64,000 bases of DNA from Candidatus Latescibacterota bacterium (GCA_965242865.1 CBDETK010000013.1:5408001-5472000); one strand, 5' to 3'; positions 1 through 64,000 are shown, numbered from the stretch's first letter. Made by a program: numbers and translations. The notes: a model not told the origin generated them from the sequence alone.

Positions 1-400
1 GGATGAGGGCCAAGGCCCACTCGGCCACCGGATACGAAGAGCCATTGGTCGTATCCACCGTGCAGACGCCCCGCGCCCAAGCGGCTTCGACGTCGATGCG
101 GCTGGCAAAGCGGTCGCCTTCTAGCTCGCCGATGATCTTCAGATTGGGTGCTCGGTCCAAGAGCGCGGCGTCGATCGTGGGGCAGCCGTGGCAGACGACC
201 AAGCCGTCGCAACGGCCTAGCCGCTCGCCGAGTGCTTGGGCGATGGCCGGGTCGGCGTTGGTGTCGTAAATGCCGCCGCCTTCGCATTTAAACCAATCCC
301 AATCGGCAAAGGCTTTGAGGCGGTCGAGATCAGCGGTGGCGAGGTATTGCTCGCGGACGTGCTGGTTGCAGGCGATGAGTATTTGCGGGCGGGTGTGCAT
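1..400 (-). CDS. D-2-hydroxyacid dehydrogenase family protein, N-terminal part (runs off window start)
   Basis: Not in ORF track; hand translation from ATG at 400 (GGAG upstream): MHTRPQILIACNQ...IDAALLDRAPNLKIIGELEGDRFASRIDVEAAWARGVCTVDTTNGSSYPVAEWALALI, typical substrate-binding domain of this family. Confidence 0.75.
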   Translation of the reverse strand, partial: MHTRPQILIACNQHVREQYLATADLDRLKAFADWDWFKCEGGGIYDTNADPAIAQALGERLGRCDGLVVCHGCPTIDAALLDRAPNLKIIGELEGDRFASRIDVEAAWARGVCTVDTTNGSSYPVAEWALALI

Positions 401-458
401 GGGTTGCAAGTCTCCGTTGTGGCGGAGTTATCCGCCGATTTTCGGTATGGAGAGCACT

Positions 459-506
459 TTACAAATCATTACGTCTGAGATGCCGTAGCAGTGCTCCTCT
501 TTTCAC
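459..506 (-). pseudogene. hicA: Truncated HicA toxin remnant
   Basis: GTG overlaps hicB stop (GTGA); encodes MKRGALLRHLRRNDL*, resembling the first helix of HicA, then stops. Confidence 0.55.
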
Positions 507-718
507 TGGACAACTACAATATCTTGTTCGGCGTCGTCGGGAAGACTTCGTAACGCATCTTCGAGACGGTCCTGAAAGATGAGCTCGATCGCGCTCGCCA
601 GACTTTCTCGAGCCTCTTGCTTGGTGCGGCCTTGGCCGTTGGCACCCGGCACCTCTGGACAATATGCGATGTGCCATTCGCCATCTCGTTCAAAAATTGC
701 CGTATAGGTATTGCTCAT
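503..718 (-). CDS. hicB: HicB family antitoxin
   Basis: YTAIFERDGEWHIAYCPEVPGANGQGRTKQEARESL is the HicB RNase-H-like signature. Confidence 0.85.
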   Translation of the reverse strand: MSNTYTAIFERDGEWHIAYCPEVPGANGQGRTKQEARESLASAIELIFQDRLEDALRSLPDDAEQDIVVVQ

Positions 719-841
719 GGTTCAAACCTTTCGTGCCAACTTAGGCGGAGAAATCATCGTGAAAATACTCAGCCGAGCAACTCCCTGCGCCGTCTCGCGG
801 CCCATCGGCCCCCAATTTAGCGCTGGAAGCGTAGGCATGGC

Positions 842-1126
842 TTACGAGGGCCAAAACCGCAAGACGATATTCAGTAGAGCTAAACCGGAAGTCATCACTA
901 CAACCAGAATTTTGACGCTGCCCTTGAGCTCGGCCATCTCGGCCTGCAATCGCGCCATATCATCCTTGAGGCCGCTCTCAACGCGCGTAATCTCGGCCTG
1001 TAATCGCGCCATATCATCCTTTAAGACCGCTCTCAACTCGGCAAGGTCTGCTTTGGACGCGAGATGGTCATACACGCCTTCGAGCCGGGCTAGACGCTCC
1101 TCAATCGTCGGGGGCACGGTAGCCAT
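842..1126 (-). CDS. Small coiled-coil protein with C-terminal TM helix (DUF1640/CCDC90-like)
   Basis: LASKADL motif, duplicated LKDDMARLQAE, hydrophobic C-terminus; AAGGAG RBS upstream. Confidence 0.65.
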   Translation of the reverse strand: MATVPPTIEERLARLEGVYDHLASKADLAELRAVLKDDMARLQAEITRVESGLKDDMARLQAEMAELKGSVKILVVVMTSGLALLNIVLRFWPS

Positions 1127-1269
1127 AATCAATGCGCTCCTTAATCGTTGGACTTATGAACATACGGGACGAGATTGAGCCGCGTCAATGAAAAATCGGC
1201 AGTGGATTGCTGGCGGCCCCCTATCCGCAGCTTATCCTTGTAAAATCACCATCTGATGGGTAATATACG

Positions 1270-2469
1270 ATGTTGTTGTACGCCTTTATGGAAAGGTGCC
1301 TCGTGGTCATCCCCCGTTTTGCCCAAAACAGTGTGCTCGCGGCGCTGGCGCAGTTCCCGGCCGTCGCGTTGGTCGGCCCGCGGCAGTGCGGCAAGACGAC
1401 CTTGGTCCGCATGCTCGACCTGTTGCCCGCGCCCGTTTTTTTCGACTTAGAGGATCCGCGGCACCGGCTGATCTTGGAAGACCCCTTGCGGGCGTTGCAG
1501 GCTGGCGAACTCGTCGTCATTGATGAAGCGCAGCGCATGCCGGAGTTGTTTCCCGTTTTGCGGGTGCTCATCGACCAGAACCGTCGCCCTGGGCAATTCC
1601 TCCTGCTCGGTTCGGCCACGCCCGACCTGCGTCGGCAGAGTGCGGAAAGTCTGGCTGGCCGGTTGCTGACCCTAGAGCTGACGCCGTTCACCGCCGCAGA
1701 GGTCGTCCCCGACCGCTGCTCGTTGGAAGGGCTGTGGGAACGCGGGGGCTTTCCCCTGTCGCTGCTAGCCGCCACGAGCGAGCAGAGCGTTTTGTGGCGT
1801 CAGCAGTATGTGCGCGACATAACCGAGCGCGATTTGCGGCTTTTGGGGTTTGATCTGCCGCCGGCGAGAATGTATCGCTTCCTGCAAATGCTGGCCCACA
1901 ACCACGGCCAACGCTGGAATGCCAGCCAACTGGCGCGCAGTCTCGAAATCGGCGCCACGACCGCCGGGCGCTATCTCGATGTCATCCAGCAAACCTATCT
2001 CGTGCGGTGTCTGCCGCCCTACCTGCGGAACTTGGGAAAACGCCTTACGAAATCCCCCAAGGTGTACATCCGCGACTCGGGCATCCTCCATTCTCTGCTC
2101 GCCCTGCAAAGCCGCGAACAGGTGCTTGGACATCCCGTAGCCGGTTATAGCTGGGAGGGTTTTGTCGTGGAGCAGTTTGCCGCGGCGCTGCCGCTTGGTT
2201 GGGAGTTGGCCTTTTGGCGCACGGCGGCCGGCGCGGAAATCGACTTGGTCCTGCTGCACGGCGGGCACCCGGTCATCGCGGCCGAAATGAAGATGAATAC
2301 CACTGACCCCCGCTCCGGTAGAGGGTTTTACGAAGGATGTAAGGATCTGGCCCCGCGTGAAAAGTGGGTCGTCTATCCCGGCGATGAGACCTTGGCCTTG
2401 CCCAATGGGGTGCTGGCCCTGCCGTTGGCCGAGGCCATAGAGCGGTTTGGGTCCATGGCTCAGCCGTGA
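1270..2469 (+). CDS. AAA_14 / DUF4143 ATP-binding protein
   Basis: GPRQCGKTT Walker A, IDEAQ Walker B, ESLAGR, KSPKVYIRDSG, WRTAAGAEID; start may be GTG ~1303. Confidence 0.9.
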   Translation: MLLYAFMERCLVVIPRFAQNSVLAALAQFPAVALVGPRQCGKTTLVRMLDLLPAPVFFDLEDPRHRLILEDPLRALQAGELVVIDEAQRMPELFPVLRVLIDQNRRPGQFLLLGSATPDLRRQSAESLAGRLLTLELTPFTAAEVVPDRCSLEGLWERGGFPLSLLAATSEQSVLWRQQYVRDITERDLRLLGFDLPPARMYRFLQMLAHNHGQRWNASQLARSLEIGATTAGRYLDVIQQTYLVRCLPPYLRNLGKRLTKSPKVYIRDSGILHSLLALQSREQVLGHPVAGYSWEGFVVEQFAAALPLGWELAFWRTAAGAEIDLVLLHGGHPVIAAEMKMNTTDPRSGRGFYEGCKDLAPREKWVVYPGDETLALPNGVLALPLAEAIERFGSMAQP

Positions 2470-4451
2470 CTGGACGACTGATCGCTCGCCTCGCCGGTGC
2501 CGCCCTGCTGCTCGGCGGCTTGGCCTTCAATCCGCTGGCCCTAGCGCATTTTTTTGGCGAGCCGCCGCTGGGCACTGAGGGTATCATCGCCCTCCAGATC
2601 GCCGCGATTGTGAGCGGCGGTTGGCTCGTTTGGCGCGGCCCTCGGCTGCCGCTGGTTCCCATCGCGCTCCTCGCGGTTGCCTTGGGCGCGCTGGCCGTTG
2701 TCGGGGGATACGGCACGGCCCGCTCCCTGCAAAAGGCGCGCGACCGCAACCGGCTCTTGGCCGCTATCGACCGCAGCGAACAAGTGCAGCAGCACCTCAG
2801 CGGCGAGGCCCTGCCGCTGCTCGCCTTGGGGATCTACCAAGGCCAACTGCCGGCGGCCCCGGCTCGCACGCTTTTTGCCGCTACGGTGGTGGTCGCGGAC
2901 GTGGTGCCGAACACAGAGGCGACCCAAGTCGTCCCGGCCTTGGGCATTAAACGCCAGCACTGGAAGATCGCTCCCGCCGAGCCGGTTTCCGCCGCCGACA
3001 TCGCGCTGTGGGAGCCGCTTTGGGCCGCGCTGGAGGGGTGCGATTATGCGGCCTTCCACATTGAGACCGGGCAGTTCCTCGACGCGGCGGGCGCGATCTA
3101 CCAAGCCCGCTTGCGCTTTGACGCCTCGGCGCAGACCAAGGACGGGGAGCGGGCGCAAATTCGGGCTGGGCTGAGGCTAGCGTGGCAGCAACAGGACGAT
3201 GCCGCTTGGCGGATTCAGCGCTGGGAGACCGAATCGCTGGAGACGCTCACGCGGCCGCACGCCCTGTTTGCCGGAGTTCTCGACGAGGCCCTCCCCGCTC
3301 AGGCTAGGGTTTCGCGCCACGCGGAACTGGTGCTCCAGTCGTTTCGCGACTCCGCGTTCGTCGCGCCGCACCGCTATTTCACGCGCCAAGCCTTTGATCG
3401 CCATCCCGGCATCAGCGTCGTAGATATCGACGCCGATGGGTACGACGACCTGTACCTTGCCGTGCGCCGAGGTAGGAACATGCTGTTGCACAATGGCGGT
3501 GACGGCGCGTTCACCGAGCGGGCGGCCCACTACGGCCTCGATGTGGAGCACCACACGGCCGCGGCGCTCTTCGCCGACTTTGACAACGATGGCGACCCGG
3601 ATGTCTTCCTCGGCCGCACGCTCGCGCCCAGCCGCTACTTGGTCAATGAGTGCGGGCGTTTTGTTCCCCGCGACTTGGGTGCTGACGTATTGCCGTCCCT
3701 CGTAGCCTCGATCTCGGCAGCCGATTACGACCGCGACGGGCTGCTCGACGGGTACTTCTCCACCTATGCCGCGCGGATGGTGCTCGACGCAGTAACCGCT
3801 GCTCCTCGCGCCGCGCTATTGGCCGACTTCCTGCCGGCGGACCGCGCTCGGACGCTCTACGACCTGAGCCGCGACCGCATCGGCCAGCTCATCCGCGACG
3901 CGCCCGGGCCGCCCAATGTCCTGCTGCACAACCTCGGCAACGGACGGTTCGCGCCCACAGCCGCCGTGTGGCGCAATACCTTGCAGGCGACTTGGGCCGA
4001 TTACGACCGCGACGGCGACCCGGATCTCTACCTCGCCAACGACTTTGCCGCCAACAACCTGTTTCGCAACGACGGCGGGGTCTTGGTGGATGTCACTGCG
4101 GCGAGCAAGGCCGCGGACCCGGGCTTTGGCATGGGCGCGAGTTGGGCCGATTACGACGGCGATGGCCGCCAAGACCTGTACGTGACCAACATGCACAGCA
4201 ACGCCGGGCGCCGCATCACGGCCGCGGCGGGGCCGGCGGGCGCGGCTTTTGCCCGGTTGGCTCGGGGCAGCTCCCTGTTGCGGAACAGCCGGGCGGGCTT
4301 TGTCCGGGTTGCGGATTCGCCGGTGGAGGACAGCGGCTGGGGTTGGGGCGGCCAATTTTTGGACTTTGACAACGACGGCGATCTCGACATCTACGCCCCG
4401 AGCGGGTACTACACCCCGCCGGCCGCCGTGGCCCTGCCCGAGGATACCTGA
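2466..4451 (+). CDS. Membrane-anchored FG-GAP/VCBS-repeat (CRTAC1-like) protein; N-terminal part of a probable 874-aa UGA-readthrough protein (2466..5090)
   Basis: N-terminal TM helices, repeated DxDxDGxxDLY motifs, GWGWGGQFLDFDNDGDLD; ends in TGA in frame with the ASPIC domain ORF. Confidence 0.85.
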   Translation: MTGRLIARLAGAALLLGGLAFNPLALAHFFGEPPLGTEGIIALQIAAIVSGGWLVWRGPRLPLVPIALLAVALGALAVVGGYGTARSLQKARDRNRLLAAIDRSEQVQQHLSGEALPLLALGIYQGQLPAAPARTLFAATVVVADVVPNTEATQVVPALGIKRQHWKIAPAEPVSAADIALWEPLWAALEGCDYAAFHIETGQFLDAAGAIYQARLRFDASAQTKDGERAQIRAGLRLAWQQQDDAAWRIQRWETESLETLTRPHALFAGVLDEALPAQARVSRHAELVLQSFRDSAFVAPHRYFTRQAFDRHPGISVVDIDADGYDDLYLAVRRGRNMLLHNGGDGAFTERAAHYGLDVEHHTAAALFADFDNDGDPDVFLGRTLAPSRYLVNECGRFVPRDLGADVLPSLVASISAADYDRDGLLDGYFSTYAARMVLDAVTAAPRAALLADFLPADRARTLYDLSRDRIGQLIRDAPGPPNVLLHNLGNGRFAPTAAVWRNTLQATWADYDRDGDPDLYLANDFAANNLFRNDGGVLVDVTAASKAADPGFGMGASWADYDGDGRQDLYVTNMHSNAGRRITAAAGPAGAAFARLARGSSLLRNSRAGFVRVADSPVEDSGWGWGGQFLDFDNDGDLDIYAPSGYYTPPAAVALPEDT

Positions 4452-4480
4452 AGCCTGTTTTGGCGCACGGTCGTGCGCCA
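4449..4480 (+). promoter_or_regulatory. In-frame UGA plus bacterial SECIS-like hairpin
   Basis: TGA(4449-51), 9 nt, stem TGGCGCAC (4461-68), loop GGTC, stem GTGCGCCA (4473-80); loop starts after a 17-nt spacer from the UGA and begins with G. Confidence 0.7.
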
Positions 4481-5090
4481 TGGTCGGACGGACGGGGCGT
4501 ACAACGTAGGAGCGCGGCTCGACGCGGGGGCCTCGCTCAGCGGCTACCAGCGCAACCGGCTATTCCTCAATGTGGAAGGCCGCGCCTTCCTCGATGTGTC
4601 GGGCTTGTCCGCGGCGGATTCGCCGGCCGATGGCCGCGCCTTTGCCACCTTGGACTTCGACCGCGATGGCCGCATTGACTTGGCCATCGTCAATGCCAAC
4701 GAGCCGCTCTGCGAGCTGTTTGCCAATCGCAGCAAGGCGGGGCACTTCCTCGCGGTGCGCTTTGTCGGGGGCAATGACCGCGCCGCGCCCACGAGCGCGT
4801 GGAGTGTGCGCGATGGCTATGGCGTGCAAGTGGAAGTGGAGGTCGACGGACGGACGTTACTGCGCGAGCACCGCGCCGGCGAGGGCTTTTCGGCCCAGAA
4901 CAGCGCGACCCTGATCGTCGGTCTAGGTGATCATCCGCAAGCGGACGCCCTGCGCGTACATTGGCCTTCGGGGCGAGTGCAGCGCGCAACCGACGTGGCG
5001 GCCGGGACGCTATTGACCGCGTACGAAAATCCCCGGCACTCGCCTACGGGGGCGGCGTTTGTAGTGGGGCCGTATCGCGGCACACCGTAA
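4452..5090 (+). CDS. ASPIC/UnbV domain (in-frame continuation of upstream gene; ORF track start 4473)
   Basis: SLFWRTVV..SLSGYQRNRLF..DGRAFATLDFDRDG..GEGFSAQNS..GLG..VHWPSG; 4473-2466=2007 nt, a multiple of 3. Confidence 0.85.
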   Translation, partial: SLFWRTVVRHGRTDGAYNVGARLDAGASLSGYQRNRLFLNVEGRAFLDVSGLSAADSPADGRAFATLDFDRDGRIDLAIVNANEPLCELFANRSKAGHFLAVRFVGGNDRAAPTSAWSVRDGYGVQVEVEVDGRTLLREHRAGEGFSAQNSATLIVGLGDHPQADALRVHWPSGRVQRATDVAAGTLLTAYENPRHSPTGAAFVVGPYRGTP

Positions 5091-5190
5091 GGGCGATTGC
5101 GGGGTAGTTGCGCGTTGGCTGCATCGGTAGGATATTGACAAGACGTAACGACGGTGCTAATGGCATCATGAGACAAGATATAGAATACTT
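4907..5190 (+). repeat. Direct repeat A, copy 1 (3' end of ASPIC gene plus downstream intergenic DNA)
   Basis: Aligns by eye with 14663..~14950 (gaccctgatcgtcgg...catccgcaagcggacgccctgcgcgtacattggccttcggggcga...ggatattgaca.gacgtaacga). Confidence 0.9.
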
Positions 5191-5199
5191 AGAGGAACC

Positions 5200-8100
5200 G
5201 TGAACGACAGAGATCTGAAATTTACAGATGTTCAAGCACTCGCTGGTAAGGATAGTCTAGCCTCTTTTTTCGCTACCCTTGGTTATGACACAGAGATGCG
5301 CCTGCCGCTGACCTCCACTGCCTTGGGCATCACAGCCGAACAGCTTCAGCGCCAGATAAAAAGTATAGAGCAACTCGCCGTTCAGGAGGATGGAGCGGAG
5401 CCACTATACGTTTATCTCGTAGAGTTGACCTCCGTCACGATTGCGGCTACGCAGGGTCTGGCTCGTGCCCTCAAAAACAGGGAGGGGAACTACGTTTTGG
5501 TGCTCACTGACGACTACGAAAGGCTGGACTTCGTCCTGCTCGAAAGGACTCTCCCCCAATCGAATGGTTCAATCCTCTCTCCACGCCAAGTATCCGTCAG
5601 GCCGCGCATCCTTACGGTCCATCGGCGCAACCCGTCGCGGGTCCATGTCCATTTGCGGGTTCTCAGAAGGTTCACCTACACCGAGGCGGACTCAGATGCT
5701 CAGTACGATAAGCTGCTGTCGGCTTATACTGTCGCCGAATGGTCCGAGCCTTTGTTCAACAATCGCGCCCTATTTTCTGACTATTATCTGAACGAACGCC
5801 TCCCCGAACTACAAGCATGGCAGGAGCATCCTGAGACGGTATATCACCGCTTTCAAGCACTATTCGCCGACTTCCGCGGTCACTTGTCTGATGATAGCCA
5901 AGCTACAATGCGGAATCTCCTAGTACCTGCTTTTAAGGCTCTTGGGTTCCGCGCTGTAAAGGACCAGCAGCGTTATCTCCTCTATACAGCCGATGCGCCC
6001 GACAAGCCTATCGCCTTTTGCTTGGCCTACAGTTGGAATCGCTACCTAGACGGACGCGATGAGACCCGCGACACAGATTCCCCCGAAGAGAATCCGGGCG
6101 CACGTGTCGTCTCTATCCTCGACTCGGGCGAGGCTCCTTGGGCTGTTGTGACCAATGGCAAGCTCTGGCGTCTCTACTCAGCGCAGGCGCACTCTCGCGC
6201 AACCAACTACTATGAGATTGACCTTGAAGAGACTCTAGCCATGGCCGATCCCAACAAAGCCTTCCGCTATTTTTATTTATTTTTCCGCGCCGCCGCCTTT
6301 GTGCCCGAAGAAGACGTGAGCGATGACCAAACTCGTCAAATTTGTTTCTTAGATAAACTTGTTGAAGAAAGCGAGACCTATGCCAAGGGCCTCGGAGATC
6401 GTCTGAAAGAGCGAATATTCGAGCAGGTATTCCCACACTTTGCCAAAGGCTTCATAGAGTACCTTGAACAACAGCCGGGTATTGTAGCTCCTCATCAGAA
6501 AACGCTGTTTCGCGTTGTACAGCAGTTGTCCCTTAAACAAGAGCCCAACGAGGAATTCCGCCGTCAGGTGTTCGAGGGGACGTTGACCCTGCTTTACCGC
6601 CTACTGTTCTTGCTGTACGCAGAGGCTCGTGGTTTGCTGCCGGTTAGAGAAGAACGAGGATACTTTGAACATAGCCTCACTAAGCTAAAGGAGGAAATCA
6701 AAGAAAAAGCAGGAAACATCCTCAACGAAGCTCCTACGAAACTCAGCTCAGTCTATCGCACCGACACCACTGACCTGTACGACAGACTGCTGACGCTATT
6801 TGCGGCCATTGACCAAGGGAGTCGCGACCTGAACATTCCTCTTTACAATGGCGGCCTTTTCATTACCGAGCCACAGGCCAAGGACAACTCTCTAGAGGCC
6901 ACAACCGCCCGTTTTTTACGGCAGCAAAAAATCCCCGACCGCTATTTGGCTATGGGGTTGGATTTGCTGGCACGAGATGTGGACGACAAGCGACAAGACC
7001 TTGTTTTTATTGACTATAAGTCGCTAGGGGTGCGTCAACTCGGTTCCATATACGAGGGGCTTCTGGAGTTCAAAATTCGCATCGCTCCTGAAAAAATGGC
7101 TGTGGTCAAGGGCAAGCGAACCGAAGAGGTCGTTCCCTACAAAGAGGCCAAGAAAGTTTTGACCAAAGGTAGAGGCCGCAACGCCGAGGAGCGCGTGTAT
7201 CACGCCGGCGAGATGTATCTTGAAAACGACCGCCGGGAGCGCAAAGCGTCCGGATCGTACTATACTCCCGATCATATCGTGAAGTACATCGTCGAGCATG
7301 CCGTAGGGCCGGTGCTTGAGGAGAAGTTTGAGAAACTGCGTCCTATATTTCGGAAGGCAGGGCAACAATACCGCCAGAAAGTGCAGCAAGCCAAGATCCT
7401 CAAAAGGCAGGGCTTGGAACCAGATGACCCGAACAAGATCGCCATTACTTTTCGTCCATTAGTGGACGATCTATTTGATCTGCGGATTCTCGACCCGGCG
7501 ATGGGTTCAGGGCACTTTCTGGTAGAAGCGGTGGACTTTATCTGCGACCGCATCCTTGGAGAGCAAGAGGGTTTCCTACAATCGTTCCCGTGGAACCCCG
7601 TGACGGCCTTCCTCGATGATACCCGTCGGGCCATCAGCACGGAAATGGAACGGCAGAAAATTTCGGTGGATACAGGCCGTCTAACCGACGTCAACCTGCT
7701 GAAACGCTACGTACTCAAGCGTTGCGTCTATGGTGTTGATTTGAACCCTATGGCCGTGGAGTTGGCCAAGGTGTCGCTGTGGCTGGACTGTTTCACCATT
7801 GGAGCACCGCTTTCTTTTTTAGACCATCACCTCAAGTGTGGCAATTCGCTCATTGGCACCACGGCACAGCAAGTGCAAGCCGAACTACCTAATCAAACCG
7901 ACCTGTTCGGCGGCCCTTTCCAAGGACTTATCGCTGCTACTGCCACGATTGAGCAACTGCGGCGCATTCCCGACGCCACGGCGTCGGAAGTCGAGGCCAG
8001 CCATACCCTTTTTGCAGACTTTGAGCAGGATCAAGCCCCGTACAAGGCTGCACTCGACATCTGGGTCAGCCGACACTTTGGAAACAGACTCGCCGAGGAA

Positions 8101-9639
8101 TACTTGGCCTTCTCAGGGGCTAATCTAGTCAAGCAGATACGCCCTGGAGGGAGCAGTCCTCCGCTGCCTAATAAATACCAAGAGACTATCAAGAAGGCCG
8201 CTGAAATAGGCATAGAGAAACGCTTCTTTCATTGGGATTTGGAGTTCCCGGAGGCATTTGTCGATTTGCGAGGCGGCCGGTGGAAGGCAAAGAGTGAACA
8301 GGGATTTGACGCGGTGGTGGGGAATCCGCCATATGATGTGCTTGGTAGAGAAATGATAGATAAAGAAACACAAAGGGAACTAGATTTCTACGATAGAATA
8401 CCTCTCTATACTCCTGCTTTGATTGGAGCGAAAAATATCTACAAATTATTCATCTGCCGTGGAATAGCTACCACTTGCAAGTCTGGAGTTATATCTTTTA
8501 TAGTGCCAATGTCTCTTTTGGGGGATAGACAGGCTACTGAGATCCGAAGGTTGTTTTTAGAAAAGATGAACTTGATTGCCATTGAGGTTTTTCCACAGAA
8601 AGATAACCCTAGCAGGCGTGTTTTCTATGAAGCTAAGCTATCAACCACGATTTTTGTATTGTGTAATAAATTTAGTGATAGTGAATTCTTAGTTCGAACA
8701 CATTCTGCACACAGTATCGTTGACAATACTCAAGATACATTGCAGGTCACATCGAAACAAATTCATCGCATGGATCCAAAATTTCTCTCGATTAAATCCT
8801 GTACGAAACGTGATTTTAAGATAGTTGATCGGTTATTCAGTTCTAAGACGACCACAATGGAAGAAAAAGTTCAACTTATGGAAGGAGAGGTTCATTCTGC
8901 TAGCCATAAAGAATTTCTCTCAGATAGTAAACATGTCGGTCCACTTGTTCTAAGAGGTGCATCCATATCTCTATATGCATTGAGAGAAGCTTCTCAGGGT
9001 GAAATTCTATATCTTGACATAGAGAAATATTTACAAGGAAGACGAGCGAGCTCTAAAGCATATCATCATCGTCAAAGGCGAATCGGATTCCAACGGTCAG
9101 CACCGCAGAATAATTTTCGCAGATTAATTGCTGCTCCAATACCAATAGACAATTTTTGCTTTGAGTCAATCAAGTATGTGACTACAGAAACAAGTCATAT
9201 GGATCTCAATTTGTTTATGGCTTTAATGAATTCAAAAATACTAGATTGGTATTTTCGACTGAGTAGTACGAATGCCTCTATTAACGAATATCAATTCAAT
9301 CAGTTACCAATTCCTAGTATGTCAAAAGACGAAATATATATTGATTGGTGTCCATTACTCGATACAGGCAAATGGCCTGATCTCTCAGGTCTGCTTTCAT
9401 CAGCCTGTAAGAAACCTGGTATTATGCCTAAGAATGTGGGAGAGGCAATCGCAGAAATGTGTCGTCGAATTCAGGAAATAGAAGCTCGTCGTGTGCTCAA
9501 AAATCGATCTGAACGATCGAGCCTATCACCTGAGAGCCAGCCTATTCAGGACACGATTGACAAGGTACTGTTCCGTTGCTACGGCTTGTCAGACGACGAC
9601 GCCCAGTACATTGAAGAACGTCTGCAGGAAATGTTGTGA
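5200..9639 (+). CDS. Type IIG (Eco57I-like) fused restriction endonuclease / N6-adenine methyltransferase
   Basis: VTNGKLWRLY REase-associated motif, LGSIYEGLLE, GSYYTP, DPAMGSGHFL (motif I), GNPPY (motif IV), C-terminal TRD. Confidence 0.9.
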   Translation: MNDRDLKFTDVQALAGKDSLASFFATLGYDTEMRLPLTSTALGITAEQLQRQIKSIEQLAVQEDGAEPLYVYLVELTSVTIAATQGLARALKNREGNYVLVLTDDYERLDFVLLERTLPQSNGSILSPRQVSVRPRILTVHRRNPSRVHVHLRVLRRFTYTEADSDAQYDKLLSAYTVAEWSEPLFNNRALFSDYYLNERLPELQAWQEHPETVYHRFQALFADFRGHLSDDSQATMRNLLVPAFKALGFRAVKDQQRYLLYTADAPDKPIAFCLAYSWNRYLDGRDETRDTDSPEENPGARVVSILDSGEAPWAVVTNGKLWRLYSAQAHSRATNYYEIDLEETLAMADPNKAFRYFYLFFRAAAFVPEEDVSDDQTRQICFLDKLVEESETYAKGLGDRLKERIFEQVFPHFAKGFIEYLEQQPGIVAPHQKTLFRVVQQLSLKQEPNEEFRRQVFEGTLTLLYRLLFLLYAEARGLLPVREERGYFEHSLTKLKEEIKEKAGNILNEAPTKLSSVYRTDTTDLYDRLLTLFAAIDQGSRDLNIPLYNGGLFITEPQAKDNSLEATTARFLRQQKIPDRYLAMGLDLLARDVDDKRQDLVFIDYKSLGVRQLGSIYEGLLEFKIRIAPEKMAVVKGKRTEEVVPYKEAKKVLTKGRGRNAEERVYHAGEMYLENDRRERKASGSYYTPDHIVKYIVEHAVGPVLEEKFEKLRPIFRKAGQQYRQKVQQAKILKRQGLEPDDPNKIAITFRPLVDDLFDLRILDPAMGSGHFLVEAVDFICDRILGEQEGFLQSFPWNPVTAFLDDTRRAISTEMERQKISVDTGRLTDVNLLKRYVLKRCVYGVDLNPMAVELAKVSLWLDCFTIGAPLSFLDHHLKCGNSLIGTTAQQVQAELPNQTDLFGGPFQGLIAATATIEQLRRIPDATASEVEASHTLFADFEQDQAPYKAALDIWVSRHFGNRLAEEYLAFSGANLVKQIRPGGSSPPLPNKYQETIKKAAEIGIEKRFFHWDLEFPEAFVDLRGGRWKAKSEQGFDAVVGNPPYDVLGREMIDKETQRELDFYDRIPLYTPALIGAKNIYKLFICRGIATTCKSGVISFIVPMSLLGDRQATEIRRLFLEKMNLIAIEVFPQKDNPSRRVFYEAKLSTTIFVLCNKFSDSEFLVRTHSAHSIVDNTQDTLQVTSKQIHRMDPKFLSIKSCTKRDFKIVDRLFSSKTTTMEEKVQLMEGEVHSASHKEFLSDSKHVGPLVLRGASISLYALREASQGEILYLDIEKYLQGRRASSKAYHHRQRRIGFQRSAPQNNFRRLIAAPIPIDNFCFESIKYVTTETSHMDLNLFMALMNSKILDWYFRLSSTNASINEYQFNQLPIPSMSKDEIYIDWCPLLDTGKWPDLSGLLSSACKKPGIMPKNVGEAIAEMCRRIQEIEARRVLKNRSERSSLSPESQPIQDTIDKVLFRCYGLSDDDAQYIEERLQEML

Positions 9640-9672
9640 ATGGTTCTAGAAGGACACATATAGGAGTTTGCA

Positions 9673-10563
9673 ATGAGAAAAACAGAACCAGTACCAGTAC
9701 CATCTGCAATCACGAAGACTTATCCTCAAAGAGGACCACTACAGCAATATAGATTTGCTACGGCAACAGCATTTCGCTGTTTCCGATGTGGCGCGACTAA
9801 GAAATCCAAGCTAATTACCATCTATCGAGATTGGATGAGAAAGCTATGCAATGGTTGCTATGGTCGTCTTCTATCCCTGTACGAGATTAAAGCTGGAACA
9901 GATTGTACTGACGAGAAAGCGGAACAGATAGCCGTACTGCTGATCTCTTTAGCCCGTGTCAATGACCGCCGGAATGCGGAATACCGTTTACTCGCTTCAG
10001 AGAGCCGTGCAAAATATCTATCCTCAGAATCGCTACGGTTTCTCGCAACATCGGAATTCATAGCATCAAAGTTGTGTTCAGAACCAGAACTTGAGTGGTC
10101 TCCTGCTGTTATCGGTATCTGTAAGGCGATTGAGATAGAGATTGTAAATCGTCTTATCCTACCTCTCGCTCAAAGAGTTGCTTCCGAAGATCTCTCAAAC
10201 GATACTAAAGATAAAGATGTAGGGCGAGTAGCAGCGTTTTGTGTCGATCCAAAGAGGAATCCACTAGAATTGGGTGCTATCTCTCACTTTTTGCAGACTA
10301 CAATTCACAGTCAACGACGGCGGGAAAGTAGTATTTTGATGGGTGTATTCTTACAGCTTGCATCTGATTGGGCTGGCTCCCAATGGATATTGAATCCAAA
10401 TGGTATATGCCAAGCTCTGTCAAAACTCAGGATAGACTTCAGAAATAAATCTGCACATATAGATGAAATGAGTGAAATACATTATCGTCAATGCAGGGAA
10501 TTAGTCATGGGAGTTGATGGTGTTCTTTGGAGACTCATACAGTCAGTTGAGAAACATAGATGA
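9673..10563 (+). CDS. Zn-ribbon plus HEPN-like domain protein
   Basis: CFRC...CNGC at N-terminus; KAIEIEI helix and RNKSAH (RxxxxH) near C-terminus; AT-rich coding sequence. Confidence 0.6.
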   Translation: MRKTEPVPVPSAITKTYPQRGPLQQYRFATATAFRCFRCGATKKSKLITIYRDWMRKLCNGCYGRLLSLYEIKAGTDCTDEKAEQIAVLLISLARVNDRRNAEYRLLASESRAKYLSSESLRFLATSEFIASKLCSEPELEWSPAVIGICKAIEIEIVNRLILPLAQRVASEDLSNDTKDKDVGRVAAFCVDPKRNPLELGAISHFLQTTIHSQRRRESSILMGVFLQLASDWAGSQWILNPNGICQALSKLRIDFRNKSAHIDEMSEIHYRQCRELVMGVDGVLWRLIQSVEKHR

Positions 10564-10682
10564 TTAGAGTAAAGGAACTTACAGAAACCACACAGGATGT
10601 GAAATACTTAGAAGCGATCTTAAATCATTTAGGATGGCTATATATACAGCATAGATGACATGATCCGTGAAGAGGATTGTAA

Positions 10683-11018
10683 TTGAATCTACCTAACGCA
10701 CAAAATGTCCGCATTAAAAAAGAGAAAATTACAGATTATCTGCTTTCAACAAGTAGCCTCGATGGTCGAAGCAAAGCCGAATTCTTCTTCGGATTCGGCT
10801 TTTGTATAGAGGAGTGGCAGATTTTTTTGGACGCATTGCGAATTCATGGAACGAGCCACGGAGTCGTCGAAATTAAAGAAACTAACTACGGCACGAAGTA
10901 TATTATAGATGGATCACTTGAGACCCCCGATGGACGCGACCCATACGTGCGGACTATCTGGCAGATTGATAGGGAAAGTGACTCTCCTAGGTTTATTACG
11001 GCGTATCCTACTGATTAG
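10683..11018 (+). CDS. DUF6883-like protein (putative toxin), copy 1
   Basis: KITDYLL..GRSKAEFF..FGF..YGTKY..G.LETPDGR..VRTIWQID..PRFITAYP. Confidence 0.75.
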   Translation: MNLPNAQNVRIKKEKITDYLLSTSSLDGRSKAEFFFGFGFCIEEWQIFLDALRIHGTSHGVVEIKETNYGTKYIIDGSLETPDGRDPYVRTIWQIDRESDSPRFITAYPTD

Positions 11019-11027
11019 GAGGCAAAT

Positions 11028-14000
11028 ATGTTCAAGGAATTAGACACCATTGTTCTTACAACCGAAATTCCGCTCGATCGTATCTGGGATATTCCACCTG
11101 GTAGCCCGCTGCTTGGGAACAGCAGTTCAGGAGAAGGTCTGAAAGCCGGCGATGTCGGCACGATTGTGTATATACAGGGTGCAGGGGAAGCCTTTGAGGT
11201 AGAGTTCTTGAAGCCAGATGGCTACACAGTCGCTATTGCCACGGTCTTACCATCGCAGGCTCGCCCGGCCACCAAAAAGGACCGCGCCAACTACCGCTTT
11301 GGGGAGAAGTCGCCCGCACATATCCCCTATGTTATAGACAACGAAAATTATCGCATGGCTGATGTGCTCAATGGGATTTTGGCAGGGCACGACAGCAAAT
11401 CACTGGACATCGCCACCGCCTATTTCAATGTACAAAGCTTTACGCTGCTCCAAGAAGGCTTGCAAGGACTTGGTAGCTTTCGCCTGCTGCTAGGCGATGA
11501 ACCCGAGGATGGAGAGTCGGTGGGGCTGCGTCCCCGGGCAGCGCTTAGGTTAATCCATGAACTGAACGCCGCTTCCTTTGACGAAGCTACCCTCAGAGCC
11601 GTTGAAGACCTCATCGCCTTTTTGCGCCGCAACTCAGTGGAGGTTCGTGCCTACCAGAACGGATTCCTCCACGCCAAGACCTACCTCTTCTACGGCGACT
11701 TACCCGTAGGCGGCGCAGACCGCTTTCAGCCTGTCGCGGCCATTGTTGGCTCTAGCAACTTTACTGGCCCTGGTCTAACCACGAATAAAGAACTCAACCT
11801 TTCCCACAAAACAGTGCTTGCCGAAGAAGAGGTCGCTCGGATAGACCCACCACCTGTTGACGGGCGATTGGAAATGGAACTTCGCCAACAGCTGGCCAGC
11901 GGAGTGGGTGCTCAGGCTATCGCCGAACTAGATAGATGGTTCCGAGCACACTGGGAACAGTCCCGCGATTTCAAAGACGACCTCATCGAACTCTTGGATG
12001 CTTCCAAGTTTGGCGAGAAGGAGTACACGCCCTATCAGGTGTATTTGAAGGCACTTTTCGAGTATTTCAAAGACGACCTCGACTCCGAGATGCAGGACCA
12101 TACGCGCTCTGCTGTCGAGTTGTCCGAGTTTCAAGAAGACGCAGTGAAAAAGGCCCGCAAAATTCTGACTCGCTACGATGGCGTGTTAATCGGCGATTCT
12201 GTGGGATTGGGCAAGACGTGGATCGGCAAGAAGCTGTTAGAGGACTACGCTTACTACCAGCGCCAGAAGGCACTCGTAATCTGCCCCGCATCCCTGCGTC
12301 AGATGTGGACCGATGAACTGCAAGACGCTACCATCTCAGCCGCAATCATTTCCCAAGAAGAACTCGGGCGGGCCAATTTTGACACCCATCGCAACGCTGA
12401 TGCAGAGGTGGTGCTGATCGACGAATCTCACAATTTTCGCAATCGCAGTACTCGGCGATACGAAAACCTCGAACGCATCCTTAGTGCCAATGGCAGTAAT
12501 GGTCGGGTCGATGCTCGCAAGAAACTGATCATGCTCACCGCTACTCCCATCAACAACAACATCTTCGACCTATACAACCAGATAACCCTGTTCACAGGCG
12601 GGGACCGTAGCTATTTCGCCAGCGCGGGTATTGGCGATCTACACAGGTTCTTCCTCCGCGCACGTCAAAATGCAGCCGATCACCACACCGGAACCGCGCT
12701 CTTCAACCTGTTAGAGGAGGTCGTGGTTCGGCGCACTAGGGCTTTCATTCGCAAGGCGTATCCCAAAGCTACCATCCAAGGCAAGGCTCTACAATGGCCT
12801 GAGCGCAGGCTCAAGACAATTCGCTACAATCTCGAGTCCACGTACGATGGAATTTATGAGAAAACTGTTGAATCCATAGGTGATCTGAGCCTTGCTCCCT
12901 ATCAACTGGAGACTTATAAGAAGGCGGGCGTTAAGAGAGATAAGTTTGAACAAGGCCGGGAAGAAGCACTGGCCGGCATTTTCAGAAGTCGCTATCTGAA
13001 GCGATTCGAGTCGAGTGTGGAAGCCTTCCGCATTAGCGCAAGACGCTCCTTGGAATTTACCAGAACTTTTGAACGCTATCTTTTGGCAGGCAGGCTGTTG
13101 GACAGTACATCATTCCGCAAAGCTATGCGCTTTCTCGACTACGAGAATGAAGAAGAGGACGCCAGCACTCCTTCCAGTATAGCCAATGACTTGGACGCTA
13201 CTGAGGAGGCGCGGTCTGCACTGGAAAGCCTGTCGGTTTTGGACCCTGAGCAGTACGATCTCAGCCGCCTACGCGAATCGCTACAGCGCGATGTAGAGGC
13301 GCTGACCGAGGTTTGGCACCTGACTAGCAATATCAAACCAGAGCAGGACGCCAAACTGGCGACTCTCAAGACGATCCTCTCTCAAGACTTGAAAGACAAG
13401 AAAGTCATCGTCTTCTCGTACTACCGGGATACAGCCCGATATATCCACCGGGAACTAACTGAAGAACGCGGTGAGAAATTTAGGGAGGAAGCCGGGGATC
13501 CAGTCATTCGTTGCGTGGATGGCGGTGTTTCGCCGCAAGACCGCAGACGATTTATTGAGGCGTTCGCTCCGCGTTCAAACGGCAGAGAGGAACTCGTCGG
13601 CTCTGAGAAAGAAGTGGATATACTCATATCTACGGATGTCTTATCTGAGGGCCAAAACCTCCAAGACTGTGGCATACTGGTCAATTACGACCTGCATTGG
13701 AATCCGACGCGCATGGTACAGCGTGCCGGCCGTATTGACCGCATAGGCTCGGAATTTCCGCAGCTTTGGGTTTACAATATGTTCCCAGAAGCGGGGCTGG
13801 AACGGCTCTTGGGACTAGTAGAGAGCCTAAGTCAAAAAATTGACGATATTGATAAGGCGGGATTTCTGGATGCCTCGGTACTGGGCGAAACGGTCCATCC
13901 TCGGAACTTCAACACCTTACGCCGCATTATGGAAGAGGATGGCAGTGTCGTCGAAGAGCAGGAACAGTTCGCGGAGTTGGCGAGCAACGAGTTCTTGTTA

Positions 14001-14648
14001 CAGCAGCTTCGCAATGCGCTGGGATCCGGTGCTCATGGGACGCTTGAGGAACTGCCCGATGGCATTCATTCTGGCTTAGTCCGAGAAGGGGAACGCGGCG
14101 TATTCTTCTACTTCACCGCACCCGCGACTCGCGGCGGAGATCGCCGTCACTTCTGGCGTTACTACGACCTGAATCGGAACGAGATACAGGATAATCGCCT
14201 TCTGATTACCAACCTGATTGCCTGCTCTGAGGATACTCCGAGGATAGTGGGCGATTGCGACTTATTCGCCGTGCAGGAAAAGGTAATAGAGAACATCTTG
14301 CAGTCCGTACAGGAGCAGCAGGCCGTGGCCGTGGCCCCTAGGATCCTCAACCCCATTCAGAAGAGCGTCATCACCCTGCTTCGCAGTTACCTGAATAGCC
14401 CTGCCATTGATCGACAGGAAGTAAGATCGGCGATGAAAAGACTTTCCCAGCCCATGACGCACGTTGTGGTCAGAGAGCTGAGAAAGGCTTACACAGCCTT
14501 CTCTCAGCACAGAGATGTCCATCAACTGATCAATGCTGTAAATGCTTCTACAATAGATGGAATAGAGCGAGAAAGGAATACCGGGAAGTCCGCACCGCTC
14601 AGGCGCGAAGACCTTCACCTTGTGTGTTTCGACTATGTTTGGTCGTAA
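11028..14648 (+). CDS. PLD-nuclease / SNF2-like helicase with N-terminal DUF4926-like domain
   Basis: N-term GLKAGDVGTIV..AFEVEF; HAKTY and GSSNFT (PLD); DSVGLGKT, DESH, TATP, SEGQNLQ, QRAGRIDRIG helicase motifs. Confidence 0.88.
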   Translation: MFKELDTIVLTTEIPLDRIWDIPPGSPLLGNSSSGEGLKAGDVGTIVYIQGAGEAFEVEFLKPDGYTVAIATVLPSQARPATKKDRANYRFGEKSPAHIPYVIDNENYRMADVLNGILAGHDSKSLDIATAYFNVQSFTLLQEGLQGLGSFRLLLGDEPEDGESVGLRPRAALRLIHELNAASFDEATLRAVEDLIAFLRRNSVEVRAYQNGFLHAKTYLFYGDLPVGGADRFQPVAAIVGSSNFTGPGLTTNKELNLSHKTVLAEEEVARIDPPPVDGRLEMELRQQLASGVGAQAIAELDRWFRAHWEQSRDFKDDLIELLDASKFGEKEYTPYQVYLKALFEYFKDDLDSEMQDHTRSAVELSEFQEDAVKKARKILTRYDGVLIGDSVGLGKTWIGKKLLEDYAYYQRQKALVICPASLRQMWTDELQDATISAAIISQEELGRANFDTHRNADAEVVLIDESHNFRNRSTRRYENLERILSANGSNGRVDARKKLIMLTATPINNNIFDLYNQITLFTGGDRSYFASAGIGDLHRFFLRARQNAADHHTGTALFNLLEEVVVRRTRAFIRKAYPKATIQGKALQWPERRLKTIRYNLESTYDGIYEKTVESIGDLSLAPYQLETYKKAGVKRDKFEQGREEALAGIFRSRYLKRFESSVEAFRISARRSLEFTRTFERYLLAGRLLDSTSFRKAMRFLDYENEEEDASTPSSIANDLDATEEARSALESLSVLDPEQYDLSRLRESLQRDVEALTEVWHLTSNIKPEQDAKLATLKTILSQDLKDKKVIVFSYYRDTARYIHRELTEERGEKFREEAGDPVIRCVDGGVSPQDRRRFIEAFAPRSNGREELVGSEKEVDILISTDVLSEGQNLQDCGILVNYDLHWNPTRMVQRAGRIDRIGSEFPQLWVYNMFPEAGLERLLGLVESLSQKIDDIDKAGFLDASVLGETVHPRNFNTLRRIMEEDGSVVEEQEQFAELASNEFLLQQLRNALGSGAHGTLEELPDGIHSGLVREGERGVFFYFTAPATRGGDRRHFWRYYDLNRNEIQDNRLLITNLIACSEDTPRIVGDCDLFAVQEKVIENILQSVQEQQAVAVAPRILNPIQKSVITLLRSYLNSPAIDRQEVRSAMKRLSQPMTHVVVRELRKAYTAFSQHRDVHQLINAVNASTIDGIERERNTGKSAPLRREDLHLVCFDYVWS

Positions 14649-14662
14649 TGTTTTTTTAGTGA

Positions 14663-14950
14663 GACCCTGATCGTCGGCTTGGGCGCACATCCGCAAGCGG
14701 ACGCCCTGCGCGTACATTGGCCTTCGGGGCGAACGCAACGCACAACCGACGTGGCGGCCGGGACGCTATTGACCGCGTACGAAAACCCAAGGCACTCGCC
14801 TACGGGCGCGGCGTTTGTGGTGGGGCCGTATCGCGCTGGCGAGCCGTAAGGGTGATTGCGTAGCGACCTCATTGGTCGGATATTGACAGGACGTAACGAT
14901 GGGCTTATGAACCGCGACCAGCATCATGCGATCTAGATGTAGAATATACT
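14663..14950 (+). repeat. Direct repeat A, copy 2; contains a start-less ASPIC 3' gene fragment (14663..14849)
   Basis: Encodes TLIVGLGAHPQADALRVHWPSGRTQRTTDVAAGTLLTAYENPRHSPTGAAFVVGPYRAGEP*, a diverged copy of the C-terminus of 4452..5090. Confidence 0.9.
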
Positions 14951-14969
14951 GGATGTCGGAGATTCACTT

Positions 14970-15323
14970 GTGAAGGCCAGAGAATTGAGGCTACCCAACG
15001 CGCAATATGCCCGAGTTGAACGAGAAAAAGTTACAGGCTACCTGCTTTCGACAACTAGTCCCGATGGTCGAAGTAAGGCCGAATTCTTTTTTAGATTCGG
15101 CTTTCGAGTAGATCAGTGGCAGAATTTAGCGGACGCATTACGGGTTCAGGGAACAAGCCATGAAGTTGTCGAGATTGTAGAAACCGTTTTCGGCCCGCGC
15201 TACCATGTAGATGGGATTATTGAGACGCCTGATGGACGTAAGCCGAGAGTAAGAACGGTTTGGCAGGTAGACATAGGGAGCAACAGCCCCAGGCTCATCA
15301 CAGCACATCCGCTCGGAGGATAA
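14970..15323 (+). CDS. DUF6883-like protein (putative toxin), copy 2
   Basis: Clear paralog of 10683..11018 (LPNAQ..EKVTGYLLST.SPDGRSKAEFFF..ETPDGR). Confidence 0.78.
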   Translation: MKARELRLPNAQYARVEREKVTGYLLSTTSPDGRSKAEFFFRFGFRVDQWQNLADALRVQGTSHEVVEIVETVFGPRYHVDGIIETPDGRKPRVRTVWQVDIGSNSPRLITAHPLGG

Positions 15324-15325
15324 AG

Positions 15326-15559
15326 ATGTTCAAAGAACATGAACGTATCGTACTTATAACCGATGTTTTGGAGGAGGGGTTGGTCGCTGGCGATGTCGGC
15401 ACGATTGTTCACACCCATCCAAGAGGCGAAGCCTTTGTGGTAGAGTTCATGACGCTCGACGGGCATACGGCGGCCATTGCCACGGTGCTGCCATCGCAGG
15501 CCCGCCTAGTCTCCGACAAGGATATTACTCACGCCCGCATGATGACGATGACAGATTGA
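15326..15559 (+). CDS. DUF4926-like protein (putative antitoxin/immunity)
   Basis: ATG 15326 with GGAGG RBS; MFKEHERIVL..GLVAGDVGTIVH..AFVVEF..DGHTAAIATV. Confidence 0.8.
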   Translation: MFKEHERIVLITDVLEEGLVAGDVGTIVHTHPRGEAFVVEFMTLDGHTAAIATVLPSQARLVSDKDITHARMMTMTD

Positions 15560-15691
15560 TTGTGCCCGCGCCACCGCACGCCCCAATCGAGCCTTCCACA
15601 AACCGCGACCACGTGCGGAAAGAGCACCAGATGCGCCGCAGCCCACGCGGAGACAAAGACAAACAGCCACCACGGCTCGCCGCGTTGCGAG
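15493..15691. repeat. Direct repeat B, copy 1 (DUF4926 3' end / spermidine-synthase-like 3' end junction, internally deleted)
   Basis: 15493..15573 matches 18250..18330 (79/81); 15574..15691 matches 18563..18680. Confidence 0.9.
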
Positions 15692-15810
15692 TGTCTAAAA
15701 ATCCACCTTGGGTCGTTTTGAACAAGCCGTAGAGGCGGTCGCCATCCTTCCCGCTCGGCCTTAGCCCGTCGCCTCAACGCCATGCAAGCCGGGCCGGTGA
15801 TCCTCCATGA

Positions 15811-17472
15811 CTACCGAATATCCAGCGCGATGGTCGATGGAGTATCCAATCCCGTGGTGATGAGGTTTTCGACGACGCGTGGGCCATCGCTATACAAGTT
15901 GGCCCGCTGAATTTTATCCGTGCCAAAGTCCGCCCAGTACATCTTTCCATTCTTCAAATCCAGCGCGATGCCAAATGGAAGAGTCAATTCCGTGTTCGAA
16001 TCCGTGACGAGGTTTTCGACGACGCGTGGGCCATCGCTATACAAGTTGGCCCGCTGAATTTTATCCGCGTTATAGTCCGTCCAGTACATCTTTCCATTCG
16101 CCAAATCCAGCGCGATGCGCGCTGGACCACTCAATCCCGTGACGAGTTCTTCGACCTGTGAGCCATGTAGGTTAGCCCGCCGAATATTATTCATGCCCGT
16201 GCCACTGTCCGTCCAGTACATCTTTCCTCTAGTCAAATCCAGCGCGATACCCGATGGAGTATCCAACCCCTCGGTGATGAGGTCTTCGATCTCTTTTCCA
16301 TCCAAATTGGCCCGCTGAATTTTATCCGCGCTCGAGCCGAAGTCCGTCCAGTACATCTTTCCTCTAGTCAAATCCAGCGCGATACCCGATGGAGTATCCA
16401 ACCCCGTGACGAGGTCTCGGACCTGTTTTCCATCCAAATTGGCCCGCTGAATTTTACCCGCGCTCTCGTCCGCCCAGTACATCCTTCCGCTCACCAAATC
16501 CAGCGCGATGCCCGATGGATTAATCAATCCCGTGACGAGGTCTTCGACGACGATGTCTGGGCCATCCAAGTTGGCCCGCTGAATTTTACCCGCGCCCCAG
16601 TCCGTCCAGTATATAAAGGATTCCGGCGGTTCCTCCGATTCTGGTTCCGTTTGGACGGTTTCGACGCGGGGGTGGCTTTCTACATGCGATTGGACACGGA
16701 GGCCGTTTGTTATCGCAGCGGCGAGTTGTTGGTTGGCCGCGTGCAGGCTGAGGGCGTTTTCCATCACGCCCAGCCATCGCAGGTTGGTTAGGCTCGCCAA
16801 CGGACTGACATCCGCAATGTCGTTGTCTCCTAGCTGGAGAAATTGCAGGTTCGTTAGGCGGGCTAACGGCTGCACGTCGGTAATCGCGTTGCCCCACATA
16901 TCCAGCTTGCGCAAGCTGATCAGGCTGGCCAGCGGACTCGCATCCGCCACCTTGTTCCCCCACAGCGACAGCGTGTGCAGATTGGTCAGACTGGCCAACG
17001 GGCTGACGTCGGTAATCGCGTTGCCCCGCAGATACAGCGTGTGCAGTGCCGTTGCGTGTTCAAGGCCGGCCACGCTCTCAATGTTTTTGTAGCTGGCGTC
17101 GAGTTCGGTCAGGGCGGCCAAGTCTGCCGGGGTCAGCGGCCCTTGCGGACGGTCCAACGCCTCCCGCACCGCCCGCTCCAGATTGGCGTCGGCGAACTCA
17201 ACGACGGTTGATTGGGTGCTATCGGCGTCAGCGTCGTCGGTCTGAGTGCTATCGGCGTCGGCTTCGGTCTGGGTGGTGTCAGGGCTTTCGGGGGCGGGCA
17301 GCCCGTCGGTAGCGGTGTAGGTGTCGTCGCCCAAGAATTCGCACAAGGAACAGGTGGCTTTGCCGGCCGGCCGTGAAGCGACTGGCGCAGAGTCTGAGCA
17401 GCCCATCCAAGCACTGACGACGCCCAAAAGGACGAACCCAAGCAGGGTTTTGAGAGATTTCAACGAAAGCAT
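15811..17472 (-). CDS. Lipoprotein with internalin-type LRRs and six LDL-receptor class B (YWTD) repeats (eukaryote-like protein)
   Basis: ATG 17472 with AAGGAG; lipobox-like WMGC; FADANLE..VREAL cap, LxLxxNxIxDVSPLASLTNL repeats, 6x YW(T/A)D..I.RANL. Confidence 0.88.
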   Translation of the reverse strand: MLSLKSLKTLLGFVLLGVVSAWMGCSDSAPVASRPAGKATCSLCEFLGDDTYTATDGLPAPESPDTTQTEADADSTQTDDADADSTQSTVVEFADANLERAVREALDRPQGPLTPADLAALTELDASYKNIESVAGLEHATALHTLYLRGNAITDVSPLASLTNLHTLSLWGNKVADASPLASLISLRKLDMWGNAITDVQPLARLTNLQFLQLGDNDIADVSPLASLTNLRWLGVMENALSLHAANQQLAAAITNGLRVQSHVESHPRVETVQTEPESEEPPESFIYWTDWGAGKIQRANLDGPDIVVEDLVTGLINPSGIALDLVSGRMYWADESAGKIQRANLDGKQVRDLVTGLDTPSGIALDLTRGKMYWTDFGSSADKIQRANLDGKEIEDLITEGLDTPSGIALDLTRGKMYWTDSGTGMNNIRRANLHGSQVEELVTGLSGPARIALDLANGKMYWTDYNADKIQRANLYSDGPRVVENLVTDSNTELTLPFGIALDLKNGKMYWADFGTDKIQRANLYSDGPRVVENLITTGLDTPSTIALDIR

Positions 17473-17837
17473 TTTTTGCTCCTTTGTATGGTGTGGGAAG
17501 AAATGGTATGCAGGTTGGAAGAGGGGCATGACGCCCCAAAAGAGGCGGAGTTAGCCCTAGGGCTATCACTTGGAGTGCTCAGGATGTGCGCCCCTTGCTG
17601 TGGGTGCGCCTTTGCTGGTGTTCTGGCGGCGTCTAGATCGAAGAGATTCCGCCCTCGGTCCTTGGCAGACGGGTTGCGGGGGTGGTGCAGTAAACGTGGA
17701 TCCGCATAAAGGCCGCACGGTAGCGTGCGCTTGGGGCCACGCGGCCAGATCGACGCGCCGCCCAACAGCCGCGCACAATCCGTCGGCCTATGCAGAGAAG
17801 TAGAGAGTTTAGTGCTTGGTGCTAGCGGAGAATTTTC

Positions 17838-17877
17838 GGGGGGGGGGGGGGTAAGTCGTTGTTTTTCAAGGACTTAC
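17838..17877. promoter_or_regulatory. G14 homopolymer abutting a 27-bp imperfect palindrome
   Basis: G x14 (17838-51); GTAAGTCGTTG-TTTTT-CAAGGACTTAC (17851-77). Confidence 0.5.
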
Positions 17878-18010
17878 GACACATTAAATCGGACGATGAA
17901 TCCAAGCACCCAACAGGGTTTTGCCCCACAGCAAGGCCCCTGCCTGATATGAAATGCTTAACCATCGTCTCGTTCATTTGCCAACCGATCGTGCCAAATT
18001 TGCAGCTGTA

Positions 18011-18147
18011 ACGGGCAGGCACGGGGGCCTGCCCCAACGAAATTCTTACGGGCAGGCACGGGGGGCCGCCCCAACGAAATTCTTACGGGCAGGCACGGGG
18101 GCCTGCCCCAACGAAATTCTTACGGGCAGGCATGGGGGCCTGCCCCT
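18011..18147. repeat. Tandem REP-like hairpins, 37-nt period, 3.7 copies
   Basis: Unit acGGGCAGGC-acgggg-GCCTGCCCcaacgaaattctt; linkers identical. Confidence 0.9.
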
Positions 18148-18249
18148 GATTGTAGGTTATTTGCCGTCGTTAAATAAAAGCCTAAACACAGAAGTTGCAA
18201 CCTGCACTTCTACGGCAATCCTTAGAGGCGGTCTGAAAACCTGTGATGT

Positions 18250-18680
18250 ATCGCAGGCCCGCCTAGTCACCGACAAGGATAGTACTCACGCCCGCATGAT
18301 GACGATGACAGATTGATTGTGCCCGCGCCATACTACGCAGCAGCAGCAATGCTCCCAGATAGCAACCGATAGCGGCCCACAGCGCGGCGACAAATCCCCA
18401 ATGCAGGGCGAGGAAAACCGCCAAGGCCGCGCCAAAGACCGAGGCCACGCCGTTGACGGCAAATCCCCAGTCAATGCACTCGCCGACGTAGCGCACGGCG
18501 CGCGGGAAGGGCATGCCCATAAAGAACCCCGCCGGGGCGATCAACGCGCAACTTATGGCGACCCGCACGCCCCAATCGAGCCTTCCACAAACCGCGACTA
18601 CGTGCGGAAAGAGCACCAGATGCGCCGCGGCCCACACAGCGACAAAGACAAAGGGCCACCACGGCTCGCCGCGCTGCGAG
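18250..18680. repeat. Direct repeat B, copy 2
   Basis: See 15493..15691; this copy overlaps the intact 3' end of the spermidine-synthase-like gene. Confidence 0.88.
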
Positions 18681-20533
18681 CAGAAACTCCCCGCGCCCGA
18701 ACTCAGCAAAAGCGCCAACAGAACGATGGGAAACGCATAAGCCGAATGGCCCAAGAGCAGGCTGTACTGCTGGATCCACACCACCTCGATCAGCATGTAG
18801 CCCATGCCAATGGCGGCAAAGTACAGCCAAGCGGCCCCCGCCAGCCCGGTTTGCCCCCGCCAGCCCGGCAAGAGCAAGAGCGGCACTCCCACGACGACGA
18901 CGATCGCCAGCACGGCCCCTACCAACAGCCGCGCCAGCGGAAAGCCGGCAAACTCAAGGGCTCTACCGCCCGCGTCCAAGCGGTCCCAACGCCCCATCTG
19001 CGCCACAAAGGGCCGGTCGTCGGTCGGCGGGCTGATGTCGGTGGGTGCTGCGGCCCAATGCGCTTCCCAGCCGTCGGCCGCGATCCGGCTGATCAGGTGC
19101 TCGGCCACCGGGGACGGATGGAGGATGCGGCTGGCCGGATCGGCCGCGGCAAACAGGGCTGGCAAGGTCGCATGGACTAGGGTACTCGCCAGCGGCTGCC
19201 GCCCCAAAACCAACACCTGCCGTCGCTGGGTGGGCAGGTCGTACACCACGAGGTGGCTTTGGGCCGCTAAGCCCAACGCCCGCAGCGATGCTAGGGCCGC
19301 ACTGGTCAGCCGCGGGACGTACACTTGGTGCTCGACGAGCAAAAGCCCGTCTGCGGTCAGGGCGCGGTAGAAGTCGGTAAAGGCTTCGACCGTGAATAGG
19401 TAGTTTTCGGCGAGGGCAAAGGCCCCGGACGACAGCGCGGCGAACGTGTTGGAACTGCGCGAGATAATCAGGTCAAACGCGCCCGGGTGCTGCCGGGCAT
19501 AGACGCGGGCGTCCGCGCTGTGGACCTCGACCCCGTCGCTCTCGTATAGATGGCCAAAGAACGCAGCCTGTGCTCCGTGGGTGAGCATTTTGTTGAGCCC
19601 GGCGTTGACTTCAACCGCATCCACGCGCTGCGCCCCGCCCGCTATGGCCTGCAGCACTTCGCTGCCCCCACCGGCCCCCACCACCATCACCCGCTCGGGC
19701 GCGAGGGCGCGAATCAGCGGCCGCAGGTCGAGCGCGAACTCGGGTGGGTCCGCCGGCAGCCCCGAATCGCCGCGCACCCGGTGGAGCAGCATGTTGGCCG
19801 CGCCGTCGATGTCGATGCCGCGCACGGCCGCGCTGTGGGCAAAGACCCGGATGCGGCCCATGGCGTCCCAGCGTTCGGCGATGACCGGGGACTTGGTCGG
19901 GGCCTTGGGCACGAGCGCGGCATCGGCGACCAAGGCCGCGCCCCCGAGCGCGGCGACCAAGGCCAGCACACCGGCGCGCTGGTAGCGGCCCGGCCCCCAT
20001 CCGGCTAGGGCACCGGGAACGCAGCACAGCATGGCCGCGGCCGGCACCCCAAAGGCGTTCATCGCGGCGATGGCAGCCGCACCGCCGCCGGCCGCGCCCA
20101 CTAAGTCGGCCGCGTAGAGTTGGGCCGCGGTTGCGCGGTGGCGGCGCAAGAGCGCGGCGCAGCAGGCCCCGCCGGCCAGATAGGGCAGCAACAACAGCCC
20201 CACGCCCGCAGCCAGCAAGGCGAGGTCGCCTCCAGAACGCCCCAGCGCATTGAATTCGATGGGCAGGCGCGTCACCGCGGCTGGCCCGAGCGCGGCCGTG
20301 CCACTGGCCAAGAGCGCGGCGATGTGCGGCGCGGTGGCCCACGCCGGCCAAAAGCGCAGCGACAGCGCCCCGAGGCCGAGGCCGAGCACGGCGAGGGAAA
20401 CCACGAGAAAGGCAAAGGAGTAGAAGAATTCAGCGGAGAATATCCGCGTCCAGACGATTTCTAGCGCCACCAGCATGGCCGCGACCAAGCCGATGGCCAC
20501 TTGGTCGCGGCGCAAGGGACTCATGGTGCTCAT
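18263..20533 (-). CDS. Polytopic membrane protein with spermidine-synthase-like SAM-binding domain
   Basis: LEIVWTRIFS, LYAADLVGA, VVGAGGGSEV, VEVN, DAR, ENYLFTVEAF, TDDRPF, GFFMGMPFP, NGVASV. Confidence 0.85.
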   Translation of the reverse strand: MSTMSPLRRDQVAIGLVAAMLVALEIVWTRIFSAEFFYSFAFLVVSLAVLGLGLGALSLRFWPAWATAPHIAALLASGTAALGPAAVTRLPIEFNALGRSGGDLALLAAGVGLLLLPYLAGGACCAALLRRHRATAAQLYAADLVGAAGGGAAAIAAMNAFGVPAAAMLCCVPGALAGWGPGRYQRAGVLALVAALGGAALVADAALVPKAPTKSPVIAERWDAMGRIRVFAHSAAVRGIDIDGAANMLLHRVRGDSGLPADPPEFALDLRPLIRALAPERVMVVGAGGGSEVLQAIAGGAQRVDAVEVNAGLNKMLTHGAQAAFFGHLYESDGVEVHSADARVYARQHPGAFDLIISRSSNTFAALSSGAFALAENYLFTVEAFTDFYRALTADGLLLVEHQVYVPRLTSAALASLRALGLAAQSHLVVYDLPTQRRQVLVLGRQPLASTLVHATLPALFAAADPASRILHPSPVAEHLISRIAADGWEAHWAAAPTDISPPTDDRPFVAQMGRWDRLDAGGRALEFAGFPLARLLVGAVLAIVVVVGVPLLLLPGWRGQTGLAGAAWLYFAAIGMGYMLIEVVWIQQYSLLLGHSAYAFPIVLLALLLSSGAGSFCSQRGEPWWPFVFVAVWAAAHLVLFPHVVAVCGRLDWGVRVAISCALIAPAGFFMGMPFPRAVRYVGECIDWGFAVNGVASVFGAALAVFLALHWGFVAALWAAIGCYLGALLLLRSMARAQSICHRHHAGVSTILVGD

Positions 20534-20564
20534 TCCACGGGCGGTCCCATGAAAAATCGGGCGG

Positions 20565-21815
20565 CTAGCTCAAAAACCACGCAATCGGCACGGCCGTAAT
20601 CCCCTCGGCTAACGCCTGAACGCGCCCATCGTTGGACAGAACCAGCGCGTGCAATACAGGTTTATCGAGAATGTCTGCCAAGCGCCGCAGGTGACGGGCG
20701 TCGCCCGCGGCGACGTGTTCGGTCATTTTGATTTCTATGGGAATAAATCCGGCCTCGGTTTCCAATAACAGATCGACCTCCCGGCCGTCGGCGGTGCGCA
20801 GGTGGTACAAGGTCACCGGCAGGCGGCTGTTCTTAATTTGCTTGTAAATCTCGGCAATCACCGCGCTTTCAAACTCGCCTCCCGTAGGCAAGCCACGCCG
20901 CTCTAGCAGGGCGCGTTGCACGCCCGGATCGACAAAGTGGACCTTGGGGGCTTTGGACAAGCGCTTCTGCACATTGCGAAACCAAGGCTGGAGCAAAATG
21001 ATCTGATAGCTGATCTCCAGATAGGTCACAAAACGCTTGGCTGTCTTGGTTGCAATCCCGGCCTGATTGGCCAAACTGGCCAGATTTAGGAGACCGCCGG
21101 TCATGCCGGACAGTGCCTTTTGCGCCCGCACAAAAGGTTCCAATTCCCGCAAGTTGGCCAAGTCGCGCACATCGCGCTGGATATAGGTCTGGATGTAATT
21201 GGCCAGCCATTCGTATTTCTCGGCGGCGTTTAGGCTTTGGTCTGCCAACGCCGGCATGGCCCCAAACTGCAAATAGTCTTCCAAGAGTTGGCGCACCTGT
21301 GCATAGCGCGTCTCTTGATTGGGCATCCCCCACAACAGGTCAGCGGGCGTCCCGCTTCTGAGCCATTGAATCAGGCGCGATTCGGCCACGGGGTCGCTCC
21401 ACGAATCGGTCAGCATTTCCGCAAACGTCAGGGGATACAATTCGACCAAAGAGACTCGCCCAGCCAAACTTTCGCGGATTTTTTTTATCAACAGAATTTG
21501 GCTCGATCCCAAAAGGATGTAGCGCGCATCCGCATACAGGTCATAGACCGCCTTGATCGACTCCACCAAGCGGGGGGCCTTTTGCACCTCGTCGAGAATC
21601 GCCACCGGATACTGCTGCCGCCACTGCGCGGCCGATAGGGCCAGAAAATCAGGGCGCACGACGGGATCTTCTAGCGAGAGATACGCATACTCGGCAAAGC
21701 CAGCCCGGACGAGCGTGGTCTTGCCCGTTTGCCGCGCCCCGGTCAGCACGATGATGCGCCCGAACTTGGACGCTGATTTTTGTTTTAGATCGGGAAGTAA
21801 GGCCCTGTTTTTCAT
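20565..21815 (-). CDS. AAA_14 / DUF4143 ATP-binding protein
   Basis: GARQTGKTT, LDEVQ, ESLAGR, KAPKVHFVDPG, RTADGREVD. Confidence 0.9.
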   Translation of the reverse strand: MKNRALLPDLKQKSASKFGRIIVLTGARQTGKTTLVRAGFAEYAYLSLEDPVVRPDFLALSAAQWRQQYPVAILDEVQKAPRLVESIKAVYDLYADARYILLGSSQILLIKKIRESLAGRVSLVELYPLTFAEMLTDSWSDPVAESRLIQWLRSGTPADLLWGMPNQETRYAQVRQLLEDYLQFGAMPALADQSLNAAEKYEWLANYIQTYIQRDVRDLANLRELEPFVRAQKALSGMTGGLLNLASLANQAGIATKTAKRFVTYLEISYQIILLQPWFRNVQKRLSKAPKVHFVDPGVQRALLERRGLPTGGEFESAVIAEIYKQIKNSRLPVTLYHLRTADGREVDLLLETEAGFIPIEIKMTEHVAAGDARHLRRLADILDKPVLHALVLSNDGRVQALAEGITAVPIAWFLS

Positions 21816-21888
21816 AGTAGTCCCTTTTTGGGCGTAAAATCGGGCATTAAGGCCATAATTTACGCCGAATAGAGACGCTATCAAGGCG

Positions 21889-22212
21889 CTAGTCGAGATG
21901 AAAGACTTCTTCGAGCTCGATCAACACGTCTGCCGGGCTGCCGCCGGCCGGTATATCGACCAAGTCGCCGCAAGCCTCGCCCCAGCGTTGCGTGGCCTCT
22001 TCCGCGAGAAAGCCGGCGAGGGCGGTGGCAAAATCCGTCTCGGTCTCAAAGTAGCCGAAGACGAGCCCGTCTGCGTTCATAAAGAGGGAGTAGCGCTGCC
22101 AGCCGTGGCGGGTGAGGGCCGCGCAGACTTCGGGCCACACGCGGCGATGCACTTCCTTGTACTCGGCGATCCGATCTTTTTTGACCTGCAGCTGAAAACC
22201 AACTCGTCGCAT
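21889..22212 (-). CDS. rhaM: L-rhamnose mutarotase
   Basis: MRRVGFQLQVK..EYKEVH..VWPE..YSLF..LVFGYFE..LEEVFHLD. Confidence 0.85.
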   Translation of the reverse strand: MRRVGFQLQVKKDRIAEYKEVHRRVWPEVCAALTRHGWQRYSLFMNADGLVFGYFETETDFATALAGFLAEEATQRWGEACGDLVDIPAGGSPADVLIELEEVFHLD

Positions 22213-22234
22213 TTGATCAAGCTCCGCGGAAAAT

Positions 22235-22846
22235 TTATTGGCCGCCAAATCTGGTGCCGAGGCCGATGAGGAATGAGAGTCCGGTCGCTCCGCTTTTAAT
22301 AAGTGGAAACTCTTCGTTGTGAAACCAGCGCCGAAAGCGCCCTTCCACCCGCAGGACAAAGGCAGAGCCCACGCGCTTCTGATACCCTAGACCCGCTCCG
22401 GCGGCGAAATAAGTGTCGAAGTCGCCATCCGCCACTAGCTCCTGTAGAGAGCCGTTCACCAGCAGGTAGGGGCTGGACACCGCGTTGCTTGGCACAAAGA
22501 ACGCACCGCGAATTCCAAGATAAAGATCAGTGAGGGAGTCTTTACCACTTGACCTCATCCCAAGACTGAATTCAGGACCAAGGGCTAGCCACTCACGCGG
22601 AAACCACGAAACGTAGAGCGCAGGGATTCCAGGTGCCCAAGAAAATATGGGAACAGCTGGCCCCCCAATAACGGTCACCTCCCTAGCAGGAGAATAGGAA
22701 AACCCAAACAGCGTTCCGACTTCAATGTCCGTCGCTGGGGCGTCCTCTTCTTGATGGGCGAAAACGGGGGAGGGTGCTGCAATAGCCACAAAAGTCACAA
22801 AAGTCACAAAAGGCGTCAGGGACGCAATCGGGATAAAACGCAGCAT
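22235..22846 (-). CDS. Small outer-membrane beta-barrel protein
   Basis: Signal peptide (..VFA/HQEE), amphipathic strands, GAGLGY, LRVEGRFRRWF, C-terminal IGLG.RF. Confidence 0.7.
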   Translation of the reverse strand: MLRFIPIASLTPFVTFVTFVAIAAPSPVFAHQEEDAPATDIEVGTLFGFSYSPAREVTVIGGPAVPIFSWAPGIPALYVSWFPREWLALGPEFSLGMRSSGKDSLTDLYLGIRGAFFVPSNAVSSPYLLVNGSLQELVADGDFDTYFAAGAGLGYQKRVGSAFVLRVEGRFRRWFHNEEFPLIKSGATGLSFLIGLGTRFGGQ

Positions 22847-22916
22847 ATCTTTCCTCCTATTCGGCCCTTCCAGCGCGAACTTAGGCAGCACCGGCTCGCC
22901 AGAAATCGCGCTCCTT

Positions 22917-23459
22917 TCAAGCTCCTTGGAACCGCTCCATATCCGGCACAATGGACTGGCCGCGCTCCAAGTCGAAGTCGATCTCTACGGAGTGGGCTTG
23001 GTACTCTTGGTCGCCGCGCGTGGTCTGGTACACGTCGCGGCCCTCAACGCAGATGGGCATGGTGTGCCACGTCCCGAGGTGCAAGCAGACGCCCACATCG
23101 CCGGCCGAGTAAAAAGCGCGCAGCTCCTCGGCCTTGATGTCGGGTTGGATCGGTCCGACGAGAAACACGGTCGGCGAGTGCAGGCTGGGGTAAAACGACT
23201 GACCGGCGTCCGTGTGAAAGGCAAAATGGGCGCGCGCTAGCCCCTCGGAGATGGGTACGCGCTGCGGATGGAGGGCGTACCAGCTCGGGGGGTCCTTGGG
23301 TTGGGGGCCGGGCGCGGCGAGGACCGGGTACGCGTTGGTGGCATAACCGCCCTTGACCTTGTCCGGCTTGCGCTCCTCAAAGGTGCGAATCACGTGGCCG
23401 AAGGGGGCAAACGCTTGGGATTCGAGCGGCTCAACCGGGATTTTCACGAGGTTCCACAT
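22917..23459 (-). CDS. Ureidoglycolate lyase-like cupin
   Basis: EPL...AFAPFG.VI, H...QSF, LRAF, G.WH motifs of AllA-like proteins. Confidence 0.7.
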   Translation of the reverse strand: MWNLVKIPVEPLESQAFAPFGHVIRTFEERKPDKVKGGYATNAYPVLAAPGPQPKDPPSWYALHPQRVPISEGLARAHFAFHTDAGQSFYPSLHSPTVFLVGPIQPDIKAEELRAFYSAGDVGVCLHLGTWHTMPICVEGRDVYQTTRGDQEYQAHSVEIDFDLERGQSIVPDMERFQGA

Positions 23460-23501
23460 GGCAATCTCCTTTTGCAGTGATTGGGAATCAGGGGCCAGAC
23501 G

Positions 23502-24746
23502 CTATTCAATGCCCAAGGCGGCGTCTATCTCCGCTTGATAGGCGTACGCTTGGCAGGATTCGACCGCGCGGAGCGCGACCGGGCCGCCAGCGCGCCACGA
23601 CTCAAGCACCGCGTAGAGCGCGGCCACGTCCTTGAGGCCGCAGCGGGCATCCACTTCAACGGTGCGCTGGCCGCGAATGGCTTCGGCCAGTTCGTGCAAC
23701 TCATAAGCGATCAGCTTCACATCGACGAGCGGGTCGCCGGCCGAGACGCCGCTCGGAAACAGGTAGCGCGTCAGCGGGTCGAACGATAGGGACGCGCTCT
23801 CGGCCGACGCGAGGATGTCCTCTTGGCTGAGGGGCGCGCCATGACGCCGGGCCAGCGTTACGCGCCCCCCGCGGATGCCAAAGCCGTCAATGCAGCCAGC
23901 GGTGCCCATGATGAGCTCGCGGTGGACGCTGGCGTGGCCGGCGATTCCGACGATCCAGTTCAGGATCGCGCCGCTGGCCATTTTGAAAATCGCTTGGGTC
24001 GTGTCCTCGGCCGCGGCCGGGATGCGCTCCGGCATGGCCTCGAAGCTCTTTTGGTAAAATTCGTAGTCCATGGACATAGAGGCCGATTTTTGCCGCTCCG
24101 GTTCGACCAGCCGCGCATCGGCATAGACTTCGGCAACATCCCCCAACTGGTAGCGGATTACATGGGTGAAGTGAACGGCCATGTCGAGGATAAAGCCGCC
24201 CAACTCGCGGCGGTGCCGCCAAGGGGTGATAAAAATGGAATTGCCCGGGCCGAGCGAGTGGTACAACCCCATGTACGGCGTGCCGATGGCGCCGCGGTCA
24301 ATTAGGTGGCGCACGATGCGGGCCGAAGGGTCGCGGCGGAAGTTTTCGGCCACGGAGACTAGGCGTTCGTTGCGGTCGGCCGCGGCGAGAATGTGTTGGC
24401 AGGCGCGCACGGTGATGGCCAGCGGCTTTTCCACTAGCACGTGCAATCCCAAGTCGAGGGCCTCGCAGACGACCTCGTGATGCACCGAAGGATCGGTCAC
24501 CACATCTACGGCCTCTAGGTCCGGCACCTGCTGGACCAGCTCGTCCAGCTTGGTGCAGACCTTGGGGCGAACCCCGAAGAGTTGGGCGGCTTCGGCCGCG
24601 GCCAGCTCAGCGTTTTCAGCGCGGATGTCGCAGACCGCGCTTAGTTCTATTGAATCGAAGGGGGAGTCCGCGAGTTGCTTGAGGCCGTGTAGATGGCGGG
24701 TGCCCATGCCGCCGCAGCCGACGAGGGCCAAGCGCACTTTGTCCAT
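23502..24746 (-). CDS. Gfo/Idh/MocA family oxidoreductase
   Basis: VGCGGMG, HVLVEKP, AENFRRDP, DMAVH. Confidence 0.92.
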   Translation of the reverse strand: MDKVRLALVGCGGMGTRHLHGLKQLADSPFDSIELSAVCDIRAENAELAAAEAAQLFGVRPKVCTKLDELVQQVPDLEAVDVVTDPSVHHEVVCEALDLGLHVLVEKPLAITVRACQHILAAADRNERLVSVAENFRRDPSARIVRHLIDRGAIGTPYMGLYHSLGPGNSIFITPWRHRRELGGFILDMAVHFTHVIRYQLGDVAEVYADARLVEPERQKSASMSMDYEFYQKSFEAMPERIPAAAEDTTQAIFKMASGAILNWIVGIAGHASVHRELIMGTAGCIDGFGIRGGRVTLARRHGAPLSQEDILASAESASLSFDPLTRYLFPSGVSAGDPLVDVKLIAYELHELAEAIRGQRTVEVDARCGLKDVAALYAVLESWRAGGPVALRAVESCQAYAYQAEIDAALGIE

Positions 24747-24762
24747 TTATATAATTCCCCTG

Positions 24763-26247
24763 TCAAAAGGCCAATAGCATCGGCCCCATGCGCTCAAGCA
24801 AGAGGGCGCGGTAGCGCTCGGCCTTGGCTACTTGCAGCCGCTCGAGCGGGTTGAAGTCGTCGGTGATGAGCTCGCCTGCGGGGGGCATGGGGTGTTCGTG
24901 GGCCGCGAGCCAGTCGGCGGCCGCATGGAGGGCCATGGGCTGCCGCGAAGCCAAGAACACAAAGTCGTTAAACGCTTCGCCCGGCAGGGAGACCAGAGCT
25001 AGGCGGTGCGGGTACAGCGCGCCCAGCGTGTGGTACACGGCCGCCGCGGCCTCGGCTTCTGGCCCCTCTGTGAAGCCTACGAAGTTCAGGGCCAAAACCC
25101 CGTCGTCCTTGAGGAGCCGGTCGAGGTCGTTGAGCATTTCGACGCTCAGCAGGTGGCTGGGCACGGCCCCGCCGGTGAAGCAGTCGTGGACAATGAAGTC
25201 GTATTGCTGGTTGAGGCGGCGGATTTCGTAGCGGGCGTCGCCCACGCGCAGCGCGCCCGATGGCTCGTAGAGAAAGTATTGCTGGGCGGCTTGGGCCACG
25301 GCCGGATCCAGCTCTAAGGCGTCGGTGGCAATGCCTTGGGCCGCAAAGGCCATTGCAATGTAGCCCCCGCCGAGGCCGATCAGCAGCGCGTCGCGCCCCT
25401 CCGGGCGCAGGGAAGGCAGGGCGGCGATGATTTTTTGGTAGCTGAGCACTGGCCCGCGGGTGTCGAGCCGCAGCGCACTGATGACCGAAGCGTCCGACAG
25501 CATCCACCGGACGCGGCGAGCGCGGTCGTCGATGACCCGCACCCAGCCGTAGTGGCTTTCGGTTTGGTGGACGAGGCGATAGTCGCCGTATTCGGTCGGC
25601 TTGGGCGCGGCCTGTAGCCAGAGCAACGCGCCGGTCGCCAGGGCCGCAGCCGCGGCCACCCCCCAGCGCCGCTCGTACCATGCCACGACTAGGGCCAGCA
25701 GGATCAAGGCCGCGCTGACGCCGCTGAGAATCACCCGCGACCCCAGGGCCGGCAGGAGGAAAAAGCCCAACAGCAAAGTGCCCACCACGCTGCCGACCGT
25801 GCTGACCGCAAAGACCGATCCGGCCGTGCGGCCCACGCCCGCTCGCCGCGCCGCCAGCTCGATCACCTGCGGCCCCACCATCCCGAGGCAGGTCAGGGGC
25901 AGGGCAAAAAGCAGCAGGGCGCTGGTAAAGGCCCCGGCGCGTAGCCCCAGATCGTTGGTCCACAGCAAGACCGGGCGGCTGACAAACGGAATCGCGGCCG
26001 TCGTCAGCCCGGCGAGCGCGATGGCGTGGGAAAGCCGAAAGCGCGTCTTGCGGTCAGCGACCAAGCCCCCGAGGTAATAGCCGAGGGCCAAGGCGATCAA
26101 CGCGACCGATATGAGCGACGACCACACGTACAGACTGACCCCGTAAAAGGGGCCGATGATGCGCGTACCCAGCAGCTCCAGCATCATCACCGCGGCACCC
26201 GAGAGGGTCGCGGTGCCGTACAGCAGCAGCCGATCCAGTTTAGTCAT
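24763..26247 (-). CDS. Fused MFS-like / spermidine synthase domain protein
   Basis: MLELLGTRIIGPFYG.SLYVW, STVGSVVG, IGLGGG, ELDP, GDAR, DCFTGGAVPSHL, TDDFNPLE. Confidence 0.88.
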   Translation of the reverse strand: MTKLDRLLLYGTATLSGAAVMMLELLGTRIIGPFYGVSLYVWSSLISVALIALALGYYLGGLVADRKTRFRLSHAIALAGLTTAAIPFVSRPVLLWTNDLGLRAGAFTSALLLFALPLTCLGMVGPQVIELAARRAGVGRTAGSVFAVSTVGSVVGTLLLGFFLLPALGSRVILSGVSAALILLALVVAWYERRWGVAAAAALATGALLWLQAAPKPTEYGDYRLVHQTESHYGWVRVIDDRARRVRWMLSDASVISALRLDTRGPVLSYQKIIAALPSLRPEGRDALLIGLGGGYIAMAFAAQGIATDALELDPAVAQAAQQYFLYEPSGALRVGDARYEIRRLNQQYDFIVHDCFTGGAVPSHLLSVEMLNDLDRLLKDDGVLALNFVGFTEGPEAEAAAAVYHTLGALYPHRLALVSLPGEAFNDFVFLASRQPMALHAAADWLAAHEHPMPPAGELITDDFNPLERLQVAKAERYRALLLERMGPMLLAF

Positions 26248-27592
26248 GCCCGCTGCTTTCTCGGGCCGCTTGCGCGAGTTGTTGGTAACGCTGCATGGCC
26301 GCGGCCGCCCGGGCGTCTAGCCCTTGGCTCTTGTAGAGACGCGCGAGGTGGAAATGGGCGTCGGCGTACTCTGGGGCCAGCCGGAGGGCCTTGGCGAGGG
26401 CTTGGCTGGCGCGCTGCACATCGCCGCCGAGCAGGTACGCCGCGCCGAGGTTGGTAAAGCCCTTGGCGTAGCGCGGGTTGATCGCTAGAGCGATCTCGTA
26501 GTGTTCAATGGCCTCGGCAATGCGGCCTTGGCGCAACAATACATTGGCGAGGTTGTTGCGCGCACTCAGGTCTTGGTCGTTGATGCGGAGCGCGGCCGCG
26601 TACTCGACGCCGGCCTCGGCATAGCGCCCCAAGCCGCCGTAGAGCACGCCGAGGTTGTAGTGCGCGTTGGCGTCGTCGGGGTAGAGGCCGAGGATGTAGC
26701 GGAACCGCTCGATGTCGTCGTACACGGGTTGGACGCGCTGAAAGGTGGCCAAGAGCTTCTCGCCCCGCTCGGCGTCGCCGCGGCGCGTCAACAGGATGCC
26801 GAGCCGGTGGTACGCCTCGGGATTAAACGGGTCGAGGGCTAGGGCGCGGGCCAAGAGCTGCTCGGCCTCGTCGGCCCGGCCCTGCTGGGCGCGCACTTGG
26901 CCCAACCCGATGTGCGGGGCTGCGTCGTCCGGGCGCAGCGCAATGGCCCGGGCAAAGTGGGCGGCCGCTGCGGCGTGCTCGCCCTGCTTGGCTTGGATTT
27001 GCCCCAGCCGGAGATAGGCGTCGCTATACGCGGTGTCGAGCTGGGTGGCGCGGGTGAACGCCGCGCCGGCCGCGCTGTACTGCGCTTGGCGTTCGTAGAT
27101 CACCCCGAGGTTGTAAGTGATGGCGGGGTCGTCCGTGGCCCGCGCCTGCGCTTGCTGGAGGACCGCGACCGCTTCGGCGTAGCGGCCATCGTCTGCGTGG
27201 GCAATGGCCAACTTGCGGTAGAGGTCGATGCGGTCGGGGGCCGTCGCCAGCCCCTCTTGGTAGGTGGTGGCTGCATCCCCGTTGCGCCGCTGCCGGACGT
27301 AAATGTCGCCCAAGAGGACGTAGGTGTCCGGGTCGCTTGGGGCCAGCGCGACGGCCTGCTCGGCCAGTTGGGACGCCAGCCCTAGCCGCCCTTGTATCAA
27401 GTCGAGGCGGGCCAGCAGCAGGCGGGCTTGGAGGTGCTGGCTGTCTGCTGAGAGGACCTGCTTACAGGCCGCGACCGCGGCCGTGTACTCGCCGGCCGCG
27501 GCGAGGCGCTGCGCTTGGTCAAAGGGGTCGTCTGTGGGGTTGCCACAGGCGGCGAACAGGGCGGTCGCCCAAACGCTAACCTTGAGAATCAT
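26240..27592 (-). CDS. TPR-repeat lipoprotein
   Basis: Lipobox LFAAC; about ten TPRs (AHYNLG..Y..LGRY.EA). Confidence 0.88.
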   Translation of the reverse strand: MILKVSVWATALFAACGNPTDDPFDQAQRLAAAGEYTAAVAACKQVLSADSQHLQARLLLARLDLIQGRLGLASQLAEQAVALAPSDPDTYVLLGDIYVRQRRNGDAATTYQEGLATAPDRIDLYRKLAIAHADDGRYAEAVAVLQQAQARATDDPAITYNLGVIYERQAQYSAAGAAFTRATQLDTAYSDAYLRLGQIQAKQGEHAAAAAHFARAIALRPDDAAPHIGLGQVRAQQGRADEAEQLLARALALDPFNPEAYHRLGILLTRRGDAERGEKLLATFQRVQPVYDDIERFRYILGLYPDDANAHYNLGVLYGGLGRYAEAGVEYAAALRINDQDLSARNNLANVLLRQGRIAEAIEHYEIALAINPRYAKGFTNLGAAYLLGGDVQRASQALAKALRLAPEYADAHFHLARLYKSQGLDARAAAAMQRYQQLAQAARESSGHD

Positions 27593-29228
27593 ACATGGCC
27601 GCGAGGTGATCTCGGTAGATGGAGATGTGCGCGGCGTGCTTTTCGCGCAAGTGGGCGACGAGCTCGTTGTAGAGGCGGTTCTCTTCCCGTTGGGTATGCC
27701 AGTAGCGCACTTGTTTTTTCACCTCGTCGTAGGGCTTGGGCGCGGGGGCGGTTTTGTGCTGCACCTCAAACAGGGAGAAGCCGCCTTGGCGGTGATCGGT
27801 GGCCGTGATTTCGATGGGGCCGGTCAGCACCCCTACTTCTGCGGCGAGGGCCGCTTCGAGCAATTCGCCAAACGCGACCCGCTCAAAGGAATGGAGGTGG
27901 AAGACGCCGGCGTCGTGCCCTGAGCGGATGCTGTGCTCAGCCGCCAACTCGCCCAGATCGGCCCCGGCCCGGACTTCGGCGGCGAGGGCTGCGGCTTCGG
28001 CGCGAGTGCCCACGAGGATTTCGCGCACGGTGAGGGTTTGATCGGCCATAAAGCGGTGCAGGTTGGCCTCGTAGTAGCGCACGAGCGCGTCTTCGCTCTG
28101 ATCGACGTGCATTTCCACGCGCCGGGCGCGCAGCGCATCGACGAGCATGGCGCGCTTTTTGCGCTTGAGCCACTCGACGATCGCCGGCTTTTGCGCCAGC
28201 CCGCGCCGCTCAATTTCCAAGGGGAAGAGCACTTCCGGGACGAGGTAGAGCCGGACGAATTCGTCGAGGCCGCTGCTGTCGGCGCGGACGCGTGCGACTC
28301 GGCGGACCTTGGGATAGAGGGCGTTGAAATCGGCTTGGGCGATGTGGCCGCCGTTGTAGCGGCCGAGGACGCCGGCCGGGTCCATGTCGGCCACAGTGCC
28401 GGCCGCGACGTTTGCAGCGAGATCGGCCAAGGCGCGACCGTCGAGCTCGACCGCGTAGGCTTTGCTCAATTCGGCGACTAGGGCGCGGCGGCGCTCGCTG
28501 TGGGCGGCGAGCAGCGCGCCTTGGGAAAAGACCAGATAGTAGCTCGCCGGGGCCGGGCGCTCGTCCAAGACCTTGTACAGATCGTAGTGCGGGCCGACCG
28601 CCAGCGGGGCGCTGACCTCGCCTTTGGCCAGCTCAAAGATGGCCTCGGCTACCTCTAGGGGGACTGCCAAGGCGTCGAGATTCCCGCGCCCGAAGTAGGA
28701 TTCCAGCCCGGGTTGGCGGTGGGTCAAGTGCGGGCCGGACAACTCCGCAAAGGGGGTGCCGGTTGCTAGCTGGCGCACCACCTGTGCGGCTTGGTCGGCC
28801 GTGGCCGAGCGAATGCGCGCCAACTTGAGAATCCGACTCCACTTACTCTCGCTCCACTGCCGCTTTATTTCCTCCGGCGGCAGGTCGATTTTGTCTTGAA
28901 TTTCCAGCTTGACGAATTCTGCAAAGAGCTTCTTCTCGCGCTCTTCGGCCCACTGCGCGGCAAAGCTCGAATCGGCCGCGAGCGGCTGGGCTTCCACCAG
29001 CAGGAGCTCCAGATCGATCATGGCTTGGAGGTACTCGTCGAGCGCGTCAACGCCCTCCTTTTCGGACAGCAAGAGCGCCGGCATAGTGCCCTTAAACCGC
29101 AACACGTCCTCAAAGGTGATATCGACCTCGCCGACCCGGGCGACGACGCTTTGGTCAACCGGGGCACTGCAAGCGGCGACGAGCGCGAGCAGATAGAGGG
29201 CGCGGATGGCCTTAGCTGTTGTCGGCAC
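27576..29228 (-). CDS. PpiC/SurA-type peptidyl-prolyl isomerase lipoprotein
   Basis: GTG 29228, lipobox LVAAC, VARVG..IT, two rotamase-like units (F.ELS; VREILV...LAAEHS). Confidence 0.8.
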   Translation of the reverse strand: MPTTAKAIRALYLLALVAACSAPVDQSVVARVGEVDITFEDVLRFKGTMPALLLSEKEGVDALDEYLQAMIDLELLLVEAQPLAADSSFAAQWAEEREKKLFAEFVKLEIQDKIDLPPEEIKRQWSESKWSRILKLARIRSATADQAAQVVRQLATGTPFAELSGPHLTHRQPGLESYFGRGNLDALAVPLEVAEAIFELAKGEVSAPLAVGPHYDLYKVLDERPAPASYYLVFSQGALLAAHSERRRALVAELSKAYAVELDGRALADLAANVAAGTVADMDPAGVLGRYNGGHIAQADFNALYPKVRRVARVRADSSGLDEFVRLYLVPEVLFPLEIERRGLAQKPAIVEWLKRKKRAMLVDALRARRVEMHVDQSEDALVRYYEANLHRFMADQTLTVREILVGTRAEAAALAAEVRAGADLGELAAEHSIRSGHDAGVFHLHSFERVAFGELLEAALAAEVGVLTGPIEITATDHRQGGFSLFEVQHKTAPAPKPYDEVKKQVRYWHTQREENRLYNELVAHLREKHAAHISIYRDHLAAMYDSQG

Positions 29229-29967
29229 GCCGAGTCCGGGCGTAGTACACTTCGCGCTGGAAGTCGTACGGTATATCCACGGTCTCCACGGGCGCGTCGC
29301 GGAAGTCGAACCGTAGCACCATGTCGCGGACCCACAGCGTAAATTCCTCAACGTCGCGGTCGAGCGGGGGAAAGACTAAGTACCCCTCTTGCTCTTGGCC
29401 GCTGAAGATCATGTCGTCGGCAAACAAGGTGCGCTGCAAGAGATCGCGCCGCGCCTTAAAGCCCTTGCGGGCATTGCCGCCGTAGGCTTGGGCGTAGGGC
29501 CAATAGTACTCGGTCAGGGCGAGGAGACTGAGCGCCTCGTAGTGCCGCCCGTTGGGGGCGATCAATTCGATGGTGGCTGGATTTAGGCGCACCTTGGGGT
29601 AGGCGTAGTTTTTGATTTTGACCAAAAATACGGTAAACCGCGTCGGAGCCTCCTCCTCGCCGGGCGGCGTCCAATCGCCATAGGTGTAGGGGTTGGTCGC
29701 CACCGCATAGGGGTTGGGCAGGGTAAAGCCCTCGGGGGCCTCTGAGATGCCGGCGAATTGCCGGTTCAGGGCTTCGGGCGACATGGGCAATATCGCCACT
29801 TCGAGGCGATCTTTGACGAAAGTGATGCTGTGGTCGTCGCCGACTAAGTAGTTGTCGTCCGCGATGGCGGCGGGCACGACCGGGCCGGTAAAGTGCCGAT
29901 ACCCCAACTTTAAGCCGCATCCGGCGAGTGCGATTAGCACTAGGAATACGCTACCCAATTTGTTCAT
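29212..29967 (-). CDS. Hypothetical lipoprotein
   Basis: Lipobox LAGC; long clean ORF coupled to the PPIase gene. Confidence 0.8.
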   Translation of the reverse strand: MNKLGSVFLVLIALAGCGLKLGYRHFTGPVVPAAIADDNYLVGDDHSITFVKDRLEVAILPMSPEALNRQFAGISEAPEGFTLPNPYAVATNPYTYGDWTPPGEEEAPTRFTVFLVKIKNYAYPKVRLNPATIELIAPNGRHYEALSLLALTEYYWPYAQAYGGNARKGFKARRDLLQRTLFADDMIFSGQEQEGYLVFPPLDRDVEEFTLWVRDMVLRFDFRDAPVETVDIPYDFQREVYYARTRRADNS

Positions 29968-30149
29968 GGCTCCTCTCGCTTCTCGATTTCTTTCACCGCT
30001 TGCTCAAAAGGAATCGCCTCGTCGTCGGTCGATTTAGCTCGGTCGTAGGCCCGAATCGACGCTCGCTCCTCCTGCTCTTCGAGAAGATTCTCTCTAAACG
30101 ATACTGGCTGGATTCCCGCTTTCGCGGGAATGACGGTAGGAGCATTCAC
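29964..30149 (-). pseudogene. Antitoxin-like remnant whose 5' part is REP-derived
   Basis: C-term LLEEQEE..IRAYDRAK..DEAIPFEQAVKEIE resembles RelB-type antitoxin tails; N-term VIPAKAGIQ is a translated REP. Confidence 0.5.
30108..30134. repeat. REP/dRS3-like palindrome
   Basis: ctggATTCCC-gctttcgc-GGGAATgac = ATTCCC-N8-GGGAAT. Confidence 0.85.
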
Positions 30150-30178
30150 GGGAATATTCGTTCCTCCTTATACAAGAT

Positions 30179-30203
30179 GAGGAGGGGCGGCTTGCCCCTC
30201 CTC
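30179..30203. terminator. GC-rich hairpin downstream of 30245..31168 (probable terminator or mRNA stabiliser)
   Basis: GAGGAGGGGC-ggctt-GCCCCTCCTC; weak U tail on the minus strand. Confidence 0.55.
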
Positions 30204-30244
30204 TCTTTACTGCGGCTGATGCCTGATGCAATGCAGCCGTTGGT

Positions 30245-31168
30245 TTAGTCGAGCTGGCTGTCGAGATGGCTCTTGACGCGGCCCCAGCTCGTGGCTTCGA
30301 CCGACGTGTCGTCTTCCTCGATCTCGTCGGCTTCGAGCAGGATGTAGTCGAGCATCTGGTCGCCCTTTTGGTCTTGACCTGTGGAGCCGCCCAGCGGATA
30401 GAGCTGGTGCTTGGCCCCGGTCTCGCCGCCGTCGCCGTCGAGCGGGCGGACGCCGATGTGGGTTACTTGGTCCGCTTCAAAGATGTGCCGAATCGCCTCA
30501 TCTTGGGTCACGCCGTGGATGTCCCAAAAGGCGTTGCGGAACTCAAAGGTGTACGAGACGTTGGTCGAGAAATGCTCGGCATCCGGCGGATTGACCGTCC
30601 AAGCGATCTCAAAGATGTCGCCCGTTGGCTGGCCCTCAAACATATCCGAACTCCAGCCAATCGGCGGCAGGTCGATGTATTCGAGCAGGCTGTTGTACGC
30701 CACGGGCTGGCCCGGCAGCGGCTTGATGCGCAGGTGATACCGCTGGGCGTTGAGGACCTGATCGACGTTTTCGCCGAGGAAGTCGCCGCCCGAATGGTCT
30801 GGGTCGAAGGTGATCTGGATGCAGTCGTCGTTCCACCAGCGCTTTTGGTCTTCTTCGATCAGACGCAGGGTGTCGTCTTGAACGCGAATGAAGAAGTAGA
30901 AGCGATTGTCCGGCGGCTCGCTCCATGCCATCAGAATGCTGACGTCGTAGTCTTCCTTGGCGATGGTTTCGCCGCCAGCGGTGAACATGCCCTCGGTCGT
31001 GAGGATGAATTCCTCGTCCAGCCAGCCCCAATCGTCTTCGAGGCCGTCGATGGTCATGGCGCTGGGATTGGGCACGCCCGGGATGAAATACTCAGCCCCG
31101 ACGTGGGCGTTGGCCGCGCTCGCCAAGGCGAATGCTGCGGCGGCAAACAAGAACAAGAACTTTTTCAT
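30245..31168 (-). CDS. Secreted CBM9/DOMON-like protein with C-terminal TSWGRVK motif
   Basis: Signal peptide AANA/H; IDG..DDW; W..D.I...D.DHSGG; ends TSVEATSWGRVKSHLDSQLD. Confidence 0.75.
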   Translation of the reverse strand: MKKFLFLFAAAAFALASAANAHVGAEYFIPGVPNPSAMTIDGLEDDWGWLDEEFILTTEGMFTAGGETIAKEDYDVSILMAWSEPPDNRFYFFIRVQDDTLRLIEEDQKRWWNDDCIQITFDPDHSGGDFLGENVDQVLNAQRYHLRIKPLPGQPVAYNSLLEYIDLPPIGWSSDMFEGQPTGDIFEIAWTVNPPDAEHFSTNVSYTFEFRNAFWDIHGVTQDEAIRHIFEADQVTHIGVRPLDGDGGETGAKHQLYPLGGSTGQDQKGDQMLDYILLEADEIEEDDTSVEATSWGRVKSHLDSQLD

Positions 31169-31259
31169 GCGTTCCCTCCATTGGGATTGGTGGTATAGCG
31201 ATGACGATTTATCGCGCTAGAAGGCCCTATATTACGTTTTTCAAAAGGGCTTAGCAAGT

Positions 31260-31319
31260 TCAATTTTCAGCACCGGACTGCCCCGTTTGGTTACCGAATC
31301 CACAATTAGTTGTCGGCAT
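31260..31319 (-). pseudogene. Truncated partner gene (possible aspartyl-protease N-terminus)
   Basis: ATG overlaps the end of 31306..31554; MPTTNCGFGNQTGQSGAEN*. Confidence 0.35.
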
Positions 31320-31554
31320 ATACGGGTCTGTACAGCGCAGAAGCCGGTAGGGTCGGCGGTGGTGCGCCGATTCGTCTGATTAGGTATGGGCCGTACCCGA
31401 AACGCTGTACTGCGTCGGCGGCAGCCTCTTGAAAATCGGCATAGGTCCCAACGAGTTTTTCGTCGTGCATAACGACCCATTCGCCCAAGTGCTCCAATTC
31501 GAGGTCGTCCCGCATGCGTTCGTACGCGGCGATTTCCTTCTTTATTCCAAGCAT
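31306..31554 (-). CDS. Small DUF5678-like protein
   Basis: GGAGGAGG RBS; EIAAYERM...L..H.GEWVV.HD..LVG......A...A..RFG.GPYLIR.IG. Confidence 0.65.
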   Translation of the reverse strand: MLGIKKEIAAYERMRDDLELEHLGEWVVMHDEKLVGTYADFQEAAADAVQRFGYGPYLIRRIGAPPPTLPASALYRPVYADN

Positions 31555-31684
31555 AGTCTGCCTCCTCCGCAAGGGGTATTTTTAGCGTACCAAGCGCAAA
31601 TCGCCATGTCAAGGTTCCCGCTACAGACCCGAGAAACAGCGGAAAGTTTCAAAGTGATCCCCTACCCAATTTGCGCGGTTTTTG

Positions 31685-34321
31685 CTACTCCTGCCCGGTG
31701 CTGGCGAAAATGCGAATGAACCCCAGCGAGGTGTTGCGATCCGAGGCTTCGAAGTTTTGCTGCTCCAGTTGAAGGCCCGCGTTTAGGGTGAGCTGGTAGC
31801 CCAAATAGGCCGAAGTATTGGAAAACAGAATCGAGTAAACGCGGCTGGTAAAGTCTTCGGTAAAGCCGACTTGAGCTTCGGCGGGCCGGTCGCGCAAGTT
31901 CTCAAACCAACTGAACTCTAGGCCGAGAGCGATCCACGTCTGTTCGAGGATCGCATAGCGCGAGATCAAGAACAAGGTTTCTTCTAGCTCGCGGATGTGG
32001 GACTGCGACGGGTCGGTGGGGACCTCGCGCTTGAAGGTGCTCTTCCACTTGGGCCACACGGTCAGGTTGGCCCCGATGGGAATGGTGTAATCGGCTTTGG
32101 TGATCAGCCCGAAAAACGAGCGGTCGCGCTTGTCGTCGGCCTGCTCGCCCCGCTGGTTGAACAGCTCGTGTTTGACCTTGGCGGTCGCCCGGAAGTTGCG
32201 GAGGCGATTGTAGCGCGCCTGCAGGTAGATGCTGTTGACAAACGTGTCTTGGTTGTCGAGCGGGTCGGTAAAATCCGTCCGGCCCGTGGGGTCGACCCAC
32301 TGCAAACGGTCTTCCCGAATGTTGTCCGCGACGAATTTGGCGTGTTCAAAGAGCGCCACCGACAGGCCCGGGAGATTCCACCGCACAGTGAACAAGCCGT
32401 AGTTGGCCTTGCTCTTGCGCGCCGAACTGAGCTGGCGCTCGCTCAAGCGACCGAGGGTTAGCTGGGCGTCCTCGCTGAGCATCAGGCCGCCGTACGCGTT
32501 GTAGCCCCGGTGGTCGCGGTCGTAGGGATAGTCGGGCTGGCGGTCGTCTTCAAAGCGGTCGATTAGGGTGTTGTTGTTCATGTCCATGCCAAAGAGAAAG
32601 TCCGGCGGATCCACCTCGTAGCGCAGGAACGGCTCGTCGTAGTCGGGCCGCGCATTGCGGTTTTGGTTGAAGTCGGAGACGAAGTCGTTGTTCTCGTCGA
32701 GACCGGGGAACACCTCTAAGTCGGCCCCCACTGAGCCGCCCGAAGCACCCACCCCGGTGCCGAATTGGCCGGCCCGCTGCCAGTCGGCAAAGCGGTCTTG
32801 GTCGTCGTTGTCATCGACGAACTCAAAGAGGTGGAAAATTTCGCTGCTGTAATCAATGCCGCCCAGCGAGTTGGCCATGAACGCGGTCGTGCTGTAATCC
32901 GGGTCCATGGTGAACATCTCGCCGTAGGCAAACCACGGATACGAGGTGTACGACGCGGTGATGTACCCGGCCTCGCCCTTGTCTTCGGCGAGGGTGTGTT
33001 CGGTTAGGTTTTGGTTGGGGAAGCGGCGGAAGCGGCGGTTGCGCACGAACTCGGCGCGCAGGTCGAGCCCGCCGAGGCTCAGAATCTCAAAATCCACTCC
33101 GATGACATCGCTGCCGGTGGGCAACCCGTACTCAAAGCGCAAAAACTGCTGGTTTGACCCGTCGGATATTTCGCCAGCGGCCTGCGCGACCGGCAAAAAG
33201 ACCGGGTCGCCCAAGCGGTCGGTCTGCACGTTGGACGTGACATCGACCCGGTAGTCGTTGGCCAAGATCAACTCGAACTCGATTTTGCTCGCCTCCTGAT
33301 AGGTCGGCACCTTTTCGGTGGGGCGGAAGCTGTTGCGGATGTCGTAGATCAGTTCGATGTGGTCCACGCCCCGAGCCTCTAAGCTGCCGCCGGTGCGGAT
33401 GCCGCCGCGGACGATCGGGGTGATTTCCGGGTGAATCTCGCCATCGATCAGCACGCGGTCGAAAAACAGCAAGGCCCCGTCGTCGCTCGATTCGGGCGAA
33501 TCGTCCGAGATCAAGATCGTCACGGTCTCGACGCTGCCGGTGTTTTGCGGCGTGGTCAAGACGCCCTTGAGCGAGTTGGCCCCCATGTCGAGGGTGCTCC
33601 GCGCATTGTGGGCGCTGACCCACGTCGCCCCCACTTTGGCAAAGTCGCCCACTTGGGCCACGCCCCGGCCGCCGAGCAGGCGGGTGGAGTTTTCCACGAG
33701 GGCTGCGGCCTCGGACTGGGTTCCGGCCGGATTGGCCGGCGAGCTGATGCGCGAGCCGAGGAACGTAAACGCGTACTTGTCGGCGAGGAAGTCCCACTGG
33801 ATGCCGTTGAAGGTCGGCTTGGAAAAGGTCAGGGGGGTTAGGGTGGTGCGAATGGCGTCGCCGACGGTCAGGGCGGTGTGAAACTGGCCCTTGTGGGCCG
33901 ACGAGATCACCACGCGGTCGAACCAACTGCTGTAGCGCGGGCTTTTGAAGATGCCGCTGCCTTGGCGCAGGGGATTGTTCTCGGTCCAGTCGTAAATCGT
34001 CCAGCCGCGGGCGATGTAGTTGCCAAAGGCGTCGTAGTGGCGGTTGCCCTCCAACTGAATATCGACGTAGCGCTCGTACTCGTCGCGGGCGTAGTTGCTG
34101 TACTCCCAGCCGCGCCAGCCGTATTCGTAGAAGAGGTTTTGCGGCAGGTAGAATTTGCGGCGGTTGGGTGCTAGCGCGCCGGGGTGGATTCGCACCCCGT
34201 AGATACCCGGCTCGGCGATGGGCCGATAGCCGGTCGTCAACTGAGCGGCAGCACTATTCCAGTCGAGTGCGAGCAACGCGAGTGCTGCCCACCATGCGAT
34301 TCGGATGCGAGATAAAACCAT
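31685..34321 (-). CDS. Large exported, probable outer-membrane protein (878 aa) with Ca-binding-like DxDxN loops
   Basis: Signal peptide AAA/Q; DDNDDQD, DENNDFVSD, DMNNN motifs; C-terminal third made of amphipathic beta-strands. Confidence 0.75.
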   Translation of the reverse strand: MVLSRIRIAWWAALALLALDWNSAAAQLTTGYRPIAEPGIYGVRIHPGALAPNRRKFYLPQNLFYEYGWRGWEYSNYARDEYERYVDIQLEGNRHYDAFGNYIARGWTIYDWTENNPLRQGSGIFKSPRYSSWFDRVVISSAHKGQFHTALTVGDAIRTTLTPLTFSKPTFNGIQWDFLADKYAFTFLGSRISSPANPAGTQSEAAALVENSTRLLGGRGVAQVGDFAKVGATWVSAHNARSTLDMGANSLKGVLTTPQNTGSVETVTILISDDSPESSDDGALLFFDRVLIDGEIHPEITPIVRGGIRTGGSLEARGVDHIELIYDIRNSFRPTEKVPTYQEASKIEFELILANDYRVDVTSNVQTDRLGDPVFLPVAQAAGEISDGSNQQFLRFEYGLPTGSDVIGVDFEILSLGGLDLRAEFVRNRRFRRFPNQNLTEHTLAEDKGEAGYITASYTSYPWFAYGEMFTMDPDYSTTAFMANSLGGIDYSSEIFHLFEFVDDNDDQDRFADWQRAGQFGTGVGASGGSVGADLEVFPGLDENNDFVSDFNQNRNARPDYDEPFLRYEVDPPDFLFGMDMNNNTLIDRFEDDRQPDYPYDRDHRGYNAYGGLMLSEDAQLTLGRLSERQLSSARKSKANYGLFTVRWNLPGLSVALFEHAKFVADNIREDRLQWVDPTGRTDFTDPLDNQDTFVNSIYLQARYNRLRNFRATAKVKHELFNQRGEQADDKRDRSFFGLITKADYTIPIGANLTVWPKWKSTFKREVPTDPSQSHIRELEETLFLISRYAILEQTWIALGLEFSWFENLRDRPAEAQVGFTEDFTSRVYSILFSNTSAYLGYQLTLNAGLQLEQQNFEASDRNTSLGFIRIFASTGQE

Positions 34322-34467
34322 GAGATACCCCTCCCTCAAGAGGCTTGGCCGAATGGTTTAGGAGCGAGTTGGAGCGATTCAAAAACTGAGCGTTCAGTCC
34401 ATTCTGATAACGGTAAGACTATTTCCGGCAATTTCCAACTTATGCCTCTACGTCTAAAAAACCAACT

Positions 34468-35849
34468 TCACGTCCGCACCTCCCATCGACCCGCCCTAGC
34501 CGATCCGACCCGACGGATGACGCCAGCGGCTCGCAGCTTTCCCAAGTGGTACTTGACTCCATCCCGCGTAAGGCCAATTCGTTCAGCGAGCATGCGCTGA
34601 GTTATCTCAGGCTCCGCTTTGAGTAAAGCCAATATGCGTTCTTGGGTAGTTTTTGGGGTAGTTTTTGGGGTAGTTTTTGGGGTAGTTTTTGGGGTAGTTT
34701 TTTTAGGGCTAGCATCACGGGTCGGGCGGACATGGTGCTGGTACGCGGCAGAAAACGGGAACCTCAACCACAGACCGTCGCCGCTGGCTTGCAGCTTCCA
34801 CTCTGGCGTGGGGTTGCCAGCCTCCTGGCACATTTCCGCGATCCGCCGGATGCCCCGTCCCCATGCCTCGATCATTCCGGCGCGGAAGAAGGCGTAGGCG
34901 ATGCGCGGGTTGTACGGCTTGGACGAAAATTCTCCGGCGAGTGGCTCGACAGCCCATTCCGGCGGCAACTGCACCGCATTCCAGATCGCGATCCGGTCGT
35001 CATGTACGCGAATCTGAATCGTCGTGGGGCTGGCGTAATCCCGGTGAATGACGGCGTTGATCACCGCTTCGCGCATGGCTTCGCGCGGTACGGGAAAGGT
35101 CTCCACGCGGTAAACGCCGTCGTAGGAAATCAAGGCTCGCGTGTACTTCGTGTACAGCAGTCCATCGTCCGATCTACCTGAGTGAATAGGTCGCCCTCGA
35201 TAACATCCTGATACAGCAACTCCGCACCGCGGAAGTAGCCGATCTTGACGTAGGCTTCCATCACGAACCGATCCGGCGCGGGATGAAAGAGCAGGACCGC
35301 GGCGCGCTTGAGGAAGCCTGCCTCCCGCAACTGGAGCCTTTCGATCACCCCTTCGTCGGATTCGTCCAAGATGTCCTGCGGCAAGCGTTCGCTGTCGGCA
35401 CCCCGCTGGCGAAACCCATCAAACACGCGACCGTCTAAGTCCTTGAGGCCGACGCCCGGCAGGGGCACGTCGTCCCACGTTCGGCCGTATTTTTGCAACA
35501 GGAAGCGGCTGAGTGCCGCGCCTCTGAGCACCTGCTTGGTGCTGCCGCTGCGATAGTGGAATTCGCCTTTGTAGCTGATTGCATTGGGGTAGGGATCAAC
35601 CGCGACTTCCAGATATTCCCGGCCGTCTGCCGACTTCAGGTTCACGTCAACCACAATGCCGAGCAATGCCTGTGCTTTGTTGGGGATCTCCTCGAGCAGC
35701 CGGAGAACGCCCTTCACTCCGACCACTTCGCCCCGATCATTTTTGCCGATTTCCAAGACGCCGCCCTGCGCGTTGGCGAAGCCGCAGACCCATTTTAGGT
35801 ATTCGTCCCGCCACGTCTCCTTCCATTCGATGTTCTGATTCTCGCTCAT
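34468..35849 (-). pseudogene. Schlafen/AlbA_2 + HATPase_c_4 + HTH protein, frameshifted
   Basis: ENQNIEWKE..GFANAQGG; REAVINAVIHRDY; IEAWGRG; restoring one base near 35160 gives DRTMDLLYTKYTRALISYDG and joins the two ORFs. Confidence 0.85.
34644..34703. repeat. 12-nt coding tandem repeat x5 (KTTP)
   Basis: gggtagtttttg repeated five times. Confidence 0.9.
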
Positions 35850-36033
35850 GTCGTCTTTGTCAGAGACTCGGGTTTGACCGGCCGAATCTGACCGGTGGAA
35901 GCTACTACGTCATGCCCTGCTTGACGGCACGGGTCATGCCCTCGGCTGACGCCACTTTCTCTGCCTCGGATTTAAGCGAGGCGAGCAAATGACGAGAATG
36001 TCGCTACCTCATAAACCCGAACTCACGTTTGGT

Positions 36034-38310
36034 TTAGTACGCCACGTGGATGATCTGCGCCAAGTTTTGCACCTCGGCTTGGGCGTCGATTTGGATGCGA
36101 CACACGTAAATCCCCGGGGGCACGCGCTGGCCCTCGTCGTCTTGGCCATCCCACTCATAGACGAGGAAGCCATCGCTGTTGCGGCCGCCGGCCAACGAGC
36201 CGACCCGCCGCCCATCGAGCGCGTAAATGTCAACGGTGACCGGGGCGTCGGCCTTCAATACCGCGAAGCGAATAGAGGCGCGGTCGCCGACCCCGTCGCC
36301 GTTGGGCGTGAGGACCTGAGGCGAAATGGCGACTTGGTCGAGCAAAGCCGCGGACGCGGGCACGGCCGGCAAAAACACCGTGGTGGCCGCCCGGCCGGCC
36401 GGATCGACTTGCTGCCAAAATTCCAGCTCGTCGGTGTGGCCGACGAAGGCCGAAAAGAGATAGGGATTGGCGAATACGTTGACCCGCAGGTCGATTTCGA
36501 CCTCTTGCCGGCGGACGACTCGGGGCAGTTCCGCGACCAGCGAGTCGGGCAACAGCGCGAGGGAACTCGGCTCGACCTCGGCGCCGGCGACGCGGATGAC
36601 CACGCTCTCGGCCTGCGATGGCGTGTCGAGCCGCAGCCGGTTAAAGCCCTTGTCGCCCGATTGAAAGTCCGGTTGCAACGTGTAGGTGAAGGTTTCCGGC
36701 TGGCCCACTTGGGCCTCGTTCGGGGACACTTGGCCCAAGGCCCCATTGAGAAACGAGTCCGTGTAGTTGAGCCGCAGCCCGTTTAGGGTGGGAGCCACGT
36801 CTGGGCTGTCCGATTTGAGCAGCACCTTGAATTGGACGTAGCGCCGCGGGCTGGGCGAGAGAAACTCTTGGCCGGAGAACAGATAGGTGTTGCTCCAGCC
36901 GCTCCAATCCGCGCTGGGCCGAATGTAAGGCACGATGTCGCCCTTCCACCGCTTCTTCAAGGCGTTGTATTCGTCCTCGGTTACTTCGTGGCCTTTGCGA
37001 TGGTAGTACGTATTGCCCTCGTCGAGCCCGCTGCCCGAGCGCGTCTGCGCCAAAATTTGCGTTCCCGGGGGCAACTCGGCGTCCCATTCGAGGGTGCGGA
37101 ACACCTTGGGGCGGTCGTCTATCTTGAGGAAGTCCGAGCGCAATTCCACTTCGGCGACGTAGCCGGTGGGGATGACGACGGCTTCGGCCATCGCGCCGCT
37201 GCTGCTGCCGCCGAAGATCATTTCGAGATGGCGCAGGGGCCGATACGGGTGCATGAGATAGGTGATCGGCTCGGGATTGTTCCAATCGCCCGGCTCGGGA
37301 AAGTCGAAGAGGACATCGAAGTTGATGTCGCCCGAAGGCTTGAGCTCGCCGGCCGACCCCAGCAGCCGGTGGCGCAAGATGCGCGGCCGCCCCCAAGTGG
37401 TCGTCTCCTGAAACGCCACGAAGATGACGCGGTTGATCCAAAAGACCGCGCCCAAATCCCAGCGCCACTGGGCAATGAACTGGCCGGTCTCGCTCCAGTT
37501 GAGCTCCTCCCAGAAGGTGTTGACATTGCCGTCGATCATGGCCGGGGCGCGCTCCTTGCCCTGATCGTCGATGAGGCCGCCCCGCCCGGCGGTCCCTTGG
37601 GCGATGTTCTGGCCAAACGAGATGACCTCGACCTCGGCGAGGGCTGCGTCCTCGCTCTGGACGTCGGCGATGATGCGGATGTATTGGGTGGGAGCGAAGG
37701 TCGTGGAGACGTCCGCGGCTGCGGTGGGTTGGCCAAAGCTCAACACCCGTTTGGTGGCCTCGCCAAAGGCCACTCGATACGACAGCAGGGTCTCTTCGTT
37801 GCGCTTGGTCGTGCCGCCGATGAGGTTGAAGAGAAAGACGTCGTCGGTGATGGACTGGAACTTGCCGTCCGACCCAAAGACCCGCAGGGCCCGCAGCGGG
37901 CGCGCCCCTTCCTCGTCGGGAAAGTGCAGGCGGACCTCTTTGACGGCCACCATCCGGCCCAAGTTGATCTCGATCCACCAATCGTCGAGCGGGTCGTCTG
38001 GGCTGGGTTGCCAGTAGGTGGTCGGGTCGTCGTCGATGATCAGGGGGGCGTCGGCCGCGTTGGACCCAGCCTTCCACACCCCACCGCGCTGCTCGCCGGC
38101 CCGCTTGAGTTCGTGCGTGAACAGCGGGGCGCTCGGCGCGGCGTTGAAGGGCTGCTCAAACCGAATCGGCTTGATCGACCCATCGGCTCGCAGGTCGAGG
38201 GTGCCGACCGGAAAGACCCACGTCTCCCACTGCCGCTTGGTGTTCACTTCAAAGATTTCTTGCGCGTGGGCAACACTCGCTACCAGCGTCAGCAAACTAA
38301 GCCATAGCAT
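36034..38310 (-). CDS. Secreted protein with discoidin-like and C-terminal FlgD-Ig domain (paralog 3)
   Basis: ATG 38310, signal peptide AHA/Q; IDDDPTTYW; TPNGDGVGD, WDGQDDEGQRVPPGIY, ends HVAY. Confidence 0.82.
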   Translation of the reverse strand: MLWLSLLTLVASVAHAQEIFEVNTKRQWETWVFPVGTLDLRADGSIKPIRFEQPFNAAPSAPLFTHELKRAGEQRGGVWKAGSNAADAPLIIDDDPTTYWQPSPDDPLDDWWIEINLGRMVAVKEVRLHFPDEEGARPLRALRVFGSDGKFQSITDDVFLFNLIGGTTKRNEETLLSYRVAFGEATKRVLSFGQPTAAADVSTTFAPTQYIRIIADVQSEDAALAEVEVISFGQNIAQGTAGRGGLIDDQGKERAPAMIDGNVNTFWEELNWSETGQFIAQWRWDLGAVFWINRVIFVAFQETTTWGRPRILRHRLLGSAGELKPSGDINFDVLFDFPEPGDWNNPEPITYLMHPYRPLRHLEMIFGGSSSGAMAEAVVIPTGYVAEVELRSDFLKIDDRPKVFRTLEWDAELPPGTQILAQTRSGSGLDEGNTYYHRKGHEVTEDEYNALKKRWKGDIVPYIRPSADWSGWSNTYLFSGQEFLSPSPRRYVQFKVLLKSDSPDVAPTLNGLRLNYTDSFLNGALGQVSPNEAQVGQPETFTYTLQPDFQSGDKGFNRLRLDTPSQAESVVIRVAGAEVEPSSLALLPDSLVAELPRVVRRQEVEIDLRVNVFANPYLFSAFVGHTDELEFWQQVDPAGRAATTVFLPAVPASAALLDQVAISPQVLTPNGDGVGDRASIRFAVLKADAPVTVDIYALDGRRVGSLAGGRNSDGFLVYEWDGQDDEGQRVPPGIYVCRIQIDAQAEVQNLAQIIHVAY

Positions 38311-38324
38311 AGTCGGTTCCTTTC

Positions 38325-40259
38325 TCAGTACGCCACACCCATGCTGCCAGAGCGCGTGAGCGTCTCGCGTTCCGTGTGGACTTGGACGACGGCGAGGTAC
38401 AGCCCCGGCGGAACGACCTGCCCTCGGTCGTCGCGCCCGTCCCACGCCACGGCATAAGCGCCGCTGGTGCTCTCGGCGCTGAGGACGGTGCGCACGGGGC
38501 GACCGGCCAAATCGAAAATTTCAACGGCGACCGCGACCGGCTTCACCAACTGCAACAGGCTGTAGAGCAGTTCTACGTGGTCGTTGACGCCGTCGCCATT
38601 GGGGGTAAAGACCGGGTGGCTGACCGCCAAGGGAGACACGAGCTGGCTGGCCGAAGCCGCGGTCGTCAGCACCCGCAGGGCATTGGTCAGCACATCCGGG
38701 TGGGCGTCGCCGGGTTGCACCCGCTGGGGTACGCCGCCGTCTTCGGCCTGCGAGTCAAAGACTTCGGCCTCCACGGAGGTGCCTTGGATGAAAATCTGCG
38801 CGTCGAACACGGCGCGCATGCGGTGAATGCCGGGCGCTGGCCGCTGCGAGGAAAAGAAGATGGTCAGGCTGCCCGGCGCCACCTGCAAGCTGTCGGGGGT
38901 GACCTCGGCCCCGTCTTCGCCGGTGAAGAACCGCCGAAATACCGGCGTCGATTGGGGGGTGAGAATGCGCAGGGCGTCAAAGCCGGTGTCGGCCTCCCCG
39001 ATTTGGGCCACGACATCGTAGGCAAACGTCGTAAAGTCCCCGGCGGTCACAATGGGCACGTCGCCGGGGGGCCGGGGGACATCCAACTCGGAAATCTCGG
39101 CCACCAAGCGTTGGGCTACGGGCGGGATGGTGTGTTCGACGCGCAGCGACGAAAGCCGCAGGCCGTCGAGAATCGCGCCGCTTTCGATCCGCACCTCAAA
39201 CTGGAAGTAGCGCCTGGGGCTGGGCAGTTGGATGGGCTGGCCGGATTCCGTAAAGGGGGCGGACCACAGGCTCCAGTTGACTTGATCGTCGTCGACAGGG
39301 CCGCGCACGCCTTCGTCGAGGGCTCGGTACTCGGCTTCGGTGACGACCTGCCGCTCGCGGGTAAAGAGGTCCGTGTACTCGTAATAGACCCGGGGGTTGT
39401 CGTCTAGGCCGGTGCGCATCACCACCGTTAGCTCGGCGGCCGCGGCCGGTTCGACGACGAGCTCATCGCCGCGCTGGCGCAGCTTTTCCACCGTCCATTC
39501 GATGCGGCTGAAATTGGCCGGCTCCCCGAGGTCGATGACTTGGGATAGATAGGAGCCGGCCGGCGCAAAGCCCGAGCCGAAGAGCTGGAATTCGGCCAGT
39601 TCAAACGGGCTGGCCGAGGTGACTTCGAGCTCGATGTAGCGGACAAATTGCAGGGGAAAGTCGATCTGCGCGGTGTTCTCGCGGGTAAAGTCAACGCGCC
39701 TGATCGGGGTGTAGATCGGCTCGTCCCGCTCGTTGAAGCTGGCGCCGTCATTGACTTTGAGCACGTAGCCGCGGATGTAGTCTTCGCTGAACGGCCGCCC
39801 CTCGGAGCTGACGCCGGCCAAGCGCGGAAAAAACGCGATCCGATTGGCGGGAAACCGGGTCCCCAAATCAAAGAAAAACTTGGTGCCGTCTTGGGCGATG
39901 CCAAAGCGCTTAAACGCGAGGTGGGTAGAAGTCGTGTCGATGCCATCGACGATTTCCAATAGGGGGCGGACGACCGCGATGTTGTCCCAGATCAGGGCTT
40001 GGGCGCGCTCTTCCACGTAGCCAGCCGGAAACGCATCGGCCCAAGTCAGGCTCGGAATGACGTTGTCTTGAGAGGTAAAGGCCACGAGCTGGACGGCGCC
40101 CAGCACGTCGAAACTCATCGCGGTGGAGCGCTGCTCGTGTTCCCGCCAAGCGGCCCCTTCGTCGTCGCCCACCGTCCATTGGCGGACTTCGGCCGCGGCC
40201 GAGGATGCGGCGAGGGCCGCGGCGAGCGCTAGGCGAGAAATGGTGGTGTGCAATCCCAT
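38325..40259 (-). CDS. Secreted protein with C-terminal FlgD-Ig domain (paralog 2)
   Basis: Signal peptide AAA/E; SQVIDLG; WSLWS; FTPNGDGVND, WDGRDDRGQVVPPGLY, ends GVAY. Confidence 0.85.
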   Translation of the reverse strand: MGLHTTISRLALAAALAASSAAAEVRQWTVGDDEGAAWREHEQRSTAMSFDVLGAVQLVAFTSQDNVIPSLTWADAFPAGYVEERAQALIWDNIAVVRPLLEIVDGIDTTSTHLAFKRFGIAQDGTKFFFDLGTRFPANRIAFFPRLAGVSSEGRPFSEDYIRGYVLKVNDGASFNERDEPIYTPIRRVDFTRENTAQIDFPLQFVRYIELEVTSASPFELAEFQLFGSGFAPAGSYLSQVIDLGEPANFSRIEWTVEKLRQRGDELVVEPAAAAELTVVMRTGLDDNPRVYYEYTDLFTRERQVVTEAEYRALDEGVRGPVDDDQVNWSLWSAPFTESGQPIQLPSPRRYFQFEVRIESGAILDGLRLSSLRVEHTIPPVAQRLVAEISELDVPRPPGDVPIVTAGDFTTFAYDVVAQIGEADTGFDALRILTPQSTPVFRRFFTGEDGAEVTPDSLQVAPGSLTIFFSSQRPAPGIHRMRAVFDAQIFIQGTSVEAEVFDSQAEDGGVPQRVQPGDAHPDVLTNALRVLTTAASASQLVSPLAVSHPVFTPNGDGVNDHVELLYSLLQLVKPVAVAVEIFDLAGRPVRTVLSAESTSGAYAVAWDGRDDRGQVVPPGLYLAVVQVHTERETLTRSGSMGVAY

Positions 40260-40270
40260 GAGAATTCCAT

Positions 40271-40559
40271 TGATAGGCTACGGCACATGATAGGCTACAG
40301 CACATGATAGGCTACGGCACAGGGGCCGTAGCCTACGGTTCCTGTGCCTGTTTCCGTTTCCGTTTCCGTTTCCGTTTCTGTTTCTGTTTCCGTCCCCCCT
40401 ATTCTGCCGTCCTACCCCTGTTGTGGACGGCCCCCGTGCCGTTCAATCCGTCCCGCCCAACCCGTCCCGCCTACCCCGCGTCGTCCTAATCCGCGTCGTC
40501 CTAATCCGCGTCGTCCTACCCCGCGTCGTCCTACCCCGTCCCGCCTACCCCGCGTCGTC
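40271..40559. repeat. Composite intergenic repeat region (17-mer x3, two REP hairpins, hexamer x7, 15-mer x~6)
   Basis: tgataggctac(g/a)gcaca 40271-321; TAGGCTACGGC-acaggg-GCCGTAGCCTA; gtttc(c/t) 40350-391; GGACGGC-ccccgt-GCCGTTC; cta(cc/at)ccgcgtcgtc 40471-559. Confidence 0.88.
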
Positions 40560-40563
40560 CCAC

Positions 40564-42615
40564 CTAATAGGCCACGGCCACCGCCCCAAAACGCACCTCT
40601 CGACCCCGGTCAGTATTCGCCCCAATCCGCACCAGATACACGCCCGGTGCGACGAGTCGATTGGCTTCGTCGCGGCCATCCCAGCGCAGCGCGTGATACC
40701 CCGCGCCCTGCACCCCACCCGATAGACGCCGCACCGGCTGACCGGCCAAGGTCAGCAACTCAATTTCTACTTCAATCGCATCGAGGACGCTGAACAAGGT
40801 GTATTCAATGGCCACTTGGTCGTTGATGGCGTCGCCTTGGGGCGTAAAGACCGCCGGGGCGATTGCCACCTCAGACAACACGGCTTCTAGCGAGCCGGAA
40901 TGGACCAACACCCGCAACTGGTCCGTGCCCAATTCGCGGCTGGCATCGCCGCTTTCCACGCTTTGCGGCAGGGTATTGCCCTCCCGCGCAAAGACTTCGG
41001 CGCGCAGTTGGTCCGACGCGCCGTACACGGTCGTCTCCAGCCGCAACCGGAGCGCGTCGCTGGTGGCCGGCTCGATCCGCTGCGGCAAATAAATCGCCAA
41101 GTCGCCCCCTTCGTGGACGATGCTGTCGGGCGTCACGGCCGTTAGCGGCTCGCCCATTTCCAAGCCCAGCACCCGGCCGGCCGAGGGCAACCCCAAGCGC
41201 ACCGCGTCAAACCCCGGCTGGCCGGCGTCGGAAAACTCGGCCCGCAACCCGAGGACGAACTCGGTCGGCTCGCCCGCAGGCACTTGCGGCACTTTGCCGT
41301 CGGGGCGCAACTGGGCCACGGCCGCAACTTCGCCCAACACTTGGTCGGCCAACAGCGGGGAGGTTTCAATGGCGACCCAATCGAGGCGGGCAAACTCCCA
41401 CAAGGCTTGGGTCTCTAGCTGGATTTGTAGCTGAATATAGCGTCCCTTGGGTACGCGGGGCCGCTGGCCCGCAACCCGGATCGGCGGCGACCAGAAGCTC
41501 CAGTTGTTGGCATCGTCGGCGATGACGCCCTGCCAACCCACGGCCGGCGGGTCCCACGGCCACACGCGCGGCTTGAGCTTGGCGTAGGCGTCCTTTTCCA
41601 CTTCTACGGGCTGGCCTAAGTCGTTGTACGAGTGATAGGCGATGGGGCCGTCGTCCAACCCGGTCTTGATTTCGATGTTGACGCCGGCTTGGGCGTCGGG
41701 TGCTTCGACCAATTGGTCGCCAGCGCGCCGCCAAGTGCTCAAGCCAAAGTTCACCGCGCCGATGTTGATGAGCGCGCCCATGTCGATCACCTGCGATAGC
41801 CAGCGCGCCCGGGGGACAAACCCGCGGCCGTACACCTCTAGCTCGGCCAGCGCGTAGCGCGTGAACTTGGGCGGGGCGTCGGGCAGCACCCGCATGCGGA
41901 AGAAGCGCAGGTACTGGAGCGGAAAGTCGATCTCGATCACCGCGTCGAAGTTTTGCTCCACCTTGGCCAACGTCTGATCCAGCGGCAGGTAGTAATCCGT
42001 CTCCTGCGTACCGGCCACGCCCGAGCGGAATTGCGGGGGTTGTTGGGTTTCGACCGCGACTTTGTCGTTGGTCGCGGTCAGCTCGTAGGCTTCAAATTTG
42101 TAGTTGGGCCGGTACGGCTCTTGGAAGAAGGGGTCGTTGCCCTCGGGCGGCACCAACTTGAAGTGGTCGGCCGGAATCGGCATGCCCATGTCGAGCGTGT
42201 AGAACTCGCCCCAGATGCCCCCGAGGCCGCCGCTGCCCTGAAAGTCGCGCCCCTCGTAAAAGGTGTTGAGATCGCCGTCGATAAACTCCATGGGGTTGGA
42301 GACGTGCCCGGGCCGGGAGACATCGCCGATGGCCCGCCAGATGCGGGGCATGCCCTCTTGGTAGTTGATGTCAATGGGCTGCCGATAGCGCGTCCAGTGG
42401 CGCAGTTGGGTCACCACATTGACGTCGGGCTTGAGTTCGAGCGGTTGGATCGCGCCCGGGGTGGTGGCGTTATCGACCATCAGGTTGACCAGCGTCTGCT
42501 CCTCCCAATCGAGGCCATCGGCGCCGCCGAGGCGGAACTGCGACACTTGCGCTCCGGCCGGGCCGACTTGGGCGAGGGCCAGGTACGCCGCGAGCAAACA
42601 GAGCTTGGATTTCAT
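40564..42615 (-). CDS. Secreted protein with C-terminal FlgD-Ig domain (paralog 1)
   Basis: ATG 42615 with AGGAG; signal peptide AGA/Q; SQVIDMG; WSFWS; FTPQGDAIND, WDGRDEA..VAPGVY, ends AVAY. Confidence 0.85.
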   Translation of the reverse strand: MKSKLCLLAAYLALAQVGPAGAQVSQFRLGGADGLDWEEQTLVNLMVDNATTPGAIQPLELKPDVNVVTQLRHWTRYRQPIDINYQEGMPRIWRAIGDVSRPGHVSNPMEFIDGDLNTFYEGRDFQGSGGLGGIWGEFYTLDMGMPIPADHFKLVPPEGNDPFFQEPYRPNYKFEAYELTATNDKVAVETQQPPQFRSGVAGTQETDYYLPLDQTLAKVEQNFDAVIEIDFPLQYLRFFRMRVLPDAPPKFTRYALAELEVYGRGFVPRARWLSQVIDMGALINIGAVNFGLSTWRRAGDQLVEAPDAQAGVNIEIKTGLDDGPIAYHSYNDLGQPVEVEKDAYAKLKPRVWPWDPPAVGWQGVIADDANNWSFWSPPIRVAGQRPRVPKGRYIQLQIQLETQALWEFARLDWVAIETSPLLADQVLGEVAAVAQLRPDGKVPQVPAGEPTEFVLGLRAEFSDAGQPGFDAVRLGLPSAGRVLGLEMGEPLTAVTPDSIVHEGGDLAIYLPQRIEPATSDALRLRLETTVYGASDQLRAEVFAREGNTLPQSVESGDASRELGTDQLRVLVHSGSLEAVLSEVAIAPAVFTPQGDAINDQVAIEYTLFSVLDAIEVEIELLTLAGQPVRRLSGGVQGAGYHALRWDGRDEANRLVAPGVYLVRIGANTDRGREVRFGAVAVAY

Positions 42616-42711
42616 AAGGGATCTCCTAAAAAAAGAAGCGCGGACACAGGAAGATAACGCAAAACAGCCGGGGCCTGTCAATCAAAATTTAACGCCGGGG
42701 CCATGGGGTCG

Positions 42712-44661
42712 TCAGCCCCAGAATATCACGTTCCAAGTCATGCCGGTGAAGTGATCGATGATCAGATAGAAGCCTCCGGGCGTGAAGTAGCCGAGGATCA
42801 TCCCCATGAAAAAGGGCCGCGTCTTGAGGTAGAGCCGCACGCCGCCGTACTTGAGCACGAGGACCTTGACGCCCCAGGCGATGAACATGTTGAACCACAA
42901 GTGGTCCATGATCCAAATCGGCCCGATCACGTAGCCGAGCGGGTGCAGCGGCCACCAGACGTAGAGCCAGCGCGCGACCATCAACCCGGTCATAATGGCC
43001 GCGCCGATCCCCATATTGACCCAGCCCCAGCCGTAGAAGTCGGTTGGCGTGCGGAGGACTTTTTCGATGTAGTTGTAGTTGCCGCCGCTCCAGATCCACA
43101 GGTTGATCGCTCCGTATTTGTGGCTGAGCAGCATCACCATCCACACGGCCGCGCCCACGGCCACGACCAGCGCCAAGACGATGATCCAAAACAGGGGCCG
43201 GCGGTTGCGCCCCAATTCCTCGCCCAGCCGCAGGCTGTTGGCACAGGAGACCATGACGAAGTTGCGCCCGGTAGTCCACAAGAAGGTCGTGGCCAGCACG
43301 ACGAGCCCTTGGGCACCAATGACCGACGACCCCACCGCAGACACCAAAATTCCCGCGGGAACCACCGGCGGGGACCCGTCGGAAAGCCCGCCCTCGGCCA
43401 CCACCCGCGAATAGCCAAAGACGATGACCACGCCTAAGAAGAGAATGGCCAGCCCAAAGACCAGCGGCAGCCCGGCCAGCCACAACCAACCCACTATCGT
43501 CAGGGAAGAGACCGTCAATACGATCAGGGCGGCGCGGTAGGAGAGGATCTCGTCGCTGTCGTCAATGCTTTCGTCTCCTTTGAACGCCTTGCGCCACACG
43601 CCCGTTAGGTGCTTGCGCGCGGTCCAGATGCCGCCCAAAAAGAGCACGAGAATCGCGCCCATCGACTGGTAGGCCAAAAAGGGATCGCGCACGGCGTGAC
43701 CGGCCCCGCCGGTCTCGGTGCTGACCACGCCCAAAATGCCAAAGATGCCGCGCACCGCAAAAGAGAGCAGGTTGAAAAACCACAGGCTAAAGGCGATGTC
43801 GGTTTTGAGAAAGTAGAAGAAGCCGATGATGTTGAAGCGCAGCGCGATATACAAGGCGGCTGTGCGGCGAAAAACCGGCACGTCCATGCGCACGGGATCG
43901 ACGTCTTGGGCGATGGGGACGGTCTCGGGAAAGTAGTTGTACAACCCGTGCAAGGTGCCCCACAGCGCGGGGATGGCAAACCCGGCCCACATGACGGGGT
44001 TTTTGAAAAAGGGGCTTAGCTTTTGCCCGCCTTCGCCTTCCTCGGTCATGGCCAGCGGCACCTGCATCAGCGGATAGATCAGCCGCTCGTGCTCGATCCA
44101 CTGCTTGCGCAAGATCGCCATGAAGGAAATCATCATCAGGAAGAGGGCGCAGATAAAGGGCGTCCACATCCCGATGACGCCGCGCCACACGGCCCAAGGA
44201 ATGGGTTCGTCCCGTCCGCTGCCCTCGTAAAACTTGCGCACGGTCTCCAAGTCGTGGACCATCAGCCAGTCCGGGATGTAAGGATGGATCAGGTCGCGCC
44301 ACTCGTTTTCTGCGGTCGCGTAGTAGAAGGGGTAGCTCAGGGCACTGAGGAACTTGCCGACGAACAGGGTTGGGATCGGCGAGGCCATGACCATCATCAC
44401 ATAGACCACGAGCAGTTCGCGCCGATTGAGTCCTAGGTGCGGGTGGACGAGCTTGAGCAGGGGATTGATAAACAGGGTCAACAGGAAGAGGATGAACACC
44501 GCCCCCGGCATGCTCGTGCCCAGCGCCATAAAGGAGCCGTGTAGATAGAGGGTGCCGTAGGCGGCCCCGGCCGACACGCTAAAGGCCCCGGCGCATCCGA
44601 CCAGCACGGACTTGAGGGTAAAAGCCGGGCCGCCGGCTTCCCGCTCGGGTTTGCTAGGCAT
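42712..44661 (-). CDS. Polytopic membrane protein, DUF6785/DUF6784-like (putative transporter)
   Basis: Many TM helices; ELLVVY.MM, YYATAENEW, LRKQWIEHERLIYPL, RVVAEGG, WPLHPLGY, KYGG..LY...RPFF.G.ILG. Confidence 0.8.
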   Translation of the reverse strand: MPSKPEREAGGPAFTLKSVLVGCAGAFSVSAGAAYGTLYLHGSFMALGTSMPGAVFILFLLTLFINPLLKLVHPHLGLNRRELLVVYVMMVMASPIPTLFVGKFLSALSYPFYYATAENEWRDLIHPYIPDWLMVHDLETVRKFYEGSGRDEPIPWAVWRGVIGMWTPFICALFLMMISFMAILRKQWIEHERLIYPLMQVPLAMTEEGEGGQKLSPFFKNPVMWAGFAIPALWGTLHGLYNYFPETVPIAQDVDPVRMDVPVFRRTAALYIALRFNIIGFFYFLKTDIAFSLWFFNLLSFAVRGIFGILGVVSTETGGAGHAVRDPFLAYQSMGAILVLFLGGIWTARKHLTGVWRKAFKGDESIDDSDEILSYRAALIVLTVSSLTIVGWLWLAGLPLVFGLAILFLGVVIVFGYSRVVAEGGLSDGSPPVVPAGILVSAVGSSVIGAQGLVVLATTFLWTTGRNFVMVSCANSLRLGEELGRNRRPLFWIIVLALVVAVGAAVWMVMLLSHKYGAINLWIWSGGNYNYIEKVLRTPTDFYGWGWVNMGIGAAIMTGLMVARWLYVWWPLHPLGYVIGPIWIMDHLWFNMFIAWGVKVLVLKYGGVRLYLKTRPFFMGMILGYFTPGGFYLIIDHFTGMTWNVIFWG

Positions 44662-44682
44662 TCGCTCGCTCGCGCCGGAGAG

Positions 44683-45498
44683 TTAGCCGTAAAATTTGGC
44701 GACCAACTCGGCGGGTTTGCCGCGTACCGTGGCCGGGTCCAGCGCGTGGGCGCCAAAGACTACGGGAAAGGGTTGGCCGGTGTCGAGGGTGCGGGTCGCG
44801 GCGTCCATATAGGTCACGCTGAAGGCGCGGCGGGCCGACTCCGTGGCGTTGGTCCCGGAGCGATGGAGCAGGAAATTGTGCAGCAAAATGGCCTCCCCGG
44901 CCTCGGCTTCGAGATCGATTACTGCCTCGGGGGGCGCGTATTGGGCCTCTTGCTCGGCCGGGAGAAAGTGCCGCTCGTTGATGATGCCGTGTTGGTTGCT
45001 GCCCGGCACGATCTGCATGCAGCCCGTAGCAGTGGTCGCGTCGTCGAGGGCCGTCCACACGGTGACGATGGGGTTGGTGTCAATGCCCCAGCCAATCCCG
45101 ACGTCTTGATGCCAAGGCAATTCGCGGCGGAGTTCGGGCGGTTTGTTCATAAACATCGAGCGAAAGACCGAGACGGTCTCGCCGATGTAGCGGCGGGCGA
45201 TTTGGCGGAAGAGGGGGTGCTGGATATAGGCGAGGAAGAGCGGGTCTTGCTCTAGGTCGTCGATGCGCCGGTACGCGAGCGTCCGCACCTCGTTGCCCAT
45301 GGTGCGACGCACTTCGCCGCCTTTTTCGACGACCTGCAAGCGCATATTCTCGTAGCGGACGCGGCCCAGCATGATGTCGTCAATGCGCTGCTGCAAGGCG
45401 GCCAATTCCTCTGCGGACAGGACGTGGCCCAGCCGCACATAGCCTTGGGCGGCAAACTGCTCGCGGTGAACATCGTCAAAAGTGGCAAGGGCTTGCAT
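44683..45498 (-). CDS. Phytanoyl-CoA dioxygenase (PhyH) family 2OG-Fe(II) oxygenase
   Basis: F...GY, KPP, WHQD, TVWTALDDA...GCM..VPGS, LHRSG.N....RRA. Confidence 0.9.
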   Translation of the reverse strand: MQALATFDDVHREQFAAQGYVRLGHVLSAEELAALQQRIDDIMLGRVRYENMRLQVVEKGGEVRRTMGNEVRTLAYRRIDDLEQDPLFLAYIQHPLFRQIARRYIGETVSVFRSMFMNKPPELRRELPWHQDVGIGWGIDTNPIVTVWTALDDATTATGCMQIVPGSNQHGIINERHFLPAEQEAQYAPPEAVIDLEAEAGEAILLHNFLLHRSGTNATESARRAFSVTYMDAATRTLDTGQPFPVVFGAHALDPATVRGKPAELVAKFYG

Positions 45499-45595
45499 AA
45501 TGCGATCTCCTTTTGAGGGGGTATATAGAGGTTTATGGGCGATAGTGCTGCAAGCCGCTATTGGCTTCGCGTCCATCCTAGCTTCAAGGGACGGG

Positions 45596-45742
45596 CTACG
45601 TTTTTCGACTGCTTCTTTTTTTTGACGGCGATTTTTTCGGTGGCGGCGGCGGGGGTGGTTTCGGACTCGGCTTAGGCTGCCTCCCGCTTTGGGGTTGACG
45701 CCCTTCTTGCAGAGGTCTATTGCTACCTGTGTTCTTAGCCAT
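45596..45742 (-). CDS. Small basic proline-rich peptide (48 aa)
   Basis: ATG 45742 with AAGGAG; MAKNTGSNRPLQEGRQPQSGRQPKPSPKPPPPPPPKK; directly follows the DUF6338-like gene. Confidence 0.55.
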   Translation of the reverse strand: MAKNTGSNRPLQEGRQPQSGRQPKPSPKPPPPPPPKKSPSKKRSSRKT

Positions 45743-45788
45743 AACCGCGACTTCTCCTTTCATACAGAACTGTTTTGTCCGAGCTCGT

Positions 45789-46391
45789 CTAGTGAAAATC
45801 AATTCTATCGATACTGTCGGCCTTTAGCAGCAAGCCTTTTATCCGTTCATCCGGGACAGGCTCCTCTTGCCCTTCTACATACTCGCATACATTGCTGAGG
45901 TATAGGTCGCGCTCGGACGGGTCGGTAGAGGTAAAGCAATCGGAATCGTATAAAGCCACGATCTCCTTGCCGTCCTTCAAGTGAACCGTGATCCATTGCG
46001 ATTGGGCACGCATGAACTTCCAATCCCACGCCGACGGAATGCCGTGAACAGGTTCTAGCCTGATTTTTCGCAAAAGCCAGTACAACCACTCTTTTTGAAT
46101 CCCGTGTCCAACGAAAATCCCGATGACTACGGGGACCAAAACGACAACTACCGCCGACAACCAACTAACGTCCATGTCGCGGATGCGATGAGCTACGTCC
46201 AGTGCCGAACCCCAACCACATAAGGACCATACCACCACGTAATACGCGCTCGATACGGCCAAGCTGGCGGCGAAGGCCGGACGCCCTGTGGTGAAGCGAG
46301 AGATAATAAACAGAATGACATAGCCGGGCGTTAATAGGGCCGCTGTCACCAGCGGCACGATGGAAATGCTGATCGCAAAATCGGTATTCAT
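45789..46391 (-). CDS. DUF6338-like membrane protein
   Basis: PGY.I, three TM helices, PSAWDWKF...WITVHLKDG......STDPSERDLYL. Confidence 0.75.
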   Translation of the reverse strand: MNTDFAISISIVPLVTAALLTPGYVILFIISRFTTGRPAFAASLAVSSAYYVVVWSLCGWGSALDVAHRIRDMDVSWLSAVVVVLVPVVIGIFVGHGIQKEWLYWLLRKIRLEPVHGIPSAWDWKFMRAQSQWITVHLKDGKEIVALYDSDCFTSTDPSERDLYLSNVCEYVEGQEEPVPDERIKGLLLKADSIDRIDFH

Positions 46392-46547
46392 TTTGTTTTC
46401 CTCAATAAGCTAGTGCCGAAAACGGCTATCGACATTGCGCGTACGATGCAAGGGGCGGGTCGGCGGCTACCTCTGCTCAACGCCTTGGACGCTCGGTTCT
46501 AAGTATAGAATACACCTTTTGGGCGCGCTTGGGCAACGCCGCCGCGT

Positions 46548-48152
46548 TCAAGGCTCGCGCACGGTCAGGAGCTGATCGGCCGCGACGTCGTGTAAGCGCG
46601 ACACCCGGCCGCTGGGCCAGCGGATTTCCACCTCGTCGGCGCGGGTGCGGTCTCCCAACCCGAAAAAGGGGCGCAGCGCACTTTGGCATAGATAGCTCGA
46701 TCCGGCCCGCACCACGTCATACCGCACTTGGTCGCCGGCCGCCACGCGGACCTCGGCCCCGATGGAGTCCCCGATCAACCGCAAGCTCAAGTAGTGCTGG
46801 GCATTGCCGCCGTCGTTGCGCAAGAGCGCGGCCGCTTGGTTGTTGTTGGCTACTACAATATCGAGATCGCCGTCGTGGTCGTAATCGCCCATGGCCGCGC
46901 CGCGGCTCACTTGCTGCAACCGCAGGCCCGGCCCCACCCGATTGCTCACCTCGGCAAAGCGCCCGTGCCCCTGATTGCGGAAGAGTTGGTTTTGCTGGGC
47001 GTACGTCACCGCGTCGAACAGGTGGATGTTGTCGTCGAGGTGGCCGTTGGCCACAAACAGGTCGCGGTCGCCGTCGTTGTCGTAGTCGATGAAGAGGGTG
47101 CCCCACGCGAGGAACGGCAGGCTGGGAACCCCCAACCCCGCCTGAAAGGTCACGTCGGCGAAAAACCCATTACCGAGGTTGCGGTAGAGGCTGTTGGTCT
47201 CCCACTGGTAGTTGGTGACGAAGAAGTCGAATCGGCCATCGCCGTCGTAGTCGCCCACGTCAACCCCCATGCCGGCCAGCGGCTTGCCCGCGTCGTTGTA
47301 AGCCACCCCGGCCAACGCGCCGACCTCGGCAAAGCGCCCTCCGTCGTTGCGGTAGAGCAAATTGGGGGTGCGGTCGCCGGCCGCGTACAAGTCGAGATCG
47401 CCGTCGCCATCGTAGTCGATAAAAAAGGCCCCGAGTTCCTTGGCGGCCGCTGGGAGCAACCCAACCTCCGCGGTGACATCGGCAAAGGTGGCGTTGCCTT
47501 GGTTGCGATAGAAGACATCGCGCTGGGGTGCAAAGGCCTCCGGCCCGCAGTACACCGCAATCTCACCGGAGCGGACGCAGGGCTGATGGATTTCGGGGCG
47601 GAACGCGGCGTAATTGGCCACGAACAGGTCGAGGTCGCCGTCGCCGTCGTAGTCGGCAAAAGCCGCGCCCGTACTCATCGCCGGGTTGGCTAGGACAGGC
47701 CCGGCCACGCCAGCCGCGTCGGTCGCCTCGGCAAACTCCCCGTCGTTGCGGTAGAGGATGTTGGGGCCGTACGCGGTGATGTACAAGTCCAAGTCGCCGT
47801 CGCCATCGTAGTCGGCCGCAGCCACGCCTAGCCCATAGCCCGAATGGGCCACGCCGGCCGCGTCGGTTGCCTCTGCGAATTGACCGGTGCCCGCGTTGCG
47901 ATAGAGCGCGCCCGGGCCGGCGCTGTTGACGAAGTACAGGTCGAGCCACCCATCGGCATCGTAGTCGAAAAAGGCCGCGCCCGACCCCATGGTCTCCATG
48001 GGGTACTTTTGCCCTTGCGCCCCATTCTGATGGCGAAAGGCGATCCCGACCTCGGCCGCCACCTCCACGAACTGCACCTCGGCGCGGCCCAGCGCGGCCT
48101 GTAGCAGGCCAAAGCAAGCGGCCCCTAAGAGGGCGCGCCGCGTCACGGGCAC
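46548..48152 (-). CDS. CRTAC1 family protein (FG-GAP repeats + ASPIC/UnbV)
   Basis: ETMGSGAAFFDYDADGWLDL, AGMGVDVGDYDGDG, SRGAAMGDYDHDGDLD, GSSYLCQS..FGLG..IRWPSG; no internal stop. Confidence 0.92.
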   Translation of the reverse strand: MPVTRRALLGAACFGLLQAALGRAEVQFVEVAAEVGIAFRHQNGAQGQKYPMETMGSGAAFFDYDADGWLDLYFVNSAGPGALYRNAGTGQFAEATDAAGVAHSGYGLGVAAADYDGDGDLDLYITAYGPNILYRNDGEFAEATDAAGVAGPVLANPAMSTGAAFADYDGDGDLDLFVANYAAFRPEIHQPCVRSGEIAVYCGPEAFAPQRDVFYRNQGNATFADVTAEVGLLPAAAKELGAFFIDYDGDGDLDLYAAGDRTPNLLYRNDGGRFAEVGALAGVAYNDAGKPLAGMGVDVGDYDGDGRFDFFVTNYQWETNSLYRNLGNGFFADVTFQAGLGVPSLPFLAWGTLFIDYDNDGDRDLFVANGHLDDNIHLFDAVTYAQQNQLFRNQGHGRFAEVSNRVGPGLRLQQVSRGAAMGDYDHDGDLDIVVANNNQAAALLRNDGGNAQHYLSLRLIGDSIGAEVRVAAGDQVRYDVVRAGSSYLCQSALRPFFGLGDRTRADEVEIRWPSGRVSRLHDVAADQLLTVREP

Positions 48153-48394
48153 TCGGAGTCCGCGCTGGCTTCGCTGGCCCCGCGCCCGGCGACCATGTTG
48201 CGGATCATCTGCGCCACATCGCCAACGCCCTTGTAGGCCACGGCCGCGACAATGCCGTAAAAGAGGACGCTAGCGACGATAAAAATCGCCTGCCAGACTT
48301 CTCGCCAAGGCATCAGCCTACATTCGACGTAAGCCGCGACCGCGGCGAACAGCAGGGCAAAGCGTACAATGTCTTTCCAGCGTTGGGCTTCCAT
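48143..48394 (-). CDS. Small membrane protein (probable symporter accessory subunit)
   Basis: Two TM helices; lies between the SSS symporter and CRTAC1 genes in the same orientation. Confidence 0.6.
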   Translation of the reverse strand: MEAQRWKDIVRFALLFAAVAAYVECRLMPWREVWQAIFIVASVLFYGIVAAVAYKGVGDVAQMIRNMVAGRGASEASADSECP

Positions 48395-48400
48395 AAGGGG

Positions 48401-49942
48401 TCACTCCATGTTGCTAAAGTCTAACGGGCGCGGCGGATGCGAGCGCTGGGTGAACGAGGCGACGACCAGCATGGCGAGGCCGCCCAAGACGAGGCTAGTC
48501 AGCCCGACGAGGTTGGAGTTTTCGACCAACGGCAACAAAAACTCGGGGACCAAGTGCTGGTTTTCGGTCATAATTAGAAAGTTGATCGGCACCAGCGCGC
48601 CCAGTATCAGGGCGCAGTACGCCCCCGGGGTATTGGCCTTTTTCCAATACAGCCCCAAGGCCACGGTGCCGACGCAGCCAGAGAAGTAGATGCTGCCGGT
48701 GACGTACATAAAGCGGAAGGCCGTCTCGGGCAGTTGGTAGAGCGCGCCGAAGAGGGCCAAGAAGGCCGCGAGGATGACGACGATGGCCCGGGTCCAGTAG
48801 ATCTCGCGCTCGCTCGACAGCCCGCCCCAAGTGCCATCGGCCTCGCGCCCGCCGCTCGACCGGGCGAGCATGGCCTTGATCGGCGAGACCACGTCGCGGA
48901 CGATGACGCCGCTCCAAGCCAACAGGTAGCTGTCGTGGGTGGACATGAAGGCGGCGAACATCCCGGCCATGAGCAGGCCGGCTAGGCCGATGGGCAGGAT
49001 TTTGCCGAGCATTTCGGGCATGGCGTAGTGGGGGTCGAGCGCGGGGTCGCCAAAATAGGCCAGCGTCGCGATGCCCCAAAACATCGGCACCATGGCCCGC
49101 CCCATGACCGTGGCCGCCGAGATCCAGAACACGCGGCGGGCCACTCTGGGGCTTTCGGCGCTGAGCGGCCGCATCATTTCGGGTTGCCAAACCACGCCGA
49201 CCAAGCCGACGCAGAACAAAAACGAGATCACCGGGAGGCCGTAGTTGGGATTGGCAATCGGGTCGAAGCCGAGGTCGCCTTTGTGGGTCTCAACGGCTTG
49301 GACTATGGTGTCCCAGCCGAGTTGGGGGTGATTGAGAATGATGTACGTGCCAAAGAAAAAACCCAGTGCCAACAACACGAACTGGGCGAAGTCCGTCAGC
49401 ACCACCGAGACCATGCCGCCCATTAGCGTGTAGAAGACGACGATGATCAACATGCCGACCATGACGTAGTTGACGTATTCCCGGTCGAGGCCGGTGAAGC
49501 CGACGATGAACTTGCTGCCGAGGATGGGGAACAGCCCCATGTTGAGGGTGCCGGCGAGGGTGAGGATGATGCCGCCGAGCAGGCGCACGCCGCGGGTGTA
49601 CTTGAGTTCGTAGAACTCGGGCACGGTCATCACCTGCAAGTGGCGCAGGCGGCTGACGATAAAGCCGGTGCGACCAATGATTAGCGTGGTGATCAGCGCC
49701 ATGAGGCCAAAGACAAAGGGCGCGAAGCCGTACTTAAAGCCCTCCTCGGCCATGTACATGACCGTGACCAACCCGAGCCCGGTCGAGACCATCGTGGCGA
49801 CGGCCATGTGGGTTTTGAGGCCGCGGCCGGCGACGAGAAAGTCGGAGATGCCCTTGATGGCACTGCGCGCCAACGTGCCAGCGACGATGGTGCCGCCGAC
49901 GTAAACGAGGACGATGGCGTAATCGATCCAGCTCAGGTGCAT
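48401..49942 (-). CDS. Sodium:solute symporter family protein
   Basis: DFLVAGR, YTLMGGMVSVVLTDFAQF, AAFMSTHDSYL, LYWKKAN..GA. Confidence 0.92.
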   Translation of the reverse strand: MHLSWIDYAIVLVYVGGTIVAGTLARSAIKGISDFLVAGRGLKTHMAVATMVSTGLGLVTVMYMAEEGFKYGFAPFVFGLMALITTLIIGRTGFIVSRLRHLQVMTVPEFYELKYTRGVRLLGGIILTLAGTLNMGLFPILGSKFIVGFTGLDREYVNYVMVGMLIIVVFYTLMGGMVSVVLTDFAQFVLLALGFFFGTYIILNHPQLGWDTIVQAVETHKGDLGFDPIANPNYGLPVISFLFCVGLVGVVWQPEMMRPLSAESPRVARRVFWISAATVMGRAMVPMFWGIATLAYFGDPALDPHYAMPEMLGKILPIGLAGLLMAGMFAAFMSTHDSYLLAWSGVIVRDVVSPIKAMLARSSGGREADGTWGGLSSEREIYWTRAIVVILAAFLALFGALYQLPETAFRFMYVTGSIYFSGCVGTVALGLYWKKANTPGAYCALILGALVPINFLIMTENQHLVPEFLLPLVENSNLVGLTSLVLGGLAMLVVASFTQRSHPPRPLDFSNME

Positions 49943-50066
49943 GCGTACTCCTGTGGGGCGGTGAATGGGCGGGTAGTAACTAATGGTGTTGAAGCGGTTT
50001 CATAACTAGCGTCGGGCCGCCTCAAGGGACATCAACATGGAAAAGACCGTCTCGATGCGGCCCCAG

Positions 50067-51056
50067 TTAGACGCTACGGTTGTAGATCCAGCTAAACTGT
50101 AGCGGCGCGGCGGGCGTTTGCCGGCGCTCGTTGCGCTCGGCTAGCTTGGCGTAGCGCGGCCCGAGCGAGCACAAGTACTCTTGGGCCGCGGCCGCTTCCC
50201 CGGTGAGGCCGGTGAGCGAATCCAACCCCCATTGGCGAACTAGGTGCTGGGTGATTTCGGAGTAATGCTTGGCCGTGTACACCCCGAGCCGCTGGGCCAC
50301 CGTGGAGAAGCGTTCAAAGAGGTTGGGGCCTTGCCCGTCGGTCATCAGGTGAGCGGGCATGACGACTTGGCGTTTCATCAGGTCGCGGAAGGCCAGTATC
50401 GCGCCGTTGGGGTCGAGCTCGAAAATTTTCTTGATAAAGCTGGTGTACGCTTTTTCGTGGCGGGCTTCGTCGCCGGCCACGACGCCGCAGATGGTCTTGA
50501 GGTGCGAATCGCCGGCCCTTTGCGCCAAGCGAGCCACATTGCTGTGGGAGATGCGGGTGGCCCGCTCTTGGAAAGACGTATAGACGAAGCCTTTGTAGGG
50601 ATCTTGGGCGGCCTGCGGGTTGAAGCCATTGCGCAGCAGGTATTGGATCGTCGTCTCGATGGCGCGCATATCGACGCGGCCGGTGAGGAAGAGGTATTTG
50701 TTGAGCAGGTCGCCGTGGCGATTTTCTTCGGCCGTCCAGCCGCGCGACCACTGGGCCCACGCGCTGGCATCCGTGCCGGTGGTGTCCGACACGCCTTCAA
50801 AGCTGTTGAGCAGAGTCTGATAGGTGGGCAGGGCTTCCTCGGTGATCATGTCGCCGACGAGGACGACGAGGACATCGTCGGGAAGTGCTTGGGCGCGGGC
50901 GCGGAACTCGCGGATGGAGTCTTCCCAGTTTTCCGCGCTCATATTGGGGAGAAAATCGTCGGGCTGCCAACTGTCTTCTACGGGTTTGAGCAACTGGAGC
51001 TGGCCTCTGACAAAATCCTCCATGCTCGCAATGACTTCTCTCTTGTGCGGATTCAA
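50067..51056 (-). CDS. Acyl-ACP desaturase (soluble, plant/DesA1 type)
   Basis: TEEALPTY, WTAEENRHGDLL, YTSFQERAT, DEARHE di-iron motifs. Confidence 0.93.
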   Translation of the reverse strand: MNPHKREVIASMEDFVRGQLQLLKPVEDSWQPDDFLPNMSAENWEDSIREFRARAQALPDDVLVVLVGDMITEEALPTYQTLLNSFEGVSDTTGTDASAWAQWSRGWTAEENRHGDLLNKYLFLTGRVDMRAIETTIQYLLRNGFNPQAAQDPYKGFVYTSFQERATRISHSNVARLAQRAGDSHLKTICGVVAGDEARHEKAYTSFIKKIFELDPNGAILAFRDLMKRQVVMPAHLMTDGQGPNLFERFSTVAQRLGVYTAKHYSEITQHLVRQWGLDSLTGLTGEAAAAQEYLCSLGPRYAKLAERNERRQTPAAPLQFSWIYNRSV

Positions 51057-51393
51057 CGGAGTTTCTCCATCACTGAGTGATTGAAAGATACCCTGACCGG
51101 GTACGCGGGCGGCATGGTTTATACATACAATAATTGAATATAAGACAAAATGAACAAGTTAAGCTATCGCTTCAAGCGGTTTTCCTCGGTAAGCCTTTTG
51201 ATACTAATGTTTTATATATGAAACAAATGGAAGATAATATAAACTTACGCTTTTGGCCCGTCAACGTGCGGCGCGCTACGCGAGCGAGTGGCTGGCGGCC
51301 CCCGCCAAAAGTGGCGAATGCCGCCATGAACCCATGTTCCCCTTAAAACTCTATCTGACTGTCTGCCAATAAGTTGTACCCAGCGCAAAGCCG

Positions 51394-51409
51394 CGGTACG
51401 CCTTTTGCT
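51394..51409 (+). promoter_or_regulatory. Sigma54-type promoter (-24/-12)
   Basis: CGGTAC-GCCTT-TTGCT = GG-N10-GC, 44 nt before the HTH-pspA operon. Confidence 0.6.
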
Positions 51410-51453
51410 AATAAACCGGGTAGTTCCCTTACCCCAACAAGGAGGATACCTCG

Positions 51454-51648
51454 GTGAACAAAGGATTTAGTCGGGAGCAAATCGAGCGCGTAGCGCGGAT
51501 GTACAAATGCAATCAGGACGCCAGCCGGGCGCTGGGGATCACGATCCGCAGCTTTAGCCGGCTCTGCCGCAAATACGATATTGAATCGCCCTTTGCCCGG
51601 CGGCAGCGGCAGTACGGTCGGGCGGCCCAAAGCACCAAGCCCGAATAG
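51454..51648 (+). CDS. Stand-alone Fis-type helix-turn-helix protein (64 aa)
   Basis: AGGAGG RBS; NQDASRALGITIRSFSRLCRKYDI resembles the HTH_8 tail of sigma54 activators. Confidence 0.72.
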   Translation: MNKGFSREQIERVARMYKCNQDASRALGITIRSFSRLCRKYDIESPFARRQRQYGRAAQSTKPE

Positions 51649-51661
51649 GAGGAGGCATATC

Positions 51662-52327
51662 ATGGGAGCCATAGAGCGGATCGCCGCCATCTGGAAGGCG
51701 AACCTCAACGAGGTGTTGGACCGGATCGAGGATCCGGCGAAAATGGTGGATCAGATCGTCCGCGACGTAGAGCGCGCCGTTGACCAAGCCGTAGCCGCGC
51801 TAGTCAAGGCGCGCGCCACCAAGCGGCGTCTAGAGCGCGATCTCCAGCGCAACGCCGAGCATATACAGAGGTGGCAAGCAAAGGCCGCGGCCGCAGTAGA
51901 GGCCGGCAACGACGAAAGTGCCCGGCTCGCCTTGATCCAGAAGACGAAGTTGGAGCACGAGCGCGTCGGGCTGGAGCCGGCTCTGGCAGAGCACGGCGAT
52001 ACCGTAGTCCAGCTAGCGGAGCAGGTCGAGAGCTTGCGTCAAAAGCTGCGCGATGTCCGGGCGCGGCGGAGCAAGCTGATCGCCCGCTGTTGCGCCGAGC
52101 GCGACCGCGGTGCCGCCGGCGGAGAAGACGCGACCACGCTCCGTTTTGCCGCGATCTCGCAGCGGGTGCAGCAAAGCGAATGCGAGCTGGCGCGTTTTGA
52201 GGAACAGGTGGATCGGGCCGTTGCTGAGGCCGAAGTGCTGCGCGAACTAGCGGCTGAACGCCGCGCCGAGCGCGACCGCAAGGTCGCAGAGGAACTGGCC
52301 GCGCTAAAAGCGGAAAAGGCATCGTAA
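51662..52327 (+). CDS. pspA: PspA/IM30 family protein
   Basis: ATG 51662 with GGAGG; RIAAIWKANLN..LDRIEDPAKMVDQ; W..KA..AV.AG....ARLAL; ELAALKA tail. Confidence 0.9.
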   Translation: MGAIERIAAIWKANLNEVLDRIEDPAKMVDQIVRDVERAVDQAVAALVKARATKRRLERDLQRNAEHIQRWQAKAAAAVEAGNDESARLALIQKTKLEHERVGLEPALAEHGDTVVQLAEQVESLRQKLRDVRARRSKLIARCCAERDRGAAGGEDATTLRFAAISQRVQQSECELARFEEQVDRAVAEAEVLRELAAERRAERDRKVAEELAALKAEKAS

Positions 52328-52344
52328 AGGAGAGGAGGTCCGTC

Positions 52345-52719
52345 ATGTTGGCCAGAATACTAGGTGCGATACTGCTCATTGGGGGCGTTGTTTGGTCGAT
52401 CAAGCTAATTTGGCCCGTATTCGGCGGTTTGTTTGGTTTGCTCGGCGCAGTTGTGGTCGGCCTCTTGGCGGCCGGGGCACTCTACGTGGGCCTGCGCTGG
52501 CTGCGCGGCGAGAGCCTCTTGGGCCGGGTTGTCGGGGCCTTGGTCCTACTCGTCGGCGTCGGGCTGGCCTTTAAGGCCGTGTTGAGCTTGGCGTCTAGCG
52601 TCTTTGGGATCGCGTTTTTGCTTTTGCAGGTCGCTTTGGTGCTGGCGATGATCTACGTGGGCTGGCGGTGGCTGGACAACGGCGAGTTTAGCCTGCGAGG
52701 ACGAGGCGACTATATCTAA
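52345..52719 (+). CDS. Four-TM membrane protein in pspA operon
   Basis: GAGGAGG RBS; internally duplicated hydrophobic hairpins (YVG.RWL twice). Confidence 0.8.
   Translation: MLARILGAILLIGGVVWSIKLIWPVFGGLFGLLGAVVVGLLAAGALYVGLRWLRGESLLGRVVGALVLLVGVGLAFKAVLSLASSVFGIAFLLLQVALVLAMIYVGWRWLDNGEFSLRGRGDYI
52677..52697 (+). repeat. Direct repeat C, copy 1 (21 bp)
   Basis: caacggcgagtttagcctgcg identical to 54002..54022. Confidence 0.85.
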
Positions 52720-52769
52720 AGGCGGTTTTGGAAGAGCCGGAGCTAGGGGGCGGTGAGGGTGGAGCAGTC

Positions 52770-52798
52770 TTGACTTTGTATGGTATGGTCATTATAAA
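52770..52798 (+). promoter_or_regulatory. Sigma70-type promoter of the parA-like cassette
   Basis: TTGACT-N17-TATAAA. Confidence 0.6.
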
Positions 52799-52912
52799 GG
52801 ACAGGCAGCAGGTACTATACCTTATCTCACAAATGCCCATCCTCCCGTAGTATGGGGCGTCCACAAGGGACGCCTCATACCTTTAACCCTCTTAACTAAG
52901 GAAGGTACTTAT

Positions 52913-53444
52913 ATGGCCAATAAACAAGGTCCTGTTTGCGTTTCAGTGATTAACATGAAAGGGGGCGTTGGCAAGACTACAATCGCGACAATGCTGGCTC
53001 GCCATGCGACCCTCATGTCCCGCAAAGTTCTAGCAACTGACTTGGACCCACAGGCTAACCTGTCTCAAGCCCTTATGGGAGGTCGTGCTTATAAGGAGTT
53101 CCTAGAGCACAAATCCCCGTCAGTTGTCGAGGTATTTAAGGAGTATCAGCCCCCAACTCCCGATAAGCCATAATCGAGGCCACTTGATTGATGTCATCGG
53201 CGTAGTCATCAATAATTCTACTTATCACTATAGTGGCAACCGTGGAGGGCCTGAAGCACAGAGATCAAAGAAGGAAATATGTGCGGAAGCAGCTAAGAAT
53301 GGATGGCACGTGTTCGAGTCCGAGCTCCCTTTCTCCCGAGGATTTCCCAAAATAATGCGCGGCGCTTTCAGTCATATTGGAGATGCTGCATACTTTCGGT
53401 GTTTTGCGGAAAAATTTTTCGCAAGACTCTTTAACGGAGGTTGA
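52913..53444 (+). pseudogene. ParA family ATPase, internally deleted and frameshifted
   Basis: NMKGGVGKTT and DLDPQANLS in 52913..53173; C-terminal GVVIN...ELPFSR in another frame; central DCPP region missing. Confidence 0.8.
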
Positions 53445-53450
53445 GAGCGT

Positions 53451-53996
53451 ATGAAGAATCCTATTGAAGCAGCACTGCGCCCAATAGTCCGCCAGTATGG
53501 CTTAGGGAGTGTTCTCGAATCGCTGGGGAGAATTGCGGACGCTCAAGGCGAAAGTTCTGGGCAGCCCAGAGGATCGTCCGATGCCGATAAGGGGAAAAAG
53601 CCCAAGAAGCGAAGTGTAAAAGCTACGGCACCGGAATACGTTTCCAAGTTGGAACTCTCCTCAGAGAAGATCTCTCCAGTAGCTAATCTTGCGGAGTGCT
53701 TTGAGCGCAAGGCGTTTTTGCCCACTTTCGGCGATATTGCTCACTTCTGTCAGATATACGGAATTGAGGTGCCGGCCTCTAAGACTCGCGCAAGTGCCAT
53801 CCCAAGAGTTTTCAAGCACCTAGCGGCGATGGAAACCGAAGAAATTCAAAGGATATTGGACGATGGGCTATTCTCCGGCCCATCGCGTTTGGGGCCTATT
53901 GCGGATGCAATCCGGCGCAATGGCAGGGGCAGCACTTCGCCTGCCTCCTCGTCAGTGCGAAACTCTCCTCTCCAGCCTACCGAGAGACATCCATAG
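53451..53996 (+). CDS. Hypothetical protein downstream of parA remnant
   Basis: 181-aa ORF starting 6 nt after the parA stop, GGAGG upstream. Confidence 0.7.
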   Translation: MKNPIEAALRPIVRQYGLGSVLESLGRIADAQGESSGQPRGSSDADKGKKPKKRSVKATAPEYVSKLELSSEKISPVANLAECFERKAFLPTFGDIAHFCQIYGIEVPASKTRASAIPRVFKHLAAMETEEIQRILDDGLFSGPSRLGPIADAIRRNGRGSTSPASSSVRNSPLQPTERHP

Positions 53997-54001
53997 CCCA
54001 G

Positions 54002-54022
54002 CAACGGCGAGTTTAGCCTGCG
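54002..54022 (+). repeat. Direct repeat C, copy 2 (displaced 3' end NGEFSLRRWRV*)
   Basis: Identical to 52677..52697; continues cgatggagagtttga to an in-frame stop. Confidence 0.85.
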
Positions 54023-54062
54023 GCGATGGAGAGTTTGAGGGCCTAAAAAGGGATTAAAGTGC

Positions 54063-54116
54063 TTGACAACTGCACTTGTGTTCAGTATATTGGTTGCTAC
54101 TGAACACAAGTGCAGT
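54063..54116 (+). promoter_or_regulatory. Sigma70 promoter overlapped by a perfect 19-bp inverted repeat (two SOS-box-like operators)
   Basis: TTGACA(54063)-N17-TATATT(54086); ACTGCACTTGTGTTCAGTA-N10-TACTGAACACAAGTGCAGT. Confidence 0.8.
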
Positions 54117-54188
54117 AATTGCTCAAAATGATCCCCCACGTCCTCTCTGGCACCGCCCTGAGTGCCAGTACTCCCTAGGAGGTTTCCA

Positions 54189-54482
54189 ATGCACAGGCAG
54201 CGTGCATTCCCCACATCCCCCTCGGTCGCCCGGCTGGGCGGGGAGCTCAGCGCAGTCATCAATCGGGTGCGGAGTGCTTTCGGGCCCATTCCCATGCGCG
54301 GCTCGGCCGGCCGGCCCCAAGTTCAGCGGGCCGAGCAAGTCGTCGATCAAACCGCCCGTCAGCTCCTCCGCGGCGAAGCGGATTGGAGCGCGTGGTATCG
54401 GGTGCTGCGTCAGTACGAAGACGCTTGGATGCTAGAGCTGGAAAGGATGCGCAGCACCCGAGCCGAGCGCTGTGCGGCTTGA
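54189..54482 (+). CDS. Hypothetical 97-aa protein
   Basis: ATG 54189 with TAGGAGG RBS, directly downstream of the operator-bearing promoter. Confidence 0.7.
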   Translation: MHRQRAFPTSPSVARLGGELSAVINRVRSAFGPIPMRGSAGRPQVQRAEQVVDQTARQLLRGEADWSAWYRVLRQYEDAWMLELERMRSTRAERCAA

Positions 54483-54484
54483 GG

Positions 54485-54748
54485 CTAATCGAGGTGGATC
54501 TCGTCCACTTTGCCGACGATGGCCGCGTCCGTAGGCAGTGGAGGGGCAAAAGCATTGCAGGCTTCGCGGGCGACTTCGACGATCACGGCGTCGCCCTCGC
54601 GCAGGGCCGCCCAAGTCGCGCAGACCTCGGCCTCGCCCGTAAGCGCTAGGTGCTCGTTGAGGTCTTGGGTCAGGTGCAATATCTGGCCGCGGAACGGCTC
54701 AATGCACTGCGAGAGCACTACAGTGCCCACCACCTTGGCCAGCTTCAC
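54485..54748 (-). CDS. EutN/CcmL family BMC vertex protein
   Basis: GTG 54748; MKLAKVVGTVV...PTDAAIVGKVD. Confidence 0.85.
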   Translation of the reverse strand: MKLAKVVGTVVLSQCIEPFRGQILHLTQDLNEHLALTGEAEVCATWAALREGDAVIVEVAREACNAFAPPLPTDAAIVGKVDEIHLD

Positions 54749-55005
54749 GCGACCGCCTCCTCGTCGATAATTCCCACGATCACGCTCCTGCACGGGGGGC
54801 GTTTGGCCCCGGTCACCTCGGCCCCGGCCGCCCCGGACTGAACGACCAACACGCTGCTGCCGATCCCGGCTTGGACTCCATCCACCGCCACCTGCAAAGC
54901 ACCGCCTTCCTCGCCTTCGGGGCGCACCACCATGATCTTCTGCCCGGCGAGCGCGGGATGTTTGCTGCTGGCGACTACGTGGCCAATGACGCGGCAGACC
55001 TTCAT
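54745..55005 (-). CDS. EutN/CcmL family BMC vertex protein
   Basis: ATG 55005; MKVCRVIGHVVASSKHPAL.G.K...VAVD.VQAG.G..VLV..SG...IVGIID. Confidence 0.88.
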   Translation of the reverse strand: MKVCRVIGHVVASSKHPALAGQKIMVVRPEGEEGGALQVAVDGVQAGIGSSVLVVQSGAAGAEVTGAKRPPCRSVIVGIIDEEAVA

Positions 55006-55304
55006 GCGACTTGCTTCTCTAGGGCGCGTCCAAACGCCTGTAGCGAATCCACGATACCGATGATCAGCGCATCTACTGGCACCTGCTCCATGCCCGGGGC
55101 CTGCCGCGCCGAGCTGCCCTGCACGACGACGACGAGTTCGCCTTCGCCCGCTTGCACCGCGTCGATGCAGACGAGGTGTTTCTCGGTGTGCTGCAAGCCC
55201 TCGGGCGTGGCGGCGAGGATTTCGACGATGAGTAGTTTCTCGCCCTCGAGGGCCTCTACCTTGGCGCTGGAAACCACGCGCCCTTTGACGAGGCCGAGTA
55301 TCAC
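55002..55304 (-). CDS. EutN/CcmL family BMC vertex protein
   Basis: G.V.G.VVSS.K...L.G.KLL.V...D.VQAGEGE.V.VVQGSSAR...PVDALIIGIVD. Confidence 0.92.
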   Translation of the reverse strand: MILGLVKGRVVSSAKVEALEGEKLLIVEILAATPEGLQHTEKHLVCIDAVQAGEGELVVVVQGSSARQAPGMEQVPVDALIIGIVDSLQAFGRALEKQVA

Positions 55305-56557
55305 GGGCGGTCCTCAAAAAGTTGCAAGCGAGCGGCGTTGATTTCCTGCTCACCGTACCCGTACAAGCCGGCGACCTTCTCCAATACTTGGTTCATGAGG
55401 ATATCCGGGCAGGACGCGCCCGAGGTAATGACTAGCCGCACGGGCAGGGAGCGCGGCAGCCAGCCTTCGCTCTCGATTACTTTCTTAGTATGAATGTCGA
55501 GATGGCGGATGCGCTGGGCCGATAGGATCTCGTCGCTGTTGGCAATGAGAAAGCTCGGCATGGATTGGAGGCATAGCTCGACTAAATGCGAGGTGTTCGA
55601 GCTATTGTAGCCGCCGACGATCAGGGCCAAATCGGCACCGGAACTTAGCAGCGTGCGCGTGGCGTTCTGGTTTTGGTGGGTAGCGTAGCACAGGGTGTCG
55701 TTGGTGTCGGCGCAGTGGTAGTCGAGGTTTTCCGCGCCGTAGCGCTGGCGCATGGCGCGGCGCAAAACAGCGGCCACTTCCTGCGTTTCCTCGGCGAGCA
55801 TGGTCGTCTGGTTGACCACGGCCACCCGCTCTAGGTCCCTTTGCGGGTCAAAGCCCGCTGAGCATTTGTCGGCAAAGGTGCGCTCAAAGGCGGCGAGTGG
55901 CATCTTGCCCGTGATGTACGCGGCCACCTTTTCGGCTTCGGCCGCGTCGAACACCACTAAGGTCTTGGTGTGTGCCTCGGTGTGCGAATGAGTGGCTTGA
56001 GTCTCGGCGTGGTTGTACTTGCCGTGGATGATGATGGTATAGCCTTGGCGGCCCAGCTCTTCGCCGCGCTTCCACACCTTGGACACAAAAGGGCAGGTGG
56101 TGTCGTAGTTTTCCCGGTATTCTTCGGACTCGATGGCGATGCCGCTGTGGCGGAGCGATTCCTCGATCTGCGTGGTGGTGCCAAAGGCCGGAATCAGGGC
56201 GATGTCTTCGCTGGTCAATTCCTCCTCGGCGATCTGGCGGTCCCCCTCGGAGTCGTAGATGAAGCGGACGCCTTGCTTTTTGAGGTCGTTGTTGACTAGG
56301 GGGTTGTGGATGATTTCGCTGACGAGGTACGTGTTGCGCCCCGGGTTTTCCTTTAAGGCCGAAAAGGCCATGTGAATGGCCCGCTCCACCCCGAAGCAAA
56401 AGCCAAAGTGCCGGGGGATTAAAACCTGTAGCTGGCCGATTGCTAGGAGGGTCGGACAGAGCGAACGCTTGCCGTTTTTTAGGCGGTAGTTCTTAACGCG
56501 CTCGATGACGGGGCCGGCGTAGTGATTGGGGACCCGGTCGAATTGCGAATACGCCAT
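55301..56557 (-). CDS. ispH: 4-hydroxy-3-methylbut-2-enyl diphosphate reductase
   Basis: GFCFGVERAI, IIHNP, DTTCPFV, NQTT, TLCYAT, GGYNSSNT, TSGASCP. Confidence 0.95.
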   Translation of the reverse strand: MAYSQFDRVPNHYAGPVIERVKNYRLKNGKRSLCPTLLAIGQLQVLIPRHFGFCFGVERAIHMAFSALKENPGRNTYLVSEIIHNPLVNNDLKKQGVRFIYDSEGDRQIAEEELTSEDIALIPAFGTTTQIEESLRHSGIAIESEEYRENYDTTCPFVSKVWKRGEELGRQGYTIIIHGKYNHAETQATHSHTEAHTKTLVVFDAAEAEKVAAYITGKMPLAAFERTFADKCSAGFDPQRDLERVAVVNQTTMLAEETQEVAAVLRRAMRQRYGAENLDYHCADTNDTLCYATHQNQNATRTLLSSGADLALIVGGYNSSNTSHLVELCLQSMPSFLIANSDEILSAQRIRHLDIHTKKVIESEGWLPRSLPVRLVITSGASCPDILMNQVLEKVAGLYGYGEQEINAARLQLFEDRP

Positions 56558-56698
56558 GCAAAGCTCCTCGTGGAATTTTTATCTATGGAAGTACATAGTA
56601 TGGCATCGGCCTAAACTGTCAATAGGGTGCTCTGCTCGGGGCCGGGCGATTGGTTATATTGTCCGGCGCTGAATTCACCTGTACGGGAGTGCCAACCC

Positions 56699-57763
56699 AT
56701 GAAATTCGTCATTCGCGCCGGCGGGATCGGTACGCGGCTGTGGCCCTATAGCCGAGTGCGCAAGCCCAAACAGTTCCACTGCTTGGTCGGCGAGCAGACC
56801 ATGCTCCAAGCCGCGGTCGCCCGCATCAGCGCGATTGCCGCGCCAACCGACATGTACATATCGACCGGACGCCCATTGCAGGCACTGGTGCGCGAACAGG
56901 TGCCGGTGCTGCCGCCCGAGCAGCTCATCGTCGAGCCGGCTCTGCGTAATACCGGGCCGGCCATCGGCTTGGAGTGCGCCTTATTGGAGGCTCGCCATCC
57001 GGGCTGTACGGTCGCCAGCTTGGGATCGGACCACTACATAGGCCGGCCCGAGGAGTTTTGCCGCTTGTTGCAGGTGGCCGACCAAGCCCTAACCGACCGG
57101 CCCGACTGCTTGTTCACGCTGGGGGTTGAGCCGACGCGCCCGGAGACCGGGTACGGCTACATCCGCCGCGGCCCGGTGCTGGCCGAGGTGCATGGGACGC
57201 CGGTGTACGCGGTCGCCGAGTTTACGGAAAAGCCCGCGGCCCAACAGGCGGCCGAGTACGCGGCCAGCGGCCACTACTTGTGGAACAGCAACACGTTTGT
57301 CTGGAAGGCGGCGACCGTGCTGGAGCTGTTCGCCCGGTTTGAGCCGGCCATGCACGCCGGGTTGCAGCGCATCCAAGCAGCCGTTGGCACGCCGCAAGAG
57401 GAAGCGGTCATCGCCCGCGAGTATCCCCAACTCAAGCCGATCTCCATCGATCACGCCTTAGTCGAGTGCGCCCCCCAGGTGGCTACGCTCGCGGCGAATA
57501 TCGACTGGGGCGACATTGGTTCTTGGGCCGCACTGACGGACGTATTGCCGACGGATGCGGCGGGCAATTTGCTGGCGGATGAGGTGCTGGCGTTGGACGC
57601 GGCCGGTTCGACCGTGTACGGGCAAAGCGACAAGATCGTGCTGCTATTGGGGGTGGAGGACTTGGTGGTGGTGGATACTGAAGACGCGCTGCTGGTGTGC
57701 GCCAAGGGGGCGGCGCAGCAGGTGAAGGACGCGGTGGAGCAACTAAAAGAGAAATACCGCTAG
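56699..57763 (+). CDS. manC: Mannose-1-phosphate guanylyltransferase
   Basis: AGGIGTRLWPYSR..KPKQF, EP..RNTGPAI, PETGYGYI, FTEKP, WGDIGSW, VVVDTEDALLV. Confidence 0.9.
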   Translation: MKFVIRAGGIGTRLWPYSRVRKPKQFHCLVGEQTMLQAAVARISAIAAPTDMYISTGRPLQALVREQVPVLPPEQLIVEPALRNTGPAIGLECALLEARHPGCTVASLGSDHYIGRPEEFCRLLQVADQALTDRPDCLFTLGVEPTRPETGYGYIRRGPVLAEVHGTPVYAVAEFTEKPAAQQAAEYAASGHYLWNSNTFVWKAATVLELFARFEPAMHAGLQRIQAAVGTPQEEAVIAREYPQLKPISIDHALVECAPQVATLAANIDWGDIGSWAALTDVLPTDAAGNLLADEVLALDAAGSTVYGQSDKIVLLLGVEDLVVVDTEDALLVCAKGAAQQVKDAVEQLKEKYR

Positions 57764-57854
57764 GCCTAAAATCCCTAGCAGAACTCGCCAAAAACGTCAG
57801 TCATTAAGAATTAAAAAAATCGCCACCGGCGGGAGGAAGGGTAGCCCGAAGGAG

Positions 57855-60599
57855 CTACGATCGCTCGACGCGCACCTGATCCTTCAGGTCGAGATCGTCG
57901 AGCACCTGCCGCAGCTCGGTTTCCACGGTCTGGGCAAATTGCGCGGGGACGCGCACGGTGAATTCTATGCCGACGCAAAGGTCTTCTCCAGAGCGCAGCT
58001 TGGGCAGCAGTTTGGTTCCCAAGCGATTCCAGACTTCGGGCGGCACAACGCCGGTGAGCCTAAGCGCGGTCTTTTGATTGGCTGGACTCGGGGCCGGGGC
58101 CGGCTGGGGTGGAGGCTCGGGGCGCGGCGCGGGTTCCGGTTCTGGCTGGGGCGCATCTTCAGGCGCGGCTTTGAGTGCTTGGGCCTTGGCTTTGGCTACC
58201 AAGAACACGTTCTCCTCAAACACCACATCCTCGGCAGCGACCGCCTCTTCATACCACAGCCGATTGAGGTTGGCGCCGGAGGCTAGGCCGAACTCTCCCC
58301 GCGCCACAAACTCAACGATCTTCTGACGCAAGATCGCGTCGGGATCGATCAGCCGCGTCAACGCGCCGTTCAAAAAACTCTGGCGCAGGCTCGTCAGCGG
58401 CCACGCCCCCGCGTCTTTGAACGCGGCCGGCCAGTGGCGGTCGATGTAGCCGGCCCCCACGTTCTCGTTGAGCAGGGCCTCGGCTTTCAACGCACTGATG
58501 ATCCGTCCGCAGAGGGTTTGGCTGGCACTGGCGTGGCCGGCTCCGAGGTCGATGATCTTGAGCTGGTGCTCTTCTCGATTGTCCGCCAGCGCGACAAAGC
58601 GGTAGCCAGCCCATACCTCGTCCTTGGCCGCTTCCTCTGCGTCGCGAACGTGGGCCTGAAGCTCGGCGCGGTCCGCACGGTCGTATTCTGAGCCGAGGAC
58701 GCCCTCGGCCACCTCGTGCGCGACGCGCTTCCAAGCGAGCCATAGCTCGACCTTGTCGCGCAGTTCGCGCCCCGGCTTCCGCGCACACCAGACCAACGAA
58801 CCGCGGTACAGCCGGGGCGCGGTGCCCCGCTCCTGCGTCCAATCGCCAATGCGCTCGATCACTCGGTTGCCGCTGGGCCATTCCTCATCCGGGTCGAGGA
58901 CGATGAGGGCCAAGCGCGGCGAATCCGGGACTGCGGTGCTGTCTTGGGGGAAGAAGCTCGTCGGCAGGGTCGCACCGCGGTTGAACTCTTCCTCGACCAG
59001 CTTGCGGATCGCCGGCTTGATCTCGGCGGTCTCGTCGAGCGACGCCCGCCGGTCGCTGACGACCTTGCGCAGGGTCGCTTGGTGGTGGATGCGGTAGCCG
59101 TCTGTGCCGACTTTGCGGATAAAGAACCCCGACCCTTCGAGGGCGGTCGCCGCGCTGTCAATCGTCGTGGTTTCGACTTGGGGCTCCCCGAGCGCAAAGC
59201 GCAATTCCGGCAGATGGGCCACCTTATCTACCTGCCCGCCAGAGGACTCAAACAGGATGGCCGTGCCCACGCGGCGGTGGATGTCGCGCAACGCGCCCGT
59301 GGCATCGGCATCGAGCGGTCTGGCCCGGGCCGTCAATCCCGCGAGGTCGGCGTCAATCGCCACGTCGAGCCGCGACTCGCCCAACTGGCCCAAGACCACA
59401 GCGCGGAACTCGGGCACATCCAACGGCGCCGCCCCCAGCGTAATCAGCGGCTCGGTGCGCGCCTTGGTAAATTGCTCGCGGGCGGCCCAAGAAATCCATT
59501 GCGCGAGCATGGCCAGCGCCCCGCGGGTTTGCTGGAACTGAGTGAGCGCGCGCCACTTGCGCTGAAAGACCGAAAGGGTGGCCGGATGAAAGGGATAGCA
59601 CGCGGCAAATCGGCCCCGCAAAAACTCCTTGGCCTTGGCTTCGGTCGTCGCGGTATCGACCGCCAGCCACTCGGCCGGTAAGCGGGCAGTGCGTTCAAAG
59701 CACCAGTCCGCGTACGTCTTGGCGACGCGCTTGCGAACGCGCTCGCTGCCGAGGTCCTCAAACAACCGCCGACGCACCACTTCGCTGATCTCGGATTCGT
59801 CGTTGGCAATTAGATCGCGGGCGACGCGGCGCACCACCTTGGTGATTCGGTCTTGCCACTGCTGATCCCAATCGGTCATTTCGACTTGGCTGCGCGGCAG
59901 GCTGATGACCGCGGCGGCCTGCGTGCTGCCGGTGACCGCGACGGTCAGGTTTTGTAGGAAGGCGTGGAAAGGCTCGGCTAGGTCGCGGTGGCGGTTGACG
60001 AAGTTCAGGACTTCATCGAACAACAGCAGCACGGGTGCGTCCGCCGCGGCGAATACGTTGGCGAGTGCCTCGGTGCCCGGTGGCGTGGTTTTTGCGGTCG
60101 CCCCGAGCGCGGCCACGCCCGTTTCGCCGGCCAGTTGGCGGGCTAGATCGATCCAAGGCGTCTCTCGGCCCTCTGCCGGGTCCCAAGCATTGCCGACGAA
60201 GACGCCGACGCGGGCGGGCGGAGCTTTGGCAAGCCCCGCCTCGTTTAGGAGGTCTGCCACCCCGAGGAACTGGGCGGCCTCTGCGCCGGCCTTGGCGATG
60301 TGATACAGGGAAGCGAGGGTATGGGTCTTGCCGCCGCCGAATTGGGTGACGAGCGTGAGGACCGGGGCTGTGTTCTCGGTCTTGCCGGAAAGTCGCCGGA
60401 GGACCATGCCGGCGTGTTCCTTTAGGGCGCGGGTGAAGCAGGTGCGCGAAAAAAATTGCGCGGGCTCGCGGTAATCGGCCGGAGCGGTTTGGGCGACGAT
60501 TTGCTCTAGGGCGATGGCGAACTCGTCCGGGCTGAACGAGCGGCCTTCGCGCACTTCCCTGCGGAGCGTTACGATTTTGTACCAAGGGTCGAGGGCCAT
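57855..60599 (-). CDS. DUF499 AAA+ ATPase
   Basis: PW...REV, Y..P..FF, TQFGGGKTHTL, LFDE, VVRRRLF, YPFHP, FQQTRGAL. Confidence 0.9.
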   Translation of the reverse strand: MALDPWYKIVTLRREVREGRSFSPDEFAIALEQIVAQTAPADYREPAQFFSRTCFTRALKEHAGMVLRRLSGKTENTAPVLTLVTQFGGGKTHTLASLYHIAKAGAEAAQFLGVADLLNEAGLAKAPPARVGVFVGNAWDPAEGRETPWIDLARQLAGETGVAALGATAKTTPPGTEALANVFAAADAPVLLLFDEVLNFVNRHRDLAEPFHAFLQNLTVAVTGSTQAAAVISLPRSQVEMTDWDQQWQDRITKVVRRVARDLIANDESEISEVVRRRLFEDLGSERVRKRVAKTYADWCFERTARLPAEWLAVDTATTEAKAKEFLRGRFAACYPFHPATLSVFQRKWRALTQFQQTRGALAMLAQWISWAAREQFTKARTEPLITLGAAPLDVPEFRAVVLGQLGESRLDVAIDADLAGLTARARPLDADATGALRDIHRRVGTAILFESSGGQVDKVAHLPELRFALGEPQVETTTIDSAATALEGSGFFIRKVGTDGYRIHHQATLRKVVSDRRASLDETAEIKPAIRKLVEEEFNRGATLPTSFFPQDSTAVPDSPRLALIVLDPDEEWPSGNRVIERIGDWTQERGTAPRLYRGSLVWCARKPGRELRDKVELWLAWKRVAHEVAEGVLGSEYDRADRAELQAHVRDAEEAAKDEVWAGYRFVALADNREEHQLKIIDLGAGHASASQTLCGRIISALKAEALLNENVGAGYIDRHWPAAFKDAGAWPLTSLRQSFLNGALTRLIDPDAILRQKIVEFVARGEFGLASGANLNRLWYEEAVAAEDVVFEENVFLVAKAKAQALKAAPEDAPQPEPEPAPRPEPPPQPAPAPSPANQKTALRLTGVVPPEVWNRLGTKLLPKLRSGEDLCVGIEFTVRVPAQFAQTVETELRQVLDDLDLKDQVRVERS

Positions 60600-60608
60600 T
60601 TTCAGTTC

Positions 60609-60735
60609 CTATTGATTTGTTATCTGCCGTAATTTGGCGCGAAGATCGTCCAAAAACGCCTTTAGCGACGAATCGCTCTTCCCTGCTCGATAGAAGTCCA
60701 TACCCTCTACCAGTTCAGAAGCGAAGATTACTCAT
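60609..60735 (-). pseudogene. Collapsed partner gene of the upstream ATPase (start joined out of frame to C-terminus)
   Basis: ATG overlaps the ATPase end (MSN..); another frame gives ASELVEGMDFYRAGKSDSSLKAFLDDLRAKLRQITNQ*. Confidence 0.55.
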
Positions 60736-61972
60736 CAATGAGTCCGCGCAGTATCAGGCTTTCAAACATACCATCTTCCATCTGGCTGGCGAGTGCCGCC
60801 GCGATTTCTGTATCCTGAAACAGCGAGCCTGTAACATCGAAGGGGTCGATCACCGTCCCCTGATTCGCAAGGCGGACATTGAAGAGGCCAATATCGCTTG
60901 ATTGTGTCTCGCGCTTCATCTTCATGATTGCATCGACAAACAGTGGTGAATGCGTGGTGACAACAACTTGGCCTCGACGCTCCTCGACAACAGAGAACAG
61001 AAGCCGAGCGATCAGTTCGAGCCGGCGTGGATGAACGCCGTTTTCGGGTTCCTCCAGTGTTAGGAGAGAGCCGCCCCAAGGGTTCGCAGCGATGGTGCAG
61101 AGTGCGAGAACCCGCAGCGTTCCTTCAGATAAGATGCGAGAGGAATACTCTACGCCTGCCTGCTGGACCAACAGATCCAAGGTGCCGCGTCGCTCGTCTA
61201 GTTCGACGTTTAGCGTCTCAATGCTCGGTACGATTGAGCGCAATGTTCGCAGGACGGCAGCAAAATACTTGGGGTGCTCAGCTCGGAGCTTATATAAAAA
61301 TGACGCGATGTACTCGCCGTGAATGCCAATATCCAACACGTCGGCCGGGGACTCCTCCGCCCGCATCTGCATCCGTGGCTCGAAATAGTACGTGCGCCAG
61401 TTCAGCAACTCTGAACGGACTTGCTCTAGCCAAGGGTATCCGTTGCCGCCCAAGCTCCGGTCAGACAGAATAGAGTGGTTCAAGCCGACCGGCTCCTGTC
61501 GCGGATGAGCCGGCTTGCCCTTGCGGCGGATGTGGAAGTTAGATCCCACGCGCTCAATGGCCGCGGCCCCCTTCGGGTTTCCGGCCGCACTGAGTTGAGC
61601 CAAATACTCGTCGGCAACGCTGAGTTGTCCCGATCTAAAATCTATTTCCGGCTCGACGCGATATCGATAACCTCCTTTCTCAGTAGCCAGATCGGCCTCC
61701 AGTGTAAACCGTGCAGATTGTTTCTGAAGCAAAGCGGGTAGTCCTTCCGCAGAAAAAGAGAATGCTTCAAAGGCATAACCGCGTACCGGAAACGATCCTC
61801 CGAGTGCGTCGAATAGCGTACGTGCGTTGCCCATCCACGAAAGAGCTTGGATGGCGTCCAGCAGATTGCTCTTGCCAACAGCATTAGGCCCAAAAAGGAC
61901 CGCCAAACGGGGCAGGTCGACCGTGACTTCGCTGAGCGACTTGAAGTTGCGGACGGTCAGTCTCTTGAGCAT
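60728..61972 (-). CDS. AAA_21 / ABC-type (SMC/RecF-like) ATPase
   Basis: ATG 61972 (GGAG); NFKSL, GPNAVGKSN, LSEGTLR, LEEPENGVHP, VTTHSP. Confidence 0.88.
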   Translation of the reverse strand: MLKRLTVRNFKSLSEVTVDLPRLAVLFGPNAVGKSNLLDAIQALSWMGNARTLFDALGGSFPVRGYAFEAFSFSAEGLPALLQKQSARFTLEADLATEKGGYRYRVEPEIDFRSGQLSVADEYLAQLSAAGNPKGAAAIERVGSNFHIRRKGKPAHPRQEPVGLNHSILSDRSLGGNGYPWLEQVRSELLNWRTYYFEPRMQMRAEESPADVLDIGIHGEYIASFLYKLRAEHPKYFAAVLRTLRSIVPSIETLNVELDERRGTLDLLVQQAGVEYSSRILSEGTLRVLALCTIAANPWGGSLLTLEEPENGVHPRRLELIARLLFSVVEERRGQVVVTTHSPLFVDAIMKMKRETQSSDIGLFNVRLANQGTVIDPFDVTGSLFQDTEIAAALASQMEDGMFESLILRGLIDE

Positions 61973-62055
61973 TTGCGCTCTCCTATCGCGGTATCCCCCA
62001 GCGACTCCAATTTCGTTACCCAGCCATTGAACCGAAGGCATTTAGCGCGAATCAC
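61957..62055 (-). pseudogene. Collapsed DUF4276-like gene
   Basis: GTG overlaps upstream stop; MIRAKCLRFNGWVTKLESL matches the usual DUF4276 C-terminus joined directly to the start. Confidence 0.6.
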
Positions 62056-62621
62056 GGGCGTCCTCCGAGCAGGTTCTTCTGCCAGAGCTCGCCCGGTGTG
62101 AAGTTATCGTCGAGCCATACCTGATAGTCATCTGGGGATAGCTTGCGAACTTCAGTACGACCGTCCCGTAGCTCTAATACGAAAATCTCGTCGAGACCGA
62201 ACGCATCAACCAGCAAGGGCGATTGTGTTGCCACAATGACCTGCCTGTCCTCGGCGAGGGACTTTATCATACCCCCGACCAAAGCGATAGCGGCCGAACG
62301 GTCGGGCTGAGCACGGGAAAGCATGAACCGATAGTCGCCATAGCCCTCATCGATTCGCAATCTAACCTCGGCCTCTATGCGTGGCGTCCGTCGGCTGCCG
62401 CCATGTAATTGGTCATCGGCTCCTCCTTGGCTACCGATGAACTCGGCGAGCCTGCGATGCTCGAGCATCCAACTCAGCATTTCAAAGAAGCGAATGAAAT
62501 TCGACTTGCCTGAGCCGTTGGCACCGATTAGGACCGCCGCCTTGGGAATTCCCGCAAGCTCAACATCGGCCAACGACCGGAAGCCGCGGATGCGGACGGA
62601 TTCGATCATTGTTGAGTCCAT
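62052..62621 (-). pseudogene. AAA_21 ATPase with in-frame internal deletion
   Basis: GFRSL and GANGSGKSN present, VATQS and GELWQKNLLGGRP present, but signature and Walker B (DEPE) missing; 189 aa. Confidence 0.78.
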
Positions 62622-62668
62622 TTCGTTCCTTTCACCTCGGTGCCGCCAAGAGCATGGCGTCGATGTAG

Positions 62669-63145
62669 TTATTTCTGGCATAGATCTCGTCGTCCAAGTA
62701 GTCTCTTGTGGGTAGGCGTGAAACGCTGGTTCGTACGTGTGGTGTAGATCTTGCCTCGTGGTCGGTTTATCAGATCCCTGTTCTTGAAATCCTCGCCTAG
62801 TCTCTTCTCTCTTTCACTGCTCTCATTAGTAAACAATAGACGCGCTCCACTGATTTGGGCTAAGGCGATGATGTGCGAATCGTCTGAAACGCATTTACCC
62901 TTGATCGCCTCTGCTTTAGCGTTGACCTGATCTTCGTTCATGGTCCTCATTTTGCCCGCTTCTCCTAACGTACTCGCCCATTCTCTAAATGTTGGCGAAC
63001 CGTCTTTAAGTTCTTCAAGTAGCTTGCCGCCGACTATCAAGCGTTCTGATCCTGCGTTGATCCAATCATAGAATTTCTCGCCTGCCTCAGATTGACTGGG
63101 ACCGAAAACTTCATTGGCTACATTCGCATCAACAATTGCACACAT
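62669..63145 (-). CDS. PIN-domain-like protein
   Basis: IVDANV, LLEEL, SDDSHIIALA..SGARLLFTN acidic PIN pattern. Confidence 0.72.
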   Translation of the reverse strand: MCAIVDANVANEVFGPSQSEAGEKFYDWINAGSERLIVGGKLLEELKDGSPTFREWASTLGEAGKMRTMNEDQVNAKAEAIKGKCVSDDSHIIALAQISGARLLFTNESSEREKRLGEDFKNRDLINRPRGKIYTTRTNQRFTPTHKRLLGRRDLCQK

Positions 63146-63148
63146 GGC

Positions 63149-64000
63149 TCAACTCCTTTCAGCCTTTCGTCTCTTCCAAATAGACCGTTCCATTTCATTG
63201 ATGAAGAACTGCCGATATACCGGAGGGGCATTCAGGACGTTTCCCTCGGCGTCTATTTCTAGTGAATGAATATGTACGTCGAGGTCGCGTCGCTCGAAGA
63301 AGAGAATGGAAACGTCTTCGGGTTTCAGGTTCCCCTCGCTGTCGCGAACGTCCATGCGCACCCGGCTGAGCAGGTGATCGCTATGCGTCTCAATCACCAA
63401 TTGACGCTCCGGCCCGGCAATTTGGCAGAATAGACTGCCCAGAGCGGCTTGGGCACTGGGATGGAGATGTACTTCCGGTTGCTGGAGCAGAAAAATGGAC
63501 GGGGCGTCTGAACGCAGTAACTCGGTGACGACAGGGAGCACTTGGCTCACTCCATAACCTACGTCAATCAAGTTGCGTTGCGGCCCCTTAACCCTTTTCC
63601 CGTATTTTCGGATCTGCACCTGAAAAGGCTCGGTCTCCTTCTTGTCGAAAGACTTGACCGAGATTTCGTCAAAAAGGCCGGCGTCTTGACCAAATTTTTC
63701 GAGCGCGTCCTTGAGGGTTTCCCATTGCTTTTTATGCTGGAAATACAAATTGGACAGGTACATGGGAATGTAGTCGCCTTCGGGGTCCTGTGTCGGGAGT
63801 GCGGGGTCGTAGGTACGACGTGGCTTGGAGCGAACAGGTGCGCTGGCATACGGTTCGGATGCGTGAAAGAGAAAACGGCCTGATTGGCTAGCGTATATAA
63901 CCTCTTTGATTTTTTTTAAGTCCGCTTTTGTAGGAGCCGCTGCACCTGCTAGTGCGTTCCATTGATGATTTTCTTCGAGCGTTTCTGTAAAATGCCAAAT
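63149..64000 (-). CDS. AAA/ABC ATPase with DUF3696-like C-terminus (5' end beyond window)
   Basis: Frame open to window end; DVGYGVSQVLP, LQQPEVHLHPSAQ, IETHSDH. Confidence 0.85.
   Translation of the reverse strand: MWHFTETLEENHQWNALAGAAAPTKADLKKIKEVIYASQSGRFLFHASEPYASAPVRSKPRRTYDPALPTQDPEGDYIPMYLSNLYFQHKKQWETLKDALEKFGQDAGLFDEISVKSFDKKETEPFQVQIRKYGKRVKGPQRNLIDVGYGVSQVLPVVTELLRSDAPSIFLLQQPEVHLHPSAQAALGSLFCQIAGPERQLVIETHSDHLLSRVRMDVRDSEGNLKPEDVSILFFERRDLDVHIHSLEIDAEGNVLNAPPVYRQFFINEMERSIWKRRKAERS

Follow-up and report, generated by a model that had tools for sequence, protein, structure and literature searches.

Proteins of the CRTAC1/ASPIC/UnbV family consist of an FG-GAP beta-propeller followed by a UnbV_ASPIC domain (PF07593) in a single chain. 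CRTAC1 (cartilage acidic protein 1; 9etn_A, E 3.7e-32) was the only solved relative that could be found by sequence for the protein described here, and literature searches found no paper on an enzymatic function for the family. The periplasmic PilB/MsrAB reductases of Neisseria are fused to a TlpA-like thioredoxin domain, and the SECIS loop of E. coli fdhF reads GGUC. A catalogue of May 2026 lists 119 prokaryotic selenoprotein families (PMC13188914, Table 1), predicted by the same logic as used here, namely a conserved UGA, a SECIS element and Cys homologues. By name, several of these families are thiol:disulfide oxidoreductases and some have non-thioredoxin folds; a TonB-dependent receptor and an MtrB/PioB-family beta-barrel, both outer membrane proteins by those names, are also listed. 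The Sec of the catalogued families lies in a CxxC-type motif of a thioredoxin fold or in a barrel, whereas that of the present family would lie in a loop of a beta-propeller; the thioredoxin-fold domain that some of its members carry keeps an ordinary CxxC, unlike in the catalogued thioredoxin-fold Sec families. The selenoprotein family is absent from Table 1 of PMC13188914 and from NCBIfam: there was no entry for FG-GAP, UnbV_ASPIC, VCBS or CRTAC1 among the 119 families, NCBIfam gave 0 families for the window protein (P0001) at E ≤ 0.01, and full-text literature searches returned no relevant paper on the family as a selenoprotein.

The window, a stretch of 64,000 nucleotides from a Candidatus Latescibacterota bacterium (GCA_965242865.1, CBDETK010000013.1:5408001-5472000), contains a reading frame that runs from a GTG at 2466 to a TAA at 5088–5090 and is interrupted solely by a TGA at 4449–4451. 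The following features were located.

2466..5090, forward strand: whole candidate selenoprotein gene, 874 codons plus TAA, with Sec as codon 662
2466..2720, forward strand: N-terminal hydrophobic region, residues 1–85 (Kyte-Doolittle scan)
3408..4448, forward strand: FG-GAP beta-propeller blades upstream of the Sec codon, from residue 315 (Pfam)
4449..4451, forward strand: TGA, read as candidate selenocysteine U662 in the motif D660-T-U-S663-L-F-W666-R667 (aligned-codon conservation)
4461..4480, forward strand: SECIS-type hairpin, 8-bp stem and GGUC loop, within the codons for W-R-T-V-V-R
4710..4712, forward strand: TGC for Cys749, candidate resolving thiol specific to the window's clade (alignment)
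4815..5018, forward strand: UnbV_ASPIC domain PF07593, residues 784–851 (E 8.6e-17, profile positions 1–68 of 68)

The 5' ORF (GTG 2466..4451) encodes 661 amino acids and terminates in PEDT-TGA, and the frame then continues from U662 as SLFWRTVV. Pfam domains were found on either side of the TGA, with FG-GAP_3 (E 1.9e-34 in 5 stretches) and FG-GAP repeats (E 2.7e-18) before it and UnbV_ASPIC wholly after it, 23 residues short of the C-terminus. When the TGA is read through, the product has the propeller and PF07593 in a single chain, the same Pfam architecture as the CRTAC1/ASPIC/UnbV family. The frame and domains confirmed the original prediction of an FG-GAP ORF continued in the same frame to 5090 (874 aa), as well as its uninterrupted paralogue at 46548; the latter (46548–48152, minus strand, 534 aa) has an identical Pfam architecture, shares only 30% identity with the window protein and carries Ile at the aligned site. 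A total of 146 stretches elsewhere in the genome matched the window protein. Generic CRTAC1/ASPIC members differ from the Sec subfamily in having no Sec or Cys at this column, with Met in an outgroup member, and in lacking the D-x-U-S-x-x-W-R and N-M-x-S-x-A-G-x-R motifs, whereas the subfamily has an additional N-terminal domain of approximately 200 aa, for which Pfam gives no match, and is often fused to a thioredoxin-fold domain.

Comparative analysis indicates that the UGA at 4449–4451 very probably encodes selenocysteine in one 874-residue protein, through the SelA, SelB, SelD and tRNA-Sec of the genome, with the hairpin at 4461–4480 directing the decoding. TGA was present at the aligned codon in 31/31 related loci; these orthologues were 66–89% identical to the window protein over residues 2–874, contained one in-frame TGA each and showed 76–99% amino-acid identity across the junction. 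It was also present in 54 of 72 loci from other public genomes (7 not located), in 19/20 loci of a third clade (1 not located), in 5 of the 8 loci located among the first 18 of 80, and in 5 tandem second copies, many of the counted genomes being kin and the Latescibacterota records of the public-genome scan probably overlapping the genomes of the phylum survey. The sample of the public-genome scan is biased because its first pattern had Cys at the site. TGA-bearing loci spanned MAGs labelled Latescibacterota, Planctomycetota, Verrucomicrobiota and Acidobacteriota, and the codon was kept down to 35–45% protein identity; tabulation of the aligned codon, proposed with the original prediction, thus gave TGA in all orthologues and also in distant clades and phyla. 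In each of the 46 Sec-form loci checked, a stretch of 546 codons was interrupted by a single TGA and by no further stop codon; the 9 forms with Cys, Asn or Ala that were included for comparison had no in-frame TGA. The D-x-U-S-x-x-W-R motif was conserved in the subfamily, with S663, W666 and R667 invariant, and the predicted non-CxxU context (D-T-U-S-x-F-W) is real.

Cys occupied the site in 10 homologues (P0011, L113, L118, L119, L124, L128, L129, L130, L114 and L126). The expectation of TGA or Cys in homologues held with one qualification: Cys homologues exist (P0011 and nine loci), but the commonest non-Sec residue among database homologues was Glu, found in 21 of the 27 matches that span the site. 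Further Glu forms (L152, L153, L155), an Asn form (L116) and an Ala form (L123) could be located, and no Trp, Arg or Gly was seen at the site among the homologues aligned (database matches and located loci). In a FastTree phylogeny, each of the three main clades included U forms, and the C, E, N and A forms branched from inside them.

The bacterial SECIS consensus describes a loop of 3–9 nt with G in the first two loop positions, a stem of 4–16 bp, a UGA-to-loop distance of 16–37 nt and an MFE of ≤ −7.5 (PMC13188914, section 5). The window hairpin agrees with it on all four criteria, having an 8-bp stem (TGGCGCAC at 4461–4468, GTGCGCCA at 4473–4480), a 4-nt loop beginning G-G (GGTC, 4469–4472) and an MFE of −17.6 kcal/mol; its stem sequence is unrelated to that of the E. 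coli fdhF element. The stem and loop were as originally described, but the distance of 17 nt from the UGA is that of the loop, and the stem begins at 9 nt. Alone, the hairpin is not beyond chance in GC-rich DNA (z = −1.74; 9/200 shuffles fold equally well) and no Rfam family matched it; its significance comes from comparative data.

Synonymous sites were compared in 30 Sec genes of three phyla; of the 63 conserved degenerate columns, the hairpin codons alone were frozen, with a third-position entropy of 0.0–0.65 bits compared to 1.1–2.5 bits at the 58 other columns. R667 showed 0.65 bits, V669 was GTC in 30/30 genes, and V670 was GTG in 29 and GTA in 1, that GTA being paired with a compensating CGT. 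The stems differed by clade while keeping their position (GGCGCAC/GUGCGCC, GCGACA/UGUCGC, GGCGGCA/UGCCGC and UGGCGCCA/UGGCGUCG), and sister clades had 5-nt loops (GGUCG, CGUGC). Contiguous stems of at least 6 bp were found in 48 of 65 distinct Sec sequences, compared to 8.3% of 29,005 control windows and 2/9 non-Sec forms, and the wobble positions of the hairpin codons showed no such constraint in the forms with Cys, Glu, Asn or Ala. The predicted conservation and covariation of the hairpin could thus be seen in its synonymous sites and in compensating stem changes between clades. As the hairpin is embedded in the codons of the invariant W-R-x-V-V motif, protein and RNA constraints overlap. 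The element would act as a canonical bacterial SECIS, its GGUC loop 17 nt past the UGA directing decoding, and under selenium shortage a truncated propeller of 661 residues would be expected.

The genome of the window encodes selD (381 bits), selA (556 bits), selB (349 bits) and tRNA-Sec (70 bits), all above curated cut-offs, as the original prediction requires. In the phylum survey, selB was found in 47 of the 49 genomes with the TGA form, and the two without it were 80% and 87% complete. Genomes with Cys forms also have selB, so the machinery does not discriminate between the forms. Together, the machinery, the conserved TGA, the Cys homologues and the selection on the hairpin sustained the selenoprotein prediction, and the refutation tests named with it that were run did not refute it. 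The selD gene of the window's genome itself has an in-frame TGA.

Overall, the locus very probably encodes a selenoprotein with Sec662 in a CRTAC1-type propeller that is joined to an ASPIC/UnbV domain, for which we infer a redox role. Judging from the repeat pattern, the sixth FG-GAP blade would have a long insertion that separates its second strand from its third, and Sec662 would lie there. As relatives (L093, L139, L136) carry an N-terminal lipobox or signal peptide, read by eye, an extracytoplasmic site of action is most likely for the family. This supports the predicted extracytoplasmic location for the family, but the window protein itself is ambiguous in topology, with three hydrophobic segments of which the strongest (61–82) is followed by a basic cluster (Kyte-Doolittle).

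We lean towards a role for the selenol as a redox-active nucleophile, which would cycle via a selenenylsulfide with a partner thiol supplied differently by lineage. The partner may be a fused C-terminal thioredoxin-fold domain (AhpC-TSA/Redoxin, TlpA-like) with WCxxC, a Cys two residues past Sec (U-S-C) or, for the clade that includes the window protein, Cys749 of the following blade. WCxxC was found 255–297 aa downstream of Sec in 19/19 clade-C loci and also in other fused forms; AhpC-TSA/Redoxin Pfam matches were obtained for L136, L139 and L022 (8.8e-26), the last being a paralogue in the window's genome, and the window protein has no such C-terminal domain with WCxxC (Pfam). Cys749 was present in 18/18 window-clade sequences and in 0 other aligned sequences, which have His, Phe, Leu, Met, Ser, Val or Ile there. 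C664 (U-x-C), C749 and the fused CxxC were mutually exclusive across the aligned set. Among Glu forms retaining the extension, CxxC was lost in 12/15; against a redox couple, it was kept in 5/18 Glu forms with the extension. In favour of a couple, Bryobacterales Cys forms have no CxxC but share a Cys 27 residues downstream; against it, the Sec form L160 has no obvious partner Cys, and the Cys form L114 has only distant Cys. No conserved redox partner gene adjoined the gene in the orthologue and Planctomycetota neighbourhoods; the neighbours were a GDPD and a beta-lactamase-family gene in the orthologues and varied in Planctomycetota. The arrangement resembles Neisseria PilB/MsrAB in the idea of an exported, fused thioredoxin-fold CxxC domain that recycles the catalytic residue of its neighbour, and differs in that the putative catalytic domain is a propeller and the window protein itself is without a thioredoxin-fold domain.

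Sec comes at a high cost and, to our knowledge, is reserved almost entirely for catalytic redox or metal sites, which marks one propeller loop as a probable active site and offers a concrete starting point for work on bacterial CRTAC1/ASPIC proteins, which have no known biochemistry. The list of selenoproteins would gain a non-thioredoxin, probably extracytoplasmic fold. More tentatively, and with somewhat less than even confidence, the window protein may be one of the founding members of a large family of exported selenoenzymes that spans multiple phyla and is built on the CRTAC1/ASPIC propeller, with a loop selenol as nucleophile, at least three interchangeable resolving-thiol solutions and redox-dead Glu forms; if true, the fold would thereby gain its first catalytic function.

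A genuine selenoprotein in which Sec662 serves as a ligand for a metal or chalcogen species, the TlpA-like domains keeping Sec reduced or passing the metal, is an unlikely alternative. TlpA-type proteins take part in assembling copper centres, the Cys749 column is occupied by His-His in clade C, and the Glu and Asn tolerated at the site are typical hard-metal ligands in FG-GAP proteins; the Glu, Asn and Ala replacements would be as compatible with ligand binding or a non-catalytic role as with a loss of function. Several metal-binding selenoprotein families are also catalogued (PMC13188914). However, an Ala form exists, the Sec clades do not all share a second or third conserved soft ligand, and the loss of CxxC alongside Glu, together with the mutually exclusive partner-Cys arrangements, is more simply read as a dithiol/selenothiol couple.

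It is very improbable that the TGA is a true stop, giving either two polypeptides (661 aa and a restart) or a truncated propeller with the downstream frame as a separate gene or relic. An in-frame GTG does occur at 4473, and gene callers split the gene at the TGA as had been predicted, the standard annotation product being 661 aa with a detached C-terminal piece of approximately 205 aa. Among the 120 best database matches, 93 end exactly at the TGA (57–98% identity) and 27 span the site; the 4 NCBI-named proteins among the 93 are all 'VCBS repeat-containing protein'. Yet the two halves stay in frame without spacing in each of the more than 100 loci compared across phyla, homologues with Cys, Glu, Asn or Ala at the site form one chain, and identity remains high across the junction in orthologues, with the invariant residues directly past the TGA. 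A break would also cut the propeller ahead of its last blade, as assigned from the repeat pattern. Because public annotation halves these genes, gene counts, domain architectures and selenoproteome sizes are wrong for the family in MAGs of the four phylum labels above.

Still smaller is the chance that UGA is decoded as Trp, Cys, Arg or Gly by reassignment or near-cognate suppression without the Sec system, although UGA reassignments are known in some bacteria (PMC13462651). TGA terminates 11 of the 34 window frames that are 300 codons or longer, among them the upstream gene, whose TGA is at 2467–2469, and the Sec-form loci hold a single TGA per 546-codon stretch. Such decoding is further opposed by the missing Trp, Arg and Gly homologues, the selection on the hairpin in TGA forms only and the co-occurrence of Sec machinery in 47/49 genomes.

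A sequencing or assembly error or a recent pseudogene, which the 13-contig assembly with 6.84% estimated contamination might suggest, is refuted for practical purposes by the TGA in every orthologue, in distant loci and in independent contigs. In three public runs of three studies, contigs spanning 4250–4650 were identical at the TGA and hairpin, so that the independent assemblies show TGA where TGG had been named as the refuting read. Oceaniferula spumae NT6N, a strain-named record with a complete chromosome, carries the Sec form together with selA, selB, selD and tRNA-Sec, which makes the family testable.

The predicted selenoprotein gene occupies a single reading frame, and its only break is one TGA codon. 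As originally claimed, the interrupted frame was found to continue in phase beyond this codon, and readthrough yields a protein of 874 residues with the site at position 662 (context ...ALPEDT-U-SLFWRTVVR). The gene and its closest comparison in the window are as follows:

2466–5090, + strand: selenoprotein gene, GTG start at 2466, in-frame TGA at 4449–4451, TAA stop at 5088–5090
46548–48152, minus strand: uninterrupted paralogue, 534 aa

Pfam analysis revealed five FG-GAP_3 stretches and one FG-GAP repeat upstream of the TGA, and a complete UnbV_ASPIC domain downstream of it (residues 784–851, E 8.6e-17); each half alone is an incomplete protein of the FG-GAP/UnbV_ASPIC family. The uninterrupted paralogue was confirmed with an identical Pfam set. 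It shares only 30% identity with the window protein and places Ile at the Sec site, about which it says little. For the roughly 200-aa N-terminal domain there was no credible Pfam match at E ≤ 1. Hydropathy analysis of the window protein showed three hydrophobic segments and, after them, a cluster of basic residues. Among the relatives, N-termini read by eye included a lipobox (locus L093), signal-peptide-like sequences (L139 and L136) and a signal anchor (L089). The genome itself carries a very large FG-GAP/UnbV_ASPIC expansion, with 146 stretches matching the window protein.

Conservation of the TGA was evaluated by a protein database search with residues 540–800 as the query. Among the 120 best matches, 93 were proteins of 571–744 aa with 57–98% identity that ended exactly at the TGA position; the only four with an NCBI name are called 'VCBS repeat-containing protein'. 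The remaining 27 cross the Sec site at 30–46% identity. Within the same phylum, 49 of 168 genomes yielded one or more matches carrying an in-frame TGA; many genomes counted in this and the following surveys are kin. The aligned codon was TGA in all 31 fetched loci of this phylum, as the selenoprotein reading had anticipated, and amino-acid identity spanning the junction was 76–99% in the orthologues among them. A scan of other public genomes with two patterns, one of which had Cys at the site, returned 72 loci: 54 with TGA, nine with Cys, one with Asn, one with Ala, and seven in which the site was not located; the Latescibacterota records among these probably overlap the same-phylum set. According to record titles, the TGA forms belonged to MAGs labelled Latescibacterota, Gemmatimonadetes, Planctomycetota (Planctomycetaceae, Pirellulaceae, Mariniblastus) and Verrucomicrobiota (Akkermansiaceae, Roseibacillus), and a complete chromosome titled Oceaniferula spumae strain NT6N was also among them. 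Regions of a third clade (motif KDT-U-SLFWRHVLAS) had TGA in 19 of 20 cases, the site not being located in the other (L151). A scan with a Glu form as the query gave additional TGA forms from Verrucomicrobiota, Planctomycetota and Acidobacteriota; its first 18 of 80 loci comprised five TGA, three Glu and ten in which the site was not located.

In five loci the gene is duplicated in tandem, and the second copy too has a TGA at the Sec position. These belong to Mariniblastus and Pirellulaceae MAGs, and each copy has U-S-C-x-W-R:

L101, L104 and L109, about 5600–5760: tandem duplicate
L094 and L102, about 380–560: tandem duplicate

A second selenoprotein paralogue (L022, 220–4047, 1275 aa) was observed on another contig of the same genome. 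It consists of a signal anchor, a propeller with DL-U-SFFWRQVV, UnbV_ASPIC, an AhpC-TSA domain with WCPPC and TPR repeats, and it carries its own hairpin, GCGGCA-AGUUG-UGUCGC.

The possibility that the codon is in truth TGG was addressed with contigs of three runs from three studies, all of which show the same TGA and hairpin. Contigs related to region 4250–4650 occur in runs of other studies labelled sponge metagenome (X4) and metagenome (X10); they have 8–10 differences in 401 nt, and those near the junction all lie outside the TGA and the hairpin. A split gene encoding two polypeptides is very unlikely in view of the single-chain Cys, Glu, Asn and Ala homologues and by the in-phase continuation across phyla. 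Reassignment of UGA is very unlikely in view of TGA stops elsewhere in the window and of the presence of exactly one TGA per Sec-form stretch: the upstream gene ends with TGA at 2467–2469, TGA terminates 11 of 34 long frames of the window in a crude count that includes non-genes, and 546-codon stretches at the site had exactly one TGA and no further stop in 46 of 46 Sec-form loci checked. No TGA occurred in these stretches in the nine Cys, Asn and Ala forms checked. A pseudogene or assembly error was ruled out by the same TGA in contigs of three studies and by its conservation.

The hairpin proposed downstream of the UGA could be located as a stem at 4461–4468/4473–4480 with a GGTC loop at 4469–4472. 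The stem and loop held as described; the distance was corrected, since 17 nt separate the UGA from the loop and the stem itself begins after a 9-nt spacer. The hairpin (4461–4480) agrees with the bacterial SECIS consensus model (PMC13188914, section 5) in all four of its features. Its minimum free energy was -17.6 kcal/mol (z = -1.74), 9 of 200 shuffles folded equally well, and the hairpin by itself is unremarkable in 60% GC DNA. The sole Rfam match at E ≤ 10 was a chance one to TarB (15 bits).

Conservation of the hairpin was evident in the codons. Third-position entropy was calculated from a codon alignment of 30 Sec genes of three phyla at 63 columns where a degenerate residue was at least 85% conserved. 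Outside the hairpin it was 1.11–2.53 bits across 58 columns, compared with 0.65 bits at R667 (CGC or CGT only), 0.0 at V669 (GTC in 30 of 30) and 0.21 at V670, which is GTG in 29 genes and GTA in one (L106) that has a compensating CGT. Third positions were relaxed at the stem foot (R671, 1.55 bits) and upstream of the stem (S663, 2.15 bits). Where Cys, Asn or Ala forms have identical residues, their codons vary freely, and seven of nine have no 6-bp stem; the three Glu forms available as DNA vary at the wobble positions and lose the loop through a Val-to-Met change. In sister clades a hairpin sits in the same position but has other arms: GCGACA/UGUCGC and GGCGGCA/UGCCGC around a GGUCG loop, and UGGCGCCA/UGGCGUCG around a CGUGC loop. 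An alignment in which loci L035, L040 and L050 were on the wrong strand entered none of the counts. Hairpin codons are frozen in Sec genes and the place is kept with changed arms in sister clades, in line with the predicted conservation. Stems of 6 or more contiguous base pairs were present in 48 of 65 distinct Sec sequences versus 8.3% of 29,005 in-frame control windows from the same genes. The other 17 have 4–5 contiguous pairs, many of them owing to a T-to-S change (ACG to TCG) that gives a U-U mismatch in the stem.

The Sec machinery sought in the window's genome was detected in full, with selD (381 bits), selA (556 bits), selB (349 bits) and tRNA-Sec (70 bits) all exceeding curated thresholds. 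The selD gene (L001) is itself a selenoprotein gene with one in-frame TGA (ACGG-U-ASK); a hairpin downstream of that TGA has a loop unlike that of the window gene. Across the phylum, 128 of 168 genomes have selB. Of the 49 carrying a TGA form, 47 have it, and the other two are 80% and 87% complete. O. spumae NT6N and one Akkermansiaceae MAG also possess selA, selB, selD (with TGA) and tRNA-Sec; the O. spumae gene (locus L089, record NZ_AP026866.1) reads D-L-U-S-C-Y-W-R at the site. Among five genomes tested, selB presence failed to separate Sec-form from Cys-form genomes; Cys-form genomes have selB too, so this co-occurrence test is non-discriminating. The only one of the five lacking a selB match above the cut-off was G172, the genome carrying the Ala form L123. 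Its selB matches fall in two adjacent pieces (model positions 26–237 and 234–578), and the gene may therefore be frameshifted.

The residues replacing Sec were then tabulated. In the 27 site-spanning database proteins, the column held Glu in 21, Met in four (a distant outgroup), Cys in one (P0011) and a gap in one. The Cys homologues expected of a selenoprotein amounted to ten across database and loci, from MAGs labelled Phycisphaerales, Polarisedimenticolia and Bryobacterales, among others. A FastTree phylogeny of 74 rows, a quick method in which long branches were flagged, placed U in all three main clades with C, E, N and A nested within, corresponding to at least eight state changes. One Cys form (TGC) from a Phycisphaerales MAG (L113, 3049–3110) still has the entire hairpin seen in its Sec relatives (7 bp, GGUCG loop), which would fit a recent Sec-to-Cys change.

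Residues D660, S663, W666 and R667 around the site are invariant in all states and clades and are missing in generic CRTAC1-like paralogues. Three types of second-thiol arrangement could be observed, no two of them together:

Fused C-terminal thioredoxin-fold domain: [W/Y/H]CxxC 255–297 residues after Sec, in 19 of 19 clade-C loci
U-S-C: Cys two residues past Sec, in 17 aligned sequences, none with the fused domain
Cys749 (TGC, 4710–4712): in 18 of 18 window-clade sequences and no others, the clade being without the fused domain

The fused domain also occurs in L022 and in numerous forms from Planctomycetota, Verrucomicrobiota and Acidobacteriota, and Pfam identified it as AhpC-TSA or Redoxin in L022 (8.8e-26), L136 and L139. 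Bryobacterales Cys forms have no CxxC and share a common Cys 27 residues downstream. Glu forms keeping the extension had lost CxxC in 12 of 15 cases in one set and kept it in two of three in a second set; loci L160 and L114 have no obvious partner Cys. Among these sequences, which are non-independent kin, the pattern is the one that a putative selenol/thiol redox couple would give.

A full-text literature search combining selenoproteins with FG-GAP, ASPIC, VCBS or CRTAC1 gave no relevant paper. Table 1 of a May 2026 review (PMC13188914), put forward there as the most comprehensive inventory (119 families and subfamilies), has no entry with the domains of the window protein, and NCBIfam gave no match to it. 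Term searches of passages in the deep-Sep (PMC12013277) and BSepDB (PMC13326102) papers likewise gave nothing on the family. We therefore regard these proteins as a selenoprotein family that is uncatalogued, with decoding by the ordinary bacterial mechanism. Public database proteins of the family are annotated as truncated.

No conserved redox partner gene was found next to family members in the neighbourhoods examined. Planctomycetota and Verrucomicrobiota neighbours varied, for example citrate synthase and sulfatase, and three orthologue loci had GDPD followed by a beta-lactamase-family gene. The window's own neighbours are:

1270–2469: upstream gene, AAA_14 + DUF4143 ATPase, PADLOC candidate PDC-S01 (E 8.3e-90)
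within 5100–14850: island of about 9.5 kb directly 3' of the selenoprotein gene
5200–9639: DrmMI / type IIG methyltransferase-like gene of the island
9673–10563: 296-aa ORF of the island
11028–14648: Snf2/DrmD-like helicase of the island

The upstream gene and the selenoprotein start overlap by GTGA, and no AAA_14 + DUF4143 gene was found upstream in the orthologue loci examined. Judged from its DrmMI-like gene, 296-aa ORF and Snf2/DrmD-like helicase, the island looks DISARM-like. It is flanked by a direct repeat of the last ~190 bp of the selenoprotein gene (about 4925–5100 versus 14665–14850), with 88% mean column identity across the whole alignment and a higher value inside the repeat. The island resembles an integrative element whose target is the 3' end of the selenoprotein gene, which it rebuilds; orthologues elsewhere have a GDPD gene downstream in place of the island.
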